Source of the DNA: an uncultured Nitrososphaerota archaeon
Lineage (GTDB): Archaea > Thermoproteota > Nitrososphaeria > Nitrososphaerales > CADDZS01
Assembly: GCA_963799845.1 (NCBI GenBank)
Contig: CAWCYI010000004.1
Coordinates: 384,001 to 448,000, forward strand
Direction of reading: 5' to 3'
DNA length: 64,000 nt
Numbering within the stretch: position 1 is the stretch's first letter; each line of letters starts with the position of its first letter. Under the pieces are notes generated by a model. It worked only from the letters and a program-made list of their open reading frames with translations, was not told the origin of the DNA and did not search any database. Of this stretch, positions 1-64,000 are shown piece after piece. Made by a program: the position numbers and the translations under genes.

Positions 1-2
1 AT

Positions 3-923
3 GATCTTGCTCGCGCAATCGTTCTCGAGTTGATCAGATTCTCCAAGATTGCGCAGTCCGAGAATTTTTACAAGGATAAGATCAGAGAGTTTCTAAAATC
101 CAAGAAGATCAGAACAGTTTCGGTCGTCGGAGCCGGTAGAATGGGCACATGGTTCGCCAGGTATTTTCAAGATCTTGGAGTTGAAGTATTTCTATACGAC
201 GAGATGACCGAGAAAGCAAAAGCGAGTGCGGAAAAGATTCATGTCCGTCACGTGGACAATCTAGAGAAAGCGACAGATTCAGACTTGATTGTCATTTCAA
301 TCCCAATTACAAAGACTCCAAGTTTGATCCGTGAAATTGTCAGACATATCCAAAAGAAAGGTTCTAAGAACAAAAGAGTAATTGAGATCTCTTCAGTCAA
401 AAACGAAATAGGATCTTCCGGTCTTTTTGACGAGGGTTTTGCGGGAAAGAGCAAATTAGCTCTATACTCAATACATCCTCTATTTGGTGCTCATGCTCTG
501 CCTTTTGAAAGAAATTCAATAATCCAAGTTTTTCCAAAAAACGCATCTTTTTTGAATGGAATTTTCCCACAGTTTAGGATAGTATTCCTTAACTGGAAAG
601 ATCATGACCGGCTAATGGGATCATTTCTCACATTGCCCCATGCTCTTGCACTAGTTTTTGCAAATCTAACGACAATCCCGGCTCGATTCGGAGAGGAGCT
701 GAAAGACGTAAGCGGACCGAGTTTCTCGCACATGTTGGAGCTATCAAAACGGACGCTCAGCGAGGATCCTAATATCTATTTTGAAATTCAATCATCGAAC
801 CCAAATTCAAATGCCATTGTCTCAGACATCATTTCCTCGACACGCAAATTTCAGAAGACTCTCAGGAGTCGCTCGGATTTTGAAGGATTTTTCGAAGAAA
901 CAAAAAGCAACATCGAATCGTAG
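3..923 (+). CDS. tyrA: Prephenate dehydrogenase, probably fused to an N-terminal chorismate mutase domain; 5' end lies before the window
   Basis: VVGAGRMG Rossmann motif, IEISSVK, SIHPLFG, HDRLMG..LPH. The frame is open from the window edge (DLARAIVLELIRFSKIAQ resembles a chorismate mutase C-terminal helix). Confidence 0.85.
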   Translation, partial: DLARAIVLELIRFSKIAQSENFYKDKIREFLKSKKIRTVSVVGAGRMGTWFARYFQDLGVEVFLYDEMTEKAKASAEKIHVRHVDNLEKATDSDLIVISIPITKTPSLIREIVRHIQKKGSKNKRVIEISSVKNEIGSSGLFDEGFAGKSKLALYSIHPLFGAHALPFERNSIIQVFPKNASFLNGIFPQFRIVFLNWKDHDRLMGSFLTLPHALALVFANLTTIPARFGEELKDVSGPSFSHMLELSKRTLSEDPNIYFEIQSSNPNSNAIVSDIISSTRKFQKTLRSRSDFEGFFEETKSNIES

Positions 924-973
924 TCTCCCCACTCTCATTGTGGAACCATCACGAGACTGCACATTGTTTCAAA

Positions 974-1858
974 TTATCGATGCACCCGTTTCCTCGCTGT
1001 TAACATCATCGTTTTCCTGGGCGCACTGATTCCTGTCCAAATCTCGAAAGATTTTGCCGCCTGTTCCACGAGCATGAGTAGTCCGTCTATCGTAACCAAA
1101 CCTTCTTTCTTTGCATCCTTAAGGATAGGTGAGTCAGTTCGATAATTAAGGTCAAAAAACTTCATACCTTTTGCGGCTGAGCTGAAATTCACGCGAAAAG
1201 GAATCGAGGCCGTCAGCGGTATCGTGTTGATCAAGAGATCGACTTTATCCGACAAAGAACCCTCAACAGAATCTTTGGATAGCTCAGAAGATTCTGCCTT
1301 TTTGCCAGGGAATTGAAGCTGGAAGGCATGGGCGACTTCCTCAGCTCTGTCCTTTGTTCTGTTCAGGATTTTCACTTCTTCAAAGCCGTTGCTGAAGAGG
1401 GCGTAAATGCATGCGCGGGAAGCTCCTCCTGCCCCAAGGACAACGGCGCGCTGCCCTTTTTGGCCGATCAAGCCCAATTTTGACAGCGAGGCAACCACGC
1501 CATCAATATCGGTATTATGACCGATCATCTTTCTTTCTTGAGTGAAAGTGACAACGTTTACCGCCCCGACAGCATTCGCATCGGGCTCCAGGCGAGCCAT
1601 CAATGATAGAATCCTTTCTTTGAATGGGATAGTGACATTAAGCCCAACCACATCTCTATCCATAGCGAATTCATCAAGTCTAGAACGGAATCCAGAATCG
1701 GGAACGTCGCTCAGGCCGTATTCCATGTCGAGCCCCAACTCTCGGATAGCTTTGTTGTGAATTGCTGGTGATATCGACTTCGCGATTCCAGAACCAAGGA
1801 GGAATACTTTCTTTAATTTTCCATGAGTCTTCTTGCAAGCTTTTGGAGTTATCACCAA
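974..1858 (-). CDS. aroE: Shikimate dehydrogenase
   Basis: SISPAIHN, GLNVTIPFKE, GAVN, GHNTD, VLGAGGASRA, DGLLMLVEQA motifs. Confidence 0.95.
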   Translation of the reverse strand: MVITPKACKKTHGKLKKVFLLGSGIAKSISPAIHNKAIRELGLDMEYGLSDVPDSGFRSRLDEFAMDRDVVGLNVTIPFKERILSLMARLEPDANAVGAVNVVTFTQERKMIGHNTDIDGVVASLSKLGLIGQKGQRAVVLGAGGASRACIYALFSNGFEEVKILNRTKDRAEEVAHAFQLQFPGKKAESSELSKDSVEGSLSDKVDLLINTIPLTASIPFRVNFSSAAKGMKFFDLNYRTDSPILKDAKKEGLVTIDGLLMLVEQAAKSFEIWTGISAPRKTMMLTARKRVHR

Positions 1859-1868
1859 GATTCTCCGC

Positions 1869-2573
1869 TCACCTCCAGGCGGCCAAAATCGCTTTCATTG
1901 ATCCAGCGTCTAGCTGTCCTGGAGCTGTCGCTTCGTCAGGAAGAGAGGCGTAAGTAAACGGACTTCCAAACTCAACGCAGGAGATTCTAGAAAAAATGCC
2001 GAGAGAACCCGAGCAGAAAGCTATCAGTTTTGAGGGATGGATCTTGTCTATTATTTTGTAGAGCGAAAGTACTCTCAAGTTGTCATCGAATTCATTTGCT
2101 TTTCGAACGACCTTAACATAGCTCGGAGAGTAACGAACGGCAGCTCCCTTAACCAATTTCCGCAGATCGGATGTCTGTTCCGTTTCAACAAAGTTGTGTG
2201 AGGAGGCGATCAGCCTAGAATTTGAATTCCTCAAAGAATGAGCTATGATCGGAAGGGATTCCAATGTTGAGATCTCAATGTCGAGAAAAGTCGGCCTGCA
2301 AATAGAAATGATGTCCAACAGGATGTTTTTGCGAGTATTTTCATCAATCCTTGCTAACCCTCCCTCCGTGTGCTTTCTGAAAGTCATTATTTCGTTTCCG
2401 CGAAGATGCCGCCGAATCTCTTCCAAGTCTGAAGTTCTGATCGACCCAAGATAATCCAATCTTAGTTCAATGAATTCAGGGTTAAATGATCGCGCAAGCT
2501 CAAGCCTTCCAATCAAGCCAAGCAAACTTCGACCATAAACTGAAACACAAACTCCCTCAGTCTCTTGACTCAT
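1869..2573 (-). CDS. aroD: Type I 3-dehydroquinate dehydratase (alternative start 2603)
   Basis: IELRLDYL, TFR..TEGG, ASSHNF, TAPGQ motifs; adjacent to aroE. Confidence 0.9.
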   Translation of the reverse strand: MSQETEGVCVSVYGRSLLGLIGRLELARSFNPEFIELRLDYLGSIRTSDLEEIRRHLRGNEIMTFRKHTEGGLARIDENTRKNILLDIISICRPTFLDIEISTLESLPIIAHSLRNSNSRLIASSHNFVETEQTSDLRKLVKGAAVRYSPSYVKVVRKANEFDDNLRVLSLYKIIDKIHPSKLIAFCSGSLGIFSRISCVEFGSPFTYASLPDEATAPGQLDAGSMKAILAAWR

Positions 2574-2736
2574 TCGAGGATGTCTCGAAGTGCGTAAGGA
2601 CATCAGCTACCACTCGGGCGAAATATTCAACTATGCTCCTACTACAGTAGTAATAAACTTAACAACGGAACGGCCAAGTCGACTATTCACAAGAAGAAGG
2701 GCTAAGAGGCCCTGGTTGGCCCTTCTGAGAATGATA

Positions 2737-3027
2737 CTACTTACGATTTAACTTCCAAGACAGCTCGGAAGCAATCTGCTCCTTGGTCTTGCCTTTCGTG
2801 TCAATGCCCTCTTTTTGCGCGGCGACAACTAGAGGATCATCGGGAGACGGAGATGAAGCAGCTACTTGAGCAATGGGAGCATCGCTCGTTTCACCCTTCG
2901 AACCCTTTTCGAATTCCCTTCGAGCCTGACCTAGAGACCTCGCAAACTGAGGAATCCTGCTCGCTCCAAACAGAAGAACTACTACCGCGAGAATCAGTAT
3001 GATTACAACGGGATCGTCGAACCCCAA
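2737..3027 (-). CDS. tatA: Twin-arginine translocase TatA/E
   Basis: N-terminal TM followed by LLFGASRIPQFARSLGQARREFEKG. Confidence 0.92.
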   Translation of the reverse strand: MGFDDPVVIILILAVVVLLFGASRIPQFARSLGQARREFEKGSKGETSDAPIAQVAASSPSPDDPLVVAAQKEGIDTKGKTKEQIASELSWKLNRK

Positions 3028-3100
3028 CTAACTTGACCTTCCTAACCCTACAGTAGCTAGTTCCTGATATTTAAGTGCTAACCGGAATTACATCATCATT

Positions 3101-4532
3101 TTATCGGCGAAAAGAGGGGCGTTTTGGTCTTCTTTCAAACCGCTTGGACTCCCCGGATGAGTCGCGGTTGAATCTCGGCCTGTCTCGATTCCCGGAGTAT
3201 CCTCCTCCACCGGCGATATTTTCAGTGAAGCTGAAAGATCCTCCGGAAGGACGAGGAGGCCTGCTATCTTGACCGTCCGGCCGATCTCTCCGGAAGGAAG
3301 ATCTTGGACGATTCCCATAGGATCTGCGGTTTCGCTGCTGGCCGTAGTGCTGTGACTGATCGACTGGAGGCGGTTTGTATCCAGGTGGGAGAATATCCGC
3401 AACCCTCTTGATCTCAGCTTCTGTCATTCCGGCAATCCGATTGAAGTCGGGATATTCAGAATTTGATACAAGTGAAATCGCCTTCCCTGCCCTACCTGCT
3501 CTTGCAGTCCTGCCAATCCTGTGGAAGTAAGTAAGAGGATCCTGTGGGACATCGTAATTTATCACGTGACCAACTTCTGGGACGTCGATTCCTCGAGCTG
3601 CAACGTCGGTCGCGACCAGGATCTCGATGTGACCGCTGCGAAAGTTCTGCATCGCGTGTTCCCGTCTGTTCTGGGAGAGATCTCCGTGGATGGGTGCCGC
3701 TCTAAACCCTTGCGCCTGCAGTCGTTCAGCTAACCTCTGAGTCTTGATCTTGGTGGCACAGAAAATTATTCCGGATGAGATCTTGTTTTTCCTCACGTAT
3801 TCAACCAGCGCCTGAAACTTGCTCCTTTCATCAACTATGGCGTAGGACTGGTCGATTTCATCAAGTGATAGTTCGTCGCTGTCTATCAATACGTTTACTG
3901 GATGATTCATGTATCTGTCTGCGAGCCTAACTATTTCGTTAGGCATCGTCGCGGAGAATAGCGCTGTCTGACTTCCATTGGGTAATTTCCTCATGATGTA
4001 GTCGACATCGTCAATGAATCCCATATCCAGCATCCTGTCTGCCTCATCAAGGACCACAAACTGGACGTCTTGAAGATCGATTGTCCCGCGCTCAATGTGA
4101 TCAATCAATCGACCGGGAGTAGCTACAACAATCTGGGGTGTTTTTTTGCGGAGTCTCTCGATTTGCGGGGTGATGGCCTGACCGCCGTATATCGAATAAG
4201 CCCTTACGTTAGTATGCGAGCCGATCTTGTTGAATTCATCTGTAACCTGGAGAGCTCAGCTCCCTGGTAGGGACGACCACAAGCGCCTGCACGTATGGCT
4301 TCTTGCCATCAACTTTCTCGATGATCGGAATTGCATATGCCGCGGTTTTTCCTGAACCCGTGTGAGCTTGCCCTATGACGTCCTTTGCTTCCATTAGAGG
4401 TGGTATCGCCTGAGCCTGTATAGGAAACATCGTCTTGTAGCCGATTTCGTGTAGGCTCTTGAGTACTTCTGGTCTCAACCTGAGGCTATCAAAAACTGGA
4501 GCAGCGCTTTCTTCAATACTGTTTGTTTGCAT
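3101..4532 (-). CDS. DEAD-box RNA helicase, split by one extra base at ~4257
   Basis: Q motif (FPIQ), HTGSGKT, PTREL; removing one base gives PTRELALQV...ATPGRLIDH; DEAD, SAT, HRIGRTAR; R/G/S-rich tail. Confidence 0.93.
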
Positions 4533-4550
4533 TTTCTTTCTTTCACTTTT

Positions 4551-4683
4551 CTTGGTTTTTTCCTAAATCTAATTGAACCTAGGAGCAGAAAATAGTTCGG
4601 AGGTCTTGCAACCCCTCTGTCTTCCGCTGTTGCCGATAAACGGCCCATTTCAATTGCGGAGCCTCTCATTGAGGCAAACCAAA
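4551..4683 (-). ncRNA. Candidate structured cis-regulatory RNA in the helicase 5' leader
   Basis: Closing stem plus four enclosed hairpins, a GCAA tetraloop, and G-U pairs that form only on the minus strand; ends ~19 nt before the ATG. Confidence 0.6.
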
Positions 4684-4794
4684 GGTTACGATTAGTGAGC
4701 TGAATTTGAAAGCGTCCAAAATCGTCTTATCGGTCTGTCATACGTCAAAAAGGGGCTCTTAATCTAGTCTTCAAACAGTCATAGTATCTTTGCA

Positions 4795-4808
4795 TATTTA
4801 AAGTTTGA
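4795..4808 (-). promoter_or_regulatory. Putative BRE/TATA (TCAAAC-TTTAAATA) for the helicase, implying a ~240-nt leader
   Basis: Consensus archaeal TATA on the minus strand. Confidence 0.45.
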
Positions 4809-5085
4809 AATATCGTGAATAGGGTTGCTTCGAGCCTTTTAGACTCGATCCGTTGCTGAGGGCCGAAATAATTCCCCGGCTTAAGGCGGATTTTAGGCGG
4901 TGGGTCGGGATTGATAATGGTACCCGATATATGGTATTTAGGCATAACCCGAACTGGGCCTGTCCCAGAATTTAGGCATTAGATCTAATTGTTTTATGCG
5001 AAACCGCGATCGGTCGTCTTCGATTTTTCTAGCGCGAAGGATAAACCATATATTTGATAGGTGCCCTCATAGTGCTTGCCCTAAA

Positions 5086-5313
5086 ATGGTAACAATATGC
5101 CCAAAATGCGGCAAGAAAGCTTGGAAGCCGTACAAATTTGTAATAAAAGGAAAGAGCGGAAAGAATTACACATATCTTGTCTACCGTCACAATGAGAAGA
5201 AAAGGCACACTCCACGAAAATGCTATGTTGCCCAGAAAAAGGCAAAGCCGAAACTGGCCGTGAAGAAGAGCGCAAAAAGTTCTCCAACTCACTCTAAGTC
5301 TCGAAAGCGGTAG
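5086..5313 (+). CDS. Small very basic CPxCG...H...C zinc-ribbon protein with a Lys-rich tail; putative nucleic-acid binding
   Basis: MVTICPKCGK...YLVYRH...RKCYV; TATA-like CATATATT ~30 nt upstream of ATG 5086. Confidence 0.7.
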   Translation: MVTICPKCGKKAWKPYKFVIKGKSGKNYTYLVYRHNEKKRHTPRKCYVAQKKAKPKLAVKKSAKSSPTHSKSRKR

Positions 5314-5371
5314 ATAGTCTGCGGTAAACTTGTCGTGATGTGGCCTCGGATTTGTCCGGGGCTAAATTTTT

Positions 5372-5866
5372 CTAACTTTCTTTTCGGGTCATCGCGTAGA
5401 GGTTCGTATTTTTTCTGATGGCGCTCGTATATTCTATCAGATTCTGAAGTTCCTGCTTGTTCAACACCTTCATCAGCTTCGCGATCTCTCGCCGGTGGGA
5501 GGTGTATATTCTCTTGAACAACCTGGAGCCAGTCCCGGTAAGTTCAACCTTGACCAATCTGCGATCGCTTGAATCTCTGAGACGCCTGACGTATCGCAGC
5601 TTTTCCAGATTATCCACGATCGTCGTTATATTTGCGAATGTGACTATCATTTCTTTCCCGATCTCGCTCATGGTAAGCTGGCCTTCGCGCGAGTTTCCGA
5701 TAACTCGAAGCACCGTATATTGGGGCGGGGTCAAACCATACTGTCTCAGATCAGACATTATGTGGGAGTATACTATCTTGTAAGTGTTGGAGAGGCTGCT
5801 CCACGCCGTGTTCTCAATTGGTTCTAGATCGACATTCTTCACAGAGGAGTTCTCGATTCTTTGCAT
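5372..5866 (-). CDS. MarR-family transcriptional regulator
   Basis: GLTPPQYTVL, ITTIVDNLEK, DRRLVKVELT. Confidence 0.92.
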   Translation of the reverse strand: MQRIENSSVKNVDLEPIENTAWSSLSNTYKIVYSHIMSDLRQYGLTPPQYTVLRVIGNSREGQLTMSEIGKEMIVTFANITTIVDNLEKLRYVRRLRDSSDRRLVKVELTGTGSRLFKRIYTSHRREIAKLMKVLNKQELQNLIEYTSAIRKNTNLYAMTRKES

Positions 5867-5976
5867 TTCTTAATGGTCCAACTCTCTACCCTTGACTCTA
5901 AATTGCAGTGGAAATCGAAGAGCAGTGCAACCGATTGTTCAGAGATCATAATGAACTTTGTTGCGTTCAGCAATTC

Positions 5977-7278
5977 CTAATTGAAATCTGTTATCCTTCT
6001 CTGTTCAAGTCCTTGCTTCAAAAGCTCCGAGTTTTCGATCCAGTGCTTCCTAGAGATCATGAAATTTGTGCAGGCAAAATCAAGCGCCTGGCCTATGGTG
6101 TCGAATCTCCGATAATTACCGGCAAGAAGGGTCCTGATGCTCTCTCTGACATTCCATACCCCGACAGGCAAGATGTAGCCGGGATGAATTTCGCGCAGCA
6201 TTATCGCCCCAGATTGCCTCCTGACCTGTGAAAGATATTCGGAGACCGCAAATCGCGTCGAATAGTAACAACCGCCCGGCTTTGCATAAGTTTTCCTTCC
6301 GGAGTAACCTTCGAAGTCGCCGATCATTTCCGGCTTTGAACCGAACTGATTCCATGCCGTACCCGAATGCCAGGCCTCTATCCATTCGAATTTCCATCTT
6401 TCGGGAGTGAGAATTGCGACGTAGACGTTGTCCAGGTTCGTCAGTGTGAACACTCGGAATTCATCGACTGTTTGGTAGTCCTTGATTTCTTCCATCAGCC
6501 GGAGCGACAGAGTGCTGTCAACGGCGGTTATGCTCCACCTCGTTGGGACTAGCTTCCTCCTTTTTCTCTGGCCGAAAACTCCTACCGAGAACGCCTTTTC
6601 AAGTTTGGAAAAGATGACCCCATCACGGTAAAGGGAAAAGACTGCATCCGCGGCTTTCAAATCTCCATCGTAGTACGCCTTTTCCATTCTTTGGTCGACC
6701 GAGATGTTGCCGCTAGCCTTGAACGCTTTCATGGGAGCGCTCGGTCCGAAGGGCTGACTGTTTTCGCTGAAGGAGACTCGATTGACGGGCTTTTTTGAAA
6801 GGAGCAGCTCAGAGTCAGCCGATTTGGTGGACATCGCAATCTCCTGAAGCGTATCCAATAGTCTGGATCCCGTCTGCGCATCTGTAACGTTTGCTCTGAG
6901 GCATCCACGAACAAGAGTGTATCTGTAACCAACAATCTCCTCAATCGTCTTGCCCTTCCACAACTCTGGAGTGTCGAGGAACCCTGTATCGCCGTGGAGC
7001 GCAGGAACCATTGGTCCGATGAACACTTTTGGATAACCGAATCTTCCTACGAAGACTCCGGGAGGAGTTGATCCCTGAATTATGTCAGAACTCAGGAATG
7101 CTTGGGCGTTTTTCGCAAACCCCTCGGCCTTCGTCAAGATTGGACACTTTGGCTTCCCACAAAGGAGCTTCGCGCCGCGACAGGCAAGGCACATTTCAGC
7201 GGTAGGCCTTTCAATGACCAGTTTCGTCCTCCACTCCGGATGAGCGAATTTCGGAGCAAACCATGGAATCGAAGACAA
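5977..7278 (-). CDS. nreA: Archaeal Nre DNA repair protein
   Basis: CLACRG..LCGK..CP, PPGVFVG..GYPKV, LVPTRWSITAVD, C-terminal PIP box QRRITDF. Confidence 0.93.
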   Translation of the reverse strand: MSSIPWFAPKFAHPEWRTKLVIERPTAEMCLACRGAKLLCGKPKCPILTKAEGFAKNAQAFLSSDIIQGSTPPGVFVGRFGYPKVFIGPMVPALHGDTGFLDTPELWKGKTIEEIVGYRYTLVRGCLRANVTDAQTGSRLLDTLQEIAMSTKSADSELLLSKKPVNRVSFSENSQPFGPSAPMKAFKASGNISVDQRMEKAYYDGDLKAADAVFSLYRDGVIFSKLEKAFSVGVFGQRKRRKLVPTRWSITAVDSTLSLRLMEEIKDYQTVDEFRVFTLTNLDNVYVAILTPERWKFEWIEAWHSGTAWNQFGSKPEMIGDFEGYSGRKTYAKPGGCYYSTRFAVSEYLSQVRRQSGAIMLREIHPGYILPVGVWNVRESIRTLLAGNYRRFDTIGQALDFACTNFMISRKHWIENSELLKQGLEQRRITDFN

Positions 7279-7342
7279 TTGTGTCTGACCAGTTACCCTT
7301 TCCTAATAGTTACGCTGTTACTTCGTAATTTTCATGAGAACA

Positions 7343-7510
7343 TCATTTTTGATCATTGAAACCGTCGTTGGCATCCTCTTGGTTTTTTTCTTGACGATCA
7401 AGCTCTTCGAAGAATTGTTTTTTCATCTGAGATTTTTGAACTGTTATGAGAATCTCGGCCAACGCCAACGTTGCAATGCCAACGACTGCCAAGATAGCAA
7501 AGACGTTCAT
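7343..7510 (-). CDS. 55-aa single-TM microprotein, below the ORF-track cutoff
   Basis: ATG directly follows the upstream TAG (TAGATG); MNVFAILAVVGIATLALAEILITVQK...DQK. Confidence 0.6.
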   Translation of the reverse strand: MNVFAILAVVGIATLALAEILITVQKSQMKKQFFEELDRQEKNQEDANDGFNDQK

Positions 7511-7927
7511 CTAATCCACACTGGGAGGAATGTATGTGTCAAAGCCTGTGGAGAGCCCGGAAACTATGAACTGTCTTCTGTACTGATCAATGTAATCCAG
7601 AGCAAACTTATCAGCGTTCTTCTCGGTACCTCGATGGTTGCCCGATGTGGATCTAATCGCGTGGTACATTTCGTGCAAAACGACGAATGGATTGAAGAAA
7701 TGATCCTGGTCTGCAAACGCTATCGAATTCGATGAGACTGAGTAAACTGCCAACGCCAATTTCTTCCCCTTTGTGTGCCCTATCTGGAGGCTCGGAGTCC
7801 GCACTTTGAATTTTCGGCTCACGAGATTTACGGCTTTTTCAGTATCTTTGTTCAATATCAGGCCGACAATTGCGGCCTTGAATCTGGACTCGTCCAGAGC
7901 CAGGATTTCTTCAGTATCATCTGACAA
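7511..7927 (-). CDS. Small zincin-like (HExxH) protein
   Basis: VVLHEMYH followed by EKNADKFA. Confidence 0.7.
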   Translation of the reverse strand: MSDDTEEILALDESRFKAAIVGLILNKDTEKAVNLVSRKFKVRTPSLQIGHTKGKKLALAVYSVSSNSIAFADQDHFFNPFVVLHEMYHAIRSTSGNHRGTEKNADKFALDYIDQYRRQFIVSGLSTGFDTYIPPSVD

Positions 7928-8035
7928 TTTATTTTCAACCTCTTTTCAAACTATGACCATGTGATAAAATTCGATTGATATACTCAAATCCGAAACGTGG
8001 ATTCCAGCACAGATAACTTCGAACGCATTCTGAAC

Positions 8036-8476
8036 TCATTTCCAAGAGACTATGAAGGGAGTAGACTTGTCTAGGAGTCTCGCTATAAAGTGCTTGAGAT
8101 AGCGATCAATGTTCAGAGTGAGTGCCTCTTTCGGCTCAACCCAGATGACTCCTTGAATCTCATTTGAGTCTACTCTTGGAGTCTCGTTTCCCACCACACT
8201 GCAAAGGTAGTCAAAGAAAATGAAATGAGCGCGCTTCCAAAATTCCTTCGGATAGATCACCTGCTGTATCGATACGAGCTCCAGTACCTTGATGTCCAGT
8301 CCCACCTCTTCTTTTATCTCCCTAACCAAGGCATCTTCGCATGTTTCTCCCAATTCGACATGACCGCCGGGAACAGTGTAAAGGCCTGGCCACTTGTGCG
8401 AATCGCAGAGCAAGATCTTTCCGTCTTCTCGCTGGATCAGACCACCGACAGTAGGCTCTGGAAATACTTGAATCAT
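8036..8476 (-). CDS. NUDIX hydrolase
   Basis: Nudix box GGHVELGETCEDALVREIKEEVGL; start moved to MIQVFPEP. Confidence 0.9.
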   Translation of the reverse strand: MIQVFPEPTVGGLIQREDGKILLCDSHKWPGLYTVPGGHVELGETCEDALVREIKEEVGLDIKVLELVSIQQVIYPKEFWKRAHFIFFDYLCSVVGNETPRVDSNEIQGVIWVEPKEALTLNIDRYLKHFIARLLDKSTPFIVSWK

Positions 8477-8683
8477 CAATTGAGATTCAACACCCTTGTA
8501 TGTATGTGTGACCTTTTGTAAGTTGTAAATTCCCAGGAAAAGGAGATCCCACGAAAAAACGTTTGTCAAATCATCCTTCGTTCCGAATGAATGACGTGCT
8601 TCTGTTCTTCCAGAGATGATCAGACGTCCGTCTTTCCTGCGGAAGGTATAAATTACTGTAACCTTGCAGTAAGGATTCCAAAA

Positions 8684-9577
8684 ATGACAATCAGTCAAGT
8701 GGAAGCGGAAGTTCCGGCAAAAGAAGATGATCGCACTTTTTTTGATACGACTTCAAAAAGTACAATCCCAAGCGCGATGCAACTTAGGAGAAATCCGCCG
8801 GCTAGAAACACTTCGCGCTTTTGGTTCGAGAGATTTCTTACGGTGATCCAAAGACAAAATCCTGCAATAATCGATTCTTCATTCCTCAGCCAGATCGCGC
8901 CCAGCAATGAGGGAAAGCTGCTGTCCCAGCTCAAGTTCCTTGGGGTAGTCGATGATCAGGGAAAGCCAACGAGAGTTCTGCCAATCCTGAATATGGTCGG
9001 AGACGAACAAAGAAAGGCCTTCCTGGAGATCGCGAAGGAATCGTACAAAGATCTTCTTTTGGAGGTCAAAGTAGACAAAGCAGTCCCGGATGATCTCGTC
9101 AATTTTTTTATCAGAAAGTACGCCTTCACCAGAGACAAGGGAATCAACGCCTCAAAATTTTTCCTTTACTTGACAGAGAAGGGTGGAATATCGGTCTCTA
9201 GCGAGCTTGATTCATTTCTATCCGAAAAGGCACCCGTACCGTCGCAACCTGGCAACGGATCGGTTTCTGTCACTAGAATCTCCGAGAAGCAGTCGTCAAG
9301 AATTCATACCAAGGAGTCGAGGCCCTCGACTACATCGAATCGTCAGGCATTGCAACGAAAGATAAAGCCGTCTGAACAGGAGCAGTCTTCGATACAGACC
9401 GTCATCAGCATAAAGCTCGACAAAGATACTCCGAAAGAATACTGGGACAGGGTTCTGGCCTTGATCGGAGAAAGACCGGTTGATGTATCCGTTGAAGCAG
9501 GTCGTAACGATGGACAAGTGGAATCATTTAGCGAGAACCTGGAGCAGGACGCTTCTACGGATTCCGGGTTCACCTGA
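8684..9577 (+). CDS. DUF5343-like protein (predicted winged-helix N-terminal domain, disordered linker)
   Basis: LLSQLKFLGVVDDQGKPT...ESYKDL signature recalled for DUF5343; TATA (GTATAAAT) ~30 nt upstream of ATG 8684. Confidence 0.65.
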   Translation: MTISQVEAEVPAKEDDRTFFDTTSKSTIPSAMQLRRNPPARNTSRFWFERFLTVIQRQNPAIIDSSFLSQIAPSNEGKLLSQLKFLGVVDDQGKPTRVLPILNMVGDEQRKAFLEIAKESYKDLLLEVKVDKAVPDDLVNFFIRKYAFTRDKGINASKFFLYLTEKGGISVSSELDSFLSEKAPVPSQPGNGSVSVTRISEKQSSRIHTKESRPSTTSNRQALQRKIKPSEQEQSSIQTVISIKLDKDTPKEYWDRVLALIGERPVDVSVEAGRNDGQVESFSENLEQDASTDSGFT

Positions 9578-10110
9578 TCTGAGCTCGGCCTTCTCGACTT
9601 TAGCTCCAATTGTTCAATCTTAGCGTACATCCATTTGCCTAGCGGAAGAGCTTGAAACGAGCTGATAGAAAGCAATCTGCGGAGTACACACGCACGGTTG
9701 CAGAACTCCCCTTAGGGGGGCCCCTCTCTGTATAATAGCTTGAAACGAGTTTTTCAGTCAAAACGTACGCGCGTGCGTAGAACATAGAGAAAATTCAGTT
9801 CTGCAGTGTAAAGCTCTCGAGCAAAGATCTAGTAAATCGGTTAAAATTTCCGGAACATCCTCGAAAACTCGAAAATCCAATACGAAATGATCAACTCGAG
9901 GATTGTCGGAGAACACTTTTGTGCCTCCGTTCAATTCGTTCTGAGCTCTCTAAGCTCCGTTCAGCTTGAAGCGAGTTCTTCTGAGCTTACAGAGGTTGAA
10001 CGTAGCTCTTCGGCCAAAAAGTGCTCACGTGTGTAGAAACGCAGAAAAAAATTCTATATAAGAATCAATGAAAACTGCGATTTAAGGTCTCGAAGGGAAC
10101 TCTTAGCGTT
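9578..10110. repeat. Non-coding locus with clustered degenerate repeats (AGCTTGAAACGAG-type), 11 AGCT sites and alternating purine/pyrimidine tracts
   Basis: Copies at 9649, 9737 and 9963; related half-sites at 9953 (rc) and 9997; RY tracts at 9684, 9763 and 10026. Confidence 0.6.
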
Positions 10111-11775
10111 CTAAGATTCCGCCTTGACGGTGACTGTCACCGGATCTGCCACGGGTTCGACTGTATTATCTTTCTTTGAGATTAACTCGTTTCCGTCCAC
10201 CCACATCATCTTTCGCTGCAATGTGGAGGTGTAAAGCATCTTCCAATCGAGGCCGACCCTGTTCGCCCAGGTCTTGAATACTCTCGGATCAATGTAGTTT
10301 CGAAGAGAAGTATTCAGATTGTAGTCTCTCGTAATCTTCGTTAGCTCGACCTGTTTTTTCATCTTTGCGACCCGCTCGACCAGCTTTGCTTTCTGTTTAT
10401 CGGTCTTACCGTGCATTTGCTCTAATTCCTTCAGTCGTTCCTCCTTCTTTAAGAGAGACTGCTCGAACGTCTTGGGAGGAGTCCTCTTGTGGTTACACTT
10501 TATCGCAGCTTCCAGATTTGCAAGTTTTGCTTGATACAACTTGTCGAAATCCGGAGTATCTTTTTCGAAAGCGTTGTGGTTTTTCAGATAGGATTTGACG
10601 GCGCTCGTGGCGTGATAAGTTCTGAAGACCTTCGCCGTCAGTCCCGGCGAGGCCCTGCTCAGAAACTCGTTGACGTGACGAGACATGATGCCGTCGAAAA
10701 TCAGGTCATCGGGCTTTTTATCCTTACAGAATTGCCTCAAATTTTCAACTGCCGCCCGGTCCTTTGGCTCAATTTCAAGGGTCTTCTGCCACCTGACGTA
10801 GTCTTTGCCGAAAAAGTCGAAATCTACCGCATTTTCCCTGAACTTCAGGTGCTCGACCCTCAGAGTCGAAGCTCCGACAGTGTCAGCCTCGTCTTCGTCT
10901 TTTTCATCTCCGACCCTCATTGCAAGTTTGTCGATGAGGTAGCACGCGGTTGAAATTCTTCTAATCTTTGGATCCTTCGAGCTCATCGACTTCGAGATAA
11001 AGTTCCTAACTCTGTCTATGCCTTTTTCAAGATCCCGGGCTTTGTCGTACTTTCTTTTGTCACGGGCCTGCCTAATGCTGGAGGAATCGTGGAGCCAGAC
11101 GTACTTGACTTTCTCCGACAGCTTGTCTGTCCAACATGCAATCCACATACAATCCGGGGCATTAATGATCTTCCACTTACCGGGAGGGATAACAGCTGTC
11201 TTGTCCAAGTTGAGGGTAATGTCTTCCTCCTGAATTCCAAGTTTCCAGCGCCCTCTCATAGGATGCTGCCCCCGCCCCATGAATAGACCGGGCGGCTCGA
11301 CCACCCAGTTTGCGATTTCTGTCTTCACACCGTCAACCGTCGCATAACCAAATTTCTCCTTTAGTTCGAGTCTCCTCTTCTTACGTTCCGCCGCAAGAGC
11401 CTTCTTTTGTTCTTTCGTAAGCTCGACTTTTTCGGGGAGCGTCGGAAAGATGATGTCAGAAATCTTCGCCTCTTTGAATTTCTCGGGGAAGAGTTTCACG
11501 AAATCTGAGAGAAAATTGGTCTGAAAAATTGGATCTTCGACGTATGGTGTCCCGATCTTCTTGGACCATGCCACCGCCATCTCTTCCTGGGCCGGGGTCA
11601 TGGTCAGAGGCTCTCCCTTGATCGTAATCCGATTAGTGCGTGGGTCAGATCGATAACGTTCTGGAAAGCTCACTCCAGAATGAGACAAGCTGGACCAATG
11701 TTTTTTCTTTAGCTTTGGCTTTTCGTTTTCTTCCTCGTCGGGAGATTCTTCCTCGACTTGCTCAGTTTGGGACAT
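10111..11775 (-). CDS. DNA topoisomerase IB (eukaryote-like)
   Basis: VEPPGLFMGRGQHP, AMRVGDEKD, FDFFGKD, TAKVFRTY, CNHKR, catalytic Tyr in TSLRNYIDPR. Confidence 0.96.
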   Translation of the reverse strand: MSQTEQVEEESPDEEENEKPKLKKKHWSSLSHSGVSFPERYRSDPRTNRITIKGEPLTMTPAQEEMAVAWSKKIGTPYVEDPIFQTNFLSDFVKLFPEKFKEAKISDIIFPTLPEKVELTKEQKKALAAERKKRRLELKEKFGYATVDGVKTEIANWVVEPPGLFMGRGQHPMRGRWKLGIQEEDITLNLDKTAVIPPGKWKIINAPDCMWIACWTDKLSEKVKYVWLHDSSSIRQARDKRKYDKARDLEKGIDRVRNFISKSMSSKDPKIRRISTACYLIDKLAMRVGDEKDEDEADTVGASTLRVEHLKFRENAVDFDFFGKDYVRWQKTLEIEPKDRAAVENLRQFCKDKKPDDLIFDGIMSRHVNEFLSRASPGLTAKVFRTYHATSAVKSYLKNHNAFEKDTPDFDKLYQAKLANLEAAIKCNHKRTPPKTFEQSLLKKEERLKELEQMHGKTDKQKAKLVERVAKMKKQVELTKITRDYNLNTSLRNYIDPRVFKTWANRVGLDWKMLYTSTLQRKMMWVDGNELISKKDNTVEPVADPVTVTVKAES

Positions 11776-12035
11776 AATTGTATTAGCTCCATTATCAAAG
11801 TGATTGTAATAGCTGCTGAAAATTTGCCAGAATGATATCTTGTGCGCTCCTCATTCATAAAAATTGTGCATGCTGTGTCAAAGTCCGCAGAAACCTCCTC
11901 AGGCCAAGTTTGATCCTACCATCATTTGGTGGATTTTGAGAAATGAGACGGGTCGATGAACTCCGGCCCCTTTCTCATCAATTCCCCTTAAATCTCCGCT
12001 TTTCAAGACGGTCATCGTTAAGTGATCTTTGGCCA

Positions 12036-13286
12036 TTGAGCAAAATTAAGGATAAATCGCTTGCTGCGGCTGGGCGCTTGAAAATAGAGTGGGCAGAATC
12101 GCGGATGCCCGTTCTGATGAAATTGAGATCCTTGAACTCCAAGAAGAAATCGCTTGAGGGAATCAAAATCGCCGGATGTCTTCATGTAACCAAGGAGACT
12201 GCCGTCCTCGTAGAGACATTCAAGGAGGCGGGTGCTGAAGTCTCATGGTCGGGTTGCAACCCATTATCGACCCAGGACGATGTGGCGGCTGCTCTTGACG
12301 CGAACGGAGTCGATATTTTCGCCTGGCGCGGATTATCGTCGGACGATTATTACCGGTGCATCGAACAGACCCTCAGGCTGAAACCTGAATTCACACTGGA
12401 CGACGGCGCGGATCTTATCTTTACGGTGCACACCAAGCATCCGGAGTACCTGCCTGGATTAAAGGGTGGAACCGAAGAAACGACCACGGGCATCCACCGG
12501 ATTAGGGCAATGGCAAAAGAAGGCAAGCTCAGGTATCCCATCATAGCGGTGAACGATGCCGAAACGAAATCAGATTTCGACAACGTGTACGGCACTGGGC
12601 AGAGCGCCATCGACGGCGTGATCAGAGCGACAAATGTGCTTTTCGCAGGGAAAAATGTTGTGATTGCTGGCTATGGTCACTGTGGTAGAGGATTAACGTC
12701 GAGAGCGAGAGGCTTCGGGGCAAATGTTATCGTGACGGAAGTCGATCCGATCAAGGCCCTCCGTGCGAGGATGGACGGGTTTGAGGTAATGCCGATGAGC
12801 GTCGCATCTAAATTAGGTGATGTATTCATCACGGCTACCGGGAACAAGAATGTAATTTCAAGGGCTCATTTTTCGAAGATGAAAGACGGAGCGATTCTTG
12901 CCAACGCTGGTCACTTCAACGTCGAAGTCGCCGCATCAGATCTTGAAACGTTTGCGAAGAAACGGAGAGAAATGCGACCAGACAACGTCGAGTATACGCT
13001 GCCTAACGGAAATAGAATCTATCTTCTTGCAGAGGGTCGACTCGTCAATCTCGCTGCCGCGGAAGGGCATCCCAGCGAGGTGATGGATATGAGTTTTGCA
13101 AATCAGTTCCTTTCTATCCTGCGGCTCGTCAAGGAAGGCAAGGGAATGAAGCCTGATGTCCACGAGATTTCGAGGTCTCAGGACGAACATGTCGCGAGGT
13201 TAAAACTGGAAAGTATGGGGATCGAGATTGACAAGCTGACCGAAGATCAGACAAAATACTTGGCTGGTTGGGAAGAAGGTACTTGA
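12036..13286 (+). CDS. ahcY: Adenosylhomocysteinase
   Basis: GCLHVT, CNPLSTQD, EETTTG, FDNVYGTGQS, AEGHPSEVMDMSF; TTG start at 12036 is likely. Confidence 0.96.
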   Translation: MSKIKDKSLAAAGRLKIEWAESRMPVLMKLRSLNSKKKSLEGIKIAGCLHVTKETAVLVETFKEAGAEVSWSGCNPLSTQDDVAAALDANGVDIFAWRGLSSDDYYRCIEQTLRLKPEFTLDDGADLIFTVHTKHPEYLPGLKGGTEETTTGIHRIRAMAKEGKLRYPIIAVNDAETKSDFDNVYGTGQSAIDGVIRATNVLFAGKNVVIAGYGHCGRGLTSRARGFGANVIVTEVDPIKALRARMDGFEVMPMSVASKLGDVFITATGNKNVISRAHFSKMKDGAILANAGHFNVEVAASDLETFAKKRREMRPDNVEYTLPNGNRIYLLAEGRLVNLAAAEGHPSEVMDMSFANQFLSILRLVKEGKGMKPDVHEISRSQDEHVARLKLESMGIEIDKLTEDQTKYLAGWEEGT

Positions 13287-13339
13287 TTTCGCCAAGGTGA
13301 AATCTTTAGTTAATCCCTCTGCAATAAAGTTCTTGATTG

Positions 13340-13813
13340 TTAACCCGCGATCTTTTCCGTTTCTCTGGAAATCGTCGAGTAATCGGGTTCTACTCCAGGA
13401 TTCTCTGAAACCCATTTGAAACGGACGATGAGATCCTTGTCTAGGATATACACCGCCCTTTTCGAAGCCGTGTACCCCTTGATTCCAGAAAAGTTTTCGT
13501 GGTAATTTCCAAACGCTTTCACTGCGTGGCGATTAAAGTCGCTCAGCAAGGTAAAATTGAGGTTATTGGCACTCTTGAACGCCTTATTTGCGAAAGGCCC
13601 ATCTACGCTGATGCCGACGACATTTGCATTCAATTTGTTGTATTCAGCCAAAGAATCTCTCATCGTGCACATTTCTTTCGTGCAAACACCCGTAAACGCA
13701 CCAGGGTAGAATAGTAGAACTGTCGGCTTGCCTCTGAAGCTTGAAATTTTTACTGGGGCCTTTTCTGTATCAACGAGCTCTACTTCCGGAGCTTTGTCTC
13801 CAACTTCAACCAT
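13340..13813 (-). CDS. Peroxiredoxin (BCP/AhpE-like)
   Basis: FYPGAFTGVCTKEMC. Confidence 0.93.
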   Translation of the reverse strand: MVEVGDKAPEVELVDTEKAPVKISSFRGKPTVLLFYPGAFTGVCTKEMCTMRDSLAEYNKLNANVVGISVDGPFANKAFKSANNLNFTLLSDFNRHAVKAFGNYHENFSGIKGYTASKRAVYILDKDLIVRFKWVSENPGVEPDYSTISRETEKIAG

Positions 13814-13924
13814 ATCTATTCACACTATAGAATTCCATTCGACTAGAATTGCTATTAATTGTTGTCATCTTATCCCGCAGGATTTCGGGAGAGTCCAGAA
13901 GTTCGGAATGGGAATATGGTGTTA

Positions 13925-14125
13925 CTAGTTCAGAGCCGCATCTAGAAAAGCAGAGTGCTTTATCCACGCACCTTCAAGCGAATCGAGCATCTTTTCTCTG
14001 CACTTGTCGCAAATGAACTCATCACCCATCTTGTTTTCCACAGTCGGGTTGGACAGTACTGTCCCACAACCAAGACACTCAGCCGCATTCTGACTTTTCA
14101 GGTCCTTCGTTTCGTTTGGCATCAT
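13925..14125 (-). CDS. Small CxxC...CxxC zinc-finger protein
   Basis: CLGC-x18-CDKC; co-oriented with neighbours. Confidence 0.6.
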   Translation of the reverse strand: MMPNETKDLKSQNAAECLGCGTVLSNPTVENKMGDEFICDKCREKMLDSLEGAWIKHSAFLDAALN

Positions 14126-14154
14126 TTTTCCAGCTTAGGTTTTTGAATCCAATT

Positions 14155-14568
14155 TCAACCTGCGGATTTCTTTAATTTATCAAGTGTCTCGATGTACTTC
14201 GAGATCAAATCTAGGAGCTTTGCCTGTTCAGCAAGATCTGAAGCGGAATCTAGCTGCTTCGAAACAGTGTTCAGCTTTTCTTCAAGCAGTCTACGAAGGG
14301 AATCCGAACTCTGAGAAATTTGGGGAGAAGTTGTCGATGGTTTTTCTTCATTTTTCGTTCCGGGCCTGTTTTGCGTCTGCGGCGTTTCAGCGCCATCGGT
14401 AGAGTTCAGAATCGAACTGAGGTCGTCTTCACTAGTGCAATATATCCTACCTTTGTATCTAATTTGAACGGCCCCGCATCGTGGACATGGCTCCTGAAGA
14501 ATTGCCGCGCCCCTCATAATGAGTTGTGCGGTTGTAACCATTTTAGACTTGTTTTGAACTTGGGACAA
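14155..14568 (-). CDS. UPF0148 / Sjogren autoantigen-p27-like zinc-ribbon protein
   Basis: AQLIMRGAAILQEPCPRCG...GRIYC and a C-terminal coiled coil. Confidence 0.8.
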   Translation of the reverse strand: MSQVQNKSKMVTTAQLIMRGAAILQEPCPRCGAVQIRYKGRIYCTSEDDLSSILNSTDGAETPQTQNRPGTKNEEKPSTTSPQISQSSDSLRRLLEEKLNTVSKQLDSASDLAEQAKLLDLISKYIETLDKLKKSAG

Positions 14569-14643
14569 ACTTCTTTCATTTGGGTAAACTCCACTATTTT
14601 TCCGTTAGCTTCGGAACTGGGGTCCGGCGGTTAATTGTGCCAG

Positions 14644-14720
14644 TTATTCAGCAGTCTACGTTTGCAATCTGAATAAATCTAGACGCAATCAGAATAAAGT
14701 TGAAAGTGAGTATCAGATTG
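14644..14720. promoter_or_regulatory. Candidate operator: direct and inverted GCAATC(T/A)GAATAAA repeats
   Basis: 14664-14677 and 14685-14698 (21-bp period), with partial inverted copies at 14644 and 14711. Confidence 0.45.
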
Positions 14721-14775
14721 GGAAAGAGCTAACCAGAATCCTTCATATATCGAACAGAATCTGTTCCTCAAAAGA

Positions 14776-15210
14776 ATGCGTCGACCAGTTACAGACATTG
14801 CCTTGCTCTCGTACATCGCGAAGAAAAATGCGAAAGTTGTGAGCTACACAGAGGCAACCAAGGCATGCAAGAGCAGCAGCTCCGCCAGCAGGGCGCTTCA
14901 TCAACTGATCGGTGAAGGGATTCTCGAGCCCAAACCAAAGTTGCTTGGCCTGCGATATGTCACGCAGTACGTCGTGACGCAAAAGGGCGAGCAAGTCGCG
15001 GATCTCGCCCTTCAATTAACTCAGCTCAGGGAAGCTGCCTTTAAGATGAGCGCTGCTCAGGTCAAGTTGGAAGATAGTGACGCACATCCGACAAAGGCGG
15101 TATCTCAGCTCGAAAAATCGAGGGGTGAAGAGAAAAAGGCCGCAAGAGAAGAACGCGTCGATTGGATTGACAGATCCCGCGACCGGGGAATGAAATTATT
15201 TCTTATTTAG
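14776..15210 (+). CDS. Winged-helix DNA-binding protein
   Basis: SSSASRALHQLIGEGILE...YVVTQKGEQVA pattern. Confidence 0.65.
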   Translation: MRRPVTDIALLSYIAKKNAKVVSYTEATKACKSSSSASRALHQLIGEGILEPKPKLLGLRYVTQYVVTQKGEQVADLALQLTQLREAAFKMSAAQVKLEDSDAHPTKAVSQLEKSRGEEKKAAREERVDWIDRSRDRGMKLFLI

Positions 15211-17917
15211 ACCGTGTTTTGACCGTTCTCTGAAGAACATAGTCGAGGATGCCGCCGCTCTCATCGTACTCTCTTTCCACCAATGAATCCAGTCTGACTC
15301 TGAGATTCGCTTCGACCTTTTCTCCGCTTTTTCTCGAAACAATCAGTCTTGCTTTTGAGCCCTTGTCTGATATTTGCTCCAGTCCTCTAACGGAGTAAGT
15401 CTCGCTGCCATCGAGCGCCAAAGTCTTTGCATTTTCTGCCAGTTCAAATTGCAGCGGTAAGACTCCCATGCCGATCAAGTTGCTCCTGTGTATCCTCTCG
15501 AAACTCTCGGCGACGACTGCCTTTACCCCCAGAAGTTTTTGTCCTTTGGCAGCCCAATCTCTGGAACTTCCCGTTCCGAATCCTTTGCCGGCAATTACTA
15601 GGAGTGGTGTATTTTCCCTCTTGTACTTCATCGCGGCGTCGTACACCGACATCGTTTCTCCATCGGGATAGTGTTTTGTAATCGATCCTTCAACCCCACC
15701 CACCATGAGATTTTTGATCCTCGGATTTGCAAACGTTCCTCTAATCATGACTTCGTGATTTCCCCTCCTTGATCCGTAGGTATTGAAGTCGTCCTCAGAG
15801 ACCCCCTTTGATAAGAGAAACTTTCCCGCTGCCGATTTCGGGCTAATAGCGCCCGCTGGCGAAATATGGTCCGTGGTAACATAATCGCCCAAGATCAAAA
15901 GAGGCCTTGCTTCTAAAATGTCCGCATTAATTCGTTCTCCCATAGTGAGCCTTTGCGGATAGTCTTCGAAATACGGAGGCTGCTGGATGTAGGTACTCTT
16001 CTTGTCCCAGCTGTACCGGAGACCTGTCGGTGCGTTCAATTTGTTCCATTCGGAGTTTTGATCGTAGACCTGAGCATACTTTGAATGGAACATCCCGGTA
16101 CTGATTATGGTCTCGTATTCCATCACCTGACGATGTGATGGCCAAAGATCCTTAAGGTAAACCGGATGGCCGTCTTTATCATTGCCGACGGGTTCTTTTG
16201 TCAGGTCGATTCTCATGTTACCCGCAAGTGCGTAAGCTATCACGAGAGGTGGAGACATCAGGAAATTCGCCCTAACATCCTGGTGAATTCTTGCTTCAAA
16301 GTTCCTGTTACCAGATAGGACGGCGGCAGTCGTCAGGTTATTTTCCCTAATTGCCCTGGTCACAGGCTCCGGAAGAGGGCCGCTGTTTCCGATACAAGTG
16401 GTGCACCCGTAGCCAACGATTCCAAAACCAAGCTCCTCCAAGTACGGCAATAATCCCATCGCCTTCAGATATTCTGTGACGACCATAGAACCAGGGGCCA
16501 TACTCGTCTTCGCCACATCTCGAACGTTCAGCCCTAATTCGACTGCTCGCTTTGCCAAAAGCCCTGCGGCAATCATCACGTCGGGGTTGCTAGTATTCGT
16601 GCAACTGGTTATTGCGGCAATGACTACATCGCCGTCGGAAAGCGGGAAGCGTTTTCCCTCAAGAGTGACATTGATCGGGGTCCTCTTTTCACTTTCTTTC
16701 AGTGAAGGAAACGCCTCAATGAGGTGTTTTCCAACATTCGCTAATGAAATTCGATCGTGAGGCAGAGTCGGCCCCGCGACGCTTGACTCTATCTGCGATA
16801 GATCAATGTTTACAACCGTCGAATAATCGATCTGTCCATCGGCCGGCACCCCGAACATCTGCTGTGCCTCATAATACTTCCTCACAATTTCAACGTGCGA
16901 CTCCGTCCGTCCAGTCAGTGTTAGATAATGTAGTGTTTCCTCGTCCACAGGAAAAAGGGAGGCCGTTGCCCCAAATTCCGGAGTCATGTTCGAAATTGTA
17001 GCTCTGCCCGCAACGGTCAGCGCTTTCACCCCTTCTCCAAAAAATTCCACGAATGCATCAACTACACCCAGGTTTCGGAGGGTCTGAGTGATTGTCAGGA
17101 CAACATCAGTTGCGGTTACGCCCTCTCGCAGTTCACCTGAAAGGTGGACACCCACTACCCGCGGCGTGACAAATGTAACTGGCTGACCTAAGAGAGCAGC
17201 TTCTGCTTCGATGCCTCCGACTCCCCAGCCCAGAACTCCGAGCCCGTTGATCATTGGAGTATGCGAATCTGTACCCACCAGAGTGTCAGGAAACGCGAGT
17301 GACTTGTTTTCGCCGAGATCCTTCACCATGGCGACGGTTGCGAGAAATTCCAAATTTACTTGGTGACATATCCCGGTGTCCGGCGGCACCAGCTTCAATT
17401 TGTTGAATGCCTGCTGCGCCCACTTTAGGAATTCGTATCTCTCTTTGTTTCGTTCGATCTCCTTCTCAGCGTTTATCTGGAATGCATACTGATTCCGAAA
17501 GGCGTCAACCTGGATAGAGTGATCGATGATCAGGTCTATGGGCACCTCGGGCTCTATGATCTTGGAGTCGAGTTTCATCGTTACAACAGCGTCCCTCATT
17601 GCTGCGAGATCGACGAGGGCCGGCACGCCCGTCAAGTCCTGCATCAATACTCTACCTACTTTGAAGGGAATTTCTCGATCTGCAGGTTTGGACGCGTTCC
17701 AAGAAGCAAGGGCGAGAATGTCAGAATCAGTTATAGCTTTTCCATCTTTGTTTCGAACGAGAGACTCTAACAGAATCCTGATTGAAATTGGCAAGCGAGC
17801 AATGTTTACTTGCGAGCCCAAAGTTTTTTGCAGTGCAGGAAGGGAATAGTATTGAATCGTTTTTCCGGATGAAGTTGCAAATTCGTCGACTGCACTTACA
17901 AGTCTAGAGTTAGACAA
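15203..17917 (-). CDS. acnA: Aconitate hydratase A
   Basis: DHSIQVD, GICHQVNLE, GTDSHT, ITSCTNTSN, GYGCTTCIGN, TTDHISP, GSSRDWAAKG. Confidence 0.97.
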   Translation of the reverse strand: MSNSRLVSAVDEFATSSGKTIQYYSLPALQKTLGSQVNIARLPISIRILLESLVRNKDGKAITDSDILALASWNASKPADREIPFKVGRVLMQDLTGVPALVDLAAMRDAVVTMKLDSKIIEPEVPIDLIIDHSIQVDAFRNQYAFQINAEKEIERNKERYEFLKWAQQAFNKLKLVPPDTGICHQVNLEFLATVAMVKDLGENKSLAFPDTLVGTDSHTPMINGLGVLGWGVGGIEAEAALLGQPVTFVTPRVVGVHLSGELREGVTATDVVLTITQTLRNLGVVDAFVEFFGEGVKALTVAGRATISNMTPEFGATASLFPVDEETLHYLTLTGRTESHVEIVRKYYEAQQMFGVPADGQIDYSTVVNIDLSQIESSVAGPTLPHDRISLANVGKHLIEAFPSLKESEKRTPINVTLEGKRFPLSDGDVVIAAITSCTNTSNPDVMIAAGLLAKRAVELGLNVRDVAKTSMAPGSMVVTEYLKAMGLLPYLEELGFGIVGYGCTTCIGNSGPLPEPVTRAIRENNLTTAAVLSGNRNFEARIHQDVRANFLMSPPLVIAYALAGNMRIDLTKEPVGNDKDGHPVYLKDLWPSHRQVMEYETIISTGMFHSKYAQVYDQNSEWNKLNAPTGLRYSWDKKSTYIQQPPYFEDYPQRLTMGERINADILEARPLLILGDYVTTDHISPAGAISPKSAAGKFLLSKGVSEDDFNTYGSRRGNHEVMIRGTFANPRIKNLMVGGVEGSITKHYPDGETMSVYDAAMKYKRENTPLLVIAGKGFGTGSSRDWAAKGQKLLGVKAVVAESFERIHRSNLIGMGVLPLQFELAENAKTLALDGSETYSVRGLEQISDKGSKARLIVSRKSGEKVEANLRVRLDSLVEREYDESGGILDYVLQRTVKTRSK

Positions 17918-18026
17918 TGTTTAGGCACGACCAAATGAACTATGGTCGATTCTCGATATTTCAGTGTTGCCGGCTCAGTTTGGCCGCTTGAAACGAGTGA
18001 ACTAGGGAGTTCTTTTCCCTCGAAAT

Positions 18027-18440
18027 CTACGCTTTGATTAGTTCGACATTATTTTGAAATAATTCCGTTAACGCAGCAAAAATTTCGCGCAGGTTTGCTG
18101 TAGCTTCGAAAGTGGCTGCAATCATCAATTCTTTTTCAGCATCAACGGGGAAAATAATCGCATTAAATTTCTCTCTTCCTATCACTATGTACTTGGTTTT
18201 CGTCCTGACGTCGTCTTATCGCGTCATAGCCTTGAATGCAAGCATGCCCCAGTGTCCCACCATCTCCCCGGTGCGTTGACCCAGAGCGCCTAACTTGTTC
18301 TCCATTTCCTTTTTCTCAGCTTCAGCCAGAATCGCTCCACTCGGATTATTCCAAAGAATGCAAGAATAGATTCTTGAATCTAGGTTGACAATACTATTTG
18401 CGATTAAATCGTATCTTCGATTGTCAGATTCAAGAGGCAG
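18027..18440 (-). pseudogene. Roadblock/profilin-like thaumarchaeal family protein (DUF6659-like) with an in-frame TAA at 18216-18218; not in the ORF track
   Basis: Translation ...IANSIVNLDSRIYSCILWNNPSGAILAE...MTR*DDVRTKTKYIVIGREKFNAIIFPV...; TATA-like TATTAAAG upstream. Confidence 0.55.
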
Positions 18441-18583
18441 TTAGTTAGGCTACATACTGGTCATTTCGACTTTAATATCAGAATGGAGTCATGGTCTATC
18501 CCAGACATTACGAAACGTGCTCACATATCCTTGAAATGGTAAATCACGGGTGAGCCGGATAGACTTTCTGTGGCTTTCCTCAA

Positions 18584-20293
18584 TTATGAGAACTTTGGAG
18601 CGCACACAGCACCTTCAGATGCAGATCCGACCAGGCTTGCATATTTTGCAAGAGCACCCCATTCATAGTTCGGTGCCGGAGTCTTCCACTCTTTCTTCCT
18701 CCTTGAGAGTTCCTTCTGCGAAACAAGGAGGTTTACCGTCTGCTTGTCTGCATCGATTTCAATCTCGTCCCCTTCTTCCACCAGTCCGATGGGCCCTCCG
18801 ACCATAGCTTCCGGACAAACGTGCCCGACCATGAAGCCTCTCGTCGCACCAGAGAATCTGCCATCTGTGACGAGGGCTACATCCTGTCCCAAACCCTGCC
18901 CTACGATTGCAGCCGTTACCTGGAGCATTTCTCTCATCCCCGGGCCTCCCTTAGGTCCTTCGTACCTGATCACTACAATGTCTCCTGCGGATATCTTTCG
19001 TTTTGACACCGCATCAAATGCAAGTTCCTCCCTGTCGAAGACCCTCGCCTTTCCCTTGAATTTTAAAAGTGAAAGTCCTGCCACTTTTACGACGGCCCCA
19101 TCAGGGGCCAGAGACCCTCTCAGAATGACGTCGGTCCCGGTCTTCCTTATCGGATTATCGACGGTTCGGACAACATCCTGGTCTTTCAGAAATCTCGCAG
19201 CCTTAACGTTCTCTTTGACAGACTTGCCCGTTATCGTAATGCAATTTTCGTTGATCATTTTTTTCTCCATCAGCTTGCTCAAGATCAACGGAACGCCTCC
19301 AACCTTGTCGAGATCGGCCATCACATACTTTCCTCCTGGACGAAGATCGGCTATGTGGGGGACTTTCTTCCGGATTCTCTCAAAATCGTCCAGCGTCAAT
19401 TTTACTCCTGATTCTCGACCCAAGGCAATCAGGTGCATGATCGCGTTTGTAGAGCCGCCAATCGCCTGCAATACGCTGATCGCATTTTCAAATGTCTCGA
19501 AGTTTAGAATGTCCCGTGGCTTCAGATCGTCTTCTAACGCTTTCAGAACTACCTTGCCGGTTTCGAAGACCATCTGAGCTCTTCTGCCATCGACCGCAGG
19601 CGGAGTCGCGCTTCCAGGCAGTGCCAGGCCGAGAGCCTCGCTGAGGCAGGCCATCGTGTTCGCGGTGTAGAGCCCGCCGCAGGAACCAGCACCGGGACAG
19701 GAGAGGTCCTCGACTCTCTTCAAGTCGTGAGCGGAGATTCTCCCACTCTCGAAAGCGCCAACTGCTTCAAACACATCTTGAATTGTGACGTCCTTTCCGT
19801 CGACCACGCCAGGCATTATCGTCCCGCCATAAACAAAAGCCGAGGGTCGATTCAACCTAGACATCGCGAGCATGATCCCGGGCAGGCTCTTGTCGCACCC
19901 TGCTATTCCTACGAACCCGTCGTATTCATGTGCCCGGATCATCAGTTCAACCGAATCAGCGATAATCTCTCTGCTCACGAGAGACGATTTCATGCCCTCC
20001 GTTCCCATCGCAATTCCGTCGCTGACGGCAATCGTGACAAACTGTCTTGGCGTTCCGCCCGCCGAAACGATGCCTTCCGAAGCTTTGTTAGCAAGCAAAT
20101 TCAAGTGAACGTTGCAGGGAGTTGCCTCGTTCCAAGTATTGGCAACGCCGATTAGAGGTTTTGTTAGATCGGAATCTCCGAGCCCCATCGCTTTGTAGTA
20201 GGACCGGTGGGGTGCATTTCTGGTTCCCTGAAGGACTCCTGTGCTACGTAGTTTTTTTGTTTCGCATTGAACTGTCTCTTGCTTACCTGGCAC
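18584..20293 (-). CDS. ilvD: Dihydroxy-acid dehydratase
   Basis: [45 protein letters not shown]. Confidence 0.97.
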
Positions 20294-20375
20294 TTTGCTT
20301 TCGGAAAGGCTCTAGGAATGCAGTTTAAAGCAATTTACTCGATGTAGATATGCCCGAGCGGAATAGGCCGATCAA

Positions 20376-20636
20376 TTGCACAAGATTACAGTATTCTCCA
20401 AAGAGGGATGCCATCTTTGCGAAAGGGTCGTAGCCAAAATGAAAGAGCTTTCAACGGAAGGAGACTTCGAGCTGGAAATTGTGGAAATAACTGGAGACAT
20501 ATCTATTTTTGAAAAATACTTCCTAAAGATCCCTGTGGTGCACCTTGACGGTAAGGAAGTCTTCGAAGTTGAGGATATCGCACTGCCGCAGGATTGCGAG
20601 GTAAAGCTTGAGGCTCTAGTTTCGAAACTGGACTGA
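20376..20636 (+). CDS. Glutaredoxin-like protein (DUF836-type)
   Basis: FSKEGCHLC, KIPVV. Confidence 0.8.
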   Translation: MHKITVFSKEGCHLCERVVAKMKELSTEGDFELEIVEITGDISIFEKYFLKIPVVHLDGKEVFEVEDIALPQDCEVKLEALVSKLD

Positions 20637-20751
20637 CTATTACAGGCCCTTAACGCTTCAAGTTGATGGAATTCCGAAAAATGAATTTGTAGTACCTAAC
20701 ACTCTTTTATCTACGATTTTACGACTTACATATACGACGGGTCGATATGAT

Positions 20752-22023
20752 TTGGCAGACACTCTTTCTGTAAAAGATAATCGAACGGGAAAAGAATACG
20801 AGATTCCGATCAGTGAGGGAGCAGTTCGTTCTACCGATTTTAGGGACATCAAAACTTCTCCCGAGGACTTTGGGCTACTAGCTTACGACCCGGCTTTCGT
20901 AAACACGGCTTCGTGCAAGAGTAAAATTACTTTCATCGATGGAGAAAAGGGCATTCTTCGTTACCGGGGGTATCCTATCGAAGAGCTTGCCGAGAAAAAA
21001 CTTTACCTCGAGGTTGCGTACCTTCTAACTTACGGGGAGTTACCATCAAAATCCGAATATGAGGAATGGGTTCACAACATTACGTACCACACAATGGTTC
21101 ACGAGAACGTCAAAAAATTCATGGATGGATTTCACCATGACGCACATCCGATGGGGATGCTCGTCACGACAGTCGCCTCGCTTTCGACGTTCTATCCCAA
21201 TGCAAAAAATATCTTTGACGAAAAGGCTCGCGAATTGCAAATTTACCGTTTGATAGGAAAGATTCCGACGTTGGCCGCTTTTGCATACAGACATTCACAG
21301 GGCATGGCTTACATCTATCCGAGCAATGATTTGACCTATGCAGAGAATTTTCTGTCAATGATGTACCGACCGTCGTCTACGTCTAGTTACGAACCAAACT
21401 CGGTTCTTGCAAAGGCCCTTGATGTCCTCTTCATTCTACACGCTGATCACGAACAAAATTGCAGCTCGACCGCGATGAGAGTAGTGGGCAGTTCACATGC
21501 CGATCCGTACAGCGCGGCGGCGGCCGCGTGTGCGGCTCTTTATGGTCCACTCCATGGAGGAGCAAATGAAGAGGTCGTAAGGATGCTTGAGGAAATCGGG
21601 TCCAAGGAGAAAGTTCCTGAAATAATTAGGCAGGTCAAAGACGGCAAACGGCTGCTCATGGGATTCGGCCACCGTGTTTACAAGAACTATGATCCCAGAG
21701 CGAAGATAATCAAGAAAATTGCAGAAGATGTTTTCGAAGTCACAGGGCGAAATGAACTGCTCGATATTGCGCTCGAGCTTGAAAAAGTAGCATTGTCTGA
21801 TGATTATTTCATAAAGAGAAAACTGTATCCGAACGTGGATTTCTACTCTGGCCTAATCTATCAGGCAATGGGTTTCCCGATGGACATCTTCACAGTCCTC
21901 TTTGCGATCCCCAGGATGTCTGGATGGCTCGCCCAGTGGAAGGAAATGCTGGGCGATCCTGAACAAAAAATTGCGAGACCTCGTCAGATTTACGAAGGTC
22001 ATCCTGAAAGGCACCTGCCGTAG
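20752..22023 (+). CDS. gltA: Citrate synthase
   Basis: LHADHEQNCS, GPLHGGANE, MGFGHRVYK, YPNVDFYSG. Confidence 0.97.
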   Translation: MADTLSVKDNRTGKEYEIPISEGAVRSTDFRDIKTSPEDFGLLAYDPAFVNTASCKSKITFIDGEKGILRYRGYPIEELAEKKLYLEVAYLLTYGELPSKSEYEEWVHNITYHTMVHENVKKFMDGFHHDAHPMGMLVTTVASLSTFYPNAKNIFDEKARELQIYRLIGKIPTLAAFAYRHSQGMAYIYPSNDLTYAENFLSMMYRPSSTSSYEPNSVLAKALDVLFILHADHEQNCSSTAMRVVGSSHADPYSAAAAACAALYGPLHGGANEEVVRMLEEIGSKEKVPEIIRQVKDGKRLLMGFGHRVYKNYDPRAKIIKKIAEDVFEVTGRNELLDIALELEKVALSDDYFIKRKLYPNVDFYSGLIYQAMGFPMDIFTVLFAIPRMSGWLAQWKEMLGDPEQKIARPRQIYEGHPERHLP

Positions 22024-22079
22024 TAGGATTGCGTCGGAATAGCAAACGAAATATCCCAGCTCGGTTCACCTTATCTGGT

Positions 22080-22418
22080 ATGATAAAGAAAATCGGCTCA
22101 ATAGCGGTAGTTGTAAAAGACGAAAAGAAAGCGGCAAACTGGTACAAGAGTAAACTTGGATTTGAGATCAAGAGTCAGATGGAACACTGGGTGACAGTCA
22201 TTCCAAAGGGAGCTCGTGGCCCCGAGTTGCATCTCTGCAAAACGAAACCTCTTGAAAAAGGAAACACTGGAATATCATTCACAACTGACAACCTTGGCAA
22301 AACGTACAAGGAGCTTTCGAAGAAAGGAGTAAAGTTTACAGCGAAGCCTAAGGATGAAGGTTGGGGACCGTACGCGATGTTTGCGGATCTCGACGGAAAC
22401 GTGTTCTGGTTATTCTAG
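22080..22418 (+). CDS. VOC/glyoxalase family protein
   Basis: WYKSKLGF, GISFTTD, WGPYAMFADLDGN. Confidence 0.85.
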   Translation: MIKKIGSIAVVVKDEKKAANWYKSKLGFEIKSQMEHWVTVIPKGARGPELHLCKTKPLEKGNTGISFTTDNLGKTYKELSKKGVKFTAKPKDEGWGPYAMFADLDGNVFWLF

Positions 22419-22943
22419 TCAAGGTGTAGAGCTCTGCTCGGGCCTTCTTAGGCCCATTCTCTCTACCAGCCTTTTCAGTTGGTCTTCCGTTATCCATTCG
22501 ATTTTCAGATATTCAATTATCTGATCATCGGCGAACCCGATCCTTCTTGCCTCATCCACTGTGCCGAGGTAGGCTTCTATCTCAATTGGGCTATCGACGT
22601 ATTCAAAGTCATTAAGAAAGAGCTCCTTTCCATCCATGAACTGCTTCACGTGGTGTAGCTCGTGTATAACATCCAGGTAGATTATTGCAGAATCAGCAGT
22701 CCTCAGATGGTAGGCACTAATCAGCAAGTGTCCGTCCTCATCGCTCGTCGCCATGTAGCCGAATCGGGCTGAATAGAACTCGACTTTCAGATTGTGGAGA
22801 ATTTGATCGGTCTTTGCACCGAAGAGCCTTCTGATGGTAGGGATTTTTTCAAAACCTTGAAAGTAATCGGTGAACGGATAGAGATTGAGCTTGGCCTCAC
22901 GCTGGATTTGTACATCCGGCAATCGAGGTTCTTGCGATTCCAA
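22419..22943 (-). CDS. Zincin-like HExxH protein
   Basis: VIHELHHVKQ...PIEIEAY. Confidence 0.7.
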   Translation of the reverse strand: MESQEPRLPDVQIQREAKLNLYPFTDYFQGFEKIPTIRRLFGAKTDQILHNLKVEFYSARFGYMATSDEDGHLLISAYHLRTADSAIIYLDVIHELHHVKQFMDGKELFLNDFEYVDSPIEIEAYLGTVDEARRIGFADDQIIEYLKIEWITEDQLKRLVERMGLRRPEQSSTP

Positions 22944-22978
22944 TATTCGTCCAATCCCAGATGAGTCAGCGATGTTTG

Positions 22979-23731
22979 CTAGTTCAGGGAAAGTGCGAAC
23001 TCGTTCAGATGCCGATTAAAATCAGAGGGTCTTTCGAGCATCGGCAGGTGAGATGCGTCCCTCAAAACAACGAGCTTCGACTTTGGAATGTTCTCTTTCA
23101 TGTATGATGACCAAGCGACCGGAGACATTTTGTCCTCCTCGCCAGCGATAATCAGGACAGGAATGGAGATCGTCTGCAATTTTTGCCTGACATCGAAACT
23201 GTTGCACGCCTCATAGTCTCCAGCTGCGACTCCGTTGTTGCACTTTAGAATTTCATTCGTTACGAAGCGAATTGTTTCTAAATTCGTCTTTGAGGAAAAT
23301 TGCCTCGGTCCCACTACGGCCTTTACTGTCTCCTCGAATCTAGACCTCAAGCCCTCCCTGATCGAGGGCAGAACGCCTAATTTCGCTCCCGTGCAAACTA
23401 GGACAACCCCCCTGAGGGAATTTGGATGCTCGATAGCGTTCAACAACGCGATCGCTCCGCCCATTGAGTGCCCCACAAGTATCGGTTTGTCCGGGCAGGT
23501 CTTTGAAACAAATTCAGAAACAATATCGGAATAAGATCTGATTTCAATCTCGCAGTGCAGGGGCGATGATTTTCCATGACCGGGAAGATCGATTGTGATT
23601 ATTTTGAATCGATCCGAAAGTATTCTCTGATGGTTCCAAAACGACGAGTTCTCGCATGCGCCGTGAACAAAGACAATTGGTTTCCCAGTTCCCACTTCAT
23701 CATAAGAAACGTTGGAGCCTTTCAACAGCAA
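22979..23731 (-). CDS. Alpha/beta hydrolase
   Basis: FVHG, DLPGHG, GHSMGG, GEED, ASH catalytic triad. Confidence 0.92.
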   Translation of the reverse strand: MLLKGSNVSYDEVGTGKPIVFVHGACENSSFWNHQRILSDRFKIITIDLPGHGKSSPLHCEIEIRSYSDIVSEFVSKTCPDKPILVGHSMGGAIALLNAIEHPNSLRGVVLVCTGAKLGVLPSIREGLRSRFEETVKAVVGPRQFSSKTNLETIRFVTNEILKCNNGVAAGDYEACNSFDVRQKLQTISIPVLIIAGEEDKMSPVAWSSYMKENIPKSKLVVLRDASHLPMLERPSDFNRHLNEFALSLN

Positions 23732-23952
23732 TTGCGTGACATTTGACGTTTTTTTCTTGCACCATGTTAACAGTTTTGTAAAGAAACAAGTTGAGATATT
23801 TCAGAAACGACCTAGGCTTCCTTACAGCGTGCTACTATGAGTAATTCGCGGGTATAAATAATTCTACTGAGGTGCCAGCTGCGAAATTAATCGAGGATTG
23901 GATGACACCTACGGTAATTGTCGATTTCACAATCATTTTTCGGTAAAGACAC

Positions 23953-25566
23953 TTATGCGACATTACTAGGATGATACTCGCCGTATGCTGATCTTAGGAT
24001 GTCGCTAATTTCACCCGTTGTCGCGCCCATTTTTGTTGCCTCAATTATGAGTGGCATCAGATTTTTCCTACTTTCTCGATCTTTCGAGGCTTCTTTTTCC
24101 AGAGCGGAAATGGCCTTTTCAAAGCGTGATTTGTTTCTACTCATTCTGTATTTCTTGATCTGTTTAAGCTGACGTTTCACTGATTTTTTGGAGACCTGCA
24201 GTACTTTGATGGGTTCTCTTTCGGAGCTTTCAAATCGGTTAACTCCCACGATTACTTTTTCTCCTTCATCAACTGCCCTCTGAAACTTATAGGCGCTCCT
24301 TTGAATTTCTTTTTGGATATAGCCAGATTTGATCGCTTCGAGGGCTCCCCCAAGTTTCTGCACCCTGTCCAGCTCTTCAGTTGCCCTCGCTTCGATTTCA
24401 TTCGTCATGGATTCCAAGTAGTAGGAACCTCCGATTGGATCGGCTGTCCCGATGACTCCAGATTCCTCTGCTATGATCTGTTGAGTTCGGAGAGCAATCG
24501 TCACAGATTCTTCAGATGGTAAGCCGAGGGCCTCGTCGAAAGAATTGGTGTGAAGCGATTGTGCACCTCCGAGGACTGCTGCTAGTGCCTGAATAGAGAC
24601 CCTGACCACATTGTTATACGGTTGTTGAGCTGTCAGCGTTTCTCCGCTGGTCTGGGCGTGAAACTTTAGTTTCATCGAGTTTTCGTCCCTTGAATTGAAT
24701 TGGTCCTTTACGATCTTTGCCCAGATTCTCCTAGCCGCTCTAAACTTCGCAATCTCTTCGAAAAAGTCGTTCCTGCAAGCAAAGAAAAAAGAGAGCTGAT
24801 CGCAGAACGAATCGATGGGGTACCCCTTCTTGATCACTCCGTTCACGTATTCGATCGCATCAGCAAACGTGAAGGCGAGCTCTTGGATCGCGTTCGCTCC
24901 CGCTTCTCTTATGTGGTAACCCGAGATACTGATCGGATGCCACTTCGGCATTTTCTCGGCGCAGAAAGTTATGAGATCGATGCTGAGATCGAACGAAAAA
25001 TCGGGGGGATAGATGTAGGTGTTTCTCGCAGCATACTCTTTCAAAATGTCGTTTTGGGTCGTACCCCTCAACTCAGACCTTGGGATGCCCCTCGATTCGG
25101 CCGCGACGACATACATCGACAACATCGTCGAAGCGGTTGCATTGATCGTCATGCTGGTGCTTACCTGATCTACTGGAATATCCTGAATAAGAGTCCCCAT
25201 GTTTTCAAGGGTGCTGATGGCAACACCAACCTTTCCAACTTCTCCCTCGGCCCGCTTGTTATCGGAGTCGAAACCGAGCTGAGTGGGGAGATCAAAAGCC
25301 ACGCTCAAGCCAGTTTGGCCGCGTTTCAAAAGATACTTGAATCGCTTGTTTGTATCAGCTGCGGTACCGAATCCGGAGTACTGCCGCATAGTCCACAATT
25401 TCTCGCGATACATCTGGGGGTAAATTCCACGAACAAACGGAAAACTTCCCGGCTCACCAGTCTCGTCAACTATAGGCCGTGATGAGTAGACTGGATTAAT
25501 TGGAATTCCAGAATCGGTCTCGAACTTTTTCTCTCTTTTCTTGTCGTCTTGATTATTGTTCGTCAA
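23953..25566 (-). CDS. mcmA: Methylmalonyl-CoA mutase large subunit
   Basis: WTMRQYSGF (Tyr) and KEYAARNTYIY (Arg) MCM determinants; [10 protein letters not shown]. Confidence 0.9.
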   Translation of the reverse strand: MTNNNQDDKKREKKFETDSGIPINPVYSSRPIVDETGEPGSFPFVRGIYPQMYREKLWTMRQYSGFGTAADTNKRFKYLLKRGQTGLSVAFDLPTQLGFDSDNKRAEGEVGKVGVAISTLENMGTLIQDIPVDQVSTSMTINATASTMLSMYVVAAESRGIPRSELRGTTQNDILKEYAARNTYIYPPDFSFDLSIDLITFCAEKMPKWHPISISGYHIREAGANAIQELAFTFADAIEYVNGVIKKGYPIDSFCDQLSFFFACRNDFFEEIAKFRAARRIWAKIVKDQFNSRDENSMKLKFHAQTSGETLTAQQPYNNVVRVSIQALAAVLGGAQSLHTNSFDEALGLPSEESVTIALRTQQIIAEESGVIGTADPIGGSYYLESMTNEIEARATEELDRVQKLGGALEAIKSGYIQKEIQRSAYKFQRAVDEGEKVIVGVNRFESSEREPIKVLQVSKKSVKRQLKQIKKYRMSRNKSRFEKAISALEKEASKDRESRKNLMPLIIEATKMGATTGEISDILRSAYGEYHPSNVA

Positions 25567-26548
25567 GAAATTGTCCCTTGCTCACTCTGCTACTTTTTTC
25601 CGAAATGTCTCTACTCTGCAAATATTTCCTCGCTAATCGATTTGCCGCGCTATCGGGATCGATCCCCTTGTTCAATAGTTTTTCAATCAATACTTTGAAC
25701 TCTGGATCGTTTTGAATTTCCCTTTTTATTTCTGAAGTTATTATGTCATTTACTCTTTCTAACAGTTCATCTTGCAATTTCTTCGAAGCCACGTTGGATG
25801 AAACGCTCTGATTTGAAAGAAAAATTCTACGTTCATCAAGCGCCTTCGTCAAATTTTCCAACCCCTCCAAAGTTTTCGCGCTAACCTTGACAGCGAGCTG
25901 AAGCCAGCCCGATTCTTTGGTGGAAAGCACCGATCCCAGATTGTAGAGAACCTTATCCGCACCCGGTAGATCGCTCTTATTAATTGCAAATATGTCGCCG
26001 ATCTCCATTAGCCCGGCCTTCGCCGCCTGTATTTCGTCTCCCAGTTCAGGCATGAGTACGACTACTACCGTATCGGCAACGCCGACGATCTCAACCTCTG
26101 TTTGTCCAATCCCCACCGTTTCAACGAAGATAGGATCGAACCCGGCGGCATCGAGTATTCGGACGACATCCCGTGCAGCCTTTGAAAGTCCCCCTTCGTC
26201 ACCACGTGAGGCCATGCTCCTAATGTAGACATCCTGATCCAAAGAATGCTCTAACATTCTCACGCGATCTCCCAAGATGGCGCCTCCAGTTATTGGACTC
26301 GAAGGGTCAACTGCCAGAACTGCCACTTTCTTTCCCCTCGTTCTGTAGGATCTGACGAGCAAGTCCACTAGCGAGCTCTTCCCGGTGCCTGGTGGTCCCG
26401 TTATCCCTATCACATGGGCCCTCCCCGTGTGACTGTACAACGCGCCCAAAAGATCAGAATAGTTTGATTGCCTATTCTCCGCCAATGTGATAGCTTTTGA
26501 AACTGCGTTGCGATCACCGCTCAGAACTCTCTCTGTTAGAGTAGGCAA
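25553..26548 (-). CDS. meaB: Mutase-associated GTPase chaperone
   Basis: GPPGTGKS, DPSSP..GGAILGDRVRM, ETVGIGQ, NKSD. Confidence 0.95.
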   Translation of the reverse strand: MPTLTERVLSGDRNAVSKAITLAENRQSNYSDLLGALYSHTGRAHVIGITGPPGTGKSSLVDLLVRSYRTRGKKVAVLAVDPSSPITGGAILGDRVRMLEHSLDQDVYIRSMASRGDEGGLSKAARDVVRILDAAGFDPIFVETVGIGQTEVEIVGVADTVVVVLMPELGDEIQAAKAGLMEIGDIFAINKSDLPGADKVLYNLGSVLSTKESGWLQLAVKVSAKTLEGLENLTKALDERRIFLSNQSVSSNVASKKLQDELLERVNDIITSEIKREIQNDPEFKVLIEKLLNKGIDPDSAANRLARKYLQSRDISEKSSRVSKGQFLDEQ

Positions 26549-26667
26549 TTAGATTCGAATCTGGAAACGGAAGTTTATCAATCTTGAAATAAATCTTGAT
26601 TGCATATTAGGAAACTGGAACGATATCGGAAGAGTAAACTACACCAGTCTCAATCTGAAATACTGCT

Positions 26668-27027
26668 ATGTCTCAAACTCTTGCCCCGATAAAGCCATTG
26701 ATCACGATGCAGGAACTGGATAAGATCGATGTCCGGGTGGGAACGATTGTCCTGGTCGAAGACGCTGCCAAGTCGGACAAGCTCGTGCGGTTGACGGTCG
26801 ATTTCGGCACTTATCGAAGGAAGATTCTTTCGGGCATGAAAAATGAAAGAAAGGACGTCAAAGAGATTCTGGGCAAGCAGGCGCTGTTCGTTGTAAATCT
26901 AGAGCCCAGGAAAATGATGGGCGAAATTTCAGAGGGAATAATTTTTGATGTCGGGTTCGCGGATGGGATAACAACTGTACTTGCAATCCCAGAAAAAGAA
27001 GTACCTAACGGAGTAAGGGCCGGATGA
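26668..27027 (+). CDS. CsaA/Trbp111-type tRNA-binding OB protein
   Basis: IDVRVGTI, VVNLEPRKMMGEISEG. Confidence 0.85.
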   Translation: MSQTLAPIKPLITMQELDKIDVRVGTIVLVEDAAKSDKLVRLTVDFGTYRRKILSGMKNERKDVKEILGKQALFVVNLEPRKMMGEISEGIIFDVGFADGITTVLAIPEKEVPNGVRAG

Positions 27028-27281
27028 GTCTCATGGGATTTTGAAGGGATAAAACTGGGCTAGCTCAGTGAAGAGAACAAACATTCTAGCTTTCGCATTG
27101 ACCTTTCTCGTTCCCGGTTACGATTGAAATTCAACAGGCCGTATCTCGAACATCGATGCATCTGCTGCCTAGATGCAAGGTTGTAGACTCGTTATGAAAG
27201 TTGAACGGATTTTGTATCAATCTGGGAAAGGGTGTAAATAGATCATGTTTTGTTGAGATAGATTGAATCCAAGTGATTTCG

Positions 27282-27476
27282 ATGACCCAAGAACAGGTCC
27301 AAATCCATAGACACCTCAGTAGCAACGCGGAGTATTATGCGCCATGCTTTACATGCGAGAAACATCCACATTATTCGCAGGCACCGATAACTCTCCATAA
27401 GGGAGATCACTGCCTAATCTGCAACAACGTTCCTTCGGTGAAGAACGAGCCCAGAATCGATTTACCTAAATTTTAG
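27282..27476 (+). CDS. Small Cys/His-rich hypothetical protein
   Basis: CFTC...HCLIC; slight overlap with the BCCP 3' end. Confidence 0.45.
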   Translation: MTQEQVQIHRHLSSNAEYYAPCFTCEKHPHYSQAPITLHKGDHCLICNNVPSVKNEPRIDLPKF

Positions 27477-27983
27477 TCTGATCATCGGTTTTCCTCTTTC
27501 GATCATTTCTCCCTCCTTCACGTAGACTTCTTCGACTGTGCAATCTCGGGGGGCTTTGATCTGAGCCTCCATCTTCATGGCTTCAAGCACGATCAAGGTT
27601 TCTCCATGGTTCAGGTTGTCGCCAGGCTTTATGTTTAGTTTAACGATCTTTGCTGGAAAATTAGAAACTATCAATTCTTTGTTTGATGCAAGCCGAGAAG
27701 CCTCTTCTTCTACGGCTCTATCAGATTCTCTTCTACCCGCAATGCTCTTCCCGTTTGCCACGAATGTTACAGAAGACCGCGTTTTGGCTAGTTGAAGAAC
27801 AGAGTACACTTTGTCATTAACGCTGATAATGATCCGGGCTTTTTCTCTGCTTAGCACGGCGACTCTAATTTTTTCTTTGCCTCCATCTGCGACGCTCGCA
27901 AGATATTCATCGCCAGATTTTGACGCCGAGGGATCTAACTCGATCTCTCTAGTCTCTTCATCGATGATAATTCTAAATCGCAT
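27462..27983 (-). CDS. Biotin carboxyl carrier protein
   Basis: EAMKM biotinylation motif. Confidence 0.93.
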   Translation of the reverse strand: MRFRIIIDEETREIELDPSASKSGDEYLASVADGGKEKIRVAVLSREKARIIISVNDKVYSVLQLAKTRSSVTFVANGKSIAGRRESDRAVEEEASRLASNKELIVSNFPAKIVKLNIKPGDNLNHGETLIVLEAMKMEAQIKAPRDCTVEEVYVKEGEMIERGKPMIRLKFR

Positions 27984-29508
27984 CGATAAATCGACCATTT
28001 CCGCTGGTGGTTAGCCACGCGGGTCTTCTTACTCGTTTCTCGGAAGAATTTTCATTCATTGTCGAAAACTGATTCTTAGAGAGCAACAATGCTGCTATGA
28101 TGAAATAATCACGATCAACATTTGGGCGAATCCTATCCGACAGCCCTAAAGACTCTACGAAGCCTGTGTCAAATTCTCCCCTTGAGAACCTAGCATCTTT
28201 TAGTACTGCTCTGTGAAAAGGAATCGTTGTCTCAATTCCCGCGATTGAGAGCTCTTCAAGAGCTTGCAGGACTCTTTTCCTCGCTTCCTCGAAGTTCCTG
28301 CCGGCGGCAATTAATTTCGCAACCAAGGAATCATAATAAGGGGATATTTCGATTCCCTGCCGCAGAGCAGTGTCAACCCTGATTCCCGGCCCACCGGGAA
28401 TGTTGAGAAACTCGATCCTTCCTGTGGTCGGTACGAAGTCAAGGAAAGGATCTTCCGCGTTAATTCGGCATTCAATGGCACATCCACGAAATTTCACGTC
28501 CCTCTGACGAAAGGGGAGTTTATTTTCCGCAGCAATTCGAATTTGCGTCGCGACGATATCTATGCCAGTAACGTGTTCCGTGACTGGGTGTTCGACCTGC
28601 AAACGAGAGTTGATCTCCATGAAATAGAAGTTGCCGGTTTTCGAATCTCTAAGAAACTCAACAGTCCCTGCGTTTGAATATCCAGTAGCTTTGGCGGTGG
28701 TAATTGCTAGGGTAGAGATCAGTTTTCTTACGTCTTCATCAACGACAGGAGATGGAGACACCTCAATCAGTTTCTGATAACGTCTTTGGATTGAACAGTC
28801 TCTCTCTCCGAGATGAACAAACTCATGAGAGTCGTCACTCGCAATTATTTGAATCTCGATATGCCTTGGATTGATAAGCTTCTTCTCCATAAAAATTGAA
28901 AATCTGCCGAAGGAGCTTTGAGCTTCTCGCTGAGCAGATTCGAACCCTTGCTTGAGTTCGTCTTCGTTTCGAGCTTCGCGGATTCCGCGTCCACCCCCTC
29001 CGAATGCGCTTTTGAGTAAGACTGGGAAGCCAATTTCCCTTGAGAATCTCACAGCTTCCTCGATAGTCCTTACCGATTCGTGCGAGTAGGGAACCACCGG
29101 CACTCCTTTTGACTCTGCGAGTTTCTTGCAAGCGAGTTTGTTACCGCTAATTGCCAGAGTTTCCGGGGACGGACCGATAAACTTCAACCCGTTTTCTCGA
29201 CAAGCTCGTGAAAAGTCGCTCGATTCCGACAGGAATCCGTATCCGGGATGGATTGCATCGCAATCTGCGCTCTTGGCGATCTCGATGATTTTTCTTGCAT
29301 TGAGATAGGTATCGCCGGGACTGTATCCTGGAAGCCTGATCGCCATGTCTGCCATGCTGACATGCATCCATGCAACGTCAGCATCAGAGAAGATCGCAGC
29401 TGATTCAATGTTCAGTGTTCTTAATGCCCTGATGATTCTAACCGCGATTTCTCCACGGTTTGCGACAAGAACCCTTCTAAAATCTGGCGTTGCGTTCACC
29501 TCCAACAA
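27973..29508 (-). CDS. accC: Biotin carboxylase subunit
   Basis: ANRGEIA, HPGYGFLSE, GGGGRG, ERDCSIQRR, RLQVEH. Confidence 0.95.
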   Translation of the reverse strand: MLEVNATPDFRRVLVANRGEIAVRIIRALRTLNIESAAIFSDADVAWMHVSMADMAIRLPGYSPGDTYLNARKIIEIAKSADCDAIHPGYGFLSESSDFSRACRENGLKFIGPSPETLAISGNKLACKKLAESKGVPVVPYSHESVRTIEEAVRFSREIGFPVLLKSAFGGGGRGIREARNEDELKQGFESAQREAQSSFGRFSIFMEKKLINPRHIEIQIIASDDSHEFVHLGERDCSIQRRYQKLIEVSPSPVVDEDVRKLISTLAITTAKATGYSNAGTVEFLRDSKTGNFYFMEINSRLQVEHPVTEHVTGIDIVATQIRIAAENKLPFRQRDVKFRGCAIECRINAEDPFLDFVPTTGRIEFLNIPGGPGIRVDTALRQGIEISPYYDSLVAKLIAAGRNFEEARKRVLQALEELSIAGIETTIPFHRAVLKDARFSRGEFDTGFVESLGLSDRIRPNVDRDYFIIAALLLSKNQFSTMNENSSEKRVRRPAWLTTSGNGRFIDAI

Positions 29509-29529
29509 AGTATCCGAGCAGGACGAATC

Positions 29530-31095
29530 CTAGAGTTGAATATTCCCGTGTTTTTTTGCCGGGCGCTGTTCATTCTTTTCGGAGAGAACTTTCAACGCTC
29601 TCGTGATCTGAGTTCTTGTTTCCCTCGGCATAATCACCCCGTCGATAATTCCCCTTTCGGCCGCGATGAACGGGTTGACGAACTTATCAGCGTAATCCGC
29701 TACGAGTTTGGACTTGAATGACTCGCCCGGATTTGATTCTAGATCGCTCCTGAAGATTATCGCCACTGCTCCCTCGGGACCCATGACTGCAAGTTGGGCA
29801 GAGGGCCAAGCGAAGTTCAAATCCGATCTGGAGTACTTGCTTCCCATCGCGCAATATGCACCGCCGTAAGCTTTCCTCACGACTATCGTTATTTTTGGGA
29901 TCGTAGCCTCGCAGTAGGCATAGAGCAATTTCGAGCCGTGCCTGATGATTCCTCCCGACTCTTGTTCGGGACCTGGCATGTACCCGGGTACGTCCACAAA
30001 TGTAATGACGGGAATGTTGAAAGAATCGCAAAATCGGATAAATCTGGCCGCCTTGTTCGATGAATCAATGTCAAGAGCTCCAGCAAGCTGCATGGGTTGA
30101 TTTGCCACGACTCCAACGGTTCTCCCGTTCATTCTGGCAAGCCCGACTATGATATTTGGTGCCCAGTGCGAATGAACCTCGAGGAAATCATGCTCATCCA
30201 CGATCTCAGAAATCACATTCTTCATGTCGTACGGCTTGTTTGAGTCCAGAGGTATCAAGGCGTCCAGAATATCATTTGAACGTTCTGGGCTATCGGACAC
30301 TTCGATTTTCGGGGGAAATTCTGAATTGTTAGACGGAAGGAAAGAAAGTAGTTTTTTTATTCCTTCGAAACACTCGTCTTCGTTATTGGAGACGAAATGT
30401 GCCACCCCGCTTTTGGTCGCGTGGACTTCTGCTCCTCCGAGCTCCTCAAAAGTCACTTCCTGTCCCAAGGCGGCCTTTACCACATCCGGACCAGTTATGA
30501 ACATGTGACTCGTCCCTTCGACCATGAATACAAAATCAGTCATAGCCGGTGAGTAAACCGCCCCTCCCGCGCACGGTCCCAAAATAGCCGAGATCTGAGG
30601 GATCACTCCTGATGCGAGCGTGTTGCGAAAGAAAATTTCGCTATAGGCAGCCAAGCTCTGCACGCCCTCTTGAATTCTGGCTCCCCCCGAATCGTTCAAT
30701 CCGATGAAAGGGGCTCCGGCCTTAATCGACAGATCCATCACGTTGTTGATCTTCTTGCCAAACATCTCTCCGAGCGAACCCCCGAAAACGGTGAAATCGT
30801 GAGAGAAAAGAAATACAGTCCTGCCTTCAATAGTTCCGTATCCTGTGACCACCCCATCCCCGTAGAATTTTTCGGTCGATTTGCCATTCTGTTCCGATCT
30901 GCTAACCACGAACTTGTCAATCTCCACAAAAGAACCCTCGTCGAGCAAGGCCTCGATCCTTTCGCGGGCGGTTTTCTTTCCCTTCCGATGCTGAGCGTCA
31001 ATTCGAGCCTGACCTCCACCCAGGTCGGCGGATTTGTTCATCAGGTCGAGCTGATTTGTGACACGCTCGTTCGGTTTCAGAATCTTGTCTTCCAA
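29530..31095 (-). CDS. pccB: Acetyl/propionyl-CoA carboxylase carboxyltransferase subunit
   Basis: DSGGARIQEG, GPCAGGAVYSP, DVPGY, AYGGAY, KKHGNI. Confidence 0.93.
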   Translation of the reverse strand: MEDKILKPNERVTNQLDLMNKSADLGGGQARIDAQHRKGKKTARERIEALLDEGSFVEIDKFVVSRSEQNGKSTEKFYGDGVVTGYGTIEGRTVFLFSHDFTVFGGSLGEMFGKKINNVMDLSIKAGAPFIGLNDSGGARIQEGVQSLAAYSEIFFRNTLASGVIPQISAILGPCAGGAVYSPAMTDFVFMVEGTSHMFITGPDVVKAALGQEVTFEELGGAEVHATKSGVAHFVSNNEDECFEGIKKLLSFLPSNNSEFPPKIEVSDSPERSNDILDALIPLDSNKPYDMKNVISEIVDEHDFLEVHSHWAPNIIVGLARMNGRTVGVVANQPMQLAGALDIDSSNKAARFIRFCDSFNIPVITFVDVPGYMPGPEQESGGIIRHGSKLLYAYCEATIPKITIVVRKAYGGAYCAMGSKYSRSDLNFAWPSAQLAVMGPEGAVAIIFRSDLESNPGESFKSKLVADYADKFVNPFIAAERGIIDGVIMPRETRTQITRALKVLSEKNEQRPAKKHGNIQL

Positions 31096-31282
31096 TTTGT
31101 ATTTTGCGGTTTCTGCACTCGCGCTTTAAGTTGTTCTTCAAGCACAGTAATCGTTGACTTTTTGACGAACCAGGCGGACATCCTCTGGCAAGAGAATCCG
31201 ATCTTAGTATGTGGAATTATCCAATGGATGCACCAAATCAGGCTTAAGTACCTCAGCACGAATCACTGCAAGCGCACAAACG

Positions 31283-31519
31283 ATGTCTGAAGAGGCAGTA
31301 ACTGTGACAAAGAAAGGACAAGTTACAATTCCTGCAAGATTCAGAAAACAATTCAAGATCAAAGAGGGTACCAAATTGCTGATTACTCAGGGGGAAAATG
31401 TGATGATTGTTCGACCACTTCCCGACATTGATGATTTGCTGGGAATTTTTTCCGGAAAAATCGCCCTCGCTGAAATTCGAAATGAATTGGATCAGATGCG
31501 AAAACAAGACAGGTACTAG
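31283..31519 (+). CDS. AbrB/VapB antitoxin
   Basis: VTKKGQVTIPARFRKQFKIKEG. Confidence 0.9.
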   Translation: MSEEAVTVTKKGQVTIPARFRKQFKIKEGTKLLITQGENVMIVRPLPDIDDLLGIFSGKIALAEIRNELDQMRKQDRY

Positions 31520-31525
31520 ATCCCG

Positions 31526-31924
31526 ATGGTTCGGATTGTTGATACTAGATTTCTTCTCCTGCACCTCCTCGCTGACACCGATGATCTGAAAGCTAGAGCT
31601 CGCTCCAAAATGGTTGAGCTGCGACAGGAAGGGGCCATAGTACCAACGATTGTCCTCCACGAAATGTACAAGCTCGTATTCCAAAAGTTTGGAAGGGACA
31701 CTGCGGACACCCAGCTAAAGTCGATTGAAACATCCGGGCTTAAAGTAGAGGATCTTACAGTGGACATTGCGAGAATTGCAGCTGTATTGCGTAGCAAGTA
31801 TCTCGACTTGCCAGTTGCAAACTCGATAATCGCAGCAACTTCAATTGTCAAAGGCTCCAAGATCGTGTTTTCTGACGACGAACAGTTCGCAAAAGTGAAA
31901 GAAATTAGGACGGAATGGATCTGA
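31526..31924 (+). CDS. vapC: VapC PIN-domain toxin
   Basis: IVDT, LHE, SIIAAT, FSDD; paired with AbrB. Confidence 0.88.
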   Translation: MVRIVDTRFLLLHLLADTDDLKARARSKMVELRQEGAIVPTIVLHEMYKLVFQKFGRDTADTQLKSIETSGLKVEDLTVDIARIAAVLRSKYLDLPVANSIIAATSIVKGSKIVFSDDEQFAKVKEIRTEWI

Positions 31925-31963
31925 GCGAGGATATAGTCCTGCTCTCCATGAGCTGCTGGAAAG

Positions 31964-32770
31964 ATGGATTTTCTGTTTAACTACCGGAAATATCGCTGCT
32001 TTATCGTCGCCGCTGTTTTGTATTCGATCCTAGCTTTACTCCTTATTCACTACTTTCGATTCAAATCACCACATCTGACGTGCCGGTAAACATCAACCAA
32101 GCGGATTCGTACCTCCTCAAAGGAGTAAATCCGTACGGTCAAAATTACACCATTGATGTTAGGTCAAATCCATACGATGCCAGTGAGAACGACATAGAGA
32201 CTGTGAGTATTTTGCAGTATCCACCGGCAATGGTGCTTTACTACTTCCCCTTTTACTTGATGGGGGACATTCGCTACGGCAATCTGCTGGCAGACATCGT
32301 GATCTATTTGCTGATCTTGCTATATTTCAAAGGTAGAGACTTTGAGAGCAAGTTTGCCTATCTTTTCCTGTTCAATGGACTGAATCTCATCTCCAACTTC
32401 GTTTATGGCGCAAACGACATCGTAGCAGGTCTTTTTGCCGGGATTGCCCATCTATTTTCTGAATAGAAGGGAAAAACTGTCTGCGCTGAGTTATGGCATC
32501 AGCCTCATGACTAAGCAACTTTCCATACTGCTGATTCCATATTTTATTCTGAAGGCAACGCAGAGAATCAAATTTCTTTTCATCGTATTCCTTGTCGGTG
32601 TGTTGATTATTCTCCCTTTTTCCCCGCATGTCATTTATGATACAATCTTTGGAATATTTTACAGACGGGTTCCACTTCTATCGTATAACCTCGTTTTCTA
32701 TCCGTTCTTCTTTATGCCAGTCTTGGATTGGTTTGCGAACAAGAGAAAAAGGCGAGTCAATCCTATTTGA
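31964..32770 (+). pseudogene. GT-C/GT87-like membrane glycosyltransferase with two frameshifts (~32060, ~32448)
   Basis: GVNPY, QYPP, GANDIV, TKQ motifs over three frames; multi-TM. Confidence 0.6.
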
Positions 32771-32776
32771 TCCGAG

Positions 32777-33714
32777 TTAGTCCTCAATCTGGATTTTGGG
32801 TGCTTTCACTTCAGAACCTGCATCGTTCTTTACGAGCCGGCTGCTTATCACTATCGCGCCAAATGCTACAGCGGCCCCACCGATCAAATCAATTAGATAG
32901 TGCTGTCCGAGATAGAGTGTTGAGAAAAGTATGCCGACCGTAATCGGTATTGCAAAAAGGCCGTAGGTGTGTTTCAACTTTGTCATGTAGAACCCAAACA
33001 GGATCGCATAAGCCGCATGTAAGCTGGGGAAAGCGGCAAATTTGTCTGAAACAAACGACTTCGTTGCATTGTCTACCGCGGTAATCGCCGGAGCCAGATT
33101 CGAAGGAACTGCAGCAGGTTTCGTCAGCAGATTAACAGCGACACCGAGTTACCACGGCGGGGAAGTCGGAACCAAGAGAAAGATCATCAAAGAAACATAA
33201 GAGGAAATCACAAGCGCGGAGACATACCTTTTGAATAGAATCTTTCGCGAATACCAGAGAGTTATCGCCAGTATCGCGACTAGGGCGAAGTGCAGGCTGT
33301 AGAAGAATGTCGAAAGATCGGTCACGATGTTCGAATAGAAGGCGTTCTGGATTGTCCCGGTTAGATTAAAGCCCCAGAGCTTCTCGTCGATGGAGTAAAT
33401 AGAAAACACTCCCCTGGAAGCAGCCAGAGAACCCGCTATTCCCTGAAGAGCCTCGTAAGAGAGCAAGAGAACCAGAAACGGAACCCAGTCTTTGATGTAC
33501 TCCTTCGTCTTCCCCAGCACAAAGGTCACAGGAATCAGGGCAAGCGAGATTATTCCCAGCGTAGACTGGAGCATTACTCCAAAGTACACGTAGCTCACTA
33601 GAACGATGCTGAAGTAACCGGCGATTAGCAAAAGGTAAACGTTGTATAGAATCCATACGAGTTTTTCCAGAGTCGAGACACTACCCTCCTTCTGACACCC
33701 GGATGGACGATCAT
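32777..33714 (-). pseudogene. PAP2/AUR1-like phosphatase/phosphotransferase with an in-frame TAA (33149-33151) and a probable frameshift at ~33664
   Basis: PTSPPW*...AAFPSLHAA...LYLGQHYLIDLIGG continues in frame across the stop. Confidence 0.75.
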
Positions 33715-33917
33715 CTTACCTGCCAATTTCAGAGGCCCTCAAAAAATGAAAAAAATGTTTAGAAATCGGATATAAAAACCCAAAAACTTCTTTTTGATTT
33801 TAGATTTGAAGAGGATATTATTTGGGAAGGCTGGGATTTTCGAAAAGTTTGGGGTTTTCGCTTTCCAAAGCTAAACTAGTTTAGGTCGGTCATTATCCTT
33901 AGGACTAAGTTAACCAA

Positions 33918-34220
33918 ATGAACGATAGAGCTGCAAAATACGCAGCGATGAAGAGGGCTTCCTCGGCCAAGAAGTCGGGCCCGTTGTTGATCGCATACGT
34001 TTCAAGAACCCCTACGGGCAAAGTACGATTGCGCAAGATCGGCATAAGATTTGAAGGACAGAAGGAAGAGATCGTGGCAGATTTGCGTCTCGACGACCCG
34101 CATCTCGCGCTTGAAAATGATTACAAGGTGAGAAAAGCTGCGCACGAGATTGTCAAAAAATCTGCAAAGTTCGGCAGGTTCTTTGATTCAAGTACAAGGA
34201 TTTCCTATGATACCAGATAG
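33918..34220 (+). CDS. Hypothetical basic protein
   Basis: Clean ATG ORF filling the gap; no recognised motif. Confidence 0.55.
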   Translation: MNDRAAKYAAMKRASSAKKSGPLLIAYVSRTPTGKVRLRKIGIRFEGQKEEIVADLRLDDPHLALENDYKVRKAAHEIVKKSAKFGRFFDSSTRISYDTR

Positions 34221-34227
34221 AAAACTT

Positions 34228-35061
34228 CTAGCTTTCGGAATTCGATCGGTCTTGCGTTGGAAGTTTCTTGAAGAACGCACCGTACTTGTCTTGTTGGATC
34301 AACTTTTCTTTAGCCAGTCGGATGCAACTGGCTTCTAGGTCATCGGGATCGAGGCTAGCTCCGTAAGTCTCCTCCAAATCCCTTTCAAGCTGAAAGAAGC
34401 CCTTCCACTTCATATCACCCAACGATTCCAAGACCTTGGAATCCAGTTGATCCCAACTCGGACTAGATTGCACCATCTCCTCTTGCTCCGTTTTCACCTC
34501 GGAAACAGCGGCGTCCTCTATTTGGAGAACCCACTCGTTGATCGCGTTTTGAGCCTCAGCCAAATTGCGTGGTCTGTTCTTTTGAAGAAATTCTGTTTTG
34601 GTGGTAGAGGGACTGTCAGCCGGATTGTGCCACACAACGTTGAGCGACTGTCTGAGAATTCCTCTGTTACCGGCAGCGGTTACGACCTGATCAAGGGGTA
34701 TCGAAAGGGCATCGGGCCTGTCTAGCATTTTTTGTATATCCTCATCCTCAGGTTTCTCCTGCCCTGCGACAAACACCAGTCTACGGTTCGTAAGGAAAAG
34801 TGTCCCCTCCAGAATGGTGAGTGAGTTTCTGCAGATAACGTTCTCTTGCGTCCTGACCACATTTTCCTTCTTGGTGCCTGAAAGGCTTTGACTCGGGACA
34901 TTTTCCATGGAAATTTCGTTTGAGGTGCTTCTCGGTTGTTCTCTCAGCACCGGTCCAGAGGTGAGTTGGTCTTCGTAAATGTATCCGCAATAGGAACAAG
35001 TTTGGGAAGAGGGGTCCCGGCTCGTACCACACATCGGACACACTGAAAGTCTGGCGGGCAA
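34228..35061 (-). CDS. Zinc-ribbon + PH/GRAM-like + C-terminal winged-helix-like protein
   Basis: CPMC-x10-CSYC; GTLFLTNRRLVFV; helical C-terminus ending LAKEKLIQQDKYGAFF. Confidence 0.6.
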   Translation of the reverse strand: MPARLSVCPMCGTSRDPSSQTCSYCGYIYEDQLTSGPVLREQPRSTSNEISMENVPSQSLSGTKKENVVRTQENVICRNSLTILEGTLFLTNRRLVFVAGQEKPEDEDIQKMLDRPDALSIPLDQVVTAAGNRGILRQSLNVVWHNPADSPSTTKTEFLQKNRPRNLAEAQNAINEWVLQIEDAAVSEVKTEQEEMVQSSPSWDQLDSKVLESLGDMKWKGFFQLERDLEETYGASLDPDDLEASCIRLAKEKLIQQDKYGAFFKKLPTQDRSNSES

Positions 35062-35168
35062 ACGTAAGGTCTTGATTCAGATGGCATTTTCATTCTTTCG
35101 GAGCCCATCCTCGCTCGATCGTTTATAAAATCGTAAAAGCGAAATCTGGAGGATCCAAAGCGTATCAA

Positions 35169-35789
35169 TTGGGACTCGCAAGATTGCTGGATGAGGAGAA
35201 GGATCTCAAGGAGTTGTTGAGTCACAAAAGACTCCGAAGGCTCCTGGTGAGCAATCCAGTCATCCTTGAGTCTGTTGATTCGACGCAGTCATACGCCGCC
35301 AACGAGCTAGAGAGCAATCGTGAAGGCGATGTGGTGATAAGTAAGGTACAAACGGCCGGGAAGGGCCGAGAAGGTAGAACATGGAACTCTCAGAAAGGAG
35401 GCCTTTGGATGACGATAATCCTTCTCCCTCACTCCACTGAAGTCGTCGGAAATATCCCGACCATTGCGACAGAATCAATTGTGAAGACGTTTCGAGATTT
35501 TGGAATCGCAAATTGTAAGATCAAGCCACCTAACGATGTGTTCTGCAACGGGAGAAAAATTGCGGGTGTCCTGGCTGATGGAGTTATCCAGGGTACGAAA
35601 TCGATTGTCTATCTCGGAATGGGAATGAATGTCAACAATGACCCCTCTGAAATTGGGATGATTTCTGAAACCGCAACGAGTCTTTCGAGGGAGACCGGGC
35701 GCAAAGAGAATTTGACGAAATTTGCCGCGATGCTGATTGAGAACTTAGATCGAGAATATGATGAAGATATTCTCGGCGAAAAAGTTTGA
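35169..35789 (+). CDS. birA: Biotin-protein ligase
   Basis: DSTQ, QTAGKGREGRTW, KPPND, RKIAGVL, GMGMNV. Confidence 0.93.
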   Translation: MGLARLLDEEKDLKELLSHKRLRRLLVSNPVILESVDSTQSYAANELESNREGDVVISKVQTAGKGREGRTWNSQKGGLWMTIILLPHSTEVVGNIPTIATESIVKTFRDFGIANCKIKPPNDVFCNGRKIAGVLADGVIQGTKSIVYLGMGMNVNNDPSEIGMISETATSLSRETGRKENLTKFAAMLIENLDREYDEDILGEKV

Positions 35790-36187
35790 AGCTCAATAGT
35801 AAATATATCAGTTGTCTGACCTGAACCCGTCTTTCTTGAAACTCTTGAACCTTTCAGGCCTGCGGGTACAAAACTACCCGACCTAGGGGCCATTCCAGTA
35901 AATCTACTGAAGATGTCAAAAGTAACTCCTCTACTTTACAGTGGCATTAGAATTTGGCCGAAGAGCTCGTTTCAAGCCCTTCGGTACGCAGAATTGCACT
36001 GTTGCGCACGTATGCAAAATTTGCATAATAAATCAATGAAATGAATCAATTGCTACAGGAAGTACGATTGGCGAACAGGTACAGCAAGAGGAAAAGACCT
36101 GCGGACCTCCTTTACTCGATTTTCACAAATCCACTGATTGGACCAAGAAAGCAATGCGACTCACTCGCAATTGCATCTAAACGTGAA

Positions 36188-36346
36188 TTAGGGATCGTGT
36201 TTAGTGCATTCCACATGCGTGACGTGATCAGTCTGTTCGCATCTTCCAAGCTCGTCGTTTTCGCTGAATTGGACAAGGCAATGAGTGCAGTAGGTATCCC
36301 TGTCAGCGTTGAATTCTGAACTCGACCGATATTCTTTGTACTTCAA
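36188..36346 (-). CDS. 52-aa Cys/His zinc-finger microprotein (RING/PHD-like half domain); not in the ORF track
   Basis: TTG start; CTHC-x12-C-x4-H-x2-H-x2-C; BRE/TATA GAGAAA-TATTAATT ~28 nt upstream. Confidence 0.55.
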   Translation of the reverse strand: MKYKEYRSSSEFNADRDTYCTHCLVQFSENDELGRCEQTDHVTHVECTKHDP

Positions 36347-36504
36347 ATGTAACCGAGCTTATTACTTCTCGCAAATTAATATTTCTCGAAGAAACGATAT
36401 CAAACTGCCTGCCCGACACCGTTTTTGTAGCTCGGAAAACCACAACCGAAAAATACGCGATGGGAGATTATTGAGTCTGCAAGAATTGGAGACCTCTTTG
36501 TAAA

Positions 36505-38259
36505 ATGACTGATGAATCTTACTGGATTACTAAACTGAAAGAAATTGAAAGGAGGAGGAGCGCGTCTCGAGCTGGCAGTTTCGACGAGACAAGGTTGAAC
36601 GCTCTAAAGGAGAGTGTGAAAAACTGGGAAAAGACAATTCTTGCCCCATATCTGACGGAGACTCCCGAAAGGAAAGAGGTTTTCGAAAATCTCTCCGGCA
36701 TCCCATTGAAGAGGATTTACACACCAGCTGATACTGAAAATCACGATTACAACAAGGACCTTAATATGCCCGGCGAGTTTCCCTACACTCGCGGAGTTTA
36801 CCCTACGATGTATCGGGGCAGGCAATGGACAATGAGGATGTTTTCAGGTTTCGGCACGGCTGTCCAGACAAATAAGAGATTGAAGTATCTTCTGAAGGAA
36901 GGCGAAACGGGACTCTCGATAGCGTTTGATATGCCCACGCTCTATGGTTACGATGCCGACAGCGACAGGGCGGAGGGGGAGGTGGGAAAGTGCGGCGTCT
37001 CAGTCTCATCCCTTGAAGACATGGAGACAATCTTTGACTCGATCCCGCTGGATAAGGTGAGTACGTCGATGACGATCAACGCGCCAGCCGCTGTCTTGAC
37101 CGCAATGTATGCGGCGGTCGGAGAGAAGCAGGGTGTTCCGCTCGACAAGTTACGCGGAACGGTTCAGACCGATATTCTGAAGGAATACATCGCGCAGAAG
37201 GAGTGGGCCTTTCCGCCGGACGCGCATTTGAGAATTATCAGGGACCTGATGATTTTCTGCACCGACAAGATGCCCCTGTGGCACTACATCAGTATCTCCG
37301 GATACCACATCAGAGAAGCTGGGGCTAGCGCGGTTCAGGAACTTGCTTTCACCCTGGCTGACGGGTTTTCTTACGTTGAACTCGGCAAAAACGCCGGCCT
37401 CGATGTTGACTCGTTCGTTCCCCGCTTTTCGTTCTTCTTCAACTGCGACATGGATTTCTTCGAAGAGATTGCAAAGTTTAGGGCAGCAAGACGAATCTGG
37501 TCGAAGGTGATGAAGGAAAAATACGAGGCAAAGAATCCCAGATCCATGATGCTTCGTTTTCACACCCAAACATCCGGAGTCTCACTCACCTGGCAGCAGC
37601 CGTTGAACAATATCATCCGCACGACTATCGAGGCTCTGGCCGCGATTTTAGGTGGAACGCAGTCCCTCCACACCAATTCATACGACGAAGCCTGGGCTCT
37701 GCCCACCCAGGACGCGGTCACGGTAGCGCTGAGGACGCAGCAGATAATCGCAGAGGAGACCGGCGTATCCGACGTTATCGATCCCCTCGGCGGCTCGTAT
37801 TACCTGGAGTGGCTCACGAACCAAATGGAGGAGCAGGCATACCGATATTTCGAGAAAATTTACCAGATAGGCGGAGTACTCGAAGCTATCAAACAGGGTT
37901 ACATTCAGAGAGAAATTGCAAATACTTCGTATCGTAAGACGCAGGAGCTGGAATCCGGCGAGAGGTCTGTGGTCGGTGTAAACAAGTACGAAGTCAACGA
38001 AGAAAAGCCGATTGATTACCTGAAAGTTAACCAGGCACTTCGGAGGAAGGCGATGACAAAATTGCGCTCTCTCAGGAGGTCCCGCGACGAAGTACGGGTC
38101 AGGAGGAATTTGGAAGTTTTGAGAAAGGCGTTCGAAGACCCAGATGCCAACTCTATGTATCCGATCCTCGAGGCGGTCAAATCATACGCGACGCTTCAGG
38201 AGATAATGGATGTAGGACGACAGGTATTTGGCGGATGGAAAGAACCCATCATTGCTTAA
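36505..38259 (+). CDS. icmA: Acyl-CoA mutase large subunit, isobutyryl-CoA mutase type
   Basis: WTMRMFSGF (Phe in place of MCM Tyr) and [14 protein letters not shown] (Gln in place of Arg). Confidence 0.75.
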
Positions 38260-38302
38260 CAATATGCCCAAATAACTGCCTTGATGATCTAGGTCAGAAC
38301 AA

Positions 38303-38854
38303 ATGTCAACCACTCAATTGCTGGATGACGGTTTAGGCACCAGTCGGGATTCAGCGCTCGGCAGAAGAATAAGAATTCTAGTGGCGAAGCCTGGTCTTGA
38401 TGGCCACGATCGCGGCGCGCTGGTTCTATCGCGGGCTTTTCGAGACGCTGGAATGGAAGTAGTCTATTCCGGCCTGCTTCCGACCCCCGAACAGGTGGCC
38501 CAGATGGCGGTTGACGAAGATGTCGATATAGTTGCGCTCAGCCTGCTCAACGGAGCTCACATGACGGCCTTTCCCAAAGTTGTTCGTTTCCTGAAAGAAA
38601 AGGGTGGCAAGGATATTCTGGTCGTGGGCGGTGGAATAATTCCTGATACGGACAAACCAAAGCTTGAGAAGATGGGAATTACTGGAAATTTTGGTCCCGG
38701 CACCTCTCTGAAGACTATAGTCGAATTCATCAAAGATTCTGTTTCGAAGAACAGAGCAAGACTAGCGAAGGTAGAAAAGAAAAATTCCAAGGTAAGAACA
38801 AGAAGTGCAAGTCGAAAAGGTTCGAAGGGCAGGAGCACCAGACGTTCGAGATAA
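38303..38854 (+). CDS. Cobalamin-binding small subunit of acyl-CoA mutase
   Basis: KPGLDGHDRG (DxHxxG), GGIIP, FGPGT. Confidence 0.93.
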   Translation: MSTTQLLDDGLGTSRDSALGRRIRILVAKPGLDGHDRGALVLSRAFRDAGMEVVYSGLLPTPEQVAQMAVDEDVDIVALSLLNGAHMTAFPKVVRFLKEKGGKDILVVGGGIIPDTDKPKLEKMGITGNFGPGTSLKTIVEFIKDSVSKNRARLAKVEKKNSKVRTRSASRKGSKGRSTRRSR

Positions 38855-38921
38855 CTTTGCTGTCGCCGAGAACTCTAGCATCGAATTCTAAAAATTCCTT
38901 CTTCCATTCAGTAGAGAAATT

Positions 38922-39516
38922 TCAATCCTCACGTGCAATTTTTGATACTTTCTTCAGATCATCTTCTAGCAAGGTCCTCAGGGAGCGATTTCGAAAAACC
39001 GAAGCAGGGTGGTAGGTCGGAAACACAGGAATTTCCGATTTTCGCGAGTGTGCAAGTCTGCCATGATTCGGCCCCATTTTCTTCTCTCCGGTGAAGTACT
39101 CGAAGAGCTGTCGCGCCGAGCGTGCAGATAATTTTGGGTTTTAGTATGTCGAGCTGTTTCTCCAGATAGTTCGAAGTACAAATGACGATTTCGTCAGGTT
39201 TTGGCTTTCGATTTTTGGGGGGCCTGCATTTTACGATATTTGTAATGTAAACCTGATTCCTTTCGAGTCCTGCGACTTGCAGGAGTTCATCCAGGAGCTT
39301 TCCCCCTCTCCCAACAAACGGTTTCCCTTGAAGATCCTCGTTTTTACCCGGCCCCTCGCCGATAAAGACTACACTCGGATTCTCGATATTGCCGGAACCC
39401 GGCACTGCTTTTGTTCGGGTCTCACAAAGCCTGCAAAGCATGCACGAGCCGATTTTTTCATCCATCCGCTTCATCAGTCGAGTACCTTTAGAATATTCAC
39501 TTATCACGGGATTCAC
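38922..39516 (-). CDS. Family 4 uracil-DNA glycosylase; one extra base at ~39103
   Basis: C..C.L, GEGPG.NED..GKPFVG, KCRPP; the shifted frame restores PTYHPA. Confidence 0.9.
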
Positions 39517-39733
39517 TTTCCTTTAGGATTAAAGTGCTGGTTTTGTTGTATCTCCTGAAAAATCGGCAGGGCGATAGATATCGCTCAAAGAGTCGGTTGG
39601 CTTCGTCAACGAGTGATTGAGTCCAATAAGAATTAGTCGATTAATCAAGAAAATGCTTTCGATGCTTTCAAGAATCGTTCCCAGATGGAATTCTCACTCG
39701 CAAATTTCTTATGTGCAAATTCGAACAGATATA

Positions 39734-39871
39734 ATGGGCATGAGCAAGCGCAAATCTGTCGGAAAGGAGACTTCTGGTGGCGCTCAAAGAATACTTCAGC
39801 TTTTGGACGCAGAATTTGAGAAGTGGATGGATTCGGTCGAGCGAGCCGGGTTGAAGCTCAAAGCATCCTGA
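39734..39871 (+). CDS. Possible 45-aa microprotein
   Basis: TATA-like TTCTTATG ~25 nt upstream; amphipathic helix. Confidence 0.35.
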   Translation: MGMSKRKSVGKETSGGAQRILQLLDAEFEKWMDSVERAGLKLKAS

Positions 39872-40055
39872 GTGAAGACGGAGCCCTCTGCGCTTTGTCT
39901 GACAGAATGCTTCCGAGTCTCAAAAAGAGAATTCTGAGGCACGCAGAGAAGGATCCCGATGTGATGAACTAGGACATGTACTCCTGTCTAGCATCCTCCA
40001 AATCCGGAAGGAATTGAACTGTGAAATTATTTGAACGTACAAGGCTTGGCCTTCA

Positions 40056-41232
40056 TCATTGAACTCCAATTCGATTCAGGATTAGTTTGCTAGCTATTTC
40101 TGCTCCGGCAGAAAAGTCAGGAGATGGATAGGACTTGGCCAAAGCTTGATTGATAGCGCTAACGAGCGATTTGACGCTCATCTGCTCGTATTTTAGCACT
40201 GCAAATCCATATTCCTCCGAAAATCTTCTTGCATTAGCCTCTTGTTCAAAATGGTTTGAAATTGGAATCGCAACACATGACGTACCAAGAGATGCAACTT
40301 CGTTCAGGGTCGACGCTCCTGCCTGACAGACTACACAGTCTGCAGCCTTGAAATATTGAATGCTGTCCGGTGTAAAAGAGACGAACCGAACCGGATCCGA
40401 ATTGTCGACTTTGTATTCTGATTTCCCAATCCTTGGGCCGAGAAGAACGATTATCCGACAATTCAGACTCTCTTGAAATTTCACGGAAGTTCACGAAAAG
40501 AAAATCGACCAGGACTTTCCCAGTCGAAGTTCCGCCGACAGAGGCAACGATCAATTTCTTGTTATCTGGTTCGTCGCCAAATTCAGTCGAGATTATTTTA
40601 TTCCTCAGCTCTGCCTTCGATGCAAACGGCAGTTTGGGCAGTATTGGTCCCACGACTTCGAAATCGGCTAATCTCGAACGTATCTTCGGGGAAACCGAAT
40701 CCGGATTGTCGGCAAAAATCCTGAGTGAAGCTTTTGAGAAAGCTCTCACAAGCATCCGGTTCGCGTACCATGTTATTATCCGACTCAAAGGGCTCAGGCT
40801 GCGTCCGGACTCAAACTGCAGATAATCTGTGATTATGATTCTAAAAGCTGGGAGTTTCGGATTTTTGTCCCACATGAAGCAAAACATCGTCTCCGCGAAC
40901 TCGTCTTGAATGAGCACGTCAAAGTTGGCTAATTGTTCCTTCAACAGTGTATAGTTAGTGCGGGCGATGGAGGAAGAGTTCCTCGCAACACGCGACATAT
41001 CGTCGAGCCGGCCGGAACTGACGCCTTTCTCCATAACAGGGCTCAGCGATTTGAGCTCCCTTGAAACTGGCAGGATTTTCTCACCCTCACTCTCAAGAAA
41101 CGAAATACCGGGCTCTGCAGTGATCCAGCTGATTTCGATGTCGCTTCGAATCTCCCGAAGGTTTCTTGCCAGAGTGAGGCTCCTTCTCGCGTGGCCGAGT
41201 CCTACCGAGGAAACTCCGTAGACTATTCTCAT
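40056..41232 (-). CDS. GT28/MurG-like GT-B glycosyltransferase; one extra base at ~40467
   Basis: GLGHARRS, SVGGT, QAGASTLNE, HFEQEANA. Confidence 0.85.
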
Positions 41233-41258
41233 TGAAAGCCAGAAAATTCCAGACGGCT

Positions 41259-42368
41259 TTAGACTTCAATCAAATCTCTGGAGGCGGTCGTTAGGACTCT
41301 AGGTTTTCCTTTCGTAACAAGTACATCGTCTTCAATTCGCACTCCTCCGAAGCCGGGTAAGTAAATCCCCGGTTCGACCGTCAGAACCATTCCTGGCTTT
41401 AGTTTCTTTTTGTACCTGGGGGAAAGACCGGGGCCGTCGTGCACGGATAATCCCAGGGAGTGGCCCAAAGAATGGATGAATCTTCCTTTGTACTCGGTCG
41501 AATCAATTAGAGCTGCGACTTTTGAGTGCACAAACTCACCGGTGTTTTCGGGAGTGCAAAGCTCGGTTCCGAGTTCAAGCGCGCGCCTGATCAGTTCGTA
41601 CATTTCCTTTTGTTTCTTTGATGCTGCTCCAAAGACCAGTGTTCGAGTAATGTCGGAACAGTAGCGACGGTACTTCGCGCCGTAATCACAGAGGACAAAC
41701 CGCCCACTCCTCAACTTCGCATCTCCTGCTGCGTAGTGAGGTTCCGAGCTGTTTTTCCCAAATGCAATTATGGAATCAAAAGAAACACTGCTTGCTCCGG
41801 CTTCTTGCATATCAAAAGCCATCTGGGCGGCAACAGAGCTCTCGGTAACTCCCTCGGACAACATCGAGGGTATCTTCCGGTAAGTGGCAGAAGCAATGTC
41901 GCACGCTTTCTTGATGAGTAAGATCTCGCTTTCGTCTTTGACGAGTCGTGCCGCCTCGAATGCTTCCGATTCATCCAGTAATTCTGATCCTTTGAAAATA
42001 GATTTGATCTGAAGGTATGAACCATACGTAAGCTCGGACGAGTTGAGTCCAATCGATTTGAGGCCGTTTCCCGCAAATGAAGCTAGTCTCGACCTCATGT
42101 GGTCTTTATCCGGTTCCGTAAACACCTCAATTTCGGTCGAATGGGCTCTTGCTATGGGCTCCTCAAGCGGAGAAGTAACCAGTGATATTCTTCCGTTTCT
42201 TTCTGCGATCAGGAATGAGCTCTCAAACAAGCCATAGGGAAACCCGGTAACGTAGAAGAAAGAAGCGTCTAGATGGGGTTCCACTCCGTTCGCGATGATG
42301 AAGGAATCTGGCCCCTCCATCTGTTCGAAAATTTTCTGAACTCTCAACTTTGGACTGATTTTGGACAT
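41259..42368 (-). CDS. Xaa-Pro peptidase (M24)
   Basis: DYGAKY..YCSDITRT, HSLGHSLGLSVHD, TVEPGIY, GVRIEDD. Confidence 0.93.
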   Translation of the reverse strand: MSKISPKLRVQKIFEQMEGPDSFIIANGVEPHLDASFFYVTGFPYGLFESSFLIAERNGRISLVTSPLEEPIARAHSTEIEVFTEPDKDHMRSRLASFAGNGLKSIGLNSSELTYGSYLQIKSIFKGSELLDESEAFEAARLVKDESEILLIKKACDIASATYRKIPSMLSEGVTESSVAAQMAFDMQEAGASSVSFDSIIAFGKNSSEPHYAAGDAKLRSGRFVLCDYGAKYRRYCSDITRTLVFGAASKKQKEMYELIRRALELGTELCTPENTGEFVHSKVAALIDSTEYKGRFIHSLGHSLGLSVHDGPGLSPRYKKKLKPGMVLTVEPGIYLPGFGGVRIEDDVLVTKGKPRVLTTASRDLIEV

Positions 42369-42435
42369 GAACGCGCACGACTGTAAAGATGGCAGAGAAA
42401 AAGTCTTTTGGATGCCGCTGTAACTCTTGTGATAG

Positions 42436-43620
42436 ATGAATTTCGATCTTACAGACGAGCAAGAACTGATCCTGGATGTTGCAGAGGAGACCTGCCATAA
42501 GATCAGGCCTGTTGAGGACCGTTTTTACCTTGAACGTCGTTTCAATGATCGAGTGCTCCCGATTTTCAAAGAGTCCCATCTACTGGGACTGCCGATCTCC
42601 AGAAATTATGGCGAGGGTCAGGGAGCCGATGCTCTGATGTACGCGCTGGTATTGGAGAGGATAGGCCAGGAAGGGACCGGAATCAGAACTTTTTTCTCGG
42701 GTCATATATCTCTCGGGCAGCTGACCCTCCAAAAATGGGGGAATGAGGAACAGAAACAGCGCTATCTCCCAAGGACGACGACGGGGGAACTTGTCATGGC
42801 ATTCGGCCTAACTGAACCAACAGCCGGCTCAGATCCCGCGTCGATGAAAACAAACTTTGAAGATCGCGAGGGCAGTTATTACCTCAACGGGCAGAAAGCC
42901 TGGATCTCTAACGGCTCGATTGCTGATCTCATCGTTGTCTTTGGTTACCCAAAGGGGAAATCGGAGGGGATGTGTGCCTTCCTAGTCGAGACTGACAGCG
43001 AAGGGTTCTCTGCCGAACCGATCAAAAACAAGTTAGGGCTTCCAACATCTGATACTGGACTGCTATATTTCACGAATTGCAAGGTGTCAAAGGAGAATCT
43101 GCTCGGCCCTCCCGGAAAAGGTCTGAGCATCGCATACACCGCGCTGATGAGCGGAAGACTCTCAGTTGCAGCTGGAAGCGTGGGCATAATACAGGACTGC
43201 CTAAATGAAGCAGTGAGGTATGCCCGCGAGAGAGTACAACACAAGAAAAAAATCGGAAAGCACCAGCTTGTTCAAAGGGAGATAGCGAAGATCTCGCTTG
43301 ATCTTGAGACATCAAGGATGATTATGTACAAGGCAGCTACCATGAAAGTAAAATCAGATGAGTCCCCGGAAAATTATGAGCTTCGGTCGGAGGCAGACTG
43401 GTGGATCGCGCAGGCTAAGTATTTTGCAGCGAATGCTTCATTCAATGCCGCCGACCGGGCGGTTCAGGTCTTCGGGGCGAACGGTTTTTCATTCGAGAAC
43501 AGGCCGGCTCGGCACTTGGTTGATACGAGGGCATGCAGAATATACGAGGGAACGGATCAGATTCTCGAGCAAAAGATCGCAATCAAGTTGCTAGGGCCGG
43601 AGTACGAAGCCTTCTCGTAA
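42436..43620 (+). CDS. Acyl-CoA dehydrogenase
   Basis: FGLTEPTAGSD, NGQKAWISN, QVFGANG, IYEGT. Confidence 0.95.
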   Translation: MNFDLTDEQELILDVAEETCHKIRPVEDRFYLERRFNDRVLPIFKESHLLGLPISRNYGEGQGADALMYALVLERIGQEGTGIRTFFSGHISLGQLTLQKWGNEEQKQRYLPRTTTGELVMAFGLTEPTAGSDPASMKTNFEDREGSYYLNGQKAWISNGSIADLIVVFGYPKGKSEGMCAFLVETDSEGFSAEPIKNKLGLPTSDTGLLYFTNCKVSKENLLGPPGKGLSIAYTALMSGRLSVAAGSVGIIQDCLNEAVRYARERVQHKKKIGKHQLVQREIAKISLDLETSRMIMYKAATMKVKSDESPENYELRSEADWWIAQAKYFAANASFNAADRAVQVFGANGFSFENRPARHLVDTRACRIYEGTDQILEQKIAIKLLGPEYEAFS

Positions 43621-43699
43621 ATACAGCCTGTCGCAACAATTGTGAAATAGATTAGGCTTGAAAAGATTCGCGATTTCGAAGACTATTCACGGATCGTAA

Positions 43700-44503
43700 T
43701 TGGTGTATCAAATTTTGCCAGAGATTATTGTCTGCTTCAAGCACGTAATCGACGAGACAGAGCTCCGGATTGACAGGACGAATAATAAGATCAATTTCGA
43801 GGGTGCGAAAACAAAGATCAGTGACGATGACAAGAACGCGATCGAGGAAGCCGTCCGTATCAAGGAAAAAAACGGCGGGAGCATCACGGCGTTGTGCGTC
43901 AGCGGCCCCGACGCGAAAAAGAGCGTGAAGGAAGCCCTCGCCATGGGATGCGATCGGGCTAGACTCATGGTTGATCCTGCGTTCCAGGATGGAGATGCAC
44001 TGACTACGGCTTACATTCTGTCGCAAGCTGTCAAGAAAGTCGGAAAATTTGATATTGTGATTACTTCGACTGGGACAACGGATTCGTACACAGGCATAGT
44101 CGGACCCGCGCTCGCTGAATACCTGGATCTTCCGCAGATGACGTTTGCCTCGAAAATTACGCTGTCGGGGAGCAAGATAATGGTCGACCGCCTGCTCGAA
44201 GACGGCGTTGAAACGGTCGAGTCAGAGCTTCCAGTCTTGGTTACGGTGTCCCGGGAGATAAACCAGCCCCGATTCCCCACTCTGCTGCAAATAATGGGCG
44301 CGGGTAAGAAGGAGCTTCTGGAGTGGAATGCCTCGACACTGGGAATAGACACTTCTCTTGTCGGCAGGGCCGGATCAAAGGTCGAGGTAAGGTCTCTGAA
44401 TGTTCCTAAATCATCGAGGAAAAGAGTTCTCTTTGAGGGCAAGCCGGAGGAGAGCGCAAAGCAGCTTGCGGAAGCACTTGTAAAGGAAGGGGTCGTCAAG
44501 TAG
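43700..44503 (+). CDS. etfB: Electron transfer flavoprotein beta subunit
   Basis: VCFKHV, DKNAIEEA, ALAMGCD, INQPRFP. Confidence 0.93.
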   Translation: MVYQILPEIIVCFKHVIDETELRIDRTNNKINFEGAKTKISDDDKNAIEEAVRIKEKNGGSITALCVSGPDAKKSVKEALAMGCDRARLMVDPAFQDGDALTTAYILSQAVKKVGKFDIVITSTGTTDSYTGIVGPALAEYLDLPQMTFASKITLSGSKIMVDRLLEDGVETVESELPVLVTVSREINQPRFPTLLQIMGAGKKELLEWNASTLGIDTSLVGRAGSKVEVRSLNVPKSSRKRVLFEGKPEESAKQLAEALVKEGVVK

Positions 44504-45453
44504 ATGACGAACATTCTTGCGTTCTCCGATTCTTCAGACACCGCGTTAGAGTTGGTTACTCTCGCGGTAAAGTTAGGCGGTCAGCTGTCTATCGCCGTTC
44601 TCGGCTCCGGCGATCTATCGGCTCAATCGAAGAAACTTTCTGTCCAGGGAGTCTCCACTATCTATGAAGTATTACACGAATCTCTCGGCAATCTTTTGGC
44701 CGGGCCATGTACCGATGCGCTGGAGTCGGTTTGCAAGAAGATCAATCCGGACCTGGTCTTGATTGGGGCGACGAAGAAGGGAAAGAGCTTGCTCCCCGGC
44801 TGGCCGCAAGACTCAAGATCGGCTGCATTTCAGATGCGATGAAATTATCTCAGGAGCGAAGCAGCTTTGTTGCAGATAGACTGGTCTGGGGAGGAAACGC
44901 CATCGCGACCGTTGTCTCAAAGGGGGCCACTATCGTCACGATCCCCCTGCGAGCCAATGAGCGTGAAACGACTGCTTCCAATCCAGAAATCATCAAGGTT
45001 TCGGACTTTCAACCAAAGCCAAATAGGGCAAGCGTGGTCGGCAGAAAAGAGAAACCGAAGGGACAGGTGAACATCAAGGATGCGGAAATTGTCGTCTCGG
45101 CTGGGAGAGGTTTCAAAAAGAAGGAAGACCTGTCAATTCTCGACGACCTTGCCAAAGTGATCAACGCAGTTGTCGGAGCTTCGCGGCCTCTGACATCCGA
45201 CCTCGGGTGGGTACCGGAAGATCGTCAGGTCGGCCTTTCCGGCACTACCGTAAAACCGAAACTGTACATCGCAGTTGGAATCTCGGGTCAGATCCAGCAC
45301 CTCACAGGCATGAGGGAATCAAAGATTATAGTCGCTATCAATACAGACAAGAACGCGCCAATCTTTCAGGAATGCGATTACGGCATAGTGGGCGATCTCT
45401 ACCAGGTGGTGCCCGATCTAACGAAGGATTTCAAAGCTCTTCTCGGTCGATGA
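44504..45453 (+). CDS. etfA: Electron transfer flavoprotein alpha subunit; one base missing at ~44783
   Basis: SAGRG, GASRP, QVGLSG, GISGQIQH, AINTD. Confidence 0.92.
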
Positions 45454-45511
45454 CTGGATCCAGCGATAAGTAAAAATCCGGTTTTCCCAGTCGCATCCAA
45501 ATAATTCGATT

Positions 45512-47620
45512 TTGAACGCTCTGCCCGCCCCCCTGCCTTTCTTCGACACCTGCGTCCAGACCGAAGTCTGCCGTCTAAAGTATCCGCTTCTCCCGGCCGA
45601 TACGCCAGACTATCTTTACAGCGCATTTGCAATCTTTCTGGTCATTTTCTTTTACGGCGTCTACAGAAAATATTCCATTTATGGAATCGGCTGGAAAGAT
45701 GTTTCTCAGAACTTACCAAAACTCGTGACAAACGGTAGAAGGATAATCGTAGATGGTTTCGGTCAAAAAAAGATCCTGCAGCGGAGATATGGTGGCGTGG
45801 AACATTCGTGGATGTTTTACGGAATTACGGCCCTGACGATCGGAACAATACTTGTCGGCATCGATTACGATCTTCTCAGACCGATGGGGATAGTTCTACT
45901 CCAAGGTGATTTCTATCTGGGTTTCAAGACAGCCCTCGATCTCTTCGGCCTAGGCTTTGTGATAGCGATAGTTCTCGCGCTGGCTAGGCGGCTGTCTTTC
46001 AAGCCCTTCTTCATGGGCGAGGACAAGGCTGACCGTTTTCTCCTTGTGGGTCTGCTCTACATGGGCGTCTCGGGTTTTGTGCAGGAAGGGCTTCTGCTTG
46101 CAATGATTCCGGTCCCGTGGGCTTACTTTTCTCCCGTTGGTTGGATTTTTCAGAAGCTGTTCATCGCTCTAGGCGCGGGAGTTTCGGCTTCGACTTACCA
46201 GAGCTGGGTCGGTACTTACCAGACGCTCTGGTGGATTCACGCCCTTGTCGCCTTTGCACTGATCGCCTCAATCCCCTTCACCAAATTTTTCCACGTCCCG
46301 AACGCGCTGATCAACATGATGCTCACGGACGAGGAGCGGCCTCTGGGAAGGATGAACTCCCCGTTCAACCTAGCGGAGATAATGAAACAGCAGGAGTCAA
46401 ACCCCGACTATATGCCCGACCTGACCATCGGTCTCAAAACCAGTGACGATCTCAAATGGAACCAGAGGGTGATGCTTGATGCCTGCACTAACTGCGGAAG
46501 GTGCGAGGCGGCCTGTCCAGCCAACGCTGCCGGGAGAGATCTCTCCCCGAGGCTCGTGGTTCAGGATCTGAAAAACAGGTACTACAAAGATGAGAAAGGG
46601 ACTCCAGGAGTACAGAAGGATCTTTTCGCGAGCGGAACCATTCGGGACGCCGAGATGTATTCCTGCGTGACGTGCCTTGCGTGCGTTTACGAATGCCCCG
46701 TTGAGATAAATCAGGTTGATTTTATCGGAGATCTCAGGAGAACGATTGTCTCGTCGAACAGACTCGAACCCGCGCAGAATACCCTTCTTTCAAATCTTGC
46801 CTCGCACCAAAATCCCTACGGCCTGAGCAACTCCACGAGGTCTAATTGGACTTCAGGGGTACCTTTGGAAATCAAAACGATCGCCGAAAATCCGAACGCG
46901 GAATATCTCTACTGGGTAGGATGCGTCTGCTCATTCGATCAGAGAGCCCAGAATATTGCTAGATCTCTCGCCAAAATCATGAACGCGGCGGGAGTATCGT
47001 TTGCGATACTCGGAAACGATGAAATGTGCAACGGCGATCCCGCGAGGAGACTGGGAGAAGAGGGAAGGTTCCAGGAACTCGCCCTGCAGAACATTGACAG
47101 ACTCAACGGGTCGAATACGAAGAAAATCATCACGAGCTGTCCCCACTGCTTCAACACGATAAAGAACGAGTATCCGACCTTCGGCGGAAAATACGAAGTG
47201 GTCCATCACACCCAGTTGATTTCTGATCTTATCGCGGCGGGAAAACTCAAAGTTTCCTCTGGTAAGCTCAAGGACATTTCCGTGACTCTCCACGATGCCT
47301 GCTACGCGGTTCGGTACAACAGCATTTTCGAGGAACCCAGACGCATTCTCAAATCTGCGAAAGTCGATTTGAGGGAGATGCATAGGTGCAAGGACAAGAC
47401 TTTCTGCTGCGGAGCGGGCGGCTCAAATTACTGGTACAAGGTCCCGCAGAAACAAACGATCACAAGCATCCGGACTGAAGAGGCGGCTCAGACCGGCGCG
47501 AAAACTCTCGCGACTGAATGTCCGTTCTGTCTTTCGATGTTTGAAGATTCGACCAAGGTCACCGGTACTAAACTTGACGTGAGGGATGTGGCGGAGCTCA
47601 TCGCGGAAGAGCTGCCCTAA
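45512..47620 (+). CDS. Membrane Fe-S oxidoreductase (FadF / ETF:quinone oxidoreductase type; TM + 2x[4Fe-4S] + CCG domains)
   Basis: Several TM helices with His residues, CTNCGRCEAAC, CVTCLACVYEC, CCGAGG; directly follows etfAB. Confidence 0.88.
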   Translation: MNALPAPLPFFDTCVQTEVCRLKYPLLPADTPDYLYSAFAIFLVIFFYGVYRKYSIYGIGWKDVSQNLPKLVTNGRRIIVDGFGQKKILQRRYGGVEHSWMFYGITALTIGTILVGIDYDLLRPMGIVLLQGDFYLGFKTALDLFGLGFVIAIVLALARRLSFKPFFMGEDKADRFLLVGLLYMGVSGFVQEGLLLAMIPVPWAYFSPVGWIFQKLFIALGAGVSASTYQSWVGTYQTLWWIHALVAFALIASIPFTKFFHVPNALINMMLTDEERPLGRMNSPFNLAEIMKQQESNPDYMPDLTIGLKTSDDLKWNQRVMLDACTNCGRCEAACPANAAGRDLSPRLVVQDLKNRYYKDEKGTPGVQKDLFASGTIRDAEMYSCVTCLACVYECPVEINQVDFIGDLRRTIVSSNRLEPAQNTLLSNLASHQNPYGLSNSTRSNWTSGVPLEIKTIAENPNAEYLYWVGCVCSFDQRAQNIARSLAKIMNAAGVSFAILGNDEMCNGDPARRLGEEGRFQELALQNIDRLNGSNTKKIITSCPHCFNTIKNEYPTFGGKYEVVHHTQLISDLIAAGKLKVSSGKLKDISVTLHDACYAVRYNSIFEEPRRILKSAKVDLREMHRCKDKTFCCGAGGSNYWYKVPQKQTITSIRTEEAAQTGAKTLATECPFCLSMFEDSTKVTGTKLDVRDVAELIAEELP

Positions 47621-48084
47621 CACGTTAAGGCATCTTGGATGATCGGAATACCCGTCAACGCCTGTTCCTGCGGCGGGAATGCCCCTATCGAGTAAGTAAC
47701 GCTGGCCGACAATACATCACCGGTGTCGAAGAAAGAGGGTAGGGGGACGGTGATCGTTTCGAACGTGGAATTTGTGGCCAGATATTCGGCCAGTGCCGTT
47801 TGATTCAGCGGAAGATCCGCCCTCTTCTCCTGACCGGTGTCAAATACGATAACGGACCGGAAACTCATTGATGTCCTGTCGCCGATCACGTTGATCTCCA
47901 ACCACTCGCTGAAATTGTTTAGTATGGTACCGCACTGAATGGACTTTGGAGTTTCGACCGCACTAGCCGTGAAGGAGTAGACCTGATCAGAGTCCTGGCT
48001 CGTCCTTACCAGAAGGCCCAGCGCCGTACCCGGAGCCAGCGAGCCCACGACGACGGCGATTGCAAGAATCATGACCGATTTCAA
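47617..48084 (-). CDS. Hypothetical exported/membrane-anchored protein
   Basis: N-terminal hydrophobic segment and beta-rich body. Confidence 0.55.
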   Translation of the reverse strand: MKSVMILAIAVVVGSLAPGTALGLLVRTSQDSDQVYSFTASAVETPKSIQCGTILNNFSEWLEINVIGDRTSMSFRSVIVFDTGQEKRADLPLNQTALAEYLATNSTFETITVPLPSFFDTGDVLSASVTYSIGAFPPQEQALTGIPIIQDALTC

Positions 48085-48135
48085 AAATCGCTAAACAAAA
48101 AGCTCGGAGACACCCGCGTATAAAGACTGCCACTT

Positions 48136-49266
48136 TCATTCTTGGCCCAGCGCGAAGTTTGAAATTACTATCTTCATGATCTCGGAAGTTCCCTCGCCAA
48201 TCGTCATCAATTTGGCATCCCTCCAGTGACGATGAATGTCTGCTTCATCGGTGTAACCGTATCCTCCGTGAATCTGGATCGCCTCGTTGCAAGCGTTGAG
48301 AGCCATTTCGGTCGCAAAAAGCTTTGCTTCGCACGCTTCCACCGAAAAATCCTCCTTCAAATTCTTCCTGTAGCCCGCATAGTACGTGGAGAGTCGGGAG
48401 GCATCGATTTGCGTCTTCATATCCGCAATCTTTGATCTGGTGATTTCAAAATCCGCGAGAGTATGGCCGAACGCCTTCCGCTCCTTCGAATAAGCTATTG
48501 ATTTTTCTAGGGCGATCTGGGCTATACCCACGCTGAGCGCCGCGATCGTAATTCGACCGGCGAGGAGCATTTTCTTGGCGTATTCGAAACCGTCTCCGTC
48601 CTTTCCGATCAGGTTTTCTTCGGGCACGGTCACGTCGTCAAAGTTCATCCCCGTCAGAGTCGAGCCGCGCAGCCCCATCTTTGGAATGTTCGCTCCGCAG
48701 GAAAAACCGGCGGCATCTTTAGGAACCATTATCGAAGCGTGGCCCGTCGCAGTTTTCGCAAAAACAAAATAGTAATCCGCTTTGCCAGAATTTGTGATGT
48801 ACATTTTAGAACCGTTGATGTGCCACTCTCCGTCCCGAAGTTCGGCGGTCGTCGTCATTGCTCTCGCATCACTGCCAGCTCCTGGTTCAGTGAGCGCAAA
48901 TGCCGCGATCTTCTTCCCGGTTATCAGTGGTCTGAGATATTTTTCATGCTGGTCCGAATTTCCAAATCGGAAGAGGCCATCGCAAACGGTGCCGTGAATT
49001 GCAAGTGAGATCGCTGTGCTTGCGCATGCCTTCGCGACCAGCTCCATGCAGGCGACGTACAGTGGGTACGGCAGTCCGAGTCCTCCGAGCGACTCCGGAT
49101 AAGGAATGTTCGTGAACCCCTGTGCGAATATTTTGCCCATATTTTCACCAGGAAAAGTTCCGTTCTTGTCAATCTGTTTGGCGGTCGGAAGGATCTCTTT
49201 TTCGACAAACCCCCCAAAGGATTCGAGGATGTTTGAGTAATCGTAGTAATTGTCAGGATACATCAT
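48136..49266 (-). CDS. Acyl-CoA dehydrogenase
   Basis: FALTEPGAGSD, KMGLRGS, QIHGGYGY, IGEGT. Confidence 0.95.
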   Translation of the reverse strand: MMYPDNYYDYSNILESFGGFVEKEILPTAKQIDKNGTFPGENMGKIFAQGFTNIPYPESLGGLGLPYPLYVACMELVAKACASTAISLAIHGTVCDGLFRFGNSDQHEKYLRPLITGKKIAAFALTEPGAGSDARAMTTTAELRDGEWHINGSKMYITNSGKADYYFVFAKTATGHASIMVPKDAAGFSCGANIPKMGLRGSTLTGMNFDDVTVPEENLIGKDGDGFEYAKKMLLAGRITIAALSVGIAQIALEKSIAYSKERKAFGHTLADFEITRSKIADMKTQIDASRLSTYYAGYRKNLKEDFSVEACEAKLFATEMALNACNEAIQIHGGYGYTDEADIHRHWRDAKLMTIGEGTSEIMKIVISNFALGQE

Positions 49267-49381
49267 CTGAATGATGTTCTTTTGCTCTGGAATAACGAAT
49301 GCCGTAATGATCAAGCCTTGCAAGAATAGAAAGGAATTGGATAGAAATCATTTCTGCCCAAGGGTTAACGAACCTCTTGAA

Positions 49382-50788
49382 TCACGGCCGATGAACCGAT
49401 CCCCATATCCTTTCTCCGACTTCAAGCAACCTAAAGTCGTCAAGGGGCTCCCCCGAGATCTGGAACCCGGTCGGCAGCGAAGAAGAATCTAATCTGTTTG
49501 AGGGTATGCTAAGCGATGGGAATCCGCAGAGATTGAACGGCTCTGTATTCCTCACGAGCTGCTTTCGAATGCTTCCCGCTTCCTTTCCCATGACATCTTC
49601 CAACTTCGGGGCGGTAGTAAGACAGGTCGGCATTGCGATGAAATCGACTTTGCGGAAAATCCTAGAGATACTAGCGATAAAGGAAAGCCTCTCCTTCGAG
49701 GAAACAAAGAATTCCATCATGCCCGTTTTTGAGCCCGCATCAAAGAAACTCATTACGTCCTTTGCGACGAGCTTCCTCTTTTCCGGATTTGCAACGAGAT
49801 CTTGATAGAACCAGGATGCTTCTTTGACTTGAATCGTTCTCCTAGTCCTCGATATTTTTTCGCTACCTTGGATTTTCAGATCCTCCACCACGATGAAGTC
49901 GGCCACTCTCAGTTTATCGATTACGCGCCAGAATGCCTTTTCTACCGCGGGAACGCAATCCTCAAAAAAATAATTTTCCGGGATTCCGATTTTTGTTTTT
50001 GAGCTCGAGGAGATCTTGGATCTTTTCAGGTACCCACCATTGTTTCCAGAGATAGCCCTGAAAGCATAGCTCATGTCGGACATATTCTTTGTCAATATTC
50101 CCACATGATCAAGCGTAGCGCTCAGCGGAAATATTCCTGACATGCTGATTGTGCCGATTGTCGGCTTGAAGCCGCAAACTCCGCACAGGGCGGCAGGAAC
50201 CCTCACAGAGCCGCCTGTGTCTGTTCCCAAACTCACTATTGGGTAGCTCGACATCGCGACCGAGACTGCCGAACCACCACTCGAGCCCCCGGAGATCCGT
50301 GAAGGATCTACTGGGTTTCGCACGGGTCCGAAGAAAGAACTCGATGAGGTCGCGCCCATTGCAAGTTCATGCAGATTTGTCTTTCCCAGAGGCATGCACC
50401 CTTTTGACAAAAAAGAATCAACTACTTCGGCATTGACGGCGGGAACAAACTGCTGAAAGGCTTGTGAGCCCGCAGTGGTCCTGTTCCTCGCAACGAAAAT
50501 ATTGTCCTTTATTGTCAAAGGGACGCCGTACAGTGAAAAGTCCTTTCGGGCAGCCGTTTGCTGTCCAAAATCCTTCTTGCTTTGGAATTTCTTGGTACCG
50601 TCTTGCTCTCCAATTTGCGAAATCGACCTGGCCGAGTCTTCGTCAAAAATCGTGATGAACGCGTTGAGTCGAGCGTTATACTCGGTTGCGTTTCGGAGTT
50701 CATCTTTGAAAACTTGAGCCGCGTCAATTTTTCTGGAGTCTATTTCTTCCTGAAATTGTATGATGTTTTTGATTCTACTTAGGAGCAT
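49382..50788 (-). CDS. Amidase signature family enzyme
   Basis: IKDN, GGSSGGS, GTDTGGSVR. Confidence 0.92.
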   Translation of the reverse strand: MLLSRIKNIIQFQEEIDSRKIDAAQVFKDELRNATEYNARLNAFITIFDEDSARSISQIGEQDGTKKFQSKKDFGQQTAARKDFSLYGVPLTIKDNIFVARNRTTAGSQAFQQFVPAVNAEVVDSFLSKGCMPLGKTNLHELAMGATSSSSFFGPVRNPVDPSRISGGSSGGSAVSVAMSSYPIVSLGTDTGGSVRVPAALCGVCGFKPTIGTISMSGIFPLSATLDHVGILTKNMSDMSYAFRAISGNNGGYLKRSKISSSSKTKIGIPENYFFEDCVPAVEKAFWRVIDKLRVADFIVVEDLKIQGSEKISRTRRTIQVKEASWFYQDLVANPEKRKLVAKDVMSFFDAGSKTGMMEFFVSSKERLSFIASISRIFRKVDFIAMPTCLTTAPKLEDVMGKEAGSIRKQLVRNTEPFNLCGFPSLSIPSNRLDSSSLPTGFQISGEPLDDFRLLEVGERIWGSVHRP

Positions 50789-50900
50789 GTTGCTTGACTC
50801 CTCAAAGAGGTACCTCCATCTTTAAGCAGTGATGGGACAGTCGTGGCAAAATTTCAGGATTCACTGATAACTCTGATCGAAAAAATATACATAATCTTAA

Positions 50901-52082
50901 ATGAACACCTCAGAGCTTTCCGTTCTGACTAAGTTGCCCGGCAGGGATGTAGCTATTGTCGGCATTGGCGCTTCGAAGTTTGATTCTACTACTATAGGCC
51001 AGTCGTACAAGGAACTTACTTTCGATGCGGCAAAAAAAGCGTATGCCGATTCGGGGATCGATGTCCGTGACGACGTTGGATCGTTCATCTGCTGCGCTGA
51101 GGATTTCTGGGAGGGTAATAGCATCAGTGATGAATACGCGCCTGATCAACTGGGCGCAAAACTTCGACCCCTGTTTACCGTTTCAGGCGACGGCCTTCTG
51201 GGTCTTGCCCACGCATACATGCACATCATGGCCGGAGTTTCTGACGTCGTCGTTGTCGAAGCGCACAGCAAACTTTCCGACGTCGAAAGCAAAGATCTAA
51301 TCGAGGACCTGGGCTTCGATCCGACTTTTGCCCGAATTCCCGGGGTTGATTCAAAGTACCTGGCGGGACTCGAAATGAGGCGATATCTCGAAGAATCTGG
51401 AAGTACTGTTGAAGACTGCGCTGCCGTCGTCGTCAAAAACTCCTCTAACGCCCTAAAAAACCAGCTGGCTACATACGGAGGCAATCTTTCTTTGGAGGAT
51501 GTTTTGGAAAGTAAAGAGATTGCCTCGCCGTTGAAGAAATTGGATGTCAGTCAGCCTTCGGACGGCTCGGTCGTGATTGTTGTTACTTCTGCAACCAAGG
51601 CAAAGCGGCTTTCCGACAAGCCAGTCTGGATTTCGGGAATCTCATGGTTTTCAGATACGCCCAACGTTGAGGAGATGGATCTTGGACAGGCAGTTTATGC
51701 TTCGAATTCTTCAAAGAAGGCCTTTGAGATGGCGAGGATCACAAGGCCAACTGAGCAGCTCGATTTTGCTGAAGTGGACGACGCTTACTCGTTCAAAGAG
51801 TTGGAGCACATCGAAGCGATCGGGTTAGCAAAGAGAGCGGGCAAGTATGTCTCTAGTGGAAAGGCTGATCTGGACGGCGTCCTGCCCGTGAATCCCTCGG
51901 GAGGATCAATTGGCATGGGCTACTTTGTCGAGGCGAGTGGTCTAGTTAGGGCATACGAATCAGTCCTCCAGTTGAGGGGCGACGCGGGATCTGCCCAGCT
52001 AGCAAAGGCTACAAAGTGCGTCGTGCAATCGTGGAGAGGAATTCCAACCCAGTCGGGCGTAACGGCTGTCTTGCAAAGGTGA
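50901..52082 (+). CDS. Thiolase-fold protein without catalytic Cys/His (Ltp4-like)
   Basis: SCP-x thiolase scaffold (DGS, FAEVDDAY, VNPSGG) but VSGDG at the Cys position. Confidence 0.85.
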   Translation: MNTSELSVLTKLPGRDVAIVGIGASKFDSTTIGQSYKELTFDAAKKAYADSGIDVRDDVGSFICCAEDFWEGNSISDEYAPDQLGAKLRPLFTVSGDGLLGLAHAYMHIMAGVSDVVVVEAHSKLSDVESKDLIEDLGFDPTFARIPGVDSKYLAGLEMRRYLEESGSTVEDCAAVVVKNSSNALKNQLATYGGNLSLEDVLESKEIASPLKKLDVSQPSDGSVVIVVTSATKAKRLSDKPVWISGISWFSDTPNVEEMDLGQAVYASNSSKKAFEMARITRPTEQLDFAEVDDAYSFKELEHIEAIGLAKRAGKYVSSGKADLDGVLPVNPSGGSIGMGYFVEASGLVRAYESVLQLRGDAGSAQLAKATKCVVQSWRGIPTQSGVTAVLQR

Positions 52083-52092
52083 ATCGAAATAA

Positions 52093-53262
52093 TTGGCTGA
52101 GAAAAGAAAAGTCTGTGTAATCGGGGCCGGCTTGACGCTCTTCAGGAGGCGACTTCTCGAGACCGGTAAGGAGCTGTCTTTCGAGGCGGTCAGGATGGCT
52201 CTTGATTCGGCGGGTATCTCCAGGAAAGAGGTTGACTCGGTTGTACTTGGTTCGGCTCCGGACGCTTTCGACGGAGTCCACATGAAAGGAGAGTACCTTT
52301 CTGATGGTGCAGGAGCTTACCGGAGACAGTATTCGCGCGTCTTCGTTGGCGGAGCAACCGGAGTTTATACCCCGGTGTCAGCGTGGTGGCACGTTGCTTC
52401 CGGGCTTAGCGATGTTTGTATAGCTGTTGCCGAGGAAAAGATGTCTCCGCTACAGCCTCACCCGCAGTACGCCTTCTGGAGCATTTTTGACCACGACTAC
52501 GAGCGGCCTCTCGGCACAACTCTCCTCTGGATTTTCGCCCTCGAGATGCGGCGCTACATGAACGCCTACGGAATCAAGGAGGAGGAGATAGCGCAGGTCG
52601 CGGTCAAGAACAAGAAGAATGCGCTCGATCATCCGTGCGCGCAGTTGGCAGCCAACATTACCGTTGAAGACGTGATGAAATCCGAGCCGATGGTGTGGCC
52701 GGTCAAGAGGCTCGACGTCAGTCCACCGAGCGACGGCGCCGCCGCGGTTATCTTGTGCTCGGAAGAGTTTGCGAAAAAACTTACCAAAGATCCTGTCTAC
52801 GTGGCGGGTTGCGGCTGGAATATCGACAGCATGTACTGGACCGATAGGGACCTGTATTACCCGCAGTATCTAGAGAACGCGGGAAACATGGCGTACAAGA
52901 TGGCCGGGATAAAGAACCCCAGAGCTGAAATCGATTTTGCAGAGGTCTACGATCCCTTCGATTACAAGGAGTTGCATCACATGGAAGGCCTGCAGCTTGC
53001 AAAAAAGGGCGAGGCGCCTAAAATGACGACGGCCGGGATCACTCAGAGAGACGGGGAACTGCCGATCAATCCGTCGGGTGGACTCCTCGGAGTGGGAAAT
53101 CCGATCGCCGCGGCCGGTATGATGAAAGTTTGCGAACTGTATTTCCAGCTTACAAATCAGGCTGGGAAGCGTCAGGTGAAGAAGGAAATCCACACCGGGC
53201 TGGCACAGGCGTGGGGCGATCTGATGCAGTACAGCTCCGTTTTCATAATGAAGAGGCGATAG
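52093..53262 (+). CDS. Thiolase-fold protein with Tyr in place of His (Ltp3-like putative retro-aldolase)
   Basis: GSAPDAFDG, VGGATG (no Cys), AEVYDPF, GNPI; AGGTGA RBS. Confidence 0.85.
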   Translation: MAEKRKVCVIGAGLTLFRRRLLETGKELSFEAVRMALDSAGISRKEVDSVVLGSAPDAFDGVHMKGEYLSDGAGAYRRQYSRVFVGGATGVYTPVSAWWHVASGLSDVCIAVAEEKMSPLQPHPQYAFWSIFDHDYERPLGTTLLWIFALEMRRYMNAYGIKEEEIAQVAVKNKKNALDHPCAQLAANITVEDVMKSEPMVWPVKRLDVSPPSDGAAAVILCSEEFAKKLTKDPVYVAGCGWNIDSMYWTDRDLYYPQYLENAGNMAYKMAGIKNPRAEIDFAEVYDPFDYKELHHMEGLQLAKKGEAPKMTTAGITQRDGELPINPSGGLLGVGNPIAAAGMMKVCELYFQLTNQAGKRQVKKEIHTGLAQAWGDLMQYSSVFIMKRR

Positions 53263-53263
53263 A

Positions 53264-53776
53264 ATGAGCGAGAGAGTAAAGTACTTTCCGGGGAAGGAAA
53301 TTCGTCCCGAGGAGCTGGATAACGGCGAGCTCCTGATCACGCATTTCAATGCTGATCTAAAGTACTCATGGGCAAGCGGCGTCGCCGTTGGAAGATTCCT
53401 TTCCGAACTGAAAAATGGCCGCTTGATCGCGAGGAAGTGCAACAGATGCGACAGGATCCTCATACCTCCGAGGATGTTTTGCGAAGATTGTTTCAGAGAC
53501 ACGGACGAATGGGTCTATGTCAAGGATACGGGAACAATCAACACCTATTCAATTGCCCACGTCGGCACCGACGCGCACAGGTTGACGGAACCGCTCTTCG
53601 TCGCTGTTATCAACATCGATGGCGCAAGCGAATTGATGGGTTTCCTGCACCTTCTCGGAGAGATAGATGAGAAAGACATCAAGATAGGCATGAAAGTCCA
53701 GGCCGTTTGGAAGCCAGCAGAGGAAAGAGTAGGCTCTATACTAGATATCAAGTACTTCAGGCCCGTCAAAAACTGA
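53264..53776 (+). CDS. DUF35 Zn-ribbon/OB-fold protein
   Basis: CNRC...PPRMFCEDC, GTINTYS, IGMKVQAVW. Confidence 0.92.
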   Translation: MSERVKYFPGKEIRPEELDNGELLITHFNADLKYSWASGVAVGRFLSELKNGRLIARKCNRCDRILIPPRMFCEDCFRDTDEWVYVKDTGTINTYSIAHVGTDAHRLTEPLFVAVINIDGASELMGFLHLLGEIDEKDIKIGMKVQAVWKPAEERVGSILDIKYFRPVKN

Positions 53777-53781
53777 TTTGG

Positions 53782-54255
53782 GTGGGATGGATAACGGAAA
53801 AAATCTCAAACAACAACGAGATAAGGACGTGGCGCGACCACATCCCGCTCGACTGGAAGTACACGGCAGGAGTTGCCGGAGAGCGCTTTTTGCAGCTCCT
53901 GAAACAGGGGAAAATTCAGGCAGCGATCTGCAGATCCTGTAACAAGAGTTTCCTTCCTCCAAAGATATTTTGCAAAGACTGCTTCATCCAATTGACAGAG
54001 TGGAAAGAAGTCGCCGGCGATTCGGGTTTCATCTATTCGTTCACCAAAGTTAGAACAACAGACAAGAAAGAAGGGGCAAACACTGCTCGGATAATCGTCC
54101 TCGTAAAGTTCGAAGGTATAGAAGGCGGATTGTTGGGCAGGTTCAAGACGGGTCGGGAGGAACCCAGAATCGGGATGAAGGTAAAACCTGTTTTCAAAAA
54201 GCGCGAAAATAGAAAGGGGGAACTATCGGACATCGAATATTTCGAAAAAATTTAG
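53782..54255 (+). CDS. DUF35 Zn-ribbon/OB-fold protein (second copy)
   Basis: CRSC...PPKIFCKDC, IGMKVKPVF. Confidence 0.9.
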   Translation: MGWITEKISNNNEIRTWRDHIPLDWKYTAGVAGERFLQLLKQGKIQAAICRSCNKSFLPPKIFCKDCFIQLTEWKEVAGDSGFIYSFTKVRTTDKKEGANTARIIVLVKFEGIEGGLLGRFKTGREEPRIGMKVKPVFKKRENRKGELSDIEYFEKI

Positions 54256-54392
54256 CCGGTTTTTGAAAGGCATCGGTTCCTCACAATGGGATAACATTTT
54301 GAATCAGGATTAGGCTTATCTAGGAAATGGTACTTTTTCACGCTGTTCTATGTCGTGAACTTTGAATATTTCGTCATTAGGAGCTGTGCGAT

Positions 54393-55588
54393 TTGAAACT
54401 TTCACCCGAAAACACTCCCGTCATAGTAAGTGCGGTTAGAACTCCAATTGGAAAATTTGGGAGGACGCTCAAAGATTTTACCGCGCCCAAATTGGGAGCT
54501 ATCGTTGTCAACGAGGCTTTGAAGAGGGCCCCGGGATTAAAGGAAACTGAAATCGATGAAGTGATCATGGGAAACGTGATCTCCGCCGGACTGGGCCAAA
54601 ACCCGGCTAGGCAGGCCTCGATTTTTGCTGGCCTTCCGGCATCCGTGGGTGCGACTACCGAAAACAAGGTTTGCGGCTCCGGTCTGAAAGCGATCATGTT
54701 TGCATCGCAGGCGATCAGAGCCGGAGATGCAAGCTGCCTCATCGCCGGCGGTATGGAGAACATGAGCCAGTCTCCCTACATCCAGAAAAATCTTCGCTGG
54801 GGCCTGAAATTCGGAGACTCAAAAACCCAGGACGCCATGCTGCTGGACGGGTTGTGGGATGTCTACAATGATTTTCACATGGGGATGACCGGAGAAATTA
54901 TTGCGGAACGACATCATGTTTCTCGCGAAGATGCAGACAAGTTCGCTCTGTCATCATACAGAAAGGCCTCTGATGCGATTGAGAAAGGGGCGTTCAAGGA
55001 TGAAATCGTTCCCATTGAAGTGAAATTGCCGAACGGGCTGGTCGGAATGTTTGAGAATGACGAGTGCGTCCGCTCTGACACGACGCTCGACGGATTAAAG
55101 TTGTTGAGGCCCGTTTTCAAACCGAACGGTGTGCTGACTGCCGGTAATTCCTCGCAACTGAGCGACGGAGCGGCAGCGGTTGTCGTGATGTCGGAAGCAA
55201 AAGCGATATCTCGTGGCATCGAAGTCATGGCGAGAATCGTGGAGTACGGACAGGCCGGCGTAAAACCAGAACTCGTGATGGAAGCTCCCATTCCTGCCTG
55301 CAGGGCCGTCATGAAAAAGCTGATCTTTCAATCCGTGACATGGATCTGATCGAACACAACGAAGCCTATGCTACCGCCAGCATAGTGGTGGCGAAAGAAC
55401 TGGGAGTCCCGGAAAACAAGTTCAATGTGAATGGAGGGGCAATCGCGCTCGGCCATCCCATTGGATGTTCAGGGGCGCGTCTCGTCGTTACCATAATCAA
55501 TGCCCTAAAGAGTAGAAAGTTACATCGCGGGCTGGTTACCCTCTGTCTAGGAGGCGGAGAGGCCGTGTCGATGATACTTGAAGTATAG
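54393..55588 (+). CDS. Classical acetyl-CoA C-acyltransferase (thiolase); one base missing at ~55316
   Basis: NKVCGSG, NEA, GHPIGCSG, LCLGGG. Confidence 0.93.
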
Positions 55589-55627
55589 CGACTTATTTTT
55601 TCTAGATGAATCGAACTAAATCAGAGG

Positions 55628-56743
55628 ATGAGATATTTTTTGCTTGCAGAGTTGACCCAGGAACAGGAGCTACTGCAGGGGACCATCAGAGAATTCGCGG
55701 CAGGTGAAATATCTTCGCTTGCTTCTAAGATTGATTCGGAAGCAAGAATCCCCGGCAAACTATTCCAAAAGCTTCCCGCCCTGGGGTTGTACGGCATTAC
55801 GGTTCCATCGGAGTTTGGCGGAGCTGGCGCAGATTTCTTGAGTTTGCTCTTGGCGGTCGAGGAACTGTCCAAGGTCTCAGGATCGGTTGGGGCGCGCATT
55901 TCCTTTCATAATGCCGTGTGTGAGGCTCTCGTCTCTTCTACGAATGAGCAGCTGAAATCCACTCTCCTGCCAAAGCTAGCAGCAGGCTCGCTTGCCGCTT
56001 TTTCAGTGGATCCGAAATCGACTATCACATTCAAGAAGGAAAATAGGAGCATGACCATCGAGGGATCATCGGAATTTGTGATGAATGCCGACTCCGCGGA
56101 AATTTTTCTGGTTCTCGCGAAGGCTAGAGATGGGTCAAAGACTTTCATCTGTTTTCAACGCCCAGATTCCCAAGATAAATTTGAAGTTGGTGAGCCGAAG
56201 AAATTAATGGGAATGCGGGGAACAGGAACGTGCAAAATCTCCTTTCACGGTTTGAAGCTTTCAGACCAATCTGAAGTCTTTGAGAAGAACGCGACTTTCT
56301 CAGCGCTGGAATTGTTTCTAGTCAGCACAAGACTACTTGTCGCAGCTCAGGCGCTGGGAATTGCGCAGGCTTCTCTTGACGAAGAGGTCAGATACGCCAA
56401 CGAACGTTCGCAGTTCAACACGAAGATCGGGAGATTTTTTGCCGTTCAGGACTTTATTGCGCAGGACGAGGTCAGCATCCAGACATCGCGATCAGTGACA
56501 TATGGTACGGCTCCGCGATCCTCTTCGGCTGAAAAGGTACGGGACAGCTGCATCGCAAAAATCTCAGCCTCAAATGCTGCCGTGCAATCAGCGAGACATT
56601 CCATCAGAATCCACGGAGGCTACGGATTCGTGAGGGATTATCCGGTCGAGAGATATCTCCGCGACGCGCGAGCAACGCAGCTTTACATTGAACCAAACGA
56701 GGTTCTGAAGGCTAAAATTGCAGAATCCCTACTTCTGAGATGA
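55628..56743 (+). CDS. Degenerate acyl-CoA dehydrogenase-family subunit
   Basis: ACAD scaffold (IHGGYGF, VERYLRDA) but lacks TEPxxGSD and has LYIEPN instead of IYEGT. Confidence 0.85.
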   Translation: MRYFLLAELTQEQELLQGTIREFAAGEISSLASKIDSEARIPGKLFQKLPALGLYGITVPSEFGGAGADFLSLLLAVEELSKVSGSVGARISFHNAVCEALVSSTNEQLKSTLLPKLAAGSLAAFSVDPKSTITFKKENRSMTIEGSSEFVMNADSAEIFLVLAKARDGSKTFICFQRPDSQDKFEVGEPKKLMGMRGTGTCKISFHGLKLSDQSEVFEKNATFSALELFLVSTRLLVAAQALGIAQASLDEEVRYANERSQFNTKIGRFFAVQDFIAQDEVSIQTSRSVTYGTAPRSSSAEKVRDSCIAKISASNAAVQSARHSIRIHGGYGFVRDYPVERYLRDARATQLYIEPNEVLKAKIAESLLLR

Positions 56744-58435
56744 CCCGGGAGCGCTTTCATCCCTCAACTCTCGCCTCAGGACCTTCCCAACGAGAGTCTT
56801 TGGCAATTCGTCTCTGAATTCGATAATCCTAGGAACTTTGTATGGAGCCATCTGCGTTTTACAAAACTCCCGAATAGCTTCCACGCCCGGGTTCTTGTTC
56901 TTGTCTTTCAAGACAACGAAGGCCTTCACGTTTTCACCGCGGTACTCATCTCTTACTCCCACAACCGCGGCCTCTTTGATGTCAGGATGCGTAAACAATA
57001 CTTCCTCTACCTCTCTGGGCCAAACTTTGAATCCGGAGGCGTCTATCATGTCTTTCTTGCGATCAACGATGAAAAAATAACCATCCTCGTCCATCCTTGC
57101 TATATCGCCGGTTAGGAGCCATCCATTCCTCATTACCTTGGCTGTTTCCTCTGGTTGATGCCAGTAGCCCTTCATCACCTGAGGGCCTTTGACTGCAAGC
57201 TCTCCCGTCTCGCCGAGTGGGAGATCGGTCATGCCAGTTTCCATGTCAACTATCTTTGCATCGGTCTCCGGGAGCGGGGTTCCTATGGAGCCAGATTTTA
57301 CGGGCGCACCTTCTCCAATGGGATTGCAATGGGTAACTGGACTTGCTTCAGTCAAGCCATATCCTTCGACCAAGTTGCCCCCGGTCAACTCGTTGAATTT
57401 TCTCTGAACCTCCACTGGTAGAGGGGCGGCGCCAGATACGCACTTTTTGATCGATTCGACCGAGTATCGGGAAAGTTCGGGATAATTGATGATGGCAACG
57501 TACATAGTCGATACTCCGGGAAAGGATGTGATCTTGTGCTTCGAGATTGCTTCCAGTACCTCCTTGACGTGAAATGAGGGAAGCAGAACAATTTCCATCC
57601 CCGAGTACATTGGAGAGATCATGCCAACCGTGAGACCGTAGATATGGAAAAATGGAGTGACCCCGAGCAGGCGACCAGAGTTGTCTCCATGTTGCCAGTT
57701 CGCCAAGACTATGGCATTGGAAACAAGGTTGAAGTGAGTGAGCATCGCACCTTTTGAGGTTCCTGTAGTTCCTCCAGTGTACTGAATTACTGCGACATCC
57801 TCCCTCGGATTCATTGACATTGGAGGCGGTTCATTTTTTGGCTTGCTCGCTACGAACGCTGCCAGATTAATTGTATCGGGTTTCTTCAGTGTCTGAATTT
57901 TCTTCACGGTTCCTGCAAGTTGCTTTTTGATAGGCGGCAGATAGTCCGTTAGAGACGTCACAAACACATGTTTTACATTCGAAAGCCTCGGTCTCGCTTT
58001 CTCAAAACTGGAGTAGAAATCATTCTTGTTGTAGACATTGTTTAGAATCACAACTGCTTCCGACTCCGAATCCTTCAACTGAAACTCTATTTCTCGCTCC
58101 CGATAAAGCGGATTGCAGGGTACGACAGTCAGTCCGGCTTTAAGAGCGCCCCAGAAGCAGAAAACGAATTGAGGAATGTTGGGAAGGATGATTGCGATTT
58201 TCGATCCCTTCTTCAAGCCAAGTGAAATCAGCCCATTTGCAAATTGGTTGGAGAGTTCATTCAACCTCTTGTAAGTTGCCTTGTACCCCTGGTATTCAAT
58301 CGCCGAAGAATTAGGATACTTCTCTGCCGCATTGACCAGTATCGATTGAAGGGATTCTTGAGGAAAATCTATGGAGTGCGCTACTCCCTCAGGGTAGAAT
58401 CTAAGCCAGGGCTTCGGTAAAACCGAGCTTTGCAT
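56729..58435 (-). CDS. Long-chain fatty acid-CoA ligase
   Basis: YTGGTTGTSKG, EGYGLTE, TGD, DRKKD, GK. Confidence 0.94.
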   Translation of the reverse strand: MQSSVLPKPWLRFYPEGVAHSIDFPQESLQSILVNAAEKYPNSSAIEYQGYKATYKRLNELSNQFANGLISLGLKKGSKIAIILPNIPQFVFCFWGALKAGLTVVPCNPLYREREIEFQLKDSESEAVVILNNVYNKNDFYSSFEKARPRLSNVKHVFVTSLTDYLPPIKKQLAGTVKKIQTLKKPDTINLAAFVASKPKNEPPPMSMNPREDVAVIQYTGGTTGTSKGAMLTHFNLVSNAIVLANWQHGDNSGRLLGVTPFFHIYGLTVGMISPMYSGMEIVLLPSFHVKEVLEAISKHKITSFPGVSTMYVAIINYPELSRYSVESIKKCVSGAAPLPVEVQRKFNELTGGNLVEGYGLTEASPVTHCNPIGEGAPVKSGSIGTPLPETDAKIVDMETGMTDLPLGETGELAVKGPQVMKGYWHQPEETAKVMRNGWLLTGDIARMDEDGYFFIVDRKKDMIDASGFKVWPREVEEVLFTHPDIKEAAVVGVRDEYRGENVKAFVVLKDKNKNPGVEAIREFCKTQMAPYKVPRIIEFRDELPKTLVGKVLRRELRDESAPGSSQK

Positions 58436-58639
58436 TTATTCTAAAGAAAAATAGGTCGTTCGTGTTATTTTAACGTTCATGGCCGGAAACACGGTAAATC
58501 CCTCATTCTCTGAAAGCAAAGGGGTCGTTCATACGAATTGTTTAGGCGGTATTCACTTCCGTCGGACGTGTAGCGGAGGCGAGAATACTTTCAATCAATT
58601 CTTATTAGTTTGAAACGACTATTTATCGTGGAATAACAA

Positions 58640-59804
58640 ATGAGAAATGTCTACATACTTAGCGCTGATATGACGAAATTCGGAAAATCGCCCCTTTCCG
58701 CGAGAGAACTAGCGCTTGAAGCCTCAAAGAAGGCGATCTTGGATGCTGGAATTTCACCATCTGACATTCAGGCGGCGTTTGTTGCCAATGCTTTTTCACT
58801 CGCCGAAAAACAGGGTCACTTGGGCCCAATCATAATGTCCGGTTTAGGCGTACCGGATGTCCCGGCATCGACCATTGAATCTGCCTGCGCAAGCGGAGCT
58901 TCGGCGATCAGAGAGGCTTGGATAAACATCGGAGCTGGCATCTATGATTGCATGCTGGTCGTTGGTGTGGAAAAAATTAGCCAGCTGGATACAATAACCG
59001 CTACGACCTACTTTTCCTTCGGTTCCGACTTTGTTTTCGAGGGAGCCTGCGGCGCCTCATTTCCAGGATTGTATGGTGCAATAGCTGAGGTCGCACATGG
59101 CGAGGTATGGAACTACTGAAGAGCAGCTCGCCAACGTTGCCGTTAAGAACCACGAAAACGCGCTATCAAACCCGAACGCGCACCTCCACAAGAAGATAAC
59201 CGTTGACGACGTGATGAAATCTCCCGTTGTCGCAAGCCCGCTGAAACTCTTTGACGCGTGCCCGTTCTCCGACGGGGCCGCAGCTGCGATCCTGTGCAGC
59301 GATGATTTCCTGAAAATGAAAAATAGGAATACCTCAGAGCAAGTGCTCATCAGAGGCTCGGGCCGTGCTGGAGGGACAGGTGCTCTTTTTCAGAGGGATG
59401 ATCTTACGACCCTGAACGCGGCGGTGCTGGCGGGGCGCGAGGCGTTCAAGATGGCCGGGATGTCGCAGAAAGACATTGATTTCGCTGAAGTGCACGATTG
59501 CTTCACGGTTGCCGAGCTTATCGCCGAGGAGGATCTTGGTTTCGCCAAGAGGGGTGAAGCCGCAAAGCTCACCCAGCAAGGTTATACAAAGATCGGTGGG
59601 GAATTGCCGGTAAATCCGTCGGGTGGTTTGAAAGCAAAGGGCCATCCGGTCGGCGCAACTGGAGTGGGGCAGGTCGTCGAAGTCTACGAGCAGCTTCATG
59701 GAAAAGCCGGTTCGCGACAAGTAAATGGTGCGAGAATCGGACTCACACACAACGTTGGTGCAACCGGTGGAAGCTGCGGGGTGCATATCTTCGAACTCAC
59801 TTAG
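58640..59804 (+). CDS. Archaeal (SCP-x type) thiolase; one extra base at 59087
   Basis: ESACASG, EVHDCF, GHPVGATG. Confidence 0.92.
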
Positions 59805-59825
59805 GAGGCATGGGTGTAGATTTTC

Positions 59826-60224
59826 GTGAGCGCGCAGACTCAAAAGGAATTTTCTTCTGAAATGACGATAAAGGATTTCCAGGAAGGTATCCACAACGGC
59901 AAGATTGAGGGTTACCAATGTTCAAACTGCGGTGAGAAGCGGATTGACATCATGGAGTTTTGTCCGGTGTGCCACAGTTCGAAGCTGCAAAAGGTCGAAT
60001 TTTCCAACACCGGGTCAGTATTAACTTACACCATCCAGTTCGTTGCTCCCGAGCAGTACATGAACGAAGTTCCCTACGCCTGGACGATCATCCAGCTTGA
60101 TGACGGTCCCAAAGTGACCGGCTGGATTCCCTTCATATCCAAGCCCTCCGATCTTCCATTAGGTCAGAGAGTAGTCTTCAAGAAATCCTACCTCCCCGGA
60201 ATGGTTTTCGAAAAGTCGAACTAG
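59826..60224 (+). CDS. DUF35 Zn-ribbon/OB-fold protein
   Basis: CSNC...CPVC, GSVLTYT; directly follows the thiolase. Confidence 0.9.
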   Translation: MSAQTQKEFSSEMTIKDFQEGIHNGKIEGYQCSNCGEKRIDIMEFCPVCHSSKLQKVEFSNTGSVLTYTIQFVAPEQYMNEVPYAWTIIQLDDGPKVTGWIPFISKPSDLPLGQRVVFKKSYLPGMVFEKSN

Positions 60225-60263
60225 ATCCTCGCAAAAACGCCTTATTACGGCGACCTTCCCGAA

Positions 60264-61244
60264 GTGGCGTCGAGAAACATGCTCTACGTTAGAAAGGTGG
60301 GCGTCGTTGGATCAGGTGCGATGGGCAGCCAGATTGCAGAAATCATGGCACTGAACGGCTACGAAGTGTATCTGAAAGATGTTTCAAAGGAATTCCTGGA
60401 TAGGGGTATGTCAAACATCAGGAAGAACCTTGATGAGCTCGTCGCGTTTCACAAATCCAAAGCCGATAAGGAGATCGCCCGGATTCTAGACCAAGACGGA
60501 GTTGCCCTGTCCGAGGAGCAGGCTTCCGTTGTCAGGGCAAAGCTGAAACCGACCTATGATGAAAAACGGGCTTCAGAAATCTATTCGAGAGTTCACCCCT
60601 CTGAAAGCTATGATCCGTTCCGCGATGTTGATCTTGTAATTGAAGCGATTATCGAAGAGATCGAGGAAAAGAAGAAACTCTTCCGCGAGCTTGATCAGGT
60701 AGCAAAAAACGCGGTACTTGCGACGAACACCTCAACTCTTTCTATAACCGAGATCGCAGGCGTCTCAAAAAGGAGGGACAAGATAGTCGGGACCCATTTT
60801 TTCAATCCTCCAATCACTCTTCCGCTCATCGAGGTGATTCCGGGCCTCGAGACCAGTGAGGACACAGTTTCTGACATGATTGATTTTCTTTCCTCACTAC
60901 GAAACTTTCGCTATCCGATGCAGCCAATCAGGGTCAAAGAAGTTCCGGGCTTTCTAGTGAACAGAGTTCTCGGGGCCATGTGGAACGAGGCGTTTGCGCT
61001 TTACGAAGAGGGAGTGGCCTCGATGCGTGACATTGACCTGGCGATGAAAACTGGAGCGGGGATGCCGATGGGTCCATTCGAACTCGCAGATCTTGTCGGC
61101 ATAGACGTGATGTATCACGTGGAGGAGTCAATTAAGCGAATGGAGGGGAGCTTTATTTCTCCCAGACCAACTCAGATCGTTAAAAAGATGTACTACTCGG
61201 GTCGGCTGGGCAAGAAGACGGGAAGAGGATTCTACAATTACTGA
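60264..61244 (+). CDS. 3-hydroxyacyl-CoA dehydrogenase
   Basis: GSGAMG, EAIIE, TNTS, HFFNP, PMGPFELAD, GKKTGRGFY. Confidence 0.95.
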   Translation: MASRNMLYVRKVGVVGSGAMGSQIAEIMALNGYEVYLKDVSKEFLDRGMSNIRKNLDELVAFHKSKADKEIARILDQDGVALSEEQASVVRAKLKPTYDEKRASEIYSRVHPSESYDPFRDVDLVIEAIIEEIEEKKKLFRELDQVAKNAVLATNTSTLSITEIAGVSKRRDKIVGTHFFNPPITLPLIEVIPGLETSEDTVSDMIDFLSSLRNFRYPMQPIRVKEVPGFLVNRVLGAMWNEAFALYEEGVASMRDIDLAMKTGAGMPMGPFELADLVGIDVMYHVEESIKRMEGSFISPRPTQIVKKMYYSGRLGKKTGRGFYNY

Positions 61245-61365
61245 AGCGATCGCGATATACATCTGACTGGAGGTACATCCACTCATCCTGGCTTAATCTC
61301 GCACCGATACCATAGGATTCATGAAGCGATACCGTTTAAATTCCAGCGTGACGAAAATACACTCT

Positions 61366-62331
61366 ATGCACAAGAGAGTCATCATTATTGGCTCTGGCCC
61401 GGCGGGCTACACCGCTGCTATATACACGGCAAGAGCCAATCTAAGTCCGCTAGTTTTGGCGGGAACCCAATCCGGGGGACAGCTCATGATTACAACCGAC
61501 GTTGAAAATTATCCCGGCTTTCCGGAGGGAATTCAGGGCCCCGAGCTCATGGAAAGATTTCGAAAGCAGGCCGAAAAGTTCGGTGCCCACATTCAGGATG
61601 TCGATGTCACCGCAGTAGATTTTAGGCAATCGCCTTTCGTCGTACGAGCTGGCGAACACATGCATACGGCGGACGCTCTGATCATCGCTACTGGCGCAAA
61701 TGCAAAGTGGATCGGCCTTGAAAACGAGTTGAAACTTCGCGGGAGCGGCGTGTCGGCTTGCGCGACATGCGACGCATTCTTCTTCAAGGGAAAGGACGTG
61801 TTCGTTGTCGGCGGGGGAGACACTGCGATGGAGGAAGCTAACTTTCTTTCAAAGTTCGCAAAAACTGTTACAGTGGTTCACAGAAGAGAAACGCTGAGGG
61901 CATCAAAGATAATGCAGAAAAGGGTGATGTCAAACCCGAAGATATCTTTCATCTGGAACTCGGAAGTCACGAACGTACTGGGAGACAAGCGTGTAACGGG
62001 TCTCGAACTACGCAACGTCAACGATGGCTCGACCAGAAAGGTTCCAGCAGATGGATTGTTCATCGCGATCGGGCATGAACCGAGTACAATTCTATTCAGA
62101 GGTCAGCTTGACACTGACCCGCGTGGCTACGTTATAGTAAATGACCACACCAAGACAAACATCGAAGGAGTGTTTGCCGCCGGAGACGTGAAGGATGCCA
62201 GATATCGCCAAGCAGTCACTGCAGCCGGATCTGGCTGTGAAGCTGCACTTGATCTGGAGCGATATCTCGAAGAACACTTCCACGAACATCTGTTGCCAGA
62301 AGAGCTTGAAAATCCCGCAGTAACTTCTTAA
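61366..62331 (+). CDS. trxB: Thioredoxin reductase
   Basis: GSGPAG, CATCD, GGGDTA, AAGD. Confidence 0.96.
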   Translation: MHKRVIIIGSGPAGYTAAIYTARANLSPLVLAGTQSGGQLMITTDVENYPGFPEGIQGPELMERFRKQAEKFGAHIQDVDVTAVDFRQSPFVVRAGEHMHTADALIIATGANAKWIGLENELKLRGSGVSACATCDAFFFKGKDVFVVGGGDTAMEEANFLSKFAKTVTVVHRRETLRASKIMQKRVMSNPKISFIWNSEVTNVLGDKRVTGLELRNVNDGSTRKVPADGLFIAIGHEPSTILFRGQLDTDPRGYVIVNDHTKTNIEGVFAAGDVKDARYRQAVTAAGSGCEAALDLERYLEEHFHEHLLPEELENPAVTS

Positions 62332-62413
62332 GCTCACAAAATTAAGGCAAGTCTTAATACGGAAAATCAAGTGTAGAATGATCCGCTAACTTTCATGTGA
62401 GAATTGATTCTCT

Positions 62414-63208
62414 TTGCCTGATTCAGATTTTCAATTTCTTAAAACAAAGAAGGATGAAGCCGCCTTGATCATTACGCTGGACAATCCGCCCGTTAACGCT
62501 CTGAATTTGAAAATGCTTGAGGAAATCTCCCGAGCAGTAAAAAATGGGAACGAGGATCCTGAAGTTCGTGGACTGATAATTACTGGTGGCGGTACGAATG
62601 CCTTTTGCGCTGGCGCCGATCTGAAGATGATGGCTGGATTCAGCCCAGAGGGAGCGGCAAAAATGGTTCAGACAGGTCACAGAGCTTTTCTTGCAGTTGA
62701 AGAATCTCCAAAGCCGGTAATTGCAGCTGTCAATGGTCTCGCGCTCGGCGGGGGAAATGAACTCGCAATGTCATGCGACATTAGATTTGTTTCGGATCGT
62801 GCCAGGTTCGGCCAGCCCGAAGTGGGTTTGGGGCTGATACCCGCGTGGGGAGGTACCCAGAGGATGAGCAGGCTGATCGGCGTGGGAAAGGCAAAGGAGC
62901 TGATTTTCTCGGGACAAATAATTAACGCCCAGGAAGCTTTCAGGATTGGCCTCGTTAACAAAATAGTGCCGGACGGCGAAGAGCTGAGAGCGGCGACTGA
63001 TTATGTCCGAATGTTGGCAGCGAAAGTTTCGCCTCTCGCAGTTTCTCAGGCGAAGATCGCGATAAACGAAGGGATTCAGGTCGCTTCTCTGAAGGATGCC
63101 CTGGAGTACGAAGTAAAGGCGATTCGAGTTTTGGCCGCGAGTGATGATTTGAGGGAGGGCGTTCAGGCATTCCTGGAGAAGAGACCGCCTAAATTCTCCG
63201 GCAAGTAA
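62414..63208 (+). CDS. Enoyl-CoA hydratase (crotonase)
   Basis: FCAGADL, GGGNE, QPEV..GLIP; both catalytic Glu present. Confidence 0.95.
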   Translation: MPDSDFQFLKTKKDEAALIITLDNPPVNALNLKMLEEISRAVKNGNEDPEVRGLIITGGGTNAFCAGADLKMMAGFSPEGAAKMVQTGHRAFLAVEESPKPVIAAVNGLALGGGNELAMSCDIRFVSDRARFGQPEVGLGLIPAWGGTQRMSRLIGVGKAKELIFSGQIINAQEAFRIGLVNKIVPDGEELRAATDYVRMLAAKVSPLAVSQAKIAINEGIQVASLKDALEYEVKAIRVLAASDDLREGVQAFLEKRPPKFSGK

Positions 63209-63226
63209 TTCTGTTGGGCGATTTCT

Positions 63227-64000
63227 TTGGCGTTAATTACTGCCATCAACCGAGCTACGGATGCCGTCTACGACTACAAACTTCCTCCAAAATACGATCT
63301 TTTCCGTCTCGCTCTGCGTGAATTTCTCCGAACTGAAATCTCGGATACTGTCGAATACTACGACAAGATAGAATTGTTCCCGGAAGAGAACATCAGAAAA
63401 TTCGCGAGGCTAGGTTACATGGGGATTCCGATTCCCCTAAAGTACGGAGGTGCGGAGCTCGGCGAGTTCGGTTATGGCCTGGCGGTTCAGGAAATAAGCA
63501 AAGTCTGCTCTTCTCACGGAACAATTATAGGGGCCCACACCGGTCTCTGCGCGATTCCAATCTGGCTTTTTGGAAACGAAGATCAGAAAAGGCGGTACCT
63601 TCCAGACCTAGCGAGCGGTAGAAAGCTGGGCGCGTTCGGATTGACAGAACCGGGCGCTGGGAGCGATGCGGCGAATATCAAGACGACAGCTGCAAAGGTT
63701 GGAGATCATTTTGTCATCAATGGCACAAAACAGTTCATCACTAACGGCGACAGGGCGGAGACGTTCGTCGTTTTCGCATCTAATGATCCAACACTCGGGG
63801 CATTCGGCGGGATAACAGCATTCATCGTCGAGAGGTCATTTGGCGGAGTTTCAACCGCGAAGGTCGAGAAGAAGATGGGTATAAGGGCCTCGACGACGGC
63901 GCAGCTGGTCTTTCAGGATTGCCCGGTACCGAAAGAAAATATTCTCGGTACTTTCGGTGCGGGGTTCCTAGTTGCTCTTACCGCTTTGGATGGCGGCCGG
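63227..64000 (+). CDS. Acyl-CoA dehydrogenase, running off the window end
   Basis: Manual translation gives FGLTEPGAGSD, NGTKQFITNG, KMGIRAS; absent from the ORF track because there is no stop. Confidence 0.92.
   Translation, partial: MALITAINRATDAVYDYKLPPKYDLFRLALREFLRTEISDTVEYYDKIELFPEENIRKFARLGYMGIPIPLKYGGAELGEFGYGLAVQEISKVCSSHGTIIGAHTGLCAIPIWLFGNEDQKRRYLPDLASGRKLGAFGLTEPGAGSDAANIKTTAAKVGDHFVINGTKQFITNGDRAETFVVFASNDPTLGAFGGITAFIVERSFGGVSTAKVEKKMGIRASTTAQLVFQDCPVPKENILGTFGAGFLVALTALDGGR

What the first reader, a model, noticed from the sequence alone, without database searches (positions are those of the whole stretch)
4551..4683. Multi-branched structured RNA in the leader of a DEAD-box helicase
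Seen on the minus strand: a closing stem UUUGGUUU/AAACCAAG (4676-4683 with 4551-4558) encloses four hairpins. These are GCCUC/GAGGC (4661-4675); UCCGC/GCGGA with inner GCCG/CGGC (4623-4660); GGGGUU-GCAA-GACCUC (a GNRA tetraloop); and a 9-bp UCCUAGGUU/GAUUUAGGA (4561-4584). Several G-U pairs work only on the coding strand. The structure ends ~19 nt before the ATG, and the best TATA (4795-4802) implies a ~240-nt leader, whereas many other genes here look leaderless. Known: DEAD-box helicases often have long, cold-regulated leaders. Inference: an undescribed archaeal cis-element, either a thermometer or an autoregulatory switch unwound by the helicase itself.
Basis: partly seen in the sequence, partly recalled or inferred. 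Interest (0 to 1): 0.75.

Follow-up and report, generated by a model that had tools for sequence, protein, structure and literature searches.

The report
Structured leader RNA of helicase gene
The RNA-helicase gene of this soil archaeon sits behind a folded, roughly 240-base leader that its relatives also carry, but the conserved fold differs from the one first drawn, and how it controls the gene is untested.

Summary
The genome's consensus TATA box (4803-4795) lies about 270 nt upstream of the ATG (4532). Sequence conservation starts about 24 nt after the TATA.

Nineteen distinct leaders of the same genus support three elements:
- P1 is a 7-bp helix joining the first transcript bases (4767-4761) to 4569-4563, just before the purine-rich ribosome-binding stretch.
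- P2 is a near-invariant 100-nt hairpin (4758-4659).
- P3 is a helix (4655-4649 with 4577-4571) enclosing variable hairpins.

Its 9-bp hairpin is real here (0.90) but specific to this lineage. GCCG/CGGC and the GNRA hairpin hold.

Sister genera and two other Nitrososphaerales families show the same "5' end pairs just before the start region" layout with unrelated sequences. No Rfam family matches. True covariation is sparse. The window's own copy does not predict P1 or P3, and its helicase gene carries a 1-nt frameshift.

The function is inferred: cis control of helicase synthesis by feedback or cold. The start region is never sequestered, so this is not a classic thermometer. Earlier unchecked scan notes report helicase leaders in other lineages.

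The parts
4795..4809 (-). Promoter: TTCAAA (BRE-like) plus CTTTAAATA (TATA box).
   Evidence: Invariant AAAC[CT]TTAAATA in 6 of 6 aligned relatives. Found at a fixed distance in 18 of 19 further loci; L057 lacks it. TAAATA is the most enriched hexamer 28-44 nt before ATGs genome-wide, 51 seen against 8.2 expected.
4770..4772 (-). Predicted transcription start (not mapped).
   Evidence: About 23 nt after the TATA; this spacing is recalled archaeal promoter geometry. Conservation begins here. An RNA-library contig reaches 4756.
4761..4767 (-). P1 5' strand, CUAGAUU (CUAAAUU in relatives).
   Evidence: 98.5% of cells paired on 19 leaders. All 7 bp are in the unconstrained MFE of 13 of 19 leaders. 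Probability is only 0.02 in this window's copy.
4659..4758 (-). P2, the conserved long hairpin domain. Helices: GAGCC/GGCUC, CUU/GAG, CAGACCGA/UUGGUUUG, ACGAUU/AAUCGU.
   Evidence: RNAalifold consensus. 98-100% of cells paired against 22-46% when slid. Probability 0.94-0.99 in the window. One pair covaries: GC, AU and UG. The covariance model finds one copy per genome, in this genus only.
4649..4655 (-). P3 5' strand, AAUUGAA.
   Evidence: Pairs with 4571-4577. 13 of 18 relatives have a helix of at least 6 bp here, a score reached by no more than 1.7% of 234 internal control windows. P3 closure appears in the MFE of 13 of 19 leaders.
4578..4648 (-). Variable insert, 77-141 nt between P2 and the ATTTAG motif in relatives. 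Contains the GCCG/CGGC hairpin (4632-4644) and the GGGGUU-GCAA-GACCUC hairpin (4600-4615).
   Evidence: Length and sequence vary. A first hairpin sits at the same place with different stem sequences in relatives, read by eye. Probabilities 1.0 and 0.73 in the window.
4571..4577 (-). P3 3' strand, UUCAAUU.
   Evidence: Part of the conserved TCAAT..ATTTAG block. See P3 5' strand.
4563..4569 (-). P1 3' strand, GAUUUAG.
   Evidence: ATTTAG is invariant in 19 of 19 leaders. It is not a promoter variant: ATTTAG 9 against 9.6 expected and TTTAGG 6 against 5.7 at promoter positions.
4561..4584 (-). Lineage-specific 9-bp hairpin UCCUAGGUU/GAUUUAGGA, which competes with P1 and P3.
   Evidence: Probability 0.90 in the window. 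Only 62.6% of cells paired in relatives, and the 5' arm is not conserved.
4533..4560 (-). Unpaired purine-rich stretch with the conserved AGUGA (4543-4547), a likely ribosome-binding site.
   Evidence: AAGTGAA lies about 10-14 nt before the start codon in most relatives and in families f4, f14 and f15. It is unpaired in all MFE folds. The SD reading is recalled and untested.
3101..4532 (-). DEAD-box RNA helicase gene, split by one extra G at 4257.
   Evidence: ORFs 4236-4532 and 3101-4255. The two fragments meet at position 58 of the Pfam DEAD profile. 15 of 15 relatives read PTRELA(L/M)QV in frame.

Best explanation
The flagged stretch is part of the ~240-nt 5' untranslated leader of the DEAD-box helicase mRNA. 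The leader is transcribed from a canonical archaeal TATA box at 4803-4795.

Comparative evidence indicates a three-helix fold:
- P1 is a short closing helix. It tucks the first bases of the transcript against the segment just before the purine-rich ribosome-binding stretch.
- P2 is a near-invariant 100-nt hairpin.
- P3 is a helix carrying variable hairpins.

The start region itself stays single-stranded.

I think the leader acts in cis to set how much helicase is made. The most likely route is negative feedback or cold-dependent control of mRNA stability or translation. In the closed form the 5' end is hidden and the mRNA is stable and translatable. Opening of the short P1 helix, by the helicase itself or by warming, exposes the 5' end or lets the leader refold.

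Shown here: the promoter, the long conserved non-coding leader, its strand, its folding potential, and the recurrence of the layout in relatives.

Inferred: every regulatory step, including that the helicase or temperature is the signal.
For: Promoter and leader:
- The TATA is invariant in relatives and equals the genome's promoter consensus.
- Other genes have their TATA 28-44 nt before the ATG.
- Block 4771-4659 is 83% identical to G004, against 75% for the coding sequence.
- Indels of 1-6 nt occur and no conserved ORF is present.
- A 220-nt contig from a peat metatranscriptome (94% identical) spans 4756-4537 without a break.

Fold in this genus:
- My P1-P2-P3 model keeps 92% of cells paired on 19 leaders, against 23-46% when slid.
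- Unconstrained MFE folds contain P1 in 13, P2 in 14 and P3 in 13 of 19 leaders.
- 5'-to-3' closure appears in 13 of 19 real leaders against 43 of 380 shuffles.
- All 21 family leaders have negative z, and 13 are at or below -2.
- Two invariant G-U pairs and all one-sided changes fit the sense strand only.

Same layout with other sequences:
- De novo RNAalifold in sister genus g2 gives AGUACAU/AUGUACU plus two enclosed domains: 85.6% paired against 43-46% slid, and 13 compensatory pairs reached by 5 of 500 shuffles.
- In g3, an 11-bp helix was matched by 0 of 190 cross-genus controls.
- Families f4 and f15 give the same layout in de novo consensus folds.

Precedent: E. coli DeaD is autoregulated through its 838-nt 5' UTR (PMC7430678, abstract read).
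Against: - No transcription start, expression or temperature data exist for this organism. The contig comes from a relative, and contigs cannot show RNA ends or exclude DNA carry-over.
- Covariation inside the genus is thin. P2 has one compensatory pair in 26 and P1 has none.
- The 7-bp P1 is no stronger than chance: 39.5% of 190 cross-genus control pairings score as high.
- RNAalifold on the 19 full leaders recovers only P2.
- Part of P2 was fixed by the search pattern used to collect sequences.
- My model was drawn from the same sequences it was counted on.
- In the window's own copy P1 and P3 have probability 0.02, and its helicase gene is frameshifted.
- The P1 5' strand resembles the motif GCCTAAAT, which recurs 1-3 times upstream of the TATA. 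Its conservation could therefore be at the DNA level.
- 5 of 18 leaders have a weak P3.
Confidence: 0.55

Rival explanations
1. A closing stem 4676-4683/4551-4558 encloses four hairpins and acts as a thermometer or helicase-unwound switch next to the start codon.
For: All stems are complementary. The isolated 133 nt fold with z -3.84. UUUGGUUU is invariant, and an A-rich partner exists in all relatives. GCCUC/GAGGC is 100% kept with one C-to-U wobble change. It could be an alternative conformer to P2.
Against: The closing stem, the GCCUC hairpin and the UCCGC stem have probability 0.00 in the full leader at 10-37 C. Their bases are used by the better conserved P2. AAACCAA is present in only about 4 of 15 sequence types (read by eye). 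Overall 67% of cells are paired against 38-52% when slid. The 9-bp hairpin's 5' arm is not conserved.
Confidence: 0.07
2. The conserved ~205-nt piece (4771 to about 4563) is a stable small RNA in its own right, with its ends joined by P1 as in many stable RNAs. It is made from its own promoter and either processed from, or merely read through into, the helicase mRNA.
For: It has its own strong promoter. The 5' and 3' ends pair. P2 sequence is conserved in loops as well as stems, more than an mRNA leader usually needs. The RNA contig stops at 4537, 5 nt before the ATG (contig ends are weak evidence).
Against: There is no run of four or more T between the ATTTAG motif and the start codon in 0 of 18 distinct sequences (read by eye). 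No promoter-like hexamer lies before the ATG, and ATTTAG is not enriched at promoter positions. The element always sits directly before this one gene, one copy per genome. In families f4 and f15 the same layout is only about 85-110 nt and abuts the start region.
Confidence: 0.15
3. The conservation is mainly at the DNA level. Binding sites for a transcription factor, for example the neighbouring MarR-type regulator, lie around and downstream of the start site.
For: GCCTAAAT occurs 1-3 times within 260 nt upstream of the TATA in all 19 loci that have the TATA. GACTAAATT at the transcript start and the inverted AATTTAGG resemble it. A MarR gene is a conserved neighbour in all three genera.
Against: 115 nt of near-invariant sequence downstream of the start is far more than a binding site needs. 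Invariant G-U pairs and wobble-preserving changes fit only the sense RNA. Sister genera keep the end-to-end complementarity with unrelated sequences, including G-U pairs. Folding energies lie below shuffles.
Confidence: 0.1
4. P2 is a binding platform for another factor, such as the conserved small zinc-ribbon protein encoded divergently or a small ligand. The leader then reports that factor rather than helicase activity or temperature.
For: P2 loops and bulges are as conserved as its stems. The 75-aa basic zinc-ribbon protein is 80-92% identical across three genera and always adjacent. Unchecked scan notes report small zinc proteins beside helicase genes elsewhere.
Against: No binding data exist. 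P2 is confined to one genus while the zinc-ribbon gene spans the family. No known riboswitch class matches, and the regulated gene is not metabolic.
Confidence: 0.1

Closest known systems
E. coli deaD/csdA 5' UTR (Ojha and Jain 2020, PMC7430678; abstract read)
   Same: An unusually long 5' UTR sits in front of a DEAD-box helicase gene. There the helicase lowers its own expression through that UTR, and the authors propose it remodels its own mRNA.
   Different: That is a bacterial 838-nt UTR acting through RNase access and Rho-dependent termination. I recall that archaea lack Rho. There is no sequence or fold similarity. Here feedback is only inferred.
Cold-shock leaders: E. coli cspA 5' UTR and cyanobacterial crhC 5' UTR (review PMC1484253; passages read)
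   Same: These are long 5' UTRs needed for transcript stabilisation at low temperature. crhC encodes a cold-induced RNA helicase.
   Different: No match to the Rfam models. The start region here is never sequestered in predicted folds. Temperature response is unknown.
Methanococcoides burtonii deaD, a cold-regulated archaeal DEAD-box helicase (Lim et al. 2000; seen only as a citation in PMC1484253 and PMC8397731; that it has a long leader is my recollection)
   Same: An archaeal DEAD-box helicase gene tied to cold. PMC8397731 (passages read) lists a CshA-type cold-shock helicase in all Nitrosopumilales clades examined.
   Different: A different phylum. No conserved leader fold has been described to my knowledge. 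I did not read that paper.
Helicase-gene leaders noted earlier in this scan (e1-5526241 Heimdallarchaea, e1-1549337 Gottesmanbacteria; AI notes, unchecked)
   Same: Structured leaders of about 125-150 nt start at +1 of DEAD-box helicase genes, match no Rfam family and can adopt alternative folds.
   Different: These are other lineages with two-hairpin designs. Here the leader is longer, has an end-to-end closing helix, and has a genus-specific 100-nt domain.

Membership tests
Any curated RNA family (Rfam 15) | A covariance-model match near the family's gathering score. | tested here: not met
   A scan at E up to 10 over 3000-6500 found only ceN28, 20.9 bits against a gathering score of 70, E 0.45, at 4766-4847. 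A gathering-level scan of 20 ortholog loci found only one tRNA.
SD-masking RNA thermometer (ROSE, fourU, cspA-like) | The ribosome-binding site or start codon is paired in a heat-labile helix. | tested here: not met
   4533-4560 is unpaired in MFE folds at 10, 25 and 37 C, and likewise in g2, g3, f4 and f15 leaders.
SD-masking RNA thermometer (ROSE, fourU, cspA-like) | Expression changes with temperature. | not testable with these tools
   Predicted P1 probability rises on cooling in some relatives (L046 0.15 to 0.93, L050 0.49 to 0.93) and falls in others (L059 0.93 to 0.31).
Autoregulatory 5' UTR of a DEAD-box helicase gene (E. coli deaD type) | An unusually long leader is transcribed with the helicase gene. 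| tested here: met
   The consensus TATA lies about 270 nt before the ATG, against 28-44 nt for most genes. No T-run or promoter lies between. An RNA-library contig spans 4756-4537. The transcription start itself is not mapped.
Autoregulatory 5' UTR of a DEAD-box helicase gene (E. coli deaD type) | Helicase-dependent negative feedback that needs the UTR. | not testable with these tools
   Needs genetics or in vitro assays.
Free-standing small RNA gene | Its own terminator before the next gene. | tested here: not met
   0 of 18 distinct sequences have four or more T between the ATTTAG motif and the start codon (read by eye). T-runs inside the variable insert are not conserved.
Riboswitch | A conserved aptamer of a known class before a gene linked to the ligand. 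| tested here: not met
   No Rfam riboswitch hit. The gene is an RNA helicase. An unknown ligand cannot be excluded.

The most novel reading that the evidence does not exclude
The leader is a helicase-sensing device used across Nitrososphaerales. The short end-to-end helix hides the mRNA's 5' end, and at 7-12 bp it is the size of duplex that DEAD-box proteins open in one step. Surplus helicase would melt it, exposing the mRNA to decay or refolding it. This would be the first archaeal case of DEAD-box autoregulation, and of 5'-end sequestration as the control point. Family f1 would have added extra sensing domains (P2, P3).
Probability: 0.2. Interest if true: 0.75.

Novelty: new variant of a known kind. 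Interest (0 to 1): 0.5.

Why it matters
Very few cis-acting regulatory RNAs are known in archaea. How DEAD-box helicases are themselves regulated is known for only a handful of bacteria. These archaea lack the bacterial factors used in the E. coli case.

The leader has a fixed layout: the 5' end pairs just before an open start region. That layout recurs with different sequences in several Nitrososphaerales families, which include the ammonia oxidisers of soils and oceans. It gives a concrete, mutable element for testing how these archaea tune RNA remodelling, for instance in the cold.

The present evidence is comparative and thermodynamic only, so the value is that of a well-defined candidate.

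Tried and rejected
1. ATTTAGG as a proximal TATA for a leaderless helicase mRNA. Rejected for three reasons. The hexamers are not enriched at promoter positions. The distance to the start codon varies from 26 to 49 nt. Sister genera have non-TATA sequences at that place.
2. A small ORF in the leader. ATGACAGACCGATAA is not conserved, and 1-6-nt indels occur.
3. A K-turn between P2 helices. By eye there is no conserved GA/AG pairing (alignment).
4. A conserved attenuator T-run in the variable insert. It is present in some relatives only.
5. P1 strength test in this genus. It was not distinguishable from cross-genus controls.
6. Cognate against non-cognate test for P3. The difference was small, 14.2 against 12.9.
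7. RNAalifold on the full 19-leader MAFFT alignment. It recovered only P2, and the variable part is poorly aligned.
8. RNA.duplexfold gave loop-ridden duplexes and was dropped.
9. The covariance model of P2 found nothing outside genus g1: 0 of 5 g2 and 0 of 1 g3.
10. The 3' end of 16S rRNA was not found in the assembly, so the SD reading is untested.
11. RNA run X1 held only 9% of sampled words and gave 2 contigs. There was no cover at 4053-4457, so the frameshift could not be checked in RNA, and depth says nothing about expression.
12. Start-codon picking for orthologs of other families was crude. Only f4, f15 and, by eye, f14, f19 and f12 were examined.
13. A place look-up in earlier findings returned nothing.

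Full report
**The locus.**
On the minus strand a DEAD-box RNA helicase gene starts at ATG 4532-4530. Pfam finds DEAD plus Helicase_C. NCBIfam places it nearest CshA, DbpA and RhlE types, below their cut-offs.

In this genome the gene is split into ORFs 4236-4532 and 3101-4255. The two pieces meet at position 58 of the DEAD profile. Compared with 15 of 15 relatives that read PTRELA(L/M)QV in frame, the window has one extra G at 4257.

Upstream lie a 75-aa zinc-ribbon gene on the other strand, whose conserved start is at 5086, and a MarR-type regulator at 5372-5866. Record titles of matching contigs name Nitrososphaerales or Thaumarchaeota MAGs.

**Checking the observation.**
The isolated 133 nt fold at -46.1 kcal/mol, with z -3.84 and 0 of 200 shuffles as good. 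The opposite strand is weaker, with z -2.48.

The window's limits were picked to fit the fold. The whole leader gives z -1.85, with 12 of 200 shuffles as good, or z -2.61 with 0 of 40.

In the full leader the partition function at 37 C gives the following (25 and 10 C are much the same):

| Element | Probability |
|---|---|
| Closing stem | 0.00 |
| GCCUC/GAGGC | 0.00 |
| UCCGC/GCGGA | 0.00 |
| GCCG/CGGC | 1.0 |
| GNRA hairpin | 0.73 |
| 9-bp hairpin 4561-4584 | 0.90 |

**Promoter and leader.**
A DNA search of 61 related genomes found the leader only in the same genus: G001, G002, G004 and G005. Alignment showed an invariant AAAC[CT]TTAAATA at 4806-4795. A block from about 4771 to 4655 follows, and it is at least as conserved as the coding sequence: 83% against 75% for G004.

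Genome-wide, TATA-like hexamers peak 31-40 nt before the first ATG of long ORFs. The most enriched hexamer there is TAAATA, 51 seen against 8.2 expected. So the helicase TATA is a consensus promoter placed about 270 nt before its ATG.

I first suspected that the conserved ATTTAGG near 4565 was a second, proximal TATA. It is not enriched at promoter positions, and its distance to the start codon varies from 26 to 49 nt. No run of four or more T separates it from the start codon in 18 distinct sequences (by eye).

One peat metatranscriptome run held a 220-nt contig, 94% identical, that covers 4756-4537 in one piece. A second contig, 100% identical, lies inside the coding sequence at 3792-4020. 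Contigs cannot show RNA ends or exclude DNA, so this is only consistent with read-through.

**More sequences.**
A covariance model of the conserved block hit 6 of 7 genomes of genus g1. The miss, G003, is 61% complete. It hit 0 of 5 g2 and 0 of 1 g3 genomes, with one copy per genome.

Pattern scans gave 15 metagenome and 8 genome stretches. The model matched 23 of the 25 sources searched: the window, L041 and 21 of those stretches. The two Marinilactibacillus stretches did not match, so I treat them as chance. The 23 matches reduce to 20 distinct sequences. These were ascertained with a pattern inside P2, so invariance there is partly by construction.

**The conserved fold in this genus.**
RNAalifold gives a long imperfect hairpin, P2 (4758-4659).
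- 98.8% of cells are paired, against 22-44% when partners are slid.
- Only one pair shows compensatory change (GC 17, AU 1, UG 1, broken 1).
- All one-sided changes keep wobble pairs on the sense strand.
- Two G-U pairs are invariant.

P2 uses UUUGGUUUG and GAGGCUC.

Downstream, AAUUGAA (4655-4649) can pair with UUCAAUU (4577-4571). This is P3, and it encloses a stretch that is 77-141 nt long in relatives. 13 of 18 relatives have a helix of at least 6 bp there, a score reached by no more than 1.7% of 234 control windows. 5 of 18 are weak.

Inside P3, a first hairpin occupies the same place with different stems: GCCG/CGGC, CCGCUG/CAGCGG, CCGCC/GGCGG, UUGCC/GGCAA and ACCCG/CGGGU (read by eye).

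Finally, CUAAAUU at the transcript start (4767-4761; CUAGAUU here) is the reverse complement of AAUUUAG (4569-4563). This is P1.

On 19 full leaders this model keeps 92% of cells paired, against 23-46% when slid. My model was derived from these sequences, which favours it.

Independent of the alignment, unconstrained MFE folds contain all 7 bp of P1 in 13, P2 in 14 and P3 closure in 13 of 19 leaders. End-to-end closure occurs in 13 of 19 real leaders against 43 of 380 shuffles. The sequences are kin, so these are not independent trials.

**Evidence against the model.**
- P1 has no covariation within the genus.
- As a bare 7-bp A/U helix, P1 is matched or beaten by 39.5% of 190 cross-genus control pairings.
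- RNAalifold on the full alignment does not find P1 or P3.
- The window's own copy gives P1 and P3 a probability of 0.02, because its lineage-specific 9-bp hairpin wins.
- Its closest relative, L057, has a replaced 5' end and no TATA at the usual place.
- GCCTAAAT, which resembles the P1 5' strand, recurs 1-3 times upstream of the TATA in all 19 loci with a TATA. A DNA-level reading of that motif stays open.

**Beyond the genus.**
Helicase orthologs of sister genera (63-71% identical) also sit 318-471 nt behind a GCTTAAATA or CTTATATAA box.

De novo RNAalifold on the five g2 leaders predicts the same topology with unrelated sequences:
- AGUACAU at the 5' end pairs with AUGUACU just before the A-rich start region.
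- A GGCAAAGG.CC/GG.CUUUUGCC helix closes a first domain.
- A GCAUAGG plus GA-rich strand pairs with a CU-rich strand plus CUAUGC, closing a second domain.
- 85.6% of cells are paired against 43-46% slid, with 13 compensatory pairs, reached by 5 of 500 shuffles.

The end-to-end helix is 12 bp in G009 and 11 bp in the g3 genome G008, with 0 of 190 controls as strong. It is 9 bp in G007 (5.8% of controls), 7 bp in G010 and G011 (25%), and not found in G012 by this measure. MFE folds show end-to-end pairing in 5 of these 6 leaders, G012 included and G011 not.

Across the order, 47 of 81 genomes have an ortholog at E up to 1e-80. In families f4 and f15 the leader is only about 85-110 nt. De novo consensus folds again pair its first bases with the segment just before a shared AAGUGAAAA and the start codon, which is often UUG. 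Families f14, f19 and f12 look similar by eye only.

All 21 leaders of family f1 fold below their shuffles, and 13 have z at or below -2. No locus matches an Rfam family.

**What it most likely does.**
The structure is a leader whose 5' end is tucked into a short helix beside an always-open, purine-rich start region. This rules out the usual SD-masking thermometer design.

The best precedent is E. coli DeaD, which represses itself through its 838-nt 5' UTR by mRNA decay and Rho termination (PMC7430678, abstract). Cold-shock leaders that stabilise cspA and crhC mRNAs in the cold are related cases (PMC1484253, passages). CshA-type helicases are counted as cold-adaptation genes in marine Thaumarchaeota (PMC8397731, passages).

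I therefore favour cis control of mRNA stability or translation through opening and closing of P1, by the helicase or by temperature. That archaeal 5'-to-3' exonucleases need a free 5' end is recalled knowledge, and nothing here tests it.

My searches turned up no description of this leader. The library lacks most subscription papers, and I read no supplements.

**Earlier scan notes and unpublished data.**
Earlier notes of this scan report structured leaders before helicase genes in Heimdallarchaea, Gottesmanbacteria and others, and small zinc proteins beside such genes. These are unchecked AI notes. One pointed me to the deaD paper, whose abstract I then read. I confirmed here only that the zinc-ribbon gene is a conserved neighbour in this family.

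One row of alignments A1-A3, and one genome in the counts, come from G001. That genome is flagged unpublished. No conclusion rests on it alone.

Noticed in passing
window 4257 (minus strand), within 3101-4532: The helicase gene has one extra G (GAGCT-G-AGCT) that splits it into 98-aa and 384-aa frames. 15 of 15 relatives are in frame. This is either an assembly error or a recent pseudogene. The RNA contigs did not cover the site.
   Followed up: partly
window 4970-4977, 4936-4943, 4890-4898 (minus strand): Three sense-strand copies of GCCTAAA(T/A) lie upstream of the helicase TATA. 1-3 copies occur in all 19 related loci that have the TATA. The motif is not over-represented genome-wide: 66 seen against about 70 expected per strand. 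It may be a regulator binding site. It resembles the first bases of the leader.
   Followed up: partly
window 5086-5313 (+): A 75-aa basic zinc-ribbon protein (MVTICPKCG...) matches no Pfam or NCBIfam family. It is 80-92% identical across all three genera of the family, which is more conserved than the helicase. It is always divergent from the helicase leader, with a MarR gene behind it. The annotated-looking ATG at 4996 is probably not its start.
   Followed up: partly
L071-L077 (genera g2, g3): Sister genera carry even longer helicase leaders (about 290-445 nt) with their own conserved blocks. These include a GA-rich strand paired to a CU-rich strand, and upstream repeats of TTAGGGCA/TTAAGGCA.
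   Followed up: partly
L092 (G023, family f12): In a complete ~1.6-Mb genome the helicase leader follows a tRNA gene. By eye it can form two mutually exclusive hairpins: AAUGACGG/CUGUCAUU or UAAGCAAUGA/UCAUUGCUUA.
   Followed up: no
L057 (metagenome contig): The closest relative of the window's leader has a different sequence in place of the promoter and the first ~20 leader bases, so it loses the 5' arms of P1 and P2 helix 1. The rest is about 94% alike. This may be a rearrangement or a chimeric contig.
   Followed up: no
G005 contigs C138, C171, C198: This MAG holds two diverged copies of the leader, and two helicase matches on separate short contigs. This is most simply strain mixing in the bin.
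   Followed up: no
window 4766-4847 (minus strand): A weak Rfam match to the nematode C/D snoRNA ceN28 (20.9 bits, gathering score 70, E 0.45) covers the promoter. I take it as chance.
   Followed up: no
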